Positions 1 to 64,000 are shown, numbered from the stretch's first letter. The stretch: 64,000 bases of DNA from Monocercomonoides exilis PA203 (GCA_001643675.2 LSRY02000034.1:558001-622000), one strand, 5' to 3'. Notes: generated from the letters alone by a model not told the origin. Program-made: numbers and translations.

Positions 1-351
1 AAAATAAACGCATCTTCACCATTATCTGTTGTCATTGTTTGAAATAATATTTCTAATTCTATAGGTAATGTTGACTCATCGACCTCTCATTTCAACAAGG
101 AATATTTTTGTTCTTTCAAATCAAATTGATCAAAGTGTCCATTACTGCAAATCAGAAAAAGATTTAACGTTTTTTCTTTCTTTATTACACCTTGTCAAAT
201 AATATTAACAACATAGAATGGTGTCACAGTTTATATTTTCATGATTGTTTTGAGATAATATTTTGCACCTAATTTCTTTTATCCAATGATATCCAAATTT
301 AATGTGAATTACGAATATTTGTTATTATCTGAATGTAATATATTGTCAAAA

Positions 352-1749
352 ATGCAGTCAACGAGTGGAACCGAAAGGGTTAACGGTTTGCGTTCATTGT
401 TGTATTTGCACACTTTTAATTGTGATATTTTCACTTGATTTTTTCAGAAATGTTTTATGATCTGGCGCATTGCAATGAGGATAAGCAAAAACAGATTATT
501 GAAGAAATGAACAAGCAATTTGACGACGTGATTTTGAAAAATAATTATTTTCCTTTCACAAAAGAATTGTTCAACAAAATCGACAAAATGATTGAAGATA
601 AGAAACTTTCAATGGAAAATACAGTCATACTATTAAAGTGCATTGGATATTGCAATGCGCTGAAAAATATGGATGTTGATTTTTATTTCTCTGAATTGCG
701 TGAAAGAGTTGAAAAGATGATTATTGAAAAAGATAAGGAAAAAGAAGAAAAGGATGAAAAGTTTCTGATTGAAATCTGCGAATGCTACCTTTTTTTAAAC
801 GACATATCACATTCAAAATTGTTATCAATATGCGTTCCTCGCCTTTTGAAAGCTGCCTCAAAGAAAGAGGAAAACGAAGAAGCACAAAAAGGGGTGGAAA
901 TGGCTTTGCTGGCACTGAGCAGCATTCATTTTTTTGAAGTGTGATTTTCTTTTTTTCTTTTTCTTGATGATTATTTGATTCAATCGACAGTATGTGAAGA
1001 AAGAGTTGTTTCTGGATGAAATATCAGAAATTATTCAATCCAATCAAGAGCATCGAAACCTAACACATCTTGCATATCAATCTGCCTGGAGATTTTTCTT
1101 ATATAGATTTATCCATGACCAAGAATTGAAGGATGTCGTTGTGGACGAACTGTTCTTTGTTGAAGAAGCAACAAAAGAACTGAAAGAGCTGACAAGAAGT
1201 GTGAATTGGAAAGCAGGAGAAGGAGAGGGAAAAGAAACAAAAGAAGAGCAGATAATCATCATATGGCTCAACACGCTTATTAATTGTTATGATATTTGCG
1301 AATTGTGCTGTGAAGGAAATGCAGAGTTGGTTGCTTGCGTTGTGACATTGTGCCGAGCGTCAAATGTGCATTGCTCTGAAATATGCCACAGAGCCATCAA
1401 TCTTCTTGGCGCAATGATTTCAAGAAAAAGTGCATGTGTTTCAGACATTGTTGGAAAAGGTGCTTTTGATGTTGTTCTGGAGAAAATTCAGCAACCAACA
1501 TTGGATTACAATATAACGAGGAGATGTTTGGAGTTCTTATGGAATTTTTCCGATAGATTGAGAGATGAGGCGGGCCACAAAGCGGATGAAGCAAATTTTG
1601 AGATGTTGAAAAGAAAGATACTCGAAAAGTTGGAAGAAGAAGGATACGAAGACATCACCAGAAGTTTCAGAGAAGTTTCTCCATTTTTTGATGAAGGCTA
1701 TGGAACTTTCTTGAACGATAGTGACGTTAATTTTTTTGTGAATATTTAA
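352..1749 (+). CDS. Hypothetical helical (ARM-like) protein, 3 exons (352-385, 448-938, 991-1749)
   Basis: GT-AG introns 386-447 and 939-990 join ATG 352 and ORFs 435-944 and 994-1749 in frame. ARM-like fold is inferred from composition only. Confidence 0.75.
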
Positions 1750-2290
1750 GAAAATAAAGAGTTCAGATTGGCACTCAAAAATTGAATTTTATTGTTTTGC
1801 TCATTTCACAATTCATCAATCATTTGAATATATGTTTGTTTGTGTGTGATAATTTTCATATATTTTCGTAAAATGCATACTTAACGGCAATTCTCAAAAC
1901 AATGAAAAAACAGTTTATAAATATATTGAAAGTTATTTAGTGAATATTTCATGAACAAAATATGGGAAGAAACCATAATTTTTTTATTTTTGAAATATTT
2001 CGTTTTCACATATTTATGGGACTTTTGATCATTGAAAAATCAAAAATTTCATGGATGAAGTGTCTGATTCAGACGATTCACTTGCTCTGACTGGAAAACC
2101 TACAAACAAATTATTCAGAATGTTTCTCAATTCGGAAAAATCTGAAAAATGGATACAGTCTAAACCGGATATAATCACGTCGAATATAATCACATTCGAA
2201 TATAGTCACATTTTTCCATGCACCGACATTTTTGACCAATTTTTCATTCATTTTCCATCGCATATAATCACAGGGCTGAAAATATATAAT

Positions 2291-5200
2291 AGTATGGTGG
2301 AAAACCCGAACAGTTGCAAAAACCCGCACATATCATCTTGAATAATTTAAAAGATGATGAAAATTGATCAAATGATGTTTATTTTTGTTAAAACTCAATG
2401 TCGATTTCAAAAATTCATTTTTATTATTGAAAATTAACTATTTTGGTACAATTTTCAGTTGAAGATAATTTTTGATTCTTCTCATTTTTATTTTGATGTT
2501 ATCTTTCAATGATTTCATTCTTTTTTGTTTGCAACAAATATCACTCAACTTTTAAAGAATTTTTGTCTTTGACATCTTTTTGTAATGCGAAGTGAAAAAA
2601 TTATAAAAATTGAAATCTTTTCTCAAATAATAAAGTGACAAAGAATTAACTAAAAACATAAACACATCCTTACAGCAAAACATTGAAAATAACTTCTTGA
2701 ACGTGAAAAAATCGGAAAACATTAACATTTATCTGATTTTCTTATTAAAATGAAAAAAAAAAATGAAAAAAGTCAGTAGATGAAATAAATGAGATTCAAA
2801 AGAACACCATTATTGCATTATTTCTTCAAATGGAAACGAATTTGCAGATTTATCATAATAACGATCATCACATTGTTTTCTATCAAAATAATGGGTTCCA
2901 AACCCATAATAAAATTTTTTCAATCCAACAATGTTTCATAAATTTATTAACTTTGAAGAAATAGTTAAACAATTCAATAATTATTAAGTGGTTTGTCCAC
3001 TAGATATATTATTTGAAAGATTTTCATGGAGGATGTTCAATTCTACATTTTGTTCAATTTCAATCAAAATTTTCGATTTCAAATGATATGTAAACGCAAT
3101 GTGTTCCAATTTCCATGAAAGACTTTTTATGAATTCAGGAAATGCAGTTTCTAACTTTTTTTCGTCGGTAAGTGTTGTTAAAAACTGTTCAAAAGTTCTC
3201 ATTCTTTAAAGAATTACCTTTTTGTGGTTTGTTCTTTGTGTTTTATTTTTATTTTGATATCAATAAAACAATATTTTGTTCTTTTCATAGACAATTGCAC
3301 GACCATTGATAGAAAATTTATTCCCACAAGTTTTAAAATGAAAAAAGTTTATTTTTATTTTCGCAGGTTTGTTGATCACTTAATTTCTTTGTCTGGAACT
3401 TTGGTGCCTTTTCTATTATGCGATTCATTTTTAAATTTGAAAATGAAATAAATTGTTTTTTTCTTTTGTTTATCTTTTTTCAAAAATGTTTTTTTTTTCT
3501 TTTTTCTGAAAATTATTGTTTCTTTTCAGTAAAAATGCTTATGCTTGTTTTTTAATAAAAATAGAGTCATCCCGATTCTTTATCAAGAATTGTGAAAACT
3601 TGTTGTTGGAAAAAACGCCATTAACAAAATGCTTGACAATCAAATTGAATAGTAATTTCATAAATAATTAATATTTGATATGAATAGATTAAAAAGGTTT
3701 GATATGTTTTTCAACTTTTTTCGATTGTTTATTTCTCACAAATCATTTCTTTGGATTGTACTCACTTTCATCAGAATCCGTGAAAAGAACATAATGCTCA
3801 GATAATCTTTTGGGCAAACATTTTTCCGATCTCATGGAATATTTTTTGGACAATTTTTTTTCATCCGAATCTTCTTCTTCGTTGCTTGATGAAAGATCAT
3901 CTTCTATGTATTCACTGCTGTCAAGATCTCTTTTTCTCTTTTCTTTCGATTTATTTAATCTGTCGGAATGATGATCAGTCTCTGAAGATTCATCTTCAGA
4001 ATAATTAGAAGAACTCGATAAATCAGTCACTTGTTTTCGACCATCATGTTCATCCAAATGATCTGACCGGCACAGAATCAGTCTTTTCTGTTTGTTTTTT
4101 CTTCTGAAAACACGAACGACCAAAATATTTTCTTCCCCTTCTTGTGAATCAGTTGGATCTGATTCGAAATCTGTTGAACATGAGATATCGTCAGTGTCAT
4201 TATTGTCACCAGTATTCTCATTAGTAGTAAGGTTTGAAAGCTTGGAATCAGAAGAAGTAATTTTTGAAGATGAAGGTCTTTCCTTTTGATTTTTTATCGT
4301 TTTTTGCTTAATATTTGTTTTATGAATATTCTCAATTTTTTCATCAATATAAATAGACTTTTTCTCTTCAAATGCTTGCCATTCATTTAGAACTGCGTTT
4401 GATGTAATTAGTTTACCAGAGATGGACCATCGGTATGTCTGTCTCGCCGGTTTTACACCGAAAGACAAGGAATCCAAAGTGCACCTCAGAACGTGAGATA
4501 TTCGAGAAGACGTTATACCAGCTTCGTAAAACCCATGCCGTATTACTCTAGGTGCCATCGCATAATAAGAGCAATCTGCGATTGCTTGGACAAAAGGTAA
4601 AAATTCTGTTTTCATTTTTCTCACACTTGGTTCATTTCTAACATTTTTCAATTGCTTTTTTAGTGCTGCATTAGGTCCGAGATCAAGTGGCTGAAGGATA
4701 TGGGATGTGTGTGCTGGTAGCACAACGACATCCACGTTTTCTTCAGAAAACTTTTTCCACAGCTGGATATTTTGTCTTGAAGAGTGTCCGTCAAGAATTA
4801 TTAAAGCAGAGAGTGATGAATTGCTTATTTTTTCTTCGGATATTTTTTCGTATTGAGTAATTTCTTTTTTCGTGAAGCTTGCTTTTTGCATCTGAGTGTC
4901 ATTCTTTATCCACCAATCTCTATTATCATCTTCTTCAATTAGAAACATTCTTTCATCAGAAGAACTTAAATAAGTTTCATCACGAAAGTTAGTAATTTCA
5001 TCAACATCAACTTTAGGAGATCCATTTGATGGTATTTGAAAACTCTTTTTGTTTCGAAAAAAATTTTCACACTCTGAAGATTCTTTTGAACAGCCAAATG
5101 CGGATTGGTGCAGTTGCTGCAACGCTTGAATTCGATCTCCTTCTGAAGACATTGTCTCTGAAAGTTCCAGTTTGTCAATACAAATGGATTCCTTGTGACT

Positions 5201-6511
5201 ATTTTCATTATCGCACTGATCTTTGGATCGCTGGGATTTTGTCGGTGAATCTGAGTTATCTATTGGAAATAGTTCTGATCCAGCTGATGAATGCAATGCT
5301 ATTGATTCTTGATCGTCTTCGTCTTGAAAATTTTGTTGTGTTGTTTTTTCACTAGAATCATTCTTTTTCATTTTCTGATCGCATTTTTCTAACCTTCTTT
5401 CTTTCGTTTTCAATTCACAAGATTTTTTTTGGAATATTTCATATTGATATTGTTGAATTCTTTCAACAACTTTTCTTTGCTTTTGAATGAAAGGAAGAAC
5501 ATGTTCTAACATTATTTTTTCAAATAGCTCTTTTGTCATCCATCCTTTTTGAGTTGAATGCAATACGAATGATTCGTCATTCCATTGTTCGTTTATTTCT
5601 TTTTCATATTTTGAACTTAAAAGAAGATGAGTGGGGAGATGATATCCATCAGCTCTCACAATAAATAAAAGAGTTAAATGACGAAGAGGAGGAGTTTCCA
5701 AACATGGCAAGTATTTGCATTTCTCATTTGCAATTCTTTTATTATGATGACGACAGTTGGACTGACAACTTGTTTCGTCCAATTGTTATATTAACGAAGG
5801 ATGATATTTTTTCTTCAGCATCAAAGTTCGCAAATGAGAAAGAAAAGACTGTATATTTGCTTTTAACGATGCTCTCAAGCGTGCATGATCAAGTCGAACT
5901 GGATTTATCATGCGCAATTGTTTTTGCCTTGATAAAAAATCGTAAACCCATCTCAGACTTGGTGTTTCGATATATTCAGTCGAGGCCGGAGATCTTTCGA
6001 TTCGAATTTGTCTTGCCTTGATTGGAAAATAAGTTTCAAATTTCAAAATAAAAAAATCATACTAAAAAAGGAATGTCATTAATTGATGGCTGCTTCAAAA
6101 TATTGTGCCAATTTAATATAATTTGAACAAGCTTCTCTTCTTCTTCCTTCGTTAAATATCGTGGCCTTCCATTAATACCAGATATCTCACCGCGAGATTC
6201 CATTCGATTTGCTCTGTTTCTTCGAAAATATTCTTTTCTGGAATTATTCATATTTTCTGTCTTCACTTTTTGCATTTGAATAATTTGAATATCAACAATT
6301 GACTGATTTCTGCAATATTTTTGGCTTTTTTAAAAATTTAATATGGAATAACTCCCATCATAATAAATGCATTTTTATTCTTATTAAAAATTCATTTATA
6401 TTTTGAAGTGTTTATTTAAAAAAAACTTTTTCTTAACACCAAAATTTTATTATGTTTCCAAAAATCCTAAGAGTGCGGGTTTTTGCAAATGTTCGGGTTT
6501 TTGCACATATC
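2291..6511 (-). mobile_element. pogo/Tigger-like DNA transposon (family P1), ~4.2 kb
   Basis: Imperfect ~40-bp TIRs with core aaaacccgaaca.ttgcaaaaacccgcac at 2291-2329 and 6473-6511; encloses a DDE_1-type transposase. Exact ends uncertain by 1-2 nt. Confidence 0.85.
3743..6275 (-). pseudogene. pogo-like DDE_1 (CENP-B family) transposase with one intron and a premature stop
   Basis: GRPRYLT HTH region, intron 6062-6017 (phase 0), in-frame TAA at 5786-88 just before QLDETS, then GWMT, LIILDGHSSR, LPAHTSHILQPLDL and a long acidic tail. Confidence 0.85.
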
Positions 6512-9199
6512 ATAATCACATTTTTTATTATTATGGGTGATTTTTTCATTGAAAAATCGATTTTTTGATCAAAAATTTCGAAATTTCGCTTTTTCAAAAA
6601 TGTGCTCAAATAAGTTTAAATAATGAGTATTTATGAAAAAAATTAATTTCGCAAGTGAAAAAAGTGTATTTGGATAAAATTTCCAAAAATAAAAAAATCG
6701 ACCCAAAATTAATTATTTCAAAAATTAATTTTTATTTTTTTCTGTGTTTAACAGCATCGCATATTATCACAATCGGATATTGTCACAAAAAGTTGTGCAA
6801 AATCAGATGTGATAATATCCGGTTTTGACTGTATATAGGAAAATCGTCAAAAACAAACCAAAATGCAGAAGGCACAGAATTGAAATGGATTTTCTGCTTT
6901 GCTATGGAAGAATGATGTGGGTTTGCAGAAAACGCGGCAACAGGCAGCCAGCATACAAGAATACATCCTTGTATCGAAGCAGGATACCAATAAATGTGAT
7001 TTTGTTAATAATCCAATTAATTTGGAATAGAGCTAGTGTAAATTTTGCTCTGAAATGTTGGGAATTCAAGGAACTCTGTGGAATATTTGTCATCTGTTTT
7101 GAGGTGTTGCTCGATAGACATGAAAATCTGAATGAAACTATTTTTGTTTGCGAAAACAATATTGATGAAATATATGAATGCGTTTTGAGGAGAAGAAAAC
7201 ATCATAGAGGAAAAAGAAAGAAACAAATGAAGGTCTTTGGTGCAGTGGAGCGAAAGAAAGATAAAATGTATGAATCAAGGAATTTTTTTTGTCATAATTG
7301 TGCCTGACCGTTCAGCTTCGATATTGATTCCAATCATTCAAAAGCACATTCTACCTCATTCAACAATAATGTCAGATGAATGGAAGGCTTATTCATCTCT
7401 TTCTCGTCTTGGATTCAATCATCCAACAGTGTGCCACAAGATAAAATATTATGATGAAGAAACTCACTCATGCACAAATACAATCGAAAAATTATGGAGC
7501 CATATGAAAAGATTTTTTCCTCATCAAAGCATTCGAGAAAAATATGTAGCTGATCAACTTGCTTTTTGGATGATTAATAAGAGAAAGATTGTGAGATTTG
7601 AATAAATTGTATCAACAACTGTTTTTTTGCAAAGAAAAACAAACAGAAGAAGCTGAAGAAGATGAAGAAACAGAAGAAAATGAAGAAGAAATACCTGATT
7701 TGGATGATTTGATTAATTCCAATGACAGCGAAACAAGTGAAACCGACAATATTGACACAGGCGATGGTTTATCTGCCTCCGAGTATTCAGAAAACTCATA
7801 AAGATAAACTTTTTTGTTTTGTTTTGAATTTTTTATCTATGATAATTTTTCCATTTTTGAAAAAATTTTTTACCCATTTTCAAAATTTTTGAAAAATTAA
7901 TATTTTATTTTAACGAACTTCCGCATGTTTTTAATTACTAAAAACATCACAAATGATGTTTAAAAACAATAAACAATTGAATGTTCATGAAAGGGTTTCA
8001 AATTCGATTTGTTTGTTTGTCTGTTTGCTTTATTTTTCAGCAAACATAGCGATTTTTAACATCATTTGAAGAAAGAATTGAATTCAGCAATATCTCTTTA
8101 ACATTCATGCGAATTCAGTTCATTTTTTGATTTCTTTTCTTCTTCTTCCTGTATCTTTTTCTTTTTCTCCAAGGCAATCACACCTTCTGACGCTTTTCTC
8201 TCAAAATCCAGCTCATTCTCAATCCCATCTTCTGATCCTCTTTGGGCAAGTCTTGCTGTGAGAAAGATCCAAGCCAACTATTTTATTGAGCAGTGGTGAT
8301 TTGTTCTGAATAAATGCATTTTGATTTTTGTGAGTTTTCAAAAAAGCTATTTTTTTATTTAGCTTTCAAAGATTTTTTTCGAAACAAATGAAAAGCAGAA
8401 CTCTTTGTGATATTGATCAAATCAAAGCAACAAACATTGCATTCATCAATTCTGCTCAACGTGAACAAATCCTTTTCACAATTACATTTTTTATTATATT
8501 TTTCTAAATTATCATCACACAGGAGCTTTTTCTTTGATTTTTCATTTTCATTTTTCATTTTGAATAACAGAAAACAACTGTTTCATTTTGATCGTTTTCT
8601 CAGCTTTGATGATATGTTCACGAATATCCTTTGGTACTGAAAAACTCATTTTTATCCATATTCATTGAGAAAGGAAAACTCATCAAAGAAGTCAAAGGTT
8701 TTGCTCTTTGTTTAATAATCCGTTGAGCATTCTTGATGTTCAATGAATTTCAAATATATTTTTCATTTTGGATAAGTGAGATGTATAATCTTTTCACTCA
8801 ATTGCAATGCTTTGTTATTTGCTTTATATGGACAATGAGGATAATGATATTGGTTGGAAAATATGAAAAGAATGATTTGAACAATAATTTTTCATCATCA
8901 AAATAATTAAATATGGTTTGAAACTCAACGCCCATAACAAAAATTGTTCGGGCTCATTTATAAACAAGTGATTTTTTCGTTATGGCAACAATGTGCGTAT
9001 TTTTGTGATTTCTTTCTTCTTTCATGTTTGCTGTTTTATTTATGGTTAATGTTTTTTAATTTAACTTTGGGAATTGTTCTCATCGCCAAAAAAATGTGTT
9101 TCCTTTTTGAAGACCTGAACGCAAACCTTCACCATCTTCCACAGATCAACTTTTAGCTTTAACTGGAGCAGATAAAGAAATTGAGGAAACTTCGCATAA

Positions 9200-10397
9200 T
9201 TGTGCAAAACATTTGAGGAAATGCATTTGAAGGATGAATTGCTTCGTGGTGTTTATTCATATGGTTTTGATGTTCCCTCACTTATTCAGCAGAAAGCAAT
9301 CCTTCCAGTTATTCAAGGGAGAGATCTTCTTGCTTAAGCAGATTGGAAAACAGGAAAAACAACTGCTTTCTCAATTGCTTGCTTGCATGCAGAAAGTTGA
9401 TCCTTCCTGCCACTTCACACAAGCTTTGATTCTCACTCCTTCAAGTGAACTCACAATACAAACGCACAACGTTTGTTCAATTCAAAATGTCTTTTATGAT
9501 ATTTCCAAATTTTTTTAGATGATCGCAAAAATGGCTAAATTCTTGAAGGGAATCAACATTTTGAAAGTTGTAACAATACTTGATATTCGCGAAGCAGCAA
9601 AAAAAAGTGACTGAGACACCACAACACATTGTTGTCGGAACACCACAGAGATTGGCTCATATGATTCGTTCTGAAATTATTGATGTTTCTCATCTGAGAA
9701 TCTTTGTACTCGACGATGTTGATGAAATGCTCTCTCAAGGGTTTAAGGATAAGATTGTAGAAATATTCTCAAATTTACCAAAGAATGCACAAACAGTTAT
9801 GATGAGTTCTCCTTTGCCTTCGGAGGTCATTGAGATAGCTCACCAGATTCAAAATGAACCTGTTCGGATTTTGGTTCCTCGCAATGAGAGCATTCTTGAT
9901 GATATGCGTCAATTCTATGTTGCTGTTGAAAATGAGGAATTCAAAGAGGAAGCATTATTGACCTTCACGATTCTATCCAGGTTGCGCAATGCGTTGTCTT
10001 CTGCAATTCAAAGCGCAAAGTGGATTATGTCACCGAGGATCTTCGGAGCATAGGATTCAGAGCGAGTTCTGTTCATAAAGGAATGTATTTTGAAGAAAGA
10101 AACAGCACTTTTCAAGATTTCAGAGATAGAAAAAACAGAGTGCTGTTGACTACAGATGAGTTTGTTCGTTGTATTCACGATGTATATGCTTAGCTAATAG
10201 TGAACTTCGACTTGCCGATGGAGTATGAGTCATATATTCAGAGATTAGACAGTACAGAAAATTTTGGAAAAAGAGGAATGGTCATCAGTCTTGTCACAGA
10301 AGAAGATGGTCAGATGCTGAAAGATATTCAGGAATTCTATGGAACAAAAATTGAGGAACTACCAGCAAAATTCAAAGAACTGCTGCAGCTGAAATAA
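9200..10397 (+). pseudogene. Decayed eIF4A-like DEAD-box helicase
   Basis: [50 protein letters not shown]. In-frame TAA and TAG, frameshifts near 9380 and 9960, probable intron ~9471-9518. True start not located. Confidence 0.85.
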
Positions 10398-12190
10398 ATG
10401 AGAAAATGGTGAGAGAAAGAAGGAAAGGGCAATCTCAGCTTTCTGAAAGGAAAAAAAATGAGAAAAGAAAAAGATGAAGAAATGATGGAGATGAGAATGA
10501 ATAAAAGACAAATAAGCAAATGAGAATTGATAGAAGAGAGAAAAATCAAATGAAGAAAAGAGGAAGAATTATTGAATAAATAATTTTGTTTGCTTGACAC
10601 CTGTTGAAAATTGGATGAATTCTTCATTGAAATTGATCAAAATGAAAAAAACATCAGAAAAGAAAAATAAAGTGATTTGAAACCATCAGAGCCCTTTCTT
10701 CAACTCCTTTTTATTCTTCTTTCATTTGCACAGCTTTCAAAAGACAAGTGAAATAAAGTGGAAATTGTTTGAAGAAGATTGACTTTCGTCAATACAAAGA
10801 TAGCATTCACAAATGCCAATCAGCCACTTTTCATTTTCAACTTTGTTTTTTTCAACTTCTTCATCAGCTGTTATCATTTCTAATCTTCATGTTTATAAAG
10901 AAATTAAATGAAAAAAGAAAAGGAAATAATTCAACATATTGCATTATTAAATGTTCCTCAACAATTGTTTCTCGTCTTCAAGAGTGATATTCACACATTC
11001 CTTAAATTCGTCTTTTTCATTTCAGAATAACCTATTTTTTTGGTTTTTTTATTTGATGGCAGGGCAATATTTCTTCTTTAAATATACAAATGTTACAAAC
11101 ACATAAAATGCTTTCTTTTTCTTTTTTCAAAAGTTTGAGTCATCTCCAAATAAGTGCATCCAATTTGACATTTTCTGTGCTTCATTTTCCAAGGCAAATA
11201 CACTTCAAACAGTTGAAAGTGAATTCAAAATGAAAAAAACTCAAAAACATGAAAGCAATAGACAAAGAAAAGCCAATAAATAAGAAAAACAAACACAGAA
11301 CTTTTCTAAAATATTCTTCTTTGTTTCTCTATGTTGTTCTCATTAATCTTAACAGCTTCAGCAAATATGTTCATACAATATCACACCACATGAACCTCTT
11401 GATCATTTTCAGTTTCGCCTCCGTATATGACAGGTATCTTGCCCAAACATCCAGTTTCACAAACTTGTCCAATAGAACCTTCATGGTTGAAAACGAATCT
11501 TACAAGAAATTTCAATGATATTTCTTCTTTCCACGCTTCCAAGCACCTACAAAAGGAAGACTCGGAATTTGCAGATGCGTCACATGCTCATCGATTGTCA
11601 TTGACCTTTATGAGATGTGCAAGGCAACACATTCCTATTTCCTCCTGATGATTGAGAACAGATAGCACAATAATTTCTTATCTCTTCATTGTGCAATGCC
11701 CACAAACAAAGAAAAAAGCATCCTTGACAAAAATGAAGAAGATGAATTCTTTCAAACAGAAAAGAGAAATCGAGCGGTTTTTTAAACATACAAATTTGGC
11801 AAAAAAAAGTGAATTTCAAACTTTTTTATAATGCTCTTCTTCATTTCACAGATTGGCAACGGCCATTCAGACAAAAGGATGAGATAATACAAAATTCAAT
11901 TTCTATTAACCAACAATATCTCAATGTTGCGCTATCATCTTCAATCTTCATTTTTCCATTATCACAACTGCCCATAATTATTTTCATTCAAAATTTATTC
12001 TTTGTTATTTTTCAGATAAAAATGAAACTCAAACCAAAAAAACAGAATAAAAGTTGAAAGCGCAATGATTTATCCCGCCAGGATAATAATATGGAAAAGA
12101 AGTTCAAAAGATGATTTGTTTTCAACACACAAAAGTGAAAATCCACGATACTGATGAATCTGTAAAGGCACCCTTAATGGTGAACAGTGG

Positions 12191-16655
<4,465 letters not shown>

Positions 16656-17053
16656 CAGAGGGGAAGGAGAAGAAGCAGGGAAAGAGGAAGGAAAGAGAAG
16701 AGCAGACGGAGAAGAGCGATTCAGTTGGGATGAGGGAAGGAAAGAGAGAATGAATAGAGATATTAAAGGATGTTGGGGAGATTAAGTTGAAATTTTGAAA
16801 AGCAAAATTTTATGTTCAATGAAAAATCTCATTTTATGTTTAATGTTTGTGACAATGGAGATGATCACGCATACAAACACGAAAGGGCAAAAATTCACTC
16901 TATTTGGTTTATATTGTTGTTGTTGGATTGAGAGAAATCAATGAAGATGAACAGAAATTGTTTGCTTCCCTCTTCATTTATTTGAAAAGCAATTCACTTG
17001 CCAGATCAATTTATTCCAATGAAGCAGCATCCTTGTTTCATTTGATCATCTAA

Positions 17054-17587
17054 GTGGAAAAGTCAACTTCTTCTTTCACTTCTTCTTCTTCAGCCATCAA
17101 ATCAAACAACACGCGCACGTCACAACTGTCTCGGCTTCCTTTCCTGACCCGTCTGAAAGAAGGCCCCGCAGAGCAACTGAGTCTGTTCCGGGCAGCGTCA
17201 GAGGAGCTTCTGGAGGAGATGATGAAAGAGCTGACAGGAACATACCCCTTCCTTCAGCAGGCACACGAATGCCTCTCCTTCAAGAAGCCCTGCCAGTTTG
17301 CTGCGCTGTCTTCTTCGCATGCGCTGCCGCTGAAGCCGATGAAAGTGAGCGAGTTTGCATTTGCAAAGCTGCCGGCGCTGCCAGAGTCTCCGCAGGTGTT
17401 TGCGAGCAGAGCAGAAAGAGAAGGAGAAGTCGAAAGGGCGAAAGTGCAGGAGAGAGGAGGAGCAACCAGGACACTTCCGTCGCAGCCAAATGGATACAAC
17501 TTCAGGACTGTTTGCGAAGATGTCATTGAGAATATGATCCAGAGCTTCATTTCAGGGTGGATCGACGAGGAGTTGAATGCTATGTGA
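17054..17587 (+). CDS. Hypothetical protein, probably a last exon
   Basis: 177-codon GC-elevated ORF between AT-rich flanks; no ATG at ORF start. Confidence 0.55.
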   Translation: MEKSTSSFTSSSSAIKSNNTRTSQLSRLPFLTRLKEGPAEQLSLFRAASEELLEEMMKELTGTYPFLQQAHECLSFKKPCQFAALSSSHALPLKPMKVSEFAFAKLPALPESPQVFASRAEREGEVERAKVQERGGATRTLPSQPNGYNFRTVCEDVIENMIQSFISGWIDEELNAM

Positions 17588-18126
17588 GATTAGTTGAGTG
17601 AACTCTACAATTTTTTGTTGGTTTTTTGTTATTTATTTTGTTTTTTATTTTATTTTGTTTAATTTTTACTTTCATTTCAAATTAACAAAATTGAAAAATA
17701 GAAAATGAAATTTGTTCTTAAAAAAATAATAATTTCTTTTGATGTGAAGTTATGAAATCAAATAGCAATTGAAAGAAGAGTTTTCATTTACATGTATAAA
17801 TTTGTAAAAACGGAATGTATATCATTAAACAGAGCAAGAAGCACAAATATTAAAAACAATCAACATGTAAGGACATGAGTAACTCAAAAACATCATTAAA
17901 TGAAGACAAATAAAAGTCAAAACAAATCAAATAAACTTTCAAAAAGAAAAAAAGAAAAAGAACTCTCAATTAACGCTTTGATGATGAAAATAAAATAAAC
18001 TTAAATTTAATTTTTCATTGAAAACAAAAATGCTTCATGAAAACGTGCTGTTCATTCGATAAAACATTTCTTCAACAAAATAAAATATTTCGCAAAACAA
18101 TCATGAAATCCTTTGGAAGTTTATTA

Positions 18127-21100
18127 TCATCGCATTCGAAGATTTGGGCCTCTTTGCAACACTTCATAATTGAAATTGAAGAACGTTCTTTCAAAGTCGT
18201 CTTTTGGCTTTGTTGGAATTGTTCCTTTCATCATCCAAAAATGCTCGAGATTTCTGCCTTGAGGAAATGTTTCCACAAGATCTCGTATTCCTGTCTCTTC
18301 CAACAAATCTTCGAGTCTGCAATAGAGCAGCGTTCCTGTGTCATCTTGCTTCTGCGCTTCCTCTTCGTCTTCTGTGAAATCCAACAGTTCGAATTCTGTT
18401 CCTTCGTTTAGTTCCCCTCCTGAAAATATTGAACGTGGAATGCACTTTTCAACCTCCAAATTGGAGATCCCATCCCAGTTTCGAGAGAAACTGTTCCTGA
18501 ACATGTACTTTTCTTGTGTTGTTTTATTTTTCATCTGTCGTATTTCTTCGTTGGTAGGTCCCACCAACTCAAGTCGAATCTTGCGCGATGGCAGAGAGAA
18601 GATGATGGCAGCTTCGCGAATCTGAACAATTCCACGAATGAACAGCTGCGGAGAGCAAGGCGATAAGTCTGCCATCCACTCCAGAAACCTTGTCACATAG
18701 CCAGTCTCAAACGCAAATGGCAGCTCTTTCACAGTGTTCACAAGAACAATAGCCACAGCTTCGCATATCATTATTGGCACAGACTCCAAAGACGACGGAT
18801 AGAAATGCTTGTTCTTTGAATAGCCAACTGAATCAGCGGCGCACACTGGAAAGCGGGACGAGAGTTTGGATGCAAGAAACCCGAAAAATGGACGGAGGAT
18901 AATGTCATCTGCACAGCTCTTGTTTGAACTAATTGCAAACAAAATACAACTTATGTTGTGGTTGAGGCGATAAGCTGTCATTGAATAATGAAGTTGCTGA
19001 GAACGCTGACTGATTGCATCATTGTTACGTTGTATGCACACGTCAAAGCCAAACCTATAATTGATATTAGATATGTATTGGGTAGATGCAGCAACCCTTA
19101 ATGAAAGAGCTTCGAAATAAAGTTCAAATGCCATGTCGTAATCACTTGCTGTATGGCAATTCTCAAGGGAAGGTTCAAAAGCAGTAATCCCAAGATCGTT
19201 TGGAAATGACAGTAATTTTTTTATTAAAACTCAACTTATCGTCTTCTGAATTGCACGGCAATTCTGATGACGATTGTGCAAGCAATGAATCATTCAACTT
19301 GGCTTCTGCCATCTCCTTCTCGATCAAGTGGAGGTCAGACACAATCTGCTCTTCAACAGAAGACAAACAACGAATAAGCATGAAATTCGGAAGCAATTGA
19401 AATAGCAGTTCAATGCAACTGCAAGCTAAAGTGTTGAACCGACTCAATGGAAAACTTCAAGAGAAAAAAAGAGTTGTGAAAAAAATGTGTTATTATCCAA
19501 AAAATGAAAATTCAAATAAAAAAATCACAAAAACAAAAACTTATTTCTCTTCTTTCCGAAGTCATCAGCCACACTTCTTAAGACGATTCAGTCGATCAAA
19601 TAGCGTTGTTAATATATTTTCTGGAATCTCTTGACAACCGCCGCTGTCGCGTTGAATAGCTGTGAAGATTAGAAGAAAAAGGCAAAACGAATATTTTCAA
19701 CAAATAAACACAAAAATCACGCACAGAAGCAGAGCTGGAAGAACACAAATAAAAAAGAACAACATTAAATAAAAATAAAAAAATTTCACTTGTCTTTTCC
19801 CCAAAACATACAATACATTTTTAAGAAAGAAGTCAGTGACAAAAGAGTTTCCTGAACTTGCTTCATGTTTTCTGTTGTGTCGCATGCTGTCAAAGGGATG
19901 CTCCTCTTGCAAGCATCACAACTTTCAATATTTGCAATTGCATCAGCGTAGGAACAGTCTTGATCTTCGTCTCCTGCTTTCGCTTTTTCATCTTCTATTT
20001 TTTCATTTATTTTGTCTGATAAAATTTCAGACTTTCTTTTTCTTTTCTTCTTTGCTGCTTCCTTTTCCAGTTCTTCTTTCTTCTTTTTTTCTTCCCTCTC
20101 TGCAATTGCTTTTTCTTTTAATTCTTTTGTTTTCTGAGACAGATACTCCTCTTCAGCTCCATCTGGCAGCTCCAACCCTTCTAACAGCAACATCAGCATT
20201 CTCTTCGGAACAAGTGTCAAATATCCACCATGCTCAAGAGAGAAAATAATTCGAGCTGCTTCAAGCCGAATATTCAGAGGGAGGCGAACGTGCTTCTCGT
20301 TGCTGCTGTCTCCATTATGCTGTTCTGTGGCTGTTGACGAAGAAGAAGAGGAAAGAAATGATTCACCCGATTTTTCATCTTCAATAATTATCAAATCTCC
20401 TTCTCCATTTGGCGTCTCGATTTTTTGATTCTTCTGTTTTCGTTTTGAGTCTGTGATTTTTTTGCTGTTTTTCTTTGTTTGAGTTGCTGTCTTCTTCTTT
20501 GATTGTGCTTCCCTTGTCTTCTTTCTTCGAGCTATTTCACTTCCGTCGTCATTTGTAAAGTATTTTAAAATTAATTCTTCCTCGTTGTGAGTTCTGTAAA
20601 AATTGAAGAAGTCTTGACTTTCTTTTAAACTTTTCCCTTGAAACAGGTTTCTTTTTCGCAATCCCAACGCAATTTCAAGAACAGCATGCAGAAAGTCGAG
20701 ACCTCTCAGTTCCCTCCGAGCATCTTTGCTAAGCTTCATTGTCAAATGCTTCAGCTTTGTCATGCAGTGCAATATTGCACAAAGAGTGAAATGCAGGCAA
20801 TCAATCGAATCACATTGAACTAAAAGGCTTTTGACACCATCAAAATATCCCTGCTCAGCCATCAATTTGAACTCTCCCTTTTCTGCCAATCTGGCAAAGT
20901 GAAATAGTATTTTCCCAAAAACACTCAAAGTTTCATCGTTTTCAGATGCTTGGATTTGTTTGACAATTGCAGGAATAGCCTTTCCATCATTTATAATGTC
21001 GTGGAGAAGAGGCGATGTTGAATAATATGAAACTCCAACAGTCCTTCTTGTATTTAGCCAGCTATGGAATTCATATCGTTCTCTGGCATTAGTCGAGACT

Positions 21101-21430
21101 TTTTTTTGCTTTAAAGCGCAAAAGCTGTCAGAATATGATTCTGGATTTAAAATAATCTCCAAAACAGATGCAAAAACTCTCGTGTCTTCTTCGTTATTTG
21201 TGAAATTGAAGACTTTGCTGCACGCATTTATCAACGAGTGCAAAATGCTTGCAGGAACCACATCCATTTTCCCTTTGTATTTCACAATGATGTCTTGAAT
21301 TTCATTTGAACTTTCGAGCAAATCCTGGTGTTTAGTCAATTTTTTTCCGCTGCTAAAAAATAAAAGCAATTTCAATTTAAAAAGCGCGCAAACGTCAATT
21401 TGTTTGTCAATTCCTCCAATCTGTCAATAG
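18127..21430 (-). CDS. Large multi-exon hypothetical protein (helical, charged), with one apparent homopolymer frameshift
   Basis: Collinear ORFs 21375-19786, 19447-19175, 19134-18127 separated by AT-rich intron-like gaps; a small exon at ~21430-21394 splices in frame; start not found. Confidence 0.65.
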
Positions 21431-22027
21431 CTGTTGAAAAAAGAAAAAATAGAAATCAGTGTGAGAAGTTCAATCATTGCCAACATTTGCTTTTCTCTTC
21501 ATTCATTTTTTTGTTCTGTCGCATTCAAACACAAACAGCATGAAAAAAAGCAATTTTTGAAAAAAATAAAAAATGAAATCAAATTGCGAATTACCCACAT
21601 GAAAATATATATTAATGAAACAACAGTTAATGAGTGAAATTGTTATAAACCCCTGCAGCCAATTTTACAGCTTTCTCTTTGCTTAAACTTGATTCTAAAA
21701 ATGCCATTTTACAAATATTTTGTTTATGGGATATGGATTTTTTCGTCGAGAACAATCGTTGAACTTCAACACCTCCTTATTTTGGGAGTGAGCACCATAT
21801 TAAGGGCTCAGTCGTTCAAGTGAAGTGCGAACGGTGAATGGCAAGTAAAAATTAAGGAATAAAATAATCGTTATTAAAAATTAACAATTGATGTGCAAAA
21901 ACAAAGTGCACAAGGTGGTGTTGATAAATTACTACAAACAATTACAAAAGTGAGTGAATTGGACAAATTTGTGCCGAACATATCTCATTTCCGAAGGGTG
22001 GGAAGAGCTTTACTCGTGGTGGGAAAA

Positions 22028-22128
22028 GAGGTGTTGAAGTTCTTGATTGTTCTCAGCGAATCAAAATGCAAAGCCTTTTAATTCTTAAGAACAATCGTTG
22101 AACTTCAACATCTCCTTATTTGGGGAGT
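22028..22128. repeat. DIRS internal complementary region (ICR)
   Basis: 22063-22128 is near the reverse complement of ~26047-26112; 22028-22060 is an imperfect reverse complement of ~21742-21775. Confidence 0.85.
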
Positions 22129-22156
22129 AAAATAGTTGGGATTTCCTTCTTAAAAA

Positions 22157-25100
22157 TTAAGCTCCGACTCCAATTATTGTATTCAGAATTGCAACTGCTC
22201 CTTCCTGATTTCTTTCCACAAAAATCTCTTCGTGATCAATGTTTGCTTCTCCAGGTTCTTCAACCTTGTTGGGGAATATTGTTTCTCCTTCAGAGGCCTT
22301 TGGAAAATTCGTAGATGTGGTTTGCGCTGACTGAGCATAATCGTTTCTATCCTGCAAGCACATCTGGCTTTGAGGTTTCCTATTGTCGACCGTTGATAAC
22401 AAGGTGTCAGCCATCCTTGAAGCTAAATTTGCTTTGAAGTGTGAACGAGTTGGAGTGTGTGAGTTTGGGGACATACGCGCGTGCCTTGCAACCATTGCTT
22501 CCGGAACTCCTTTGGACAATAGTGCTGAATTAGCTGCATTCTTGAGGGTGTAAGGTCGATATTCACCTGGAATCCCAATCTGAGTCATTCCAAGGCGGGC
22601 CAACTTACGAATTCCTTCTGTCTTAAGCAGAGTGTGCTCTACCGTGTTGAGAAAAATGTGTCTCTATTTTCATATGTTATCCTAACTCTACACCAAAGTG
22701 ATTTGACAGCTCTTCCTGGGCAAACCTTTTCGTCCGCACATTTCATAATTGGAACTGTTATATATGAGGGTGTTGAAGATGTTTTCAAATTTGTGAATAA
22801 ATGGATGGAGTCCTCTTGTATAACGGATTGGTTCATGGATATTCTTTCCATCTCACGGAAGCGACATGCTGTGAAAATAATTAACAGGATAATGCATTTT
22901 ACGGTCAGATCGAAGAACGATAATTCCTCATTTGGAGGCATGCGATTGAAATAGTCAAATACTATTGAAGGGGACCACATTGATGTGTAAGGTTTCCTTG
23001 GAATGTGAGATCGATGGAACGAGCGGAATAATGTCTCTATCAGCGGGACTTGTCCCAGGTTTTCTCCGTAACAGATTCTGGTGAATAACGAGACCGCGGA
23101 TCTCGTTGTGCAAAAGCATGAATATGGGAAACCTTTATCTCTCAACTTTATGAAAATGTTCGCACAGATCTGGAACCAATCGCTGAATTCCTTCGAAAAG
23201 TCTCCATATCCCTCTTCCTCCAACGCCAGTGAGAAATGCGCAAAGCCGAACGTGTACGAAGACCAAGTTGTGGAAGCGACACTATTTCGAGACTCAAAGA
23301 TAATGAGATCAGGAACATTGAACCTTTTTAGCCCGCGCTTCCACCATTCCTCCCCGATTTCCATTACCAATTTAGTTTCCCCGCAATGTAACCTCCTGGT
23401 GGGAGAGATGCTCCTGTTCTCTTTAAGCCTATGCCTGGTTGAAGAATAGTTTGCGAATTCTTCCAATTTACGAAGCGTGTCATCATTCTTTTCAATAGAG
23501 GCGTCCAGATTTGATCTCTCCAGGCTGGAATAAGAATAACTGCTCTTGCTCTCTCTCTCCAAATCTTCCTCAGACACGGAAGGATAAGCGGAACAGGGGG
23601 ATGAACTAGAGTCACCGTATTTCCAACTTACGGCCAATCCGTCCTCTGCGAAGGGACTTCCTGGTCCAAACCGAATTTGTGCTTTGTTGTTTCCTTGACT
23701 TGCGAATGCATCCTGTTCTATTTCGACATTCAACTGCTTCTGAACCTCCTCCATTCCCTTCCGTGTGATCTGGTAGTCTCATGATCTTTTTAGTCTTGAT
23801 AAGGAATCTGCTGCACTGTTCAAAATGCCTGGAAGGTGAATCGCTTTCACTTTGATCTCCATCTGGAGAATTGCTCGTCTGATCTTTCTTATGATGCCGA
23901 TTAAATTTCTTCCTGCAGCCCAGCGGTTTATGTTGAAGACAACGCTTGAGTTGTCTGATCTTAGGAGCAGATTCTTCACTTTGTATTTCTTGATATAGGG
24001 CTCGAAATGGTTGAGAGAAAGGAGAACTGCCAGTGATTCCTTGAAATTTGAACTTTGCGAAATGAATCTTCGATTGAAAGGCTGATGATAATGGTAACAT
24101 GCTCCGTTGACTTCTAAGATGGCTCCACATGCCCGAGGGGCTGCATCTGTTGTTAATACCGCATCTGGAACTGAGTAAATTTCCAAATCTCTTCTTTCTT
24201 CCTTCCTCAAGCGCGATTCCCAATCTGAGATTTGTTTGAAAACTCCGTGATTCATCGCGAATTCTCCATCCCATCCATTTTTTCGAACAATTTTGTTGAG
24301 CAGAGTGTATAATCTGTTCATTTGAAGCCCTGCGTCTTTGCAAACAAATCGCACTGCACTTATTGAACCGATGAATGAGGCATAATCTCTTGTTTTTACT
24401 GTCGCTGCAATTTTTGCCTTTGTCATCCACCGCTTGCACTCCTTGCTTAATGCCTTCCTTCTGTTCCTTTCCAGTGCAACTGTCATCTTTGTCGTTCTCC
24501 AAGTCCAACCCAAGAAGTTGAAGACTTGTCTCGGAGTTATACTGCTCTTTTCCACATTGACCATAAGTCCAAGCTCTGCAAACCATTTTATCACTTTGTC
24601 CGTCACTTCTGTCAGATGGATAGGGTTTTGGTGGATAAGGATAACGTCGTCCAAGTATGCCATCCATTTCACATCCCATAGCTCTCTGATGCTTTGCAAT
24701 ACCTTTCTCATCAGTCGCGTGAAGATCTGTGGAGCATCCTTGAACCCGAATGGCATGCCGCGAAAAGCGAATGTTTCTTCGTGAAAGGAAAAGGCGAGAA
24801 ACGGAACAAACGAATCGTGAACTGGGACGAGGAAGTATGCTTGGGATAAATCTAAAGTGGTGGCGAAATCGTTGTGCTCTAATTATCTTTCCAAAGTCCG
24901 GTGGTCTTCCATTTTGAAATGGATGTTCTTCACAGCGGCATTTAACGGACGGCAGTCTCGAATTTGTCGGTATTTTCCATCTTTTTTTGGGATGAAAAAC
25001 ATGTTGCTCAGGCAACGCACCTTCTTCCTGTCTATTTTTGAAATGACACCTGTTGCTAAACCTTCTCTTATCCAAGCGGAACAGGCTAACTCTTCCTTCT

Positions 25101-25180
25101 GACCTCCGAGGAAGCCCTTGTTCATTCGAACTTCTCTCATCAATCTGTCCTTTGCCTGTTTCCCCTTCCAGATCGGGCAT
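22157..25180 (-). pseudogene. DIRS tyrosine recombinase ORF with long N-terminal region overlapping pol
   Basis: ACRFREM, CPGRAVK, YTLKNAANS, ARHARM; breaks at ~23615 and ~22635; expected H-x-x-R and Tyr residues are altered. Confidence 0.8.
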
Positions 25181-25272
25181 ATTCCCTCAGAAATAGCATT
25201 TTTGACACCGATCTTTTTCCACTCCTCGGAGGACAATCGAGTTCTTCCACCCACTATTGCTTCTTTCCCCAC
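23364..25272 (-). pseudogene. DIRS pol: reverse transcriptase, RNase H and adenine methyltransferase-like domain
   Basis: FFIPKKDG, LDLSQAY, MPFG, YLDD; TDAA, SDN, HLPGILNSAADSLSR; DAFAS, VHPP, LIPAW. In-frame stops at 24883 and 23779, frameshift ~23615. Confidence 0.92.
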
Positions 25273-26010
25273 GCTTTCCTGGAAAATGTTCCTTGTCGAG
25301 GCCCGCTGTTGCGGGCCTGCACGCGAAAAAATCTTGTTCTAGTGATTCTTCTTTTTGGTTGAGGTTTAGCCGTTGAGTGTTTGGCTTCAAGAATGGGCTT
25401 GATGATCTCGAGTTTGTCGCTAGTTATTAGAGGATCTTCTGAGCCATCCTTCAGAACTCGAGCTGCCCTGAAACCATATTCGGCCTGAATGCGGGAATGT
25501 CTTGCCTCTTGCAACGCAGCAATGATCATAAGCACCGCATCAGCAAGTCTATCCCGTTGCGAAGCTCCTTCATCCTGTAGTAAAATTAGCGCCTTCACAG
25601 CGGGAAATAGATATTGCTCCACTCTCCAACCGCTCGAATCCAAGGCATCCTTTATCCAATTTGAAGATCTTGAATGGGCATGTGTTTGCGATGGTATGAA
25701 TGGGACAAATGATAAAGATTCATAAGCATTCTTGGTTTCCTAAACATCTGCGCGATCAAGCTGAAAATTTAATACTGGAGCAGACACAGCTTTTCCGAAG
25801 AGTTCCGTAGATAAAGTTGCCAGTTTGTTGGTTGACGGAATCACCTGTGACCCGCTGTGACTTTGGCTTGATTGAGTCTGTGAGATGGGGGATGTTGAGC
25901 TACTTGTGGAGTTGGATTGAGATAGATCCAAGCCGCCCGTTGGTCCGCCCGCAGAGAATATACTGCTTGGTTCAGACGCAGGTCCAAAATTAGAAGCTTC
26001 AATTTCCATT
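25254..26010 (-). pseudogene. DIRS gag-like ORF1 with an in-frame TAG at 25740
   Basis: Position between ITR and pol; ORFs 26054-25740 and 25643-25254 share a frame. Confidence 0.65.
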
Positions 26011-27840
26011 GATCTGTTGAACGACTGAGCCCTTAATATGGCGCTCACTCCCAAAATAAGGAGGTGTTGAAGTTTAACGATTGTTCTTAAGAATTAAAAG
26101 GCTTTGCATTTTAATTTGTGTTTTGAAAAAACAATAAAGAAAATGAAACTAACTTGCTGAATATGACAGCATCACTGTCAAGCAGAATTAAGAATAAAAA
26201 AATTATAAACTTTAAATTTTTTTGATTTCTAATTGTTGACATTTCTTTTTCTATAAAAATAAATGAAAAAGAGTTTGTGTCAAACATTTGAAGCCATATA
26301 TTTGTCAAAACCAAAATTTTTGCTAACGAATAAATACTTGAAACAAAATGAATATATATTTGTCAAAAATCTTGTGTGAAGAAACTTTCATAATAGGAGG
26401 ACACTTTCCAAATGGCCTGACAGTAGCCTTTTCTCAGCAGCTAATGAATACTGAATTTCGATTTTTTCCCACATCATTCGTAAGGTGAATATGAGTACTT
26501 GAAGCATTCCGATAATCCTTCTTTCACTTTCATTTATTTTTTTTTAAAAATAAATTTTGTATTTCGTAGAAATGAGGACTTTATTGTTATTTTGTTTTTA
26601 AGCAAATAATTGTTAAAACAAGTTATTTTTGATTAATTTTTCAAACGAAGTTATTGAAAAAATAATAAAATAAAAAAATAAAAAAAAATTCAATTTGTGA
26701 AGTTTTGCTATGGAAAAATCGAAAAATTTTTCCACGTGTCCACCTTCATTTCGCATCCCTCATCTATCTCAACTTTCCTCTTTTTTCCTCTTTTTTCTAA
26801 TATTTTCTATTTGTAATCGCCTTTTGTTGCTTTTCCGATTCCCTTATTCATTCATTCTCTGCATTCTCTGCATTCTCTGCTCTCCTCTGTCTCAACGCCT
26901 TCATTTATCAATTTCAGCTCTGTTGAGATTCCAGACAGAGATCCTTCCAGCTTTTCAATCGAGAAAGAACTTAGCCTGCTTGCGGTGCACTCGTCCCTCT
27001 TTTACAGAAAACTTCTTTCCTTCCTCTTTCAGCATTTCTTGCTCCCTCGAAAAGAGCTGAGGTGATAAGAGCGTTTAACTCAGTAGCTGCGCTGTTAACA
27101 ATACACATTGTCCGTTCTGCCCCTTTCAATGAATTCTTCTTCTTCTTCTTCCTTAAAGAGTGTCAAGTTATCTGAATCTATTGTTTCGTTTAAGGCTCTG
27201 TTTTGAACCCTGCTATATGAGCTGTTTTATTTGCAAAGATATCTTTCTCCTGTGTATCAGTATATCCGCTGAAATCAACTAATCGCTCTTCTCCCTCCAC
27301 TTCTCGCAGCCTCCTCTTTTAACTTCACCATTTCCTGTAACTTTCAACAGAACATCCACCTTTCTTTTCCTTCAACACATTTTCAGTCTGTCGCGTTCGA
27401 AGACGGATAGTACCTTCGTCAAAAATCTTATCTCCACAAATCTTGCTATTGTTAGCGAAAGCGTTCTTCTTCTTCTTTCAGGGAAAAAACTGTCGGAAAG
27501 CTTCTTCAGAATGAAGCGATTTATCTTGACCACTTCTTCTTTCGACCTGATTTGCAGAAACAGGCAGCGTGAATATCAATAGCTGTTCTTTCACCAACGG
27601 CAACTCAGTCTTCACGAATTACTCCTCCACCAACCGTATCATCTTCTTCTCCGAAGCATTTGCGCTCAACATCGTACACTTTGAAGGTGACAACATGCTC
27701 CATGACACCTTCATGGGTCTCCTCTGAAGTGGATGCACTCTCCACTGCTTTGCCTCTCAATTTCTTTTCCAACTCTTCATCACAGTGTTGGATAGCTTGG
27801 ATGGAAAAGAAGCAACAGACGAAATGGTGCTCTTTGAACT

Positions 27841-28380
27841 TTGTTATTCTCAGTTGAGAAGAGAAAAGGAAAAGAGAAAGAAATTGAAATGCATAATTTT
27901 GATTCAAATGGGTTTTTGTCAGAAAGAGAAGTTGAAGGAGGTGTGGCAAAAGATTTGATCAGCAGTCGTGAAAACGAATTCGAGGTGGGTGTTTTCGTTT
28001 TGTTTGGGAATGCAGAATCTCCTTCATCAACAAATTCAGTCATTCTGAAGAACAGAAATGAATCTGATCAAAATGGAGATGAATGAATTGTTGAAGGAGG
28101 AAAAGAAGGAAAATAATCTTGTGCATTGATTGTAATTATAATGGCTATTGTTCTATTGTTTGTTCTCATAGTCGCAATAGCCTTTATTGTTCGTTGGAAG
28201 AAGGTGAAGAATAATGCAGAGGATCTGAGAGAGATTGTGAATGACAACATCAGAAAAGATCTGAAGGCTTTCGAGATTGCGACGAAGGAAATGGACTTTC
28301 CAAATTTTGAGATTAAAAATAAAGCTGATTCGCAGATGCTGAAAATCAAGTTGAAGAATGAATGCCAAAGGATAAAATGA
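27841..28380 (+). pseudogene. Remnant of a single-pass membrane protein gene (TM helix plus basic stop-transfer)
   Basis: IVIIMAIVLLFVLIVAIAFIVRWKK preceded by broken frames. Confidence 0.5.
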
Positions 28381-29617
28381 AGCATATTTGGATTTAATGA
28401 TATTTAATGGAAGAATTGATAAATTTTTATTCAACCATTTTTTGAAATTCCAGTCGCAAACATTATTTTGCAGTCATGAGAGCAGTAATAAAGATGCCAG
28501 AATTTTCTTTAGTTGACACAAAGGGGATATTATAACTCGAGATGTCTGGTCAAATAATTGATATGTTGGAAATCCAATATATAAAATAAAAGCTAATGGA
28601 GTTGGAAAAAGGCATATCATCTGGAAATAAGAATGGTAATTTGAATGGAACACTAATTTCCCAGCTTAGAATTATGTAATGTTGGTTGAGGGAGTTGACG
28701 GCATCGATAAGGGATTTGTGTGTATTTCCAATTTTTGCGATGTTGATAAAGGAATATGAGAAGAGACAGATGTGAATAATTCTGTTTTCTGTGAATAAAA
28801 CAATGTGAAGAAGAAGATGCAGGCTGTGAAAAGTTGACAAATAAGAAAAAGAAGTTAGCAAAGAAGAAAAGAATGCGCATATTGATCAAAGATAAAAGAG
28901 TATTCGTTGCTGTGAGTGTGATTGATGCTTCGCTTCATTGCAATGCCAGAAAAGACTATATCGCTTCTTCAATTTCAAAAACTGTGGTATCTTTTCCAAT
29001 TTCTTCTTCCTCTGCTTCAAGAGCTTGCGAAAAGTTATCATATCGATTGAATAATTCGTGATACTTCTTCCCTTCTCCATGGCACTCATTTTCGGTGAAT
29101 ATGTTTTCTTCTTCTTCCTTCACCTCTTTCAATTTTTCTGTCTCCAAATTTCTTTTTTTCTCTCCCCTCCTTTTCCATTTCCTTTTTATAATCAGAAATT
29201 ATCATAATCCATCAAATTCTTTTTTCACTTTTCGATTCATCATAAAATATAATCGTCTTTTTCTTTCCCTTCGCTCTCACTTGATTTTTCTTTCGTTCAT
29301 CTTTTTTGCTTTTCTAATTCATCCTCTTGACTTCGGAAAAGATTTTTCTTCTTTTTTTAAAGATCTCTTATTTTGATTCGCGACGAGAAGTCCAATCGCA
29401 TTAAGCGGAAGAAGAAGGAGGAGGAGGAGAATTTTACAGAAGTATTTCCATTGCCCATTATATTCATTAAATTAGATCCTTTGTGTTCTTTTCTTCTTCC
29501 TCCTTTGTCTTTTTCTTCTTGGCACTTCAAGATTTTGCTTGTGCTTCTTTCGTCAAATCGACTTGATTCATATCATTTCGATTTGAAATGGTTGTTTTTA
29601 GATGAGTTGTAAAAAAT

Positions 29618-31328
29618 TTATTCTGGTAGATGAATGGCCGCGAAAGGGGGAATTGAATTTATGTAACTTTTTGGGATTAACAGAAGAGGAGGAAGAAAAA
29701 CAAGAAATTGAAATTTCATTCGAAGAACTAAATTCAGTGAAGATAAAAAGATAAACAATTGATTATCAAACTGAAAAGTAGAAGAAGAAGAAATAGAATG
29801 AGTAGAAGAAGAAAAAGTTGGATTATGAAGTGAATCAGATGAAGCGGATGTATTGAAATCTGAATCAACAGGACAGTCCTGTGAATGTTGTGAATTGTCA
29901 GCACAGTTTTCATGAGGTGCTTCAGAACACACGGTTGCCTTCTGCAATTCATCTGCTGCTTCTCTAAAACATTGCTTGCCTTTACTCTGCCCTTTCCATA
30001 TCGCTTCGCTTTTATCGCTCCATTTTGCCAAAGTCGGCGGCCACAGATATTTCGGTGGCAGAAACGACGACAACCGCATTCCTCTTTTCCTCTTTGTGCT
30101 GCTCTGCACAAAACACGAATCCCCTTCCTTCTTTTCCACAAGCCCCACAAGCCCCACAAATCGCACTGGCTCGCTGGGTATTTCTGCTGCCCTTTCACTC
30201 GCCTGCAAACAAGAACGCGATCTTTTCAGCTTCTCCCACTTCTGAAGCAGAACACTCCCTTTGCTTTTCCCTTTGCCTTTTCCTTTTCCTTTGCTACTGC
30301 ATCTGCCCCAATTAATAAGTTCTGCAATCTGCTCCCTCTCAAATTCTTTCGAGCGAAGCATACTCTTCCATTCCTCGCTCGTTCGCTTCATCTTCACCCC
30401 TTTCATCAGCTCTTCTTCCTTCCCCAGAAGTTCCACTTCAAACTGCCCTCCATCCATTTTCTCCTCTTTGCACTTGCCTTTCCCATCATACGAAGATGTT
30501 ATGCGAGCTTCGTGCTCCGTTTGTTCTTTCTTTTTGTCTGGTTCACTCGCCAAAAGGAGGATATTGCTGCTCATGTACCATCTCCGTTCTCCTTCTTCCT
30601 TCAGCACACAAATTATCTTTCTTCGATTTTCTCTCAGAAAGCGCACCCTGCACCCGCCGTCAAGCGCCACAAGCAGCTCTTCGCTCATCTCGTTCAGCAG
30701 AAACGAGGTCAACTCTTCTGCATCGCACATCAGCCCAATTTCAAACGACCCATGCGACAGATACGACAACAGCGGGAAAAACATGCTGCACGATATCGGC
30801 GAGTTGCGCTTGTGCTTGAATGCAAGAATGTGCATGCACACCAGCAGAGACAGCGGAAACTGCCTTCGAAGTGCAACACGGCTTAGTTCACTTATTTCTT
30901 CTTTTGTGAACAATTCCAAAAACTTGCTTCCTCCAAATCCACTTTCCGCTTCGCGAGGCTGCTCCGCTGTGCGCCGCTTTTTCGCACTCGACTTTTTGGG
31001 TTTTTCAAACGAAAATGTCATCTCTTTCGCAACCTCCAAAACATTCTTCCACAGCGAAGGCCTCAACAGCGCTGACACAAACGGAGGCAGGTGCGAAAAC
31101 GCCACAAGCACCGAATTCAGATAGCATGTGTTCCCCAGATTCACAAACCCTTCAGCCCTCGTTTTGCTGAAGAAGCTCGATCTCAGCAGCGAATTCACCT
31201 CCGACGAACGGATAAAACTCGACACAGAAGCTCTGCTGCTATTACCCGCTGCTTCTGCGTTGCTTCAACAATGTTATAATCGGTTTTCGCCTTGACCACA
31301 GCTCTTGTTTGCAAATTTGATTCTTTCT
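29618..31328 (-). CDS. Ubiquitin-specific protease (USP, peptidase C19)-like; further, possibly decayed, exons to ~28480
   Basis: Cys box GFVNLGNTCYLNSVL and MCDAEELTSFLL (QxDAxE box). No intact His box seen. Confidence 0.75.
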
Positions 31329-31969
31329 GAAAAAACAACAAAACAATACAAAAAAATTAGCTGCCCCAAATAAAACAAATGCTGCCATTAAATACATTCG
31401 AAATCCTCGCAAATAAATCGTTTCGCAATTGCAATCGCCCCTCCACAGCGAAAATATGATTTTTCGAAGCTAATTGTGGTTAATCGATCGATGAATTTGA
31501 AAAAGAAAAGAAAACTGTTCATCGATTTTGTGAATGAGATTTAAAAGCACTGATGATCCATTTCCTCAAACATCTTTTCAGAAGATGGTTAGACTTTAAG
31601 AAAAGAGAGTCTTGTGAGTGGGCAATTGATGGACTTTTTCTTTGAATGTGAAATCATCTTTTTCATCCCCTTTTGAAGCAAAATGAAGCTAGAAGATATA
31701 ATCTTTCTATTGACGTTTCACAGAAATCAGATATTTTCCCGCAATTTTCTTTGATTTTAAATCTCTTTCCGAGTGTTGCAATCTTCTTCATATCAAAAGC
31801 AATAACATTGACAGTCTCTAAAGCGAATGAGAACAAAAAAGCGAACATTAAGCATTAAATGATCGAAAATGCACGGAAACAGAAAAATGAATTGAATAAT
31901 CATGAAATGATTTGTGATGAATGCACTACCACACATTCAGAAACATATAAAACTGTTCAAAATGAAATA

Positions 31970-32950
31970 GGGTCATATTTTTATTAGTACCCCGTTTTTT
32001 ATTAGATCCTAAATTTTTTTTCCTCATATTGCTTCATATAGAAGCTTATACGCAATGAGAATAATTTTAAAACAAATAATATATTATTATAAGGTTGTAT
32101 ACCAAATATTTTTGAATATCATTTCTTTTAAAAAAAGATCTGAATTTTTTAAGTTTTATTTTTTGATCAATGTTTTGCTTGTGTTTCCACGAGTTTTTGA
32201 AACCAAGCATTTTCCTTGTTAGCATTGTTTTTAAACTTTTCTTTTTAACATTTTTGGTTATTTTATAACTATAGAAACTCTTTTTTTTCTATAGTTTTCA
32301 CACCTCACCTTTTTTTTGTAAAACTGAAATTTTGAAGAAATATGTTGTTATTTTTTGAATTAATCATGAGTGCATGGTTTACAAATTAGTGTATCAAATA
32401 ATAAAGGTGATGAAAAATTGAATCAAAAAGTGTTTACATCGGAAAATGAAAAAGTTAATATTTTGTTTTTCTCGTTTTATTTTTCATACACATATAAATA
32501 TCAAAGAAAGCTTAAATATATAATATTACATAAAATAATGCATCATTGAAAAACAAGCAATCTCATTAATAACAATTTCCTTTGTTTATATTTCAGTTTT
32601 ACAAAAAAAAGGTGAGGTGTGAAAACTATAGAAAAAAAAGAGTTTCTATAGTTATAAAATAACCAAAAATGTTAAAAAGAAAAGTTTAAAAACAATGCTA
32701 ACAAGGAAAATGCTTGGTTTCAAAAACTCGTGGAAACACAAGCAAAACATTGATCAAAAAATAAAACTTAAAAAATTCAGATCTTTTTTTAAAAGAAATG
32801 ATATTCAAAAATATTTGGTATACAACCTTATAATAATATATTATTTGTTTTAAAATTATTCTCATTGCGTATAAGCTTCTATATGAAGCAATATGAGGAA
32901 AAAAAATTTAGGATCTAATAAAAAACGGGGTACTAATAAAAATATGACCC
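31970..32950. mobile_element. Foldback MITE with ~361-bp TIRs
   Basis: Arms 31970-32330 and 32590-32950 are reverse complements; TA on both sides; no ORF. Confidence 0.92.
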
Positions 32951-33238
32951 TACACCAAAAAATAAATCAAGAAATATTCTTTGAATAAAAGAACAGGAAT
33001 TGCAAAGGAGCATAAAAATAATAAAAATTAACGGTTCACCCAGAAAAAGCATTTATTAAAAGCGAAAAAAAAAACTCAACAACCAATAAACAATTGAAAT
33101 GCTCTTTGAAAAGCATGGTGAAAATCTCAAATTTCACAAATTTCACAAATTTCAGAGATTTTCGCAAACAAAACAGCAAAAACTTTTCTCTTTGGAACCT
33201 CAAAATGCAGTCAACAAAACTTCAATGCCATCCCCGAT

Positions 33239-35216
33239 TTATAATGCTTCGCAGTCGCTTTCGGGGCAGCAATGACTTTCTTCTCTCCAAAAATAAAAGA
33301 AATCATCTTCCTCATGTTGCACCTTTGCATATTCGTTTGGAGACATTCTGCTCGCATCCAAACATTCAGCAAGAGCCTTCAGACAGCATCCATCATACAG
33401 AGTCAATTCTGGGCTTCCAAGATCTTTTCCAGCATCTGAATGGGGATTCTCTTTGTTCTCTTTTTCGTTTTCAACTTCATCTGCATTTGCCTTTTGCATC
33501 AGCGTGCATTGCACAAACTGGGCAAATCTTTAAGTCGCGCTTTGTTTACATTCCGCTTCTTATCCGTTCCTCATTTTCAACTTTCCTCCTATCTTCAAAT
33601 TCAAAACGAGCTCTATGTCCCCACAAAACATCCATAGCGTCTTCTTCCTCAAGAACTTATGCCAGCATTGCACTCTATCTTCCACGCAGCGGCTGTGGAA
33701 GGCATCCATATCGCTTGAGATCGTATCTGTAAATCCTTTGAAGATGGGAAACAATATGGGCATTCGAGACAATGTTGCCCATGCATTCAAAAGCGCCTTT
33801 GCTGCCTCGTCTCCCAGCGTGTCGCTTGCTGCTTCGCACAGCAGAAATGCTATTTGGCTCAACAAATCTCTTTCGATGAACTTCAGGATACCCTGCAAAA
33901 TAGGGATAGACGGCCACCTTCCAAAAGCCTTCACAGCTATCTCACAGCAATCCATCATCATTTCTTGCTTGCTCTCCTCTTCGCAAAACAATCCATCGGC
34001 CATCTGCTGGAAATTCGCTCCATCAGCAGAATACATATTTGCTCTTTCATCATTATCGTTATCATCAGAAAATTTGCTCCCTCCAAAAATTGCCTTCCAG
34101 CTCTCTTCACTCCAACTGCCAAACAAATAACTCTTCACTTTTTCCACAATTCTTTCTTCGCTCATCAACAATTGCATAAGCGCACGGTGCTGTTCTCTGG
34201 CAATGATGCACAATCACTGAAACGCACAAGGGGCAGTGGAGCAGACTGGCCCCTTCGAATACACTGATGGAACCCAACCAGAAGAACAGTTGCTGTGAGT
34301 TGACTGGGATTGCAGCAGAATGTCTGGCGGATTTGGAGCAGGAGCAAATAATTCTATCGCAAGCAGACTATTTGTGCTTGCATCCTCGTCACGGTCAAGA
34401 ACAATGTCGGAATCGAAATGCTCACTTGCCATATTTAATGCATCCAATACAACAGAATGAATGGTGTTGGACAGCTACCCATGAAGCCACTTTCCAATGA
34501 TGTATGGATCCTCGCTTCCAAAGCATGGAGTCATTCCTATTTTTTGGGAAAAAAAAAGAGAGAGCCAAATAATTGCAACAAAAAACATGTGTCAATTAGA
34601 ATAAATGTACCACTGCTCATCGTGAATGAACGAAAAACTGCTGTTGTGAATAAACATATGTCTTCATCGTCACATTCACAAAAATGCACCAGTTCATCTT
34701 CGATTGTGTCCACCCTGTCATCCTTGGAAATACATGGAATGGATTTTACAAGGTACATGGCCTGCTTTGTGAAATTGCCAGCTTCCGCAGACATTTCACC
34801 CAATATGACATTTCTTTCAAAACACACAATTCGGCCATGTATCCAAGTGTTCGAGCCACCAAGAGCTCAACATGCTTTTGCAATCCTCCATAAATCCTCT
34901 TTTGTTTTTCTATCAAGTATATGTCTTCACAGAGGCGCTGCACATCCATCTTTCGCATCAACAACTTTCAGAAAATGATAAAGCCTTCCAATTGGCTGCT
35001 CCAACATTTCCCCTTCTTTCTCCAGAACGTCTTGTTGAAACTGCGAAATAAAGCCAGACAGCCGATTTGAATTATTAACAGGGCTGAAAACCATCTAAAG
35101 CAGTTTATTAAAAGCTGCAATTTTTCTGTCATATCATGCCTGCTGTAATCTTTACAGTTTATATCATCTGTTTTGAATTTATTTGTTGCGCCTGATTTCA
35201 GCATTGAATTATTCAA
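33239..35216 (-). CDS. Multi-exon hypothetical protein, possibly disrupted
   Basis: Chain of minus-strand ORFs (35216-34968, 34827-34537, 34447-34214, 34213-33560, 33514-33239) with protein-like composition; not all junctions resolve as introns. Confidence 0.5.
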
Positions 35217-35544
35217 ATCTTCTTTTCAAATGATGAGTAAAATGAGTTTTCGATAATGAAATATTTTTTAATGGGAACGTGAAAAGACTGAAAAATGAGT
35301 TTTTTTTTTCAAAAAGCTTTTTTGAAATTGGAAACTTAAGTGAAACCAACAATAAGCAAAGTTTGGAAATTTTGACATGAATTATAATCCTATCAACAAT
35401 TAATCATAAGATTTTATTTTTATAAACAGTTAATTTTCAATTTTCCCAGAAATGTGATTTTCTTATGATTGAAAATTATAATCAAAAAGTTATTCGAAAT
35501 ATTCATCAATTTAACAATATTCATTTTGAATTTAATGGGGAGTC

Positions 35545-35905
35545 ACAGTTTGTGCAGAAAACACCGGACAAGATCGATATCTCAATAACTGCAAAAGGAG
35601 TAATTCTGACAATTTTCCTCAAAATATATCTCATCAATACAAACTCAATTGATAAACGAAACTTTCAAAATAGCTTCATTTGTGCTCAGAGAAAAAATAT
35701 ATCGAAAAATCGGAGAAACTCAAAATCCTATTTCTCCGAGATAATAATAATTATTATATTCTGAGCATTAACGATGAAGTCTTGAAAGTTTTGTATGTCA
35801 CGTGAGTTTGTATTGATGAAATATATTTTGGGGAAAATTGTCAGAATTTTTCTTCTTGTTATGATTGAGAAATCGATCGTGTCAGGTGTTTTTTGTAAAA
35901 ACTGT
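35545..35905. mobile_element. Degenerate palindromic MITE
   Basis: Imperfect inverted arms around a central hairpin at 35710-35740. Confidence 0.7.
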
Positions 35906-36794
35906 AATTGTTTCATTTTTTGATTGATAACAGTTATCGCTTTTGATATGAAAAAGAAATCAATAAGTTTAATAAACTGAACAAAACTTTTTTTTCAACA
36001 GAGAACAACTTTGAGAACATGAAAGGAACAAGAACATAAAACAGAAATACATGTTGACTTTTCTTTTTATATTAAAGATCTATCTGAAATTACACAAAAA
36101 AAAATTATTTTTAACGCTGTCTTCTTTTCCTGGACACTTTCACATCACAAGGAGATCCTATGTTTAATCGGAGTTAAAGATCAAAGATATTTGCATCATG
36201 ATTAAAGTTAAACATTGTTCAAAGTTCACAACTATTAATTAGAAGATTATTTGCTGTGTCGAAATTGTAACATTCCAATAATTACTGCTCTCCATTCTAA
36301 GCATCTTCTTTTTCAAAAAGTGTGGATTCACAGAAATATTGTGACTTTCTCTTCACACAGGCTTAATTTCTTTGGAGATCAAAAAAGCAGTTATAAATAA
36401 CAGAATTCTCAGAAATGCTTTTTCCTATTTGCTTTTAAAGCTTCTCAATCTTCTCAATACTCCATTCATTCCCACTCATAATGGTTTGCATTTCTTCTTT
36501 AAACTAATGATAAAGAAACTCTTTTTGATGAATTGGATGAATACAAAGATAAATGTGAATTTGATTTTTATTTTTTGTCAAAAAAAAAAAGAAAAACGAA
36601 GACGAAAATTTTTTTTTTTAAAAAAAAGCTCAAAAGTCATTTTAGACAAAATTTATAGATGATGATATTACTACTGATTAAAAAAACCTGTTTTGAACTA
36701 GGAAAAGGTTTTTGATATGAAAAACGAATTTTTGATTTGAGTTATGAATTTACAAATAATCACATTATTGTATATTTTCTGATGAAATAACAAA

Positions 36795-37203
36795 TATAGT
36801 TTGTGTTAATAATGGTGGACATTTACAATAACTGTGGACAGTCGCATTATCTCGACAACCATTGAAAGTTGTATTTGGATAATTAACCCAATTATTCCCC
36901 CAATGAATACTAACTAATAAGTCATTCAAAAATGAAACAACTTGCTACCAAGAATAAAGAAAGACATATTTTCTATTTTCGGAAAAACTCGGAGAAATAA
37001 GATTCTTCGAGTTTCTCCGAAAAGAAAAAATTGTTTATATATAATTTCATTATATTGGTTTTGTGATAAAACTATTCACAATAGTTCATATTCATTGAGG
37101 GAATAGTTAAGTTTATTATTTATAAGCAACTGTCAATGGTTGTTGAGATAATGCAACTGTCCACAGTTATTGAAAATGTCCACATTTATTAACACAAACT
37201 ATA
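36795..37203. mobile_element. Degenerate palindromic MITE
   Basis: tatagtttgtgttaataa...ttattaacacaaactata ends, imperfect arms, central hairpin 36988-37020. Confidence 0.8.
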
Positions 37204-37822
37204 CATCAAAAAAAAAAAAATACTTTTAAAGACAAAAAAAAATTCATAGCATGTGTGATTATTTTTTAGAATCCGTATTTTCTCCATCGAAATTTTTAAT
37301 TTTTGAATTTGCTTTGAATGTTAATCAATTTACTCTGTGAAGTTAAATCCATTTTGAAAAAAAATACTTCATGAAAGATTTCTCGAACAATTATTATCTC
37401 GAACAATTATTATTTATTTTTCTTTTGAATGAATAATCTATTTCAAAAAAAATAAAGCCATTGAAGAATCAAATCTCCGTTAAAAGTTATGAATGAAAGA
37501 CTAATCACCCACATGAAACTGAAAAAATAAGAAAAAAAGGCTATATTTAATAAAATTATCCAAACAAACAATATTGTTTTCGAAATTTTAATAGTTTCAA
37601 ACCTCCAAAATTTCAAACTGCTATTTCATGAAACCATGTGAAAACAGATTTTAAAAAAAGTTCTTTCCATTATTTGAAAAAAAATTTGTATTTTTTGTGA
37701 TTCTTGAACGAAAATAATAAATATGATATAACTTTTTTTTCGAAAAATAATTTTTCACAACAAAAACTTTCTTTTTGAAAGTGATATAAAAATTTTTTTG
37801 TTTGGAAAAGATTAAAATTTTG

Positions 37823-38167
37823 GGTACAATCCCAATAGGTGGACATAACCCTAAATAGTTATTTTTCAGGTTATATTTTTCTTAATAAAAACCATAAAAA
37901 CCTAAATAAACGTAATGAAACAGTTTAATGCAAACATGAACAAATATTCTTGTTTTTCAGTTGCACTTTTATCAATTCAAACACTTAGATATTTTCATTG
38001 AAAAGATCACTAAATTGAAAATTATCAAAAAATACTTAACAAAGTGAATATTAGAGCTATTTGCAATATGAAAAGCAGTTTGTGAACAAATGTTTAATTT
38101 ATAATTAACATGATTTTCACAGAAATAATATTTATTAAGGGTAATGTCCACCTATTGGGAAAGATCC
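37823..38167. mobile_element. Merlin-type MITE
   Basis: GG...CC ends, TIR core tcccaataggtggacat.accct, 8-bp TSD aaattttg at 37815-22 and 38168-75. Confidence 0.8.
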
Positions 38168-38581
38168 AAATTTTGTTCATTATCTTTGTATTTCAAACTC
38201 AATAATTAATAATTTGAAAATAATTTTTAGATTTAAAGATGTTTTTTCGGTGAATATTGCAACCGCATTAATATTTACATCCAAATTAATCAACTCATTT
38301 TTCGAATGAATATTGTTTCCCTAACAATTTAATAATTTTCGGAAAACTGACCTTTCCTGTCTTTCATTTTGCGACGAAGAATTTGTTGCTGTTATTATTA
38401 TGATATATTTCTTTTGCTTCAACAACAGTTGTGAATTATTTTTGCAGATGTTGAAGAAATATTATTCTTCAAGGTTACCATAAATTCAATAGTTTCAACA
38501 AGCCATAGTTTGTGGAAATCTGTTGTTCATTTTTTGGGTGTGTTGATCTGTTGGAAAACTGAAAAAAGAACATTATCTGGA

Positions 38582-41008
38582 ATGTTGAGCAATCTGATTT
38601 ATCTCTTGACAGTTGTTTTCATTCACTCTGAGTATTTATTGACATCGACTTCTGCAGTTGCCTATGTGAAAGAGAGCGGGAAAGACAGCAACAGCGGATT
38701 GAAGATCGGGGAGGAAAAACAATTGTTGAACAGTGCCTATGGTCTGCTTGGAGAGGAAGGTGAATGCTTATTAAGAGTTGTTGATGATTCAACTCCACAA
38801 ACTGCAGAAAAAATGTACATAGGCAAGAGCCAAGGAATCACAATCGAAGGATGGAAAACTGATGGAAGTGGCAATACAGAGGTCTCAATCAATTGCGACG
38901 TTCATCCGGGAAAAGTTCTTTTTCACTGTTTTCAAAAAGTTGAATTCCGGTATTTGGCTTTTCATTTTCCTGAAACATTGTTTAATGAAAACAACCAAAC
39001 GTCAGGAACTGATGCACTTATTTACAGTGATAGTGGGTCTCTGACAATCTGCAACTGCAAATTTGTACGGCCAGTAACTGAGAAATGCGAAATTGATTTT
39101 CATCTCGTTTTCGCAGGCGGTTCAAGTTTCACGATGGACACAGTGGAATGCGCTGATGATGCAAAAGTTGCAAATTTCTCAAATTCTCTATTCAATATCT
39201 CAAATAGCGGAACAGTTTCATTATCAAATATTAAAATGAAAAAGATTTATACATACTATGGGTCTGTTGTAAAAATCAATGGAGGAGATTACAGTCCTGT
39301 TAACGTGATTGTTAATAGATGCACTTTTCAGGAATGTGAAGGACATGAATGTGGTGCTTTATTTGTTAAATGCTATTCATCAGAAAGCACTTTCTCAATT
39401 GGCGATGAAGGCGTCACCACATTCACATCGTGCAGCAGCTTCATTGCTGGTGCAGGAGGGATTTATTTGGAGATGGCGATTAAAAATTTGGAAGAACAAC
39501 TGAAATGGCCAAAAGACGGGAAAAATCTAATATTTGATGGTTGCACATCCAATTATTACGGTCGAAAGTATAATGCTGGATTATTCTTGCATTTGCATAG
39601 CGATTCTTTGAAAGAAGACGTTGCAGCTGAAATGAAAAAAAGTTTTGCAGTCAACTACACAAGAGAGAATAATCTTTGGTATGTTGTTGGATACGATTCA
39701 GAAAGCAACAGAGAATTCGATTACACAGTTAATTACTTTGACCCATATCCTCCGAAGCCAGAAAATTTGACACAGGTCTTTGTGAAGAAAGGCGGGAGAG
39801 GAAATGGGATCAGTGTCGATTCTGCAATAGACAGTTTGAAATATGCTTATGAATTTTTGGATAAAAGCGGAAAGTGTTCAATTGAAATTATCAAGACGGA
39901 AGAACCATTAATCGCTGATATTATGAATTTCAATGTTAGCAATGGAATAACCATTGAAGGAGCAAACGATGATGTGAATGGAAGAACATATGCGGATCTG
40001 GAGTGCGAAGCACATGAACATGATTCAATATTTTATTGCACGAATGTTGTTGAATTTGACCATTTGTCATTCCGATTTATGGCAGATATTATTCAAAAGA
40101 ATGAGACATATCTCTATGGGAGTGTTTTGATTTATGGAAGTCCAACGTCAACTTCACTTTCAATAAGTTACTGCAAATTTGCTCGACCTTTAATTGGAGA
40201 TAATTATGTTTGCATGACCCTCATCAACATGCAGGGAGAAATTTTGAAAATTAATAATATGGAGTTAGCAGATGATGCGAATTCCATTTCTTTTGCAGCA
40301 AGTCCGTTTCAATTGTCTTCAAAAAGTTATATGTCATTGAATGGTATGGAGATCAACAAAATTAACGTTCGATATAGAGCTGTGATTTCCATTAGTGATA
40401 TGAGTAATTCGTCTTCAACAATTAGCATTGAAGGACTGAGCATGGATGGAGTAAATTCAGAGAATGGAGTGACAGCTGGTTTGAGTATTTCTTTAACGAA
40501 TGAGGAATCAACTGTGTCAATTGGAAGAGAAAGCAAGTGCACATTCAAATCATGCTCTGCACCTGAAGGGAAATCTGGAGCGATGCTCATAGATATGCCC
40601 AAAACAACATCGAATCTTCAGCTTCCAGCAGCAAACAATTTGGACATAGACAGTTCAAATACAGCTGGTTCAAAACCAACTTCTCTGTTCATATTAGCAC
40701 CAGACATTGAGGAATTCTGCAAACAAGAAGATGCGTTTGAGTTTGCAAACGATTATGGTGAATCAGCAGCTGGATGGATTGTTGGAGCAAAAGACTATGA
40801 ATCTGAGCCTGTGGATGTGTTTGACATTCGTGAAGGAACAAAACAAAATGAAAAAAAGACAAAAGCTGGGACAATTGTTGCAATTGTTGTTCCGATAGTG
40901 GTCGTTGTAATTGTAGCTGTCGTTGTTGTTATTGTTATTGTTGTTGTGAAGAAGAAGAAATCAAAAAACAGCAAAGGTGAAAGCAACGAACAAGAAATGA
41001 GCAGTTAA
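38582..41008 (+). CDS. Type I membrane surface protein with two tandem Cys-containing, beta-helix-like modules
   Basis: Intronless ORF; N-terminal hydrophobic leader, duplicated YVK..AY..GITIEG..VEF modules, Val/Ile TM helix followed by KKKK. Confidence 0.85.
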   Translation: MLSNLIYLLTVVFIHSEYLLTSTSAVAYVKESGKDSNSGLKIGEEKQLLNSAYGLLGEEGECLLRVVDDSTPQTAEKMYIGKSQGITIEGWKTDGSGNTEVSINCDVHPGKVLFHCFQKVEFRYLAFHFPETLFNENNQTSGTDALIYSDSGSLTICNCKFVRPVTEKCEIDFHLVFAGGSSFTMDTVECADDAKVANFSNSLFNISNSGTVSLSNIKMKKIYTYYGSVVKINGGDYSPVNVIVNRCTFQECEGHECGALFVKCYSSESTFSIGDEGVTTFTSCSSFIAGAGGIYLEMAIKNLEEQLKWPKDGKNLIFDGCTSNYYGRKYNAGLFLHLHSDSLKEDVAAEMKKSFAVNYTRENNLWYVVGYDSESNREFDYTVNYFDPYPPKPENLTQVFVKKGGRGNGISVDSAIDSLKYAYEFLDKSGKCSIEIIKTEEPLIADIMNFNVSNGITIEGANDDVNGRTYADLECEAHEHDSIFYCTNVVEFDHLSFRFMADIIQKNETYLYGSVLIYGSPTSTSLSISYCKFARPLIGDNYVCMTLINMQGEILKINNMELADDANSISFAASPFQLSSKSYMSLNGMEINKINVRYRAVISISDMSNSSSTISIEGLSMDGVNSENGVTAGLSISLTNEESTVSIGRESKCTFKSCSAPEGKSGAMLIDMPKTTSNLQLPAANNLDIDSSNTAGSKPTSLFILAPDIEEFCKQEDAFEFANDYGESAAGWIVGAKDYESEPVDVFDIREGTKQNEKKTKAGTIVAIVVPIVVVVIVAVVVVIVIVVVKKKKSKNSKGESNEQEMSS

Positions 41009-42609
41009 GGGTCTAACAAACATTAACATCCAAAATTTTGGGTGAATTCGGAATAATATCCTTCTATTTTGTTTATGTAATTCCATGTATATTCATCTCT
41101 TGAATTTTCGATATTTTTCACTTTTTTTTTCAATTGTGACTGTGTTTTGTTTTTTTGCATTGTCAACATCAAATCTTTTTTTCTCAAGGATTTTTTCATT
41201 TAATGATTCGAAGCAGATATTAAACTTTTGTTTTCGACTGTGAAAAATGAAAGAATCAATTCATTTAAATTGAAACATACATATCACAATGATAATATGA
41301 ATAAATAATATTATAGCCAACATGAGATTATGAAAGTTACAGGAAGAATAAATCTTTTTTGTTCAACGTGACATTTCTTTTCTGTAAGAAACAAAATTTG
41401 AATAAATATGTTTGTTATGTGAAAGTTTCAAAATTTTGGTCTTTTTCCCTTCATAATGGATGACTATTTTTTATTTTCCAAATATAATCTTAACTCTGTT
41501 TCTTTAGAAAAAAAGACAAGATAAAGGATGAAGAAAATGAATCATTGGTTCGTGTTAAAAAAAAATAATGAAATATGTGTTTTTTGATAATAATAAAGTG
41601 TCAAGATTCCTTAAAGATTCAAATAAAAAGCAATGAACTGTTTGATTGAATGGTGTTATTATTTTATTTGACTTTTTTGTTAAAACAAGACAACTTTAAC
41701 ATGGCAAAAATTGTTTGATGCATCAAACACAAAAGAAAAAAAGAAAAAATTATGGAATGTTTTGAGTATTATTTGATTAAACACATCTTTTGAAGATTTT
41801 TTTTGAAAGCATTTCCGACTTTCACATCAACACAGATGAATGAAACAAGGAGAATATGGCAAAAGATTAAAAAAACTTCATGGAGAAGACAACGAAACCA
41901 ACCCAACAGAAAAGAGGAACAAATCACTTTCACAGAAATGAATTAGACACTTTCTTTTCATTGAGTGTTTTTTTGGAGATTTATCATCATATTCAAATGG
42001 AACAACTGTTTGATTCGCAATTCAATTTTTCGGACATTTGAAGCAGAAAGCAGATATTGAATATCAGATTGCATTTGAATCTTCATGATCTTCTTCTTCT
42101 TCTTCTTTCACAATTCAATCAACACTCCCACTCACTGATATATCCTTCAACATTTCATCCTTCTGTCAACGTTGCTGCTGATTTCTTATTCATTGTTCAT
42201 CTCTCTTGAAGCTCATCTCTTTCGATCAAAATCATCATTGTTCATATTCTTCATCACGATTTTCCAAATACACATTTTGTTACAAATTCTTTGCTGCAAA
42301 CAATCAACAAACAAGAAACACTTCACATCGAACATTTTTTCACTCTTCTTGTTCTTTTGCCATCATCAACATCATCAAAGAAAGCAAGAAAATTTCATTT
42401 GAAATTTCTTCATCTTCTTCATCTTCTTACTCTGCTTTTGCTATATCTGTCGTGATAACGTCATTTTAATAATTATTGTTGTTTTAATAATAATTATGAT
42501 TATGTTCTTCTTCTTCTTCTTCTTCTTCTCTTATCGGCTTGATTGAATTTGTTGAGATTGGAGGAGAACTGGATAAAGAAGCTCAAAAAAACAAAAAAAA
42601 CTTAAAAAC

Positions 42610-42611
<2 letters not shown>

Positions 42612-42640
<29 letters not shown>
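42612..42640 (+). repeat. (AAAT)n microsatellite
   Basis: Direct reading. Confidence 0.85.
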
Positions 42641-43846
42641 AAATGAGCGGAAATTTTGCTTCTGGATGAAAAATGAAAGAGCTTGGAAGAGCAATGAAGA
42701 TAAGATGATTTTTTGAGAAGTCTTCACAAAATGAAGGTGAAATGGGGGAATGCAAGAAAGAAATAAATGAGAGAGGCAGTTACGAACAATTTCTTAAAAG
42801 AAAGAAAGAAGTGAATGGACAAAAAGAGTGGAATTGAATTTGAAAAAGGTTGAAGATGAAAGAATAGATGCAATGCAACAACATCATTCTTTTGATGAAA
42901 TAACTTCATATCTTCTGTGTGTGTCTCTATTCATCTTGAAAGTCATGCATGATGAACCAAACAGGCAGATGTTTCAAACGGAACAAAAATCTAATAGTTG
43001 TGCCGTTTGATGGTGTGAAGAGAAAGAGAGAAAGAGATTTGACGAAGAACTAATGCTGAAAATTGGATTGAATTTGGAGGTTGAGTGAATTCTCACAAAT
43101 AAATGAGCTTAATCTTCTAAAGGGATCATTGGGTACAAATAAAATTTGGAATAAAAAATCTGCAGTCTTTTTGAATGATGAAGATAATAAACAGACGTAA
43201 AAATATATTGACAATAAACTGGAAATGCAAAAAACGCTATTTGATTGATAATTGCGGAGGGATAGTTAATAAAACCTTTGATATTTTTTGTCATTCGAAA
43301 TGGATGAAATGACTGTGAAAACGATAAACAAAAGAACTGTTTTCAACATCAAAAATAGCTTATTGAGAAAAATCTGTGAAATTGAAGTTATTCGAGGTAT
43401 TCCAATGAAATAATGAAGAGAAATGAGACAAATAATCAAAAGAGATATGATGAAAAAGAAAATGGTTCATTTTGAAAATGAAGATAATTCTTTCGAAAAA
43501 ATACATTTTGAAAAGAAAAATAGCAGAAAACGTTCAAAAAAGCTAAAAAAAAAAAGTTAAATTTTCATCAGATGAAGCAAAATGAGATGAAGAAATGAAG
43601 AAGAAGTATTTTGATCTGAGTCGTCGTGAAGGATATATGAAAAATAAGCAATGATATATTATTCAGTTGAAAAGAAAATAAAAACATTTAAATTTTTCTG
43701 TGATATGGAATATGAAAGAGTTTTTGTGAGAACCCGAATAAATACATCTTTTCAAGTGATATTTATATTTGGTGCACGGAATATGAGAATCTTTGTTGGA
43801 GTGAAAATTGAGACGAGAAGAGAGAGTGAGGTGTCTTGGTCATCTG

Positions 43847-44757
43847 TCATTCGATAAAGAGCGAATTCAATTGTTTTGCATGAACAGAATAGGTGATTTG
43901 GTGGAGATAGGTGTTTATCCCATTATTTGATTCGATTTTGTTCTGGGCGATGAGGGGGAGCCAGCCATTGTACACGTCATTATCAGCTGTGTTGTTGTTC
44001 CATACTCTTTTTGTTGGGGTTGTTGATCCACAGTTCTCGAATGGGGATTGTGTGATGATGCTTCCGTAAAAGAACACATCATTCCCTCTGCCACTTGTTG
44101 CTGTGTTACCGTTGAAGAAGCATAAAGGATGAATTTTACTCCATTCATCCAAGAGTTAGTTCCATCAAAGTATATTCCTGCTCCGCCATAAGTGGATGAT
44201 GAAGTTAATTTGTTGTTTATGAACTGACAATCATCAATTGAAAATTGTTTAGGCTTCGTTCCTGGAGGGAAAAGAAATGTGAGAGGACCAGTTGAATCGT
44301 TTCCAGAATTTGAAACACATTTGTTGTTTGAAAAAAGGAATTGACAGATACAGTCAAGTCGTTTGACAAGAAATACCAATCAGTTCCACACCAATTTGCG
44401 ATTGAGCAATTTTCCACTCTGTTTTCAGAAAATGTCCAAGCAGAAATTGATTGCGGCCAAGCTATGCAAGTTGCTCCTCCATGGGCAGCTGAACAACTCG
44501 TGAAATTGGATTTTGCGATGTCGATTTTCAGCAAGAAATCGCAACGCAACGCACCACCATGATTTGTATTTGAACAATAATTAAAAGAGCAAGAAGTGAT
44601 TGTGAGATTTTCATTTGTGCAGTTAACATTAAGAGCTCCGCCATAACTTAAGGCACTATTTGAATCATTCCATTCGCACCACTCAAAGCGATGGCTGTTC
44701 ACATCAAATGAAGTCAATCATCCAGGTGATTTTCTGTGAGTTTCATTTCCTGCATAG
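43847..44757 (-). pseudogene. Frameshifted fragment of a beta-helix (GGA-repeat) surface protein, cut by the palindrome
   Basis: YGGAL, HGGAL, YGGAG, GRGNDVFF motifs over three overlapping frames; ends at the element terminus. Confidence 0.75.
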
Positions 44758-45259
44758 GGCTATAATTTTATCTTGACCTTTTTTCTATATAAAGACCCTT
44801 TTGTTTTACCCTGCCAACAGCTATGCACAAGCTAGTTTAAAATATAAAATAACCAGAACTGTTTGTAACATAATAATCTAATTATTCTGAACTATTTTTT
44901 TTGATAATTTCATATTTGACAAAAAGATCAAGGAAAATTAAAATTTTATGTATTGATCATTGGCTTGCTGCTTTTCCAGTGAATACTTATTATCAGAAGT
45001 TTTAAACTTTTATATCATAATACAACATTTATTTTTTATGGTTTTGTTGTTTAAAACATTCTCAACTTGTTTTAATAATATTTTTTTCTCTTTTCATACA
45101 TTTTTTCAAAAAACACGATTTTAAGGACACATATGAATTTGTTTTGAAATATATTGAAATGAGAAATAAACATTATTAAAATAAAACGATTCTTGAGTGT
45201 TAAAACGATGATTTATTTATGAGTGTTTGGTCATTTGAAACACAAAAAAATGATATGTA

Positions 45260-45709
45260 CAGTCAAAACCGGATATAATCACATCGAATACAATCACATT
45301 CATTTATAGTCACATTTTTCGATGCACCTACATTTTTTGTTTGTTTTTCATTCATTTTCCATCGCATACAATCACAGGGCTGTAAATATATAATCACATT
45401 TTTTATTATTATGCGTTAATATTTCAATGAAAAATCGGTTTTTTGATCAAAATTTTCAAAAAATCGATTTTTCAAAATAATGTTAAAATAAGTCTGAATA
45501 ACATAATAAAACAATAAAAATTGTTATTTCTATTGAAAAATGTGTATTTGTCAAGTTTTTTCAAAAATAAAAAAATTGACCCAAAATTAATTATTTCTAA
45601 AATAAAATGTCATTTTTTTCTGTGTAAAGCATCATCGTGTATAATCACAATCGGATATAGTCACAAAAAGTCCTGCAAAAACCGATGTGATTATATCCGG
45701 TTTTGACTG
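45260..45709. mobile_element. TA-flanked MITE family A, intact
   Basis: TIR cagtcaaaaccggatataatcacatcg; TA at 45258-59 and 45710-11. Confidence 0.93.
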
Positions 45710-45871
45710 TATAATCATGGACAAAACCCGGGAAAAGGACAAAACCCGGAAGCATACCCTGCAGTTTTCGATTTCTTCAGATTTGATTTATTTCTAAGTT
45801 TGATTGAATTAGTTGTTGGCATATTCACAGAGAACGGGGCAGCTTTGATCTGACCCAGTATTTTTTTATTT

Positions 45872-46030
45872 TTAGGGTTAAAATTTCAAAATAATCACTG
45901 TATTAATTGCTTGGTTTAGGTTTTAGGGTTAGCGTAACAGTTCTTGGGCTTAGGGTTTTGTTCCCGCTCTTTTTTTTAGGGTTAGCACACAAAAAAATTT
46001 GATCTTTTTGGATTTTTTGGGTTAGGGTTA
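45872..46030 (+). repeat. Dispersed degenerate telomeric repeats (TTAGGG, telo-box-like)
   Basis: At least five ttagggtt units plus variants, all on one strand. Confidence 0.8.
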
Positions 46031-46066
46031 AGCCAGGTTTAAGTTGAGTCATAAGAAAGTAAAGCT

Positions 46067-46157
46067 GGGCTTTGGCTCGAGTAGCGCAAGCGGTAGCTAC
46101 CTCGACCATTGATATTCCGTTGGTCAAAGGTCGGGGGTTCGACTCCTGCCAAAGCTC
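46067..46157 (+). ncRNA. tRNA-related or vault-RNA-like Pol III transcript, 91 nt
   Basis: A box TAGCGCAAGCGG, B box GGTTCGACTCC, 10-bp terminal stem gggctttggc/gccaaagctc, central hairpin gacca/tggtc, T7 terminator. Confidence 0.65.
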
Positions 46158-46946
46158 TTTTTTTCTGTGTTTTTTATGATTTTTTTCATTGAAATTTTTT
46201 TGCCCCGTTCTCTGTGAATACACCTAGTTGTTCACGTACATCTGGAAAAAAACAAAAAATAGAAAAACAATGTCTATTTAAGTTGTTTTTTGATTGAATT
46301 CTTTTCTATTTTAATAACCTTGGTGAGAAAAAAAAACATTAACCGAAGCATTTGGCTTTCGTTATTTATGGAACAAAAACGAAAATTTATAAATCGGGCA
46401 TTCAAAGTTTTTGTTCCTCGAAAATAGTTACGTTATTTAGTTAAAGTCAAACTGTCTTCCCCAAGCTGATTCTGAAACCTTCTTTCTTTTTCGTTTTTCA
46501 GTCGCAAACAATACATTCTCCTCCATTTCTTCTTCTAAGTTTTGCCCAGAAATTGTTTTATCACAACTTTTGTTCTGTTGCTCATCATGTTGACTCACTG
46601 ATGCCAGCTTGGATTGGACGACGCTGCATTTGTTCAGTTCACATTTTCCTGTAAAAAAAACAATTTTCTTAAAAATAAACCCAAAAATATGATTTGGGTG
46701 ATTATTTTTGAAATCATATTTGTTTGAACAAAAATTTCTGTTTATCAACATAGTTTTAAATCTTTGTTAATGAACTCTGAAAAGTGACTGATCTTTTTTG
46801 TGACACCTCTTCAATTTTTTCAAGTTAAACTTGTGCCTTTAAAACAATAGATAAACATTTTTTGCTTGAAAGAAAATTATTGAACAAATAACAATGTATA
46901 TTCTAAATATTCAACTCCCCGAAAAAAGTTATGATTACAAAAATAA

Positions 46947-48370
46947 TCACCCATTTAAATTATATAAGCCTTCCTCATGTGTGTCGTTCTCCTCAACAAA
47001 TTCATCACTTGTGATAACCTTTTTGTTCATGATTTCGGAAAAAGTGCATGAAGAAGTTAGCGAAGAAGTTTTTGCGATTGACAACTGATTGGGCAATCGA
47101 TCCAAAACAACAGAAGGATCGAAGGGCTCAATTCCGCATGCGTAGGATGATTTTCTAATAGTTCTGGGATCCAGTGCAGCACTCACTGCATCTGCCAAAG
47201 CTGGAATAAGAGCTTTTCTGGAGGCAGATACTCCACTTTCGGTGGGAGGTTTGAAAGAAGAATACAAACTTTTTTTGAACCGGGCAAACACGTATCTATC
47301 AAGGGGTTGTGTTAAATGAGTGGAATGAGATGGAAGAATTGCAATTTCAATTGAATGTGTGCAGCACCAGGACATTACTGGCCAACAAAGCCTTGACGAA
47401 TGTCCATCCATAATAATTAGCGCTGTTGCTTCTTTTCCATGAAGTTCTATTCTTTTCTTGTCTATTGCAGGTAATATGTGTTGCATCATAATTTCTTCGT
47501 AGTCAGTTTTTGTAATCCATCCACTTCCATTGGTAATAATTTCAACATTTCGAAACTTCAAAGGAAGAAGATCTTTTGGAACTGTTTTGGAAGGCCACAA
47601 CATCAAAGGATTCAAAGAAGATCCGTCCGTATAAACTCCAAAAATTAATGTCGCGTTGGGCTCATGCTGTTGTGAATGTAATACTGACTGCTTTTGATCT
47701 GAATCTGTGATGATGTGGTTATTATCTGATTTGCATAAACTGATTCCAGTTTCGTCAATATTTAAAATCAGATCCTGACTGATTTTTTTTGTTTTTAATG
47801 TTTCCTCCAATAATGAAAACCATGAAGAAATGTTAGCAGGAGAGGATGCTAGAAGCCGTTTTACATCCATATATTTTGGCTTTTCCATTTTCAAAGCGTT
47901 GCTTTTTCTTATAAATCTTCGAGCCCATTTTTCATTAATTTCTTTCATTTCACATTCGTCATCTTCATTTCGTTTTCTTCTCTTCAAAACATTCTCAGCC
48001 TAAAAATATAAATTGAAAAGAGTTGAAAAACATATCCTTAAATAAACCATACAATTCTGATGACATCTTTTATTGTTATTTTGTTAGTCGAAATTAATAG
48101 TGTTTTCGCACAATCTTCAATTTCTTCTTGTTCTTCTTTGTTGAACATGTTCGGTCTACCATTGTGTTGAGGATCTCTTCCCTGCTTTAAAGAAGAGATA
48201 TGTCGATATAGAGCCGAAGAAGAAACTAACCCTGAAGAAACAATGCTTTTGTGTGAAATTTCTTCTTTTGATAGAAGAAAGTTGATTTTTTCAACTTTTG
48301 AATCCAGTCTTCGATACTCGGCTGTTGCAAAAATTTTGGAAAGAGCTGTTGAAGAAGGAAAAGAAGACAT
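46947..48370 (-). CDS. pogo-like DDE_1 transposase, 2 exons (intron 48052-48000), uninterrupted
   Basis: GRPNMF, NIDETG, GWIT, IIMDGHSSR, LPSHSTHLTQPLDR; phase-0 intron joins the two ORFs. Confidence 0.92.
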
Positions 48371-50101
48371 ATTGAAGGAAAATGGATACGTTATGGTTTA
48401 TCGATCCATACATAAAAGAGAAATATATAATTCAAGTTCAGTTTTTTATTCATATTATTATTGTATTATTGTTAAACAATAAAAATAAGCATGTGATTAC
48501 TAATATCAAATTTGATAATTTGCTTTTTCTTTTTTTCGTTTTTTGTTAGAAATTTCCGGGTTTTGTCCATGATTATGCATAATTTTCAGTTCAAATTCTT
48601 GAAAAGTTCCTTTTCATTTCATTGCTTAATGCAAATAAACGATAAATAAGATTTTGTATATTTTTTTCATTTTAATAAAATTTGACACAAACACTTGTTT
48701 ATATAAATAATCGTGTTTTAAGCAAAAACAGTGAAATGAGAAAAAAAGGTCAAAAATAAAATTGAAAATGTTAAAAACAAGTTAAAATAATAATATAGGA
48801 ATGTGGAATGCTGATGCTGTGGCTTAAAACGTTCAGTATTAAATATTCGCTTCACAGCCAGCAAGTCTTTGATCTGGGTACTAAAATAAAAAAAATAACA
48901 ATTTTTATGAACAAATTTTTTTTTTAAAAATTAAATAACAGAAAGTTGTAAATAATTATAATAAATTTGTTTATTAATTTATTTTTTGTTTCAAACCTTT
49001 GCTAAGCTCGAAAAAAGCTTCAGAAAGTTTCAAAAAAAAGGGTTGAGATAAATTTTTTAGGTCAAGATAAAATTTGCACCCCATGGACAAATTGTAAGAT
49101 TGTGTGAAAGATGTGGAAGAAATAATTTAATTGACGAAAACATAAGCAACAGAAAATAAACATTTTTTGTCACATGTGAGTTTATTTTTTTTTTCGTTTC
49201 TTTTCTTCTTTATATTTTCCCTCTTGCCTCCATCCTTTTTGTGGAGTTATTCCTTCCTCTTCCAACTCACATAAAACATGTTGATGGTGCCATCCTCCCC
49301 AGCCTCAACAGCCCATCAACTTCTCTCTCTGCCTTCAATACCTCTTTTCTCCTCCAAACACTTTCTTCATCAGATGATCCTGTTGTGCGGTGAGCATATT
49401 TTATCTTGACCTAAAAAATTTATCTCAACCCTTTTTTTTGAAACTTTCTGAAGCTTTTTTCGAGCTTAGCAAAGGTTTGAAACAAAAAATAAATTAATAA
49501 ACAAATTTATTATAATTATTTACAACTTTCTGTTATTTAATTTTTAAAAAAAAAATTTGTTCATAAAAATTGTTATTTTTTTTATTTTAGTACCCAGATC
49601 AAAGACTTGCTGGCTGTGAAGCGAATATTTAATACTGAACGTTTTAAGCCACAGCATCAGCATTCCACATTCCTATATTATTATTTTAACTTGTTTTTAA
49701 CATTTTCAATTTTATTTTTGACCTTTTTTTCTCATTTCACTGTTTTTGCTTAAAACACGATTATTTATATAAACAAGTGTTTGTGTCAAATTTTATTAAA
49801 ATGAAAAAAATATACAAAATCTTATTTATCGTTTATTTGCATTAAGCAATGAAATGAAAAGGAACTTTTCAAGAATTTGAACTGAAAATTATGCATAATC
49901 ATGGACAAAACCCGGAAATTTCTAACAAAAAACGAAAAAAAGAAAAAAGCAAATTATCAAATTTGATATTAGTAATCACATGCTTATTTTTATTGTTTAA
50001 CAATAATACAATAATAATATGAATAAAAAACTGAACTTGAATTATATATTTCTCTTTTATGTATGGATCGATAAACCATAACGTATCCATTTTCCTTCAA
50101 T

Positions 50102-51525
50102 ATGTCTTCTTTTCCTTCTTCAACAGCTCTTTCCAAAATTTTTGCAACAGCCGAGTATCGAAGACTGGATTCAAAAGTTGAAAAAATCAACTTTCTTCTA
50201 TCAAAAGAAGAAATTTCACACAAAAGCATTGTTTCTTCAGGGTTAGTTTCTTCTTCGGCTCTATATCGACATATCTCTTCTTTAAAGCAGGGAAGAGATC
50301 CTCAACACAATGGTAGACCGAACATGTTCAACAAAGAAGAACAAGAAGAAATTGAAGATTGTGCGAAAACACTATTAATTTCGACTAACAAAATAACAAT
50401 AAAAGATGTCATCAGAATTGTATGGTTTATTTAAGGATATGTTTTTCAACTCTTTTCAATTTATATTTTTAGGCTGAGAATGTTTTGAAGAGAAGAAAAC
50501 GAAATGAAGATGACGAATGTGAAATGAAAGAAATTAATGAAAAATGGGCTCGAAGATTTATAAGAAAAAGCAACGCTTTGAAAATGGAAAAGCCAAAATA
50601 TATGGATGTAAAACGGCTTCTAGCATCCTCTCCTGCTAACATTTCTTCATGGTTTTCATTATTGGAGGAAACATTAAAAACAAAAAAAATCAGTCAGGAT
50701 CTGATTTTAAATATTGACGAAACTGGAATCAGTTTATGCAAATCAGATAATAACCACATCATCACAGATTCAGATCAAAAGCAGTCAGTATTACATTCAC
50801 AACAGCATGAGCCCAACGCGACATTAATTTTTGGAGTTTATACGGACGGATCTTCTTTGAATCCTTTGATGTTGTGGCCTTCCAAAACAGTTCCAAAAGA
50901 TCTTCTTCCTTTGAAGTTTCGAAATGTTGAAATTATTACCAATGGAAGTGGATGGATTACAAAAACTGACTACGAAGAAATTATGATGCAATACATATTA
51001 CCTGCAATAGACAAGAAAAGAATAGAACTTCATGGAAAAGAAGCAACAGCGCTAATTATTATGGATGGACATTCGTCAAGGCTTTGTTGGCCAGTAATGT
51101 CCTGGTGCTGCACACATTCAATTGAAATTGCAATTCTTCCATCTCATTCCACTCATTTAACACAACCCCTTGATAGATACGTGTTTGCCCGGTTCAAAAA
51201 AAGTTTGTATTCTTCTTTCAAACCTCCCACCGAAAGTGGAGTATCTGCCTCCAGAAAAGCTCTTATTCCAGCTTTGGCAGATGCAGTGAGTGCTGCACTG
51301 GATCCCAGAACTATTAGAAAATCATCCTACGCATGCGGAATTGAGCCCTTCGATCCTTCTGTTGTTTTGGATCGATTGCCCAATCAGTTGTCAATCGCAA
51401 AAACTTCTTCGCTAACTTCTTCATGCACTTTTTCCGAAATCATGAACAAAAAGGTTATCACAAGTGATGAATTTGTTGAGGAGAACGACACACATGAGGA
51501 AGGCTTATATAATTTAAATGGGTGA
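50102..51525 (+). CDS. pogo-like DDE_1 transposase, 2 exons (50102-50419, 50473-51525)
   Basis: Same motifs as the mirror copy; intron gtatgg...ttttag 50420-50472. Confidence 0.92.
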
Positions 51526-52246
51526 TTATTTTTGTAATCATAACTTTTTTCGGGGAGTTGAATATTTAGAATATACATTGTTATTTGTTCAATAATTTTC
51601 TTTCAAGCAAAAAATGTTTATCTATTGTTTTAAAGGCACAAGTTTAACTTGAAAAAATTGAAGAGGTGTCACAAAAAGATCAGTCACTTTTCAGAGTTCA
51701 TTAACAAAGATTTAAAACTATGTTGATAAACAGAAATTTTTGTTCAAACAAATATGATTTCAAAAATAATCACCCAAATCATATTTTTGGGTTTATTTTT
51801 AAGAAAATTGTTTTTTTTACAGGAAAATGTGAACTGAACAAATGCAGCGTCGTCCAATCCAAGCTGGCATCAGTGAGTCAACATGATGAGCAACAGAACA
51901 AAAGTTGTGATAAAACAATTTCTGGGCAAAACTTAGAAGAAGAAATGGAGGAGAATGTATTGTTTGCGACTGAAAAACGAAAAAGAAAGAAGGTTTCAGA
52001 ATCAGCTTGGGGAAGACAGTTTGACTTTAACTAAATAACGTAACTATTTTCGAGGAACAAAAACTTTGAATGCCCGATTTATAAATTTTCGTTTTTGTTC
52101 CATAAATAACGAAAGCCAAATGCTTCGGTTAATGTTTTTTTTTCTCACCAAGGTTATTAAAATAGAAAAGAATTCAATCAAAAAACAACTTAAATAGACA
52201 TTGTTTTTCTATTTTTTGTTTTTTTCCAGATGTACGTGAACAACTA

Positions 52247-52653
52247 GGTGTATTCACAGAGAACGGGGCAAAAAAATTTCAATGAAAAAAATCATAAAAA
52301 ACACAGAAAAAAAGAGCTTTGGCAGGAGTCGAACCCCCGACCTTTGACCAACGGAATATCAATGGTCGAGGTAGCTACCGCTTGCGCTACTCGAGCCAAA
52401 GCCCAGCTTTACTTTCTTATGACTCAACTTAAACCTGGCTTAACCCTAACCCAAAAAATCCAAAAAGATCAAATTTTTTTGTGTGCTAACCCTAAAAAAA
52501 AGAGCGGGAACAAAACCCTAAGCCCAAGAACTGTTACGCTAACCCTAAAACCTAAACCAAGCAATTAATACAGTGATTATTTTGAAATTTTAACCCTAAA
52601 AATAAAAAAATACTGGGTCAGATCAAAGCTGCCCCGTTCTCTGTGAATATGCC
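52247..52653 (-). mobile_element. Merlin-type RNA-carrying MITE, mirror copy
   Basis: Reverse complement of 45818-46224, TSD aacaacta. Confidence 0.88.
52314..52404 (-). ncRNA. tRNA-related or vault-RNA-like Pol III transcript, mirror copy
   Basis: Reverse complement of 46067-46157. Confidence 0.65.
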
Positions 52654-52761
52654 AACAACTAATTCAATCAAACTTAGAAATAAATCAAATCTGAAGAAAT
52701 CGAAAACTGCAGGGTATGCTTCCGGGTTTTGTCCTTTTCCCGGGTTTTGTCCATGATTATA

Positions 52762-53211
52762 CAGTCAAAACCGGATATAATCACATCGGTTTTTGCAGGA
52801 CTTTTTGTGACTATATCCGATTGTGATTATACACGATGATGCTTTACACAGAAAAAAATGACATTTTATTTTAGAAATAATTAATTTTGGGTCAATTTTT
52901 TTATTTTTGAAAAAACTTGACAAATACACATTTTTCAATAGAAATAACAATTTTTATTGTTTTATTATGTTATTCAGACTTATTTTAACATTATTTTGAA
53001 AAATCGATTTTTTGAAAATTTTGATCAAAAAACCGATTTTTCATTGAAATATTAACGCATAATAATAAAAAATGTGATTATATATTTACAGCCCTGTGAT
53101 TGTATGCGATGGAAAATGAATGAAAAACAAACAAAAAATGTAGGTGCATCGAAAAATGTGACTATAAATGAATGTGATTGTATTCGATGTGATTATATCC
53201 GGTTTTGACTG
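52762..53211. mobile_element. TA-flanked MITE family A, mirror copy
   Basis: Reverse complement of 45260-45709. Confidence 0.93.
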
Positions 53212-53755
53212 TACATATCATTTTTTTGTGTTTCAAATGACCAAACACTCATAAATAAATCATCGTTTTAACACTCAAGAATCGTTTTATTTTAATAATG
53301 TTTATTTCTCATTTCAATATATTTCAAAACAAATTCATATGTGTCCTTAAAATCGTGTTTTTTGAAAAAATGTATGAAAAGAGAAAAAAATATTATTAAA
53401 ACAAGTTGAGAATGTTTTAAACAACAAAACCATAAAAAATAAATGTTGTATTATGATATAAAAGTTTAAAACTTCTGATAATAAGTATTCACTGGAAAAG
53501 CAGCAAGCCAATGATCAATACATAAAATTTTAATTTTCCTTGATCTTTTTGTCAAATATGAAATTATCAAAAAAAATAGTTCAGAATAATTAGATTATTA
53601 TGTTACAAACAGTTCTGGTTATTTTATATTTTAAACTAGCTTGTGCATAGCTGTTGGCAGGGTAAAACAAAAGGGTCTTTATATAGAAAAAAGGTCAAGA
53701 TAAAATTATAGCCGTATTCTAATTTGAATCCCGTGTGGATGATTAAGAAAAAATA

Positions 53756-54424
53756 CCCCAAAAATTATTCAAAGTCGAAAAACTTTCAATCGAAATCGAA
53801 AAACTTTCAAGCAAAGTCGAAAGTTCGAAAAACTTCAAATCTTCAAAAAGATGACAGAAATAAATTCAAGTCAAAAAACATTGTTTTTGTTAAAATATCG
53901 ATTATATTTGTTATATTAATGATTTTTCATCATTTTTACGATATTTTTCTTTTCTTTCTTTTGACCAATTGCAAATTTTAAAAATATGAGAGAAATTCGG
54001 ACATATTTTTATCTCATTTCAATTAAAAGCACACTTCTTCACAGAAAATTTACTATAGAAAATTTTTATTTTTTTTCCTATTTTATGTAGAATGAAGAAT
54101 ACATTATTGACTCTCTTATTTAATGTTTTTTCATCACAAACAACTCATTTCTTATAGAAGGAAACAAATATTTTATGCTTCGTTAAGAGTTTATTTTTGA
54201 GTTTATTTTGATTCCAAATCTTCAAAATATGCAGAAAACAATGACACAAACATTGCTAATAATAATCACAAAAACAAAAGAACAAAGATCCACTTCAAGT
54301 GAATTTTCCAAATTAATCGTTCATTTTTTGTCAAGGTTTCGATTTCGATTAAAAGTTTTTCGACTTTGGTTGAAAGTTTTTCAATTTTGATTGAAAGTTT
54401 TTCGACTTTGAATAATTTTTGGTG
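53756..54424. mobile_element. MITE with TIRs built from ~21-bp tandem units
   Basis: ccaaaaattattcaaagtcgaaaaactttcaatc at both ends in inverted orientation, repeated aaagtcgaaaaactttcaa units, TA flanks. Confidence 0.85.
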
Positions 54425-54742
54425 TACTTAATGAAAAGTGAAACGAACCTTCAACTCATAAATTCAGTTTATCATTCGACTCTCATTAGCTTTATTATTA
54501 TACTGTGTTTAAATGTGTTTCCATTTTTTAACAAAAAAATCAAAACCCTTGAAATTAAAAAATTGAGAATCCATAAAAAAATACCCACAAAATATGATTG
54601 ATAGGTAATTCTGAAAAAATAAATAAAAATTTTCAATGCCGTTCTGGACAGATTTCAACGTTGATTCGAATAAGAAAACTTCATCAAAAATAATCCAAAA
54701 TCAATTGAAATAAATCCACATTATTTGAATAAAATGGAGTTA

Positions 54743-55807
54743 CCGTCGTTCAGAAACCCGGGAATTTTTCAAAAACCCGGACTTTTTATAAAATTTCATA
54801 TATCTCGACAAGTTTCAAAAATTAAATTATAATAATTCACACATTCATACATCAGTATATAACGCATCTAACCATATTGAAATTTTTATTTATTGTGCTG
54901 TATTTATGAAGAAATAAATAATTTTTATTTTTGATAATATGACTTTTAATAATTTATTCTGTTTCAACAAAACGATTCAGTTCATCTTTTATACATAAAA
55001 CTTATTTTTTCTTTGTTGCAAACTGTTCTGGTTATTTTTCATTTTCGGCAATTTGCTCTTTCTAATGGAAAAAAAAAACTATCATTTTTGAAAAACATTA
55101 GCAATGGGATAATTTAAAAATTATTTTTTGCACAACACGAAAATATCCAAGTGAATTTAACACATACAAAAATAAATATGATAGTTGTATAAAATTTCTT
55201 TATTGATGAAATTTTAAATGATTCATTAGGTATTTCATAAAACGCGATTTGGTAGAAAAATCATAGAAAATGATCATTTTAAATCATTAACTAGAAAAAT
55301 AATCTTGATTTATAAAATACCTACTGAATCGTTTAAAATTTCATCAATAAAGAAATTTTATACAACTATCATATTTATTTTTGTATGTGTTAAATTCACT
55401 TGGATATTTTCGTGTTGTGCAAAAAATAATTTTTAAATTATCCCATTGCTAATGTTTTTCAAAAATGATAGTTTTTTTTTTCCATTAGAAAGAGCAAATT
55501 GCCGAAAATGAAAAATAACCAGAACAGTTTGCAACAAAGAAAAAATAAGTTTTATGTATAAAAGATGAACTGAATCGTTTTGTTGAAACAGAATAAATTA
55601 TTAAAAGTCATATTATCAAAAATAAAAATTATTTATTTCTTCATAAATACAGCACAATAAATAAAAATTTCAATATGGTTAGATGCGTTATATACTGATG
55701 TATGAATGTGTGAATTATTATAATTTAATTTTTGAAACTTGTCGAGATATATGAAATTTTATAAAAAGTCCGGGTTTTTGAAAAATTCCCGGGTTTCTGA
55801 ACGACGG
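54743..55807. mobile_element. Foldback MITE with ~500-bp near-perfect arms and ~70-bp loop
   Basis: ccgtcgttcagaaacccgg...ccgggtttctgaacgacgg; TA on both sides. Confidence 0.93.
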
Positions 55808-58634
55808 TAATTCATTATTAATCTCTAAATTTTTAGGAAAAATTATCCGTCTTTCTTTTCCTATTTCATGATCGTTTTTGTAGCTTGAATTATTTTGAAA
55901 CTGTATTTATTTTTTTCGAATAATCATGCTCCAAGCCATGAACAAATTTTGCAAAAACGAATCGTGCAAAACAATAAATTCTGAAATGGATGTGTGTGAA
56001 TGAAGCAAAACCATGTGTATGAATAATTGAAGTAAATAAATTAACTTTTAAAAACAAATGAATCACAAATAAATAATAAAAAGAATGCAAAATTGCTTTC
56101 TGAAAAAAAAGTCCTCAAAAACAGGTAAATGAAAAATTCTCCCCTCAACAGGTTGATCATAGCAATAAATTATCAATTATTTAAATGACAATTTCTCAAT
56201 CATTAAAACCACAAAAACGAAAAAGAGTCTTCTGAACAAAGGTTATAAAGCAAGAATTGTTCAAACCGCTTGACAATTACAACAATTTAAATAATAATAG
56301 TATTGAATTCAAATTTAAAGCCCAAGTATGGATTGGAACTTTAGTATCTCTTTCAATTCAATAAGCCAATTATCTTTCAGTAACATCACAAAAATTGTTA
56401 AAGAAAATTTCTTGCAAGATTTCTCAACTACTTTTGAGTAAATGTTTATGAACATTCATTTGATGATGTGAAACCATACCAATTGTGATACAGCAATTCA
56501 TAATATTTTAACTTAACCGATAATGCATGTTTTTGTTGCGTAGAAAATACTTTGCCGCAAGAAGCATTGAAAAAAAAGCATATATGAACCCATTAAGCAG
56601 TCATTGAGATAAATTATTGAATCTTAATGCAACTTCAGAAGTATCAAAAATCGAAAGATCAGAAAAGAGATAAAAAAAGAGAGAAATCAGCATCAAAAAA
56701 TAGAATATGTGCACACCGAAGCATCAAAGACCATTACATACAAGATGGCAGGTTTGCTTTCCTTGTAGAATAAATCTTTGTGCAACGTAAATCGAATCAT
56801 GAAAATTAAAAACTGACGCAATTCCATGGAAAAGAGGGGACAGAACAAAGGTACAGCTATGAAATGAGTGTGATAAGGTACCAAAGAACGCATAATAAAA
56901 ATAAAAATTAAAATTAAAAATAAACCCTAAATTATATCCAAAATAAAGAAATGAAACATATTTTTTTTGAGGTTTCAAAAAAAAATAAATGTTTCAGAAA
57001 AGACGAAGAAAAGAAGAAAAGAAGAAAATTTTTGATCACGAGTTAAAGTTGGTAAGCAACAAGGCTGATACAATGGGAACAAAGATTCTTATAACTCTTC
57101 ACAGAAAGAACAAGAACAATAAGAGAGAGAAAGAAAAAGAAATAATATAATTATAAAAAGAAAGAATGAACAATAAATCCAGTGTTTTCGGTTGAAAAAC
57201 ATCTTTCATTATAATCATGAAATCTTCAAAATTAAAAAAAAAAAAAACTAGAAAAAATCGAAACAATTTAAATAAGCACCAAATAGCAAACATGAAGACA
57301 GCACATGAAATTCAAAATAAAGCCATTAACTTGCTTTCAATCTCTGATACAAGGTCACGCAACATTAACAGTACTTTCATTGTCTTTAACACAGAAAAAA
57401 AAACAAATAATTTATTGGTAGTATAACCAATAAAAATGCACATGAAACATTAAAAAATTGAAAAAAACCAACAAAATTAAAAACGAAATGATCATAATTC
57501 CATCACTTAAATAAGGAATCGTAGAATAAAAACAAAAAAGAAAAATGGGATACCGAAAATAGTGCAAAATTAAGAAAAAACGATTTGATTAAAAATACAC
57601 TTGAAAATAAAAAAAACATTATATAAAATTAAATAAAATAAACAAAAAGAAAAAGAGCGAGTTAAGAATGAAACATATAAAATTGTTAAAAAAAAAAAAA
57701 AAAAAAGAAAGAAAGAAAGTTAACAATATTTAAGACAAGGAAGGTGAGTGAAATAAAAAAATCGAGAAGATGATTTCGGAATAGGGAATACTCAAGAAAA
57801 TTGCCAGGTTTGGTTGAATTATCTCGAGATTCAGATTGAAAAGAAACGAATTAATCAAAAAATAATATTCATAAATTAGCAAATAAAAATACAAAAAAAT
57901 ACAAAAAATTTGCAACTCATCATAAACTGGATGAAATTTATAAGAACTGAAAGATAAATTGCATTGGGAAAGAGATTCAAGCAATTTTCTTTTTCTTTTT
58001 CTTTTTCTTTTTTTTTCGCATTGGAGCAAATTTCTTGTATCGTCATTGACGACTACTTCGTCAATTTTCATTGTTGGCTCTGATTCCTAATCCAATTGAG
58101 CAGAATGAGGTTTCATTTCAAATCTCAATAGAATTATCAAACTCAAATCGTTGTAATAATCAAGCGGTTTAATCTTTCTTTTCTTTCTTTCTTTATACCT
58201 TTGTTTTTTTTGACTTTAATAGCTCAAAATAGGCACCAATGAAGGTTCTCTAATATGTCACAGAAACGTGGCAAAGTGTTGAACGTCTGACAAGCATGCA
58301 ATAAGAAGCTTGCATTGCCTATATTAAATAATCTGACAATATTAGAATAAAAGAAATATATATATATATAAATCATTGAAATAAATAATGAAATAATATA
58401 AAATTTATATAAAATTAACAGAAAATAATAAATTGATTGAGTTATATGAAATAATTGAATTAATAAAATTATGCAAAATAAATAAATAAATATCATATGA
58501 AATTCAAAAATGAAATTTCAAAAAATAAAGTCATCATCACAATATCAAAATTCATAACATAAAATTAGCAACCAACCAAAAATTAATGTGAAAATATAAA
58601 AAAGAAAAGAAAAAGAAAAAGAAAAGACAAACTT

Positions 58635-61570
58635 TTATTTCTCTTGCGGAAACTGCGATGCCGAAACTGTACTTGGTTGTTGAGGAAAAACTCCCTGAAA
58701 TTGAGGCTGCGGCATCTGCATCTGCGTTCTATAAGTTCCATAGCCCTGAGTCAATTGCTGTGCAGTTTGTGTCTGAAATGGATAAAACTGGTTCGGAAAA
58801 GCAGGACACGAATCAACGTTTCCTGCCTGGCTCCTTGTTGCTTGGCTGATGTCTGCGTTTGTGTTCGTGAATGTAGATGTGGTTGAGGTTGTGGATGAGG
58901 ATGTAGCTGTAGCTGTGGTTGCTGCGGTTGCAGTTGTTGCGGCTGAGGGGGCTGCTGGAGCTGTGTTAAACCCAGGAACGGTCGTTCCAGGATGAGCAGC
59001 AACAGCAGGGGGATATGCAGAGGACACTGAAGAAGGAGCCGAAGGGCTTGGTAGCAGTGAAGCTGATTGTTGTGTGGTAAATTGAGGTTGATACTGAAAA
59101 GGATATGGCAACTGTATTTGCAATGGCATTTGCATTCTCTGGTCAGAACAAGGCGGTATGTCAAACGACTGCTGGGCCATCGGCATCTGAGACTGCGCTT
59201 GCGGTTGCAGTTGCAGTTGTGGTTGAGGTTGAAGTTGTGGCCGTAGTTGCAGTTGTAGTTGCAGTTGGTGCTGTGGCTGTGGTTGCAGCTGTGGCTGTGA
59301 TTGTGGCTGAAACTGTGACTGTGGGAGCAGTGCTGGCGAGCTCCGAACAGACGCGTCGCTGCTGATTTGCTGGCTATGAATGGGGTATCTGACAAACTGA
59401 GTCTGCATGTATGGCTCTTCCAGCTGCACGGCCTTCGCAGGTACGCTGCTTTGTGTTGCTGGTGGTGCAGTGCACGAGAAATGAAACAATGGCGAGGTGA
59501 AGCCATCCTTCGCTGGTGTGGTGCACGGGAAAATAGTACCCGAAAACTGCGATATCCCGTATGCCGGGGGCAGCGGCTGGCATTGAACGTTTAAAGTCAT
59601 AGGACAGCCAAACGTCCCAGGAGCAAGTGACACTTGCTGTTGCGGGATTGGAACCTGGTAATTGGTAGTGGCTATGGTAGTGGCTGTGCTTGTGGCTGTG
59701 CTTGTGGCTGGGGAATATCTGGTTTGTGCACTGCTGTTACCAGGCACGTACACAAAGTCTGAACGCGCTGGATGATGCGAAGCATAGCCATGGCTCGGCT
59801 TTTGGTACCTGCTTTCCTTGAGCTGGATTTTCGGGCTAGCGGAAGGGGAAGCATACGGCGTGGGTGTTGGAGAGGGAGAGGGAGATGGAAAAGGAGAAGG
59901 AAAGGGAGAGGAAGAGGAAGAGGAAGAGCCTTTGGAGACAGGAGAGTTGCGCACAGTGGTTACTGCGGCTGAGTGAGAAGGGAATGTTCTTTGTTTGTCC
60001 GCAAATGAAGAGGAAGTGTCGGGTGGGATGAAAGAGGTAGGAGGGTGTGATATTGCGGGTGGAAGCTGCTGTGAAGGGGGTGTTGTGAAAGTTTGTGATG
60101 GAAGTGGACTGGCAAGGGAATTGTAGGTTAATGAGGAGGAAGAGGAAGAGATAGAAGAGGAGGAAGAGGAAGAAGAGGAAGAGGAAGAAGAGGAGGAAGA
60201 GGAAGAGGAGGAAGAGGAAGAAGAGGAAGAAGATGGAGATGGAGAAGAAGGGAGAGAGGAAGAAGAAGGAGTGCATGAGGAAGAAGGGGTGGTTGAGGAA
60301 GAAGGGGTGCATGGGGAAGAAAAAGAAGGTGATGAAGATGAACAAGGTGATGACGAAGTGCTGGCCATTCTTGCCTTTGCAGCAGATCCTGTGACTTTTT
60401 CGATCAGAAAAACAGTTAAGTTGTCAATCGTGATCTTATTTTTAGTTTCCAATACTTCTTTTGCTGCCTAAAGATAATAATTATTATTGAATGAAAGAAT
60501 AAAATATGATAAACAAAAAGAAAATCAACCTCAAAATAAAATCATTGAATGTTCAAAATAAGCGCCCATATTAAAAAAAATTAAATAAACGTTTATTACT
60601 CTTTAACTGGAAAAAAAAATTATTTTTTGAATAAAAAAATCAAGACAGAGATAACAGGAATGTTTGACAAAATCATCTGCAAATTATCAGCACACTTTAC
60701 ACCCTTTTTCGGTTGGTGGATATTCGACAGTTCCAAAATAAGGGTTTTTTTGAAACAAGTATGGAATTAATTCCACGCGAGGGGTAATGTCAAAAGCAGT
60801 TAGCATTTTTTCAAGTTTCGTCTCGTTCTCAACGGTCGAAAAATGTAACAGATCATTTTGCGGATCATGCTGGATAAGAAGCATGCAAGCTGCATCATTT
60901 CGATTCACAGCACTTAGCTTTCCGTAGCTTCCAAATGTTTTATGAATCAAATCTTTAAAACGATGTGTCATTTCTGATTTGGTATTAACAGCAAAATAAG
61001 CTTGTTTTTTTTTTCTGTCAATTTCGAAATATTCAAAAGGTGGTGGAAGAGGTCGACTAACTGTTTCTGAGTTAATAATTGCAATAAAAATATAAAAAAT
61101 ATTTTAAAGCATTTTTTTCAAACCATTGTCATAGTTGTCCATTCTGTAATACTTTAACGATTTTTCTTTGCAAAAAAACACAAAATCTGAAAATATTCAA
61201 AATAATTCAATAATCATTATTAACATTAAAACTGTAATCATTTTATCAAACCTTTAAGTTCATTTCCCCCTGTTGTGGACTTTTTAAAATAAATATTTAT
61301 CTGTGAAATAAGCTTTCAAACAATAAAGAATACCAATTTATGCAGCTTAATCAATTCATTAGCCAAGTCTTGACGTGTCAAAGTTATATGCCCACTGACA
61401 AAATGCCCAGTCGCAGAATTGGTGTTATTCGAAGATTTTGAGCAAAAATCAAGTTCAGAATTTTCAGATGAATAATTGCGATCAACTTTCTTTAAATTTT
61501 CGTTTAATTTTCTCCTTATGTTCTTTTCAATCAACGAAGTTTTTTCTATTGTAGGTTCTTCTTGCATCAT
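58635..61570 (-). CDS. Multi-exon hypothetical protein with a ~600-aa Ser/Pro/Gln/Thr-rich disordered C-terminal exon
   Basis: ORF 60452-58635 with a splice acceptor near 60468; upstream ORFs 60971-60687 and 61570-61316 are plausible exons. Confidence 0.65.
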
Positions 61571-64000
61571 AAAATATACGCATTTTGAACTATAACTCCC
61601 TGATGTTGATTAATGACACAGATGAAATATCAATACAAATAAAAACAAACCTTCCCCAACACTCAAATGCGACATTAAAAAGAATTAACAGAAAAATCAA
61701 AGTTTATTTTCCAAATACTTGTGTTAAGGCCCATATCATATTTTTTGAAGATCAAATTTTAAATTTTTTATTATGCAAATATTGGAAATATTCATTTCTG
61801 ATTTTTGATTTGTTGAAACACAATAATGCATTTCCAAGTGAAACAACGAACTCAAAATTCTCAAAATTTGTTGAATATGGTGATTTGTTGTTTGTTTTTT
61901 GAAGGTTTGGACACGAAGATGATTAAAGCACTGCATCAAAAGAGAAATGATTTAAATCAAAAGATAAAATAATAGACATATATGCTGCGAAATGTTTACT
62001 AAAAGTTTATGAAAAAATAACATCTGAAAATTTGAAAAAAATATTAGCAACCATAACAATTGTTATCAATTCAACAACGAATTTTGAATAAAGAAAAAGT
62101 TTGTTGTTGTTTAAATGATAAAACAAAATCTTCTTTTATTTTCAGTTTTAACAGGTTTTTAAGATTGTTATTTTGTTGTCAAAGTTGTTTTTTTTTTCAA
62201 AATGCAGAAGAAATATTTGTTTTTTTGAATAAGCTCATCTGATATTTAAATATTCAAAATTTGAAAGACCGTAGTGAAATCTTTAAGTTCAAGCACTTTT
62301 AAAGGGGATGGCTATGAGAAATAATATGGAAAAGCTGCTTCTTCATTATTCCAAGAGTTTTTGAGTATATATCTTGTTGGAGATCACATATTGGGTTGAA
62401 AGAATAATCTACGTTTGGAGTTCGTTTATAATGAAGTTTCAAAATGTTAGACTTTTGTCTATTTTTGCATAGTTTTCAGAAAAGCATGCGGAAATGAATG
62501 AAAATGAATAAAAGTAGGATTTCTCATCATTCAGGCTGAATATCAAGTTGGGAGAGTGAATTCATATGGAAAGTACCCAGAGTGAAGGGATTGGCAAGGA
62601 AATGACGGATGATATTTTCTTCCGAAAACAATCTGTTTTGATGGATGATGAGGGTGGAATTGAAAAGAAAATCCAAAACTCACTTTTTAAGGGGGTTGAG
62701 AATCATACGCATTTGTGGGCGGAAAGAACATTTGAAAGAATAAAAAGCTAATCAGATGCTAAATCAACAGAAAATAGATGGAATCAGAATTTTTATTGGA
62801 GGAAAACTATTACCAATGATATGAAATACTGATATAGACTATAAAATATGTTCTGAAGGTTTGCTGTTGTTTTTTTTTTTTTTAAGTGATTATTCTATTT
62901 GCTTTCATTCAATTTCTTGAAAGAGAAAGGTGTTCGATGACTATGAAAAGGAATGGAAAAGTGCAGAAGGAGAGAAATAGAAAGAGAATGAAGAGTATCA
63001 TTATTCGATTCAGATATGACGTTGATGCGATAGAGAGGACTGAGCCAAATGGGTGAATGGTTCGAAGGTTTCTCCTTCAAAGAAGAATATTCAGGAGTGA
63101 AAGATAAAGCCCAAAGAAGAGAATTTCGCTGAATATCTCTGTGGACATTAGTTAGCATTAATCTTCATAGTTATCGACCATCAATCGCTTCATCAATTTG
63201 TTGATCATCCTTTTTGCCATCCTTTTTCATTCAATTAATCAACATCATATAAAATAAATACATCATCTTCGCCATTATCCTTTTCAACTTTTTTGACTAC
63301 TTTTCATTCTGCATCCGTTTCAAGAATCACAAGAGAAATGAAGAAGAAACAAAGAAAATTATTGATGAATGAAATAATCACAAATAATAATGAGCAATGG
63401 GAAAAGTGAAATAAAGCCGATTGATGAATAACGAAAAAGAGAAAGAGATGACGATTATGCAATGAGATGACGTTCAACACGAAAAAGGGAAAGATATGTT
63501 CGCTGAGAATAAATATGAAAAATGGAATTATTCGAAACTCAAAACAATGAAATTCAAAAGAAATCAATTGGATGAAAAAAATGCAACGAATCAACAAAGA
63601 AATTTGAAATGTGATAAAGCTTTTGAATCAAAGAAATAGAATTATAAAATTTATAATTCTCCGAGAGGAAAGCAAATAATCACTATTTCAACTTCTGTTT
63701 TTTTGAATGTTGTAATCGTGTATTTTTCATTTCCTTTTCTACCAATAAAAAAGCTTTCAATATCTACAACAAGAATAAGTATTTCATTTTATATTTGAGA
63801 TGTTCTTGAACATTTTTTTGAAAAAAACGATTGAATTATTAAGAATATCATTATTGTTTCAAAACCCAATAAAAGTTGCTTTTAAAATACATTTGAAAAA
63901 ATGAATCCATCATTCTCACGTAACTGTGTGCATCCCAATAAAATACAATTATGAAATATTAGATTATTTTAATTGATTTCATCCCATATTAATTGATTTG

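Follow-up and report, generated by a model that had tools for sequence, protein, structure and literature searches.

A putative non-autonomous Merlin element with a tRNA-derived unit and telomere-like motifs, nested in a pogo-type transposon of Monocercomonoides exilis

The question raised by this locus of Monocercomonoides exilis PA203 is whether a short non-coding segment inside a pogo-type transposon is a mobile element in its own right and, if so, whether its interior, made up of telomere-like motifs and a unit resembling a Pol III gene, is a cargo with a function or filler that is carried along passively. The segment is 407 bp long (45818-46224) and lies in the window, that is, the whole 64-kb stretch of DNA that we analyzed and to which all positions refer unless another locus is named. 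The window comes from contig LSRY02000034.1 of assembly GCA_001643675.2. The segment is bounded by TIRs with GG...CC ends and by a TSD, arranged as follows:

45810-45817, no strand: left TSD, TAGTTGTT, 8 bp
45818-45841, plus strand: left TIR, GGCATATTCACAGAGAACGGGGCA, 24 nt, GG start
46201-46224, minus strand: right TIR, whose reverse complement is GGTGTATTCACAGAGAACGGGGCA
46225-46232, no strand: right TSD, TAGTTGTT, 8 bp, an exact repeat of the left TSD

The TIRs match at 22 of 24 positions (2 mismatches) and contain a perfect 20-nt core (45822-45841 and 46201-46220). Both open with GG (GGCATATT... on the left and GGTGTATT... on the right), and they differ from each other at positions 3-4 (GGCA vs GGTG). 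The TIR 20-mer has four matches, with 0.02 expected by chance, and all of them fall within the two copies of the element, the second of which is described below. The longest ORF of the segment, 106 aa, has neither a Pfam match nor a protein homologue. In its size and structure (<800 bp, non-coding, TIRs plus a TSD), the segment has the generic properties of a MITE, and the length, the 20-bp perfect TIR core, the GG...CC ends and the 8-bp TSD given for it in the original prediction were all confirmed on the sequence.

Nesting in another transposon provides the means of asking whether the segment is a true insertion. The features of the host element are:

45710-48578, minus strand: host pogo-type element with 21-nt TIRs and a DDE_1 transposase ORF
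45711-45731 and 48557-48577, inverted pair: pogo TIR, ATAATCATGGACAAAACCCGG, 21 nt
46947-47987, minus strand: pogo DDE_1 transposase ORF, antisense relative to the 407-bp element

The 407-bp element begins 108 bp inward from the pogo 3' end. Its nesting in the 3' region of pogo and its antisense orientation had been described correctly, but the host had been called intact, which was not borne out: the annotated pogo product on LSRY02000034.1, which is 100% identical to the ORF, has 313 aa with DDE_1 as its only domain, and a second pogo ORF of 110 aa lies upstream in a different frame. A short intron linking the 110-aa and 346-aa pogo ORFs was considered and rejected, as no GT...AG solution that keeps the frame was found. 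The nearest paralogues of the transposase ORF are MONOS_ proteins.

BLAST comparison with the fetched loci revealed two paralogous pogo copies, L001 (LSRY02000057.1, 91-92% identical) and L002 (LSRY02000022.1, 74%). The L001 copy lacks exactly the 407-bp element and one copy of the TSD. Its junction reads GAAT-TTGTGGGT-CATGTTCATCTGG, with the single 8-nt stretch TTGTGGGT at the TSD position, while that of the window reads GAAT-TAGTTGTT-(407 bp)-TAGTTGTT-CACGTACATCTGG. When positions 45818-46232 were excised in silico, the junction aligned to the L001 pogo without gaps at 92% identity. The 407-bp segment is a true insertion, and its entry into this pogo copy postdates the split from the paralogue that is 91-92% identical. 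Given the empty site in that paralogue, we regard the segment as a cut-and-paste TIR element. The original prediction had proposed a DNA transposon and, among its checks, the search for an empty site; the site was found in the paralogous pogo copy, with a single stretch at the TSD position and a gap-free alignment after excision, and the cut-and-paste nature of the element is thereby borne out.

The pogo 3' end has a further peculiarity of its own. At 45719-45749 the motif GGACAAAACCCGG occurs twice in direct orientation at a distance of 18 nt, first within the TIR and then subterminally; it is also present in the pogo copies of L001 and L002, and the paired copies are probably transposase-binding sites.

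Another important question is whether the second copy of the element in the window represents an independent insertion. The relevant features are:

44754-53717, no strand: inverted duplication with arms 44754-49082 and 49389-53717 and a 306-bp unique spacer
52247-52653, minus strand: second element copy, 100% identical, with TSDs at 52239-52246 and 52654-52661

The arms of this 4.3-kb inverted duplication are 99-100% identical, each harboring pogo and the MITE, and the second copy has the same TSD and flanks as the first. Being part of an inverted segmental duplication, flanks included, the second copy does not count as an independent insertion. Thus, the window records one insertion event, which was afterwards duplicated along with its surroundings. 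The inverted duplication itself may be an ONT fold-back assembly artefact. A 16-nt inverted repeat, (A)ATTTTATCTTGACCT, delimits each arm, with ends that contain GG in front of it (GGCTATA, GGTGCAA and GGTGAGCATA); by eye, no TSDs of the 4.3-kb arms were found, also when a flank-exchange (inversion) scenario was included. The arm-terminus motif TTTTATCTTGACCT..TTTATCTCAACCC occurs three times in published M. exilis contigs and may belong to an uncharacterised repeat family.

To which superfamily does the element belong? In Monocercomonoides sp. PA203, Merlin elements are represented by more than 100 copies in at least seven families, all of which have TIRs of 23-29 bp with a GG start and TSDs of 8 bp (PMC8101967, Lopes and colleagues). 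The 5' end of the family F4 alignment reads TSD + GGCATATTGTAAATATAGCGGAA..., and the end of family F3, in reverse complement, reads GGCATAAAGGAAC... (PMC8101967). The 407-bp element, from the same host, is organized alike: its TIRs start with GG and are 24 nt long, within the published range of 23-29 bp, and its 8-bp TSD is single at the paralogous empty site. The terminal GGCATATT (first 8 nt) is identical in the left end of the element and in F4, and the first 6 nt (GGCATA) are shared with F3; the termini compared were GGCATATTGTAAATATAGCGG for F4, GGCATAAAGG for F3 and GGCATATTCACAG for the element. Past position 8, the TIR is unlike that of any published family F1-F7. Words from the TIR core gave zero matches in the F1-F7 alignments and the ~394-kb M. 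exilis contig file by a text search in which words broken across two lines could go unnoticed, and no autonomous Merlin with the exact TIR of the element was found in these two sources. The 64-kb window contains no Merlin transposase.

Because the TIR-core words are absent from the published F1-F7 data, the Merlin call rests on the end structure, the TSD length and the 8-nt terminal match; on these features, the Merlin superfamily appears to be the best assignment and is well supported. The Merlin-typical ends and TSD noted in the original prediction thus have their counterparts in Merlin families of the same genome (PMC8101967). Compared with F1-F7, the element differs in its 407-bp length without a transposase gene and in the divergence of its TIR past position 8, and it differs from Merlin MITEs in that its interior is not a deleted transposase but a tRNA-derived unit together with telomere-like motifs.

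Membership of another superfamily with 8-bp TSDs (hAT, P, Zisupton or Novosib) would be the alternative, given that TSDs of this length also occur outside Merlin and that no matching transposase was found for the TIRs of the element. The ends of hAT and P elements are typically YARNG or CANRG, however, whereas those observed here begin with GG, and TIR length, TSD and the identity of GGCATATT with F4 all fit Merlin families of the same genome. We therefore regard such an attribution as improbable and retain Merlin as the putative superfamily.

The right-hand part of the interior is occupied by a unit with the following features:

46067-46157, plus strand: 91-nt unit, rearranged and tRNA-Arg(ACG)-like, with a 10-bp closing stem, GGGCTTTGGC/GCCAAAGCTC
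46082-46093, plus strand: A-box-like motif, TAGCGCAAGCGG, read from the sequence and aligning to the tRNA-Arg D arm
46136-46146, plus strand: B box / T-loop, GGTTCGACTCC, perfect, identical to the T-loop segment in the tmRNA model
46158-46164, plus strand: T7 run immediately downstream of the closing stem, resembling a Pol III terminator

The A-box consensus is TRGCNNAGTGG, from which TAGCGCAAGCGG departs by one inserted base and one mismatch. The A box, B box, terminal stem and T7 that had been reported for the 91-nt unit are thus present, although the first of these can be called only A-box-like. The most stable fold of the unit is a rod of about -42 to -43.2 kcal/mol (z = -3.9), and a cloverleaf-constrained fold, in which the acceptor and T arms were forced, is 13.5 kcal/mol worse than this optimum.

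Is the unit derived from a tRNA, or does it share with tRNAs only the universal T-loop? A genuine M. exilis tRNA-Arg(ACG) gene, located at L010:1772-1845 (minus strand) and followed by TTTT, was the only tRNA encountered in 172 kb of M. exilis sequence and provides the closest comparator. The 91-nt unit aligns to it with a score of 42, whereas shuffled sequences score 17.2 +/- 4.5 and 0/2000 of them reach 42 (z about 5.5). The matches include the 3' strand of the T stem (5/5), the 3' strand of the acceptor (6/7) and the 5' GGGCT (5/5), and a hand count gives about 23/29 matches at T-stem, variable-loop and acceptor positions, which vary between tRNAs. The last 30 nt at the 3' end match closely (AGGTCGGGGGTTCGACTCCTGCCAAAGCTC in the unit vs AGGTTGCAGGTTCAAGTCCTGCC-TAGCTC in the tRNA), AGTAGCGCAAGCGGTAGC of the unit aligns to the tRNA-Arg D arm AGTGGCTCAATTGGATAGAGC, and T7 is situated where the tRNA-Arg gene has TTTT. 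The closing stem is preserved, with paired differences relative to tRNA-Arg, while the anticodon loop has expanded beyond recognition and an insertion of about 8 nt lies close to the 5' end. Because this significant alignment to a genuine M. exilis tRNA-Arg extends beyond the universal T-loop, the unit is considered tRNA-derived and Arg-like, in agreement with the tRNA-derived promoter suggested originally.

None of the dedicated searches recognized the unit as a present-day tRNA. With default settings, ARAGORN found no tRNA either with or without introns, and relaxed thresholds led to mutually inconsistent models. Rfam returned nothing for the whole window at gathering thresholds, and for 45700-46350 at E values up to 10 it returned no tRNA-family match, its sole results being mir-737, by chance, and the T-loop of 11 nt; on these two Rfam searches, any known RNA family was rejected. 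A functional tRNA was rejected on the negative ARAGORN and Rfam results, the destroyed anticodon arm and the 13.5 kcal/mol by which the cloverleaf is disfavoured. M. exilis possesses selenocysteine machinery (PMC6759080), and tRNA-Sec was ruled out separately, since the plus strand has no U33-UCA anticodon loop, ARAGORN and Rfam were negative and the relaxed models contradict one another. As judged from its alignment, the 91-nt unit is a rearranged tRNA (Arg-like) pseudogene, and its recognition by Pol III/TFIIIC is plausible.

A tRNA-like unit inside a DNA transposon could also have arrived separately, as a tRNA-derived SINE retrotransposed into an older MITE. Units of this kind normally move by retrotransposition, as SINEs, which have no TIRs, whose TSDs vary and whose tail is A-rich or related to a LINE. 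Like the head of a tRNA-derived SINE, the 91-nt unit comes from a tRNA and has an A-like box, a B box and an anticodon region that has degenerated, and a relic at locus L002, presented below, consists of the telomere-like half without the tRNA-like unit. Unlike a SINE, however, the unit is enclosed by TIRs and an 8-bp TSD, ends in a T-run and is tailless; there is no direct repeat bracketing it, the downstream sequence is T-rich instead of an A-rich or LINE-like tail, and the unit did not recur in the 172 kb and about 394 kb of M. exilis sequence searched. The SINE hallmarks (own TSD, A-rich/LINE tail, no TIRs) are thus wanting, and we give a separate retrotransposition event very little credence.

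The left-hand part of the interior contains the telomere-like motifs:

45872-46029, plus strand: telomere-motif region with five TTAGGGTT at 45872, 45923, 45950, 45976 and 46022

The telomere repeat of M. exilis is TTAGGG (PMC6759080). All five TTAGGG units of the element are on the plus strand, each followed by TT, and not a single CCCTAA occurs inside the element. Ten of the 12 occurrences of TTAGGGTT in the 64-kb window fall inside the two element copies (1.07 expected), an enrichment of about 300-fold, and in 172 kb of M. exilis DNA, where the background of TTAGGG is 0.05-0.14 per kb, the only clusters are the element copies. The start spacings of 51, 27, 26 and 46 nt show the motifs to be dispersed, and a tandem (TTAGGG)n structure was not found: the units are isolated, with two in tandem at most (GGGTTAGGGTTA, 46019-46030). 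Thus, the claim of one-strand TTAGGG units upstream of the 91-nt unit stands as regards the motifs, their strand and their match to the host telomere, with the qualification that the motifs, isolated and 26-51 nt apart, form no telomere-like array. The possibility that the region consists of decayed tandem copies of the tRNA-like unit was also considered and discarded, as local alignments were non-significant (p about 0.3).

The motifs have a longer consensus in common, TTTTAGGGTTA(G/A), which invites a different interpretation, namely, that the TTAGGGTT repeats are subterminal transposase-binding sites serving transposition and that their likeness to telomeres is coincidental. Ac/Ds carries subterminal AAACGG repeats that bind its transposase, and in this interpretation TTAGGGTT would play the same part; the subterminal location of the motifs, 55-210 nt from the left end, their single orientation and the shared consensus TTTTAGGGTTA(G/A) are in its favor. 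The motifs are present at one end only, however, and the right end has no inverted counterparts; Merlin F3 and F4 contain no such motif in their subterminal regions; and five exact 8-mer matches to 1.3 telomere units would be an unlikely coincidence. Binding sites of this kind are accordingly an unlikely explanation of the motifs, though less so than the two rival origins discussed above.

How many copies of the element does the genome contain? Our sample of M. exilis DNA comprised 172 kb (the window and six pogo-rich loci of 108 kb) and ~394 kb of supplement contigs, i.e., about 0.57 Mb or <1% of the 82-Mb genome, so that its content is compatible with tens to a few hundred copies, although nothing in it points to them. 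Separate searches with the TIR and with the RNA unit, which had been proposed in order to see whether the two co-occur, yielded no further copy of either in the 172 kb and ~394 kb. In the 172 kb, this holds for TIRs with up to 4 mismatches in 20 and for the tRNA-like unit; in the F1-F7 alignments and the ~394-kb contigs, words from the TIR core, the B box and the telomere half had no match in the text search, with the same reservation for words split by a line break. Protein relatives of the 106-aa ORF, a possible route to more copies, numbered none. A metagenome scan with the TIR 20-mer produced only three JGI contigs (L004, L005 and L006), mutually homologous and of 45% GC, which were rejected as relatives of the element: each has one exact 20-mer, no second arm, an unrelated context and no similarity to the element elsewhere, pointing to a chance match. 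In this sample of <1% of the genome, one insertion and one segmental duplicate were present, so that a multi-copy family with differing TSDs, the strict definition of a MITE, was provisionally not found. With one independent copy in about 0.57 Mb, the terms 'family' and 'MITE', taken strictly as implying multiple copies, are unproven.

The sole relative is a 137-bp relic at L002:6369-6499 (LSRY02000022.1), 74% identical to element positions 22-158, which correspond to the telomere-motif half. It has no tRNA-like unit and no TIR pair or TSD, its motifs are mostly decayed, and it lies about 50 bp outside a pogo end in the opposite relative orientation. A full short relative of the element was ruled out at this site, since there is no TIR pair or TSD and nothing else matches beyond the 137 bp; the fragment is an old relic or else is related to the donor sequence. 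Of three copies examined in this pogo lineage (window, L001 and L002), two have MITE-related sequence in or next to their 3' end, which could reflect a target preference or a shared 'TE graveyard'.

These data bring us back to the origin of the element and the role of its interior. We consider it probable that the element is a young, low-copy, non-autonomous Merlin element that is moved in trans and passively carries captured host-derived filler. A Merlin (DDE_Tnp_IS1595-type) transposase encoded elsewhere would bind the 24-nt TIRs that start with GG and mobilise the element in trans; the 407 bp inserted precisely into the non-coding 3' end of pogo, generating the 8-bp TSD, and the surrounding 4.3 kb was later duplicated in inverted orientation, giving rise to the second copy. 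The interior would comprise two host-derived parts, the tRNA-Arg-like pseudogene and a stretch of ~160 bp with five TTAGGGTT, most likely acquired through transposon repair or capture, as in Pack-type elements, and carried along passively. No donor locus for the filler was identified, and passive capture is accordingly an inference. The pseudogene keeps the B box, the A-box-like motif, the stem and the T-run, by which Pol III/TFIIIC could recognise it. The one-strand enrichment of TTAGGGTT and the preserved closing stem with its paired differences are not explained by pure neutrality.

A functional reading of the same interior was put forward originally, in which a Merlin MITE family spreads two things at once, a Pol III-transcribed RNA of tRNA origin (or a TFIIIC site) and TTAGGG sites bound by a Myb protein that recognizes telomere repeats, and would work as a portable chromatin boundary, as an anti-silencing module or as a seed to which telomeres are added. 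In yeast, tDNAs (through TFIIIC) and Tbf1-bound TTAGGG sites are heterochromatin barriers, in keeping with such a role. The perfect B box, A-box-like motif and T7 placed as in the tRNA-Arg gene, the five same-strand units of the host telomere at about 300-fold over background and the stable fold (z = -3.9) would also suit this reading. The 91-nt unit has no RNA family match, however, the motifs are isolated and form no arrays, and the only relative, at L002, is without the tRNA part and has motifs that decayed at the background rate. The spreading of a Pol III RNA and telomere-protein sites found no positive support, there being one independent insertion in about 0.57 Mb, although a sample of <1% of the genome does not refute it by the conditions set out originally; nor is an insulator, anti-silencing or telomere-seed role supported by a single locus whose only relative lacks the tRNA part and has decayed motifs. 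The chances of a functional cassette thus seem slim beside those of passively carried filler. Slimmer still, by a little, are those of an uncatalogued M. exilis Merlin MITE family in which a conserved TFIIIC/Pol III unit and a TTAGGG payload would serve as a portable boundary or Pol III RNA gene, a role usually linked to SINEs and tDNAs.

Pack-MULE and Pack-TYPE elements are non-autonomous plant TIR elements with captured protein-coding fragments. Like them, the 407-bp element is TIR-bounded and non-autonomous, and its interior is probably captured host DNA; whereas theirs are coding fragments in plants, this interior, in a metamonad, consists of telomere-like DNA and a tRNA pseudogene without coding capacity. 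Short telomere units adjoining a TFIIIC-type B box may recall interstitial telomeric sequences, plant telo-boxes, yeast Tbf1 insulator sites and tDNA barriers, whereas the element has single-unit motifs at one locus.

The genome of M. exilis consists of nearly half repeats, the majority of them unclassified. To the Merlin families known in this amitochondriate protist, the 407-bp element would add a non-autonomous member, and its nested position (a MITE in pogo in a 4.3-kb duplicated block) offers a clean, datable case. It also shows that a DNA transposon is able to carry a tRNA-derived unit resembling a Pol III promoter. If many copies with conserved cargo existed, they would represent a rare cut-and-paste spread of a Pol III unit and telomere-protein sites, as opposed to retrotransposition, and a natural test bed for tDNA- or TTAGGG-based boundary function outside yeast.

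Several other features of the window deserve mention. A foldback-like element occupies 54727-55823; its arms, 523 nt long and 98% complementary, are separated by a spacer of 51 nt, and its ends carry AAACCCGG(G) motifs that resemble the TIR and the subterminal repeats of pogo, from which it may derive as a non-autonomous element with long TIRs. A second, distinct ORF of the pogo/Tigger type lies at 3743-5782 (minus strand) and encodes 679 aa that include a DDE_1 domain; it is 40-47% identical to MONOS_14170, MONOS_16454 and MONOS_2615 and has relatives also in Blattamonas nauphoetae and JGI metagenome contigs. Finally, a voltage-gated chloride channel (CLC) gene occupies 12191-16655 (plus strand), the GC-richest part of the window, with two ORFs, presumably separated by an intron, that match Pfam Voltage_CLC at positions 2-143 and 179-345.
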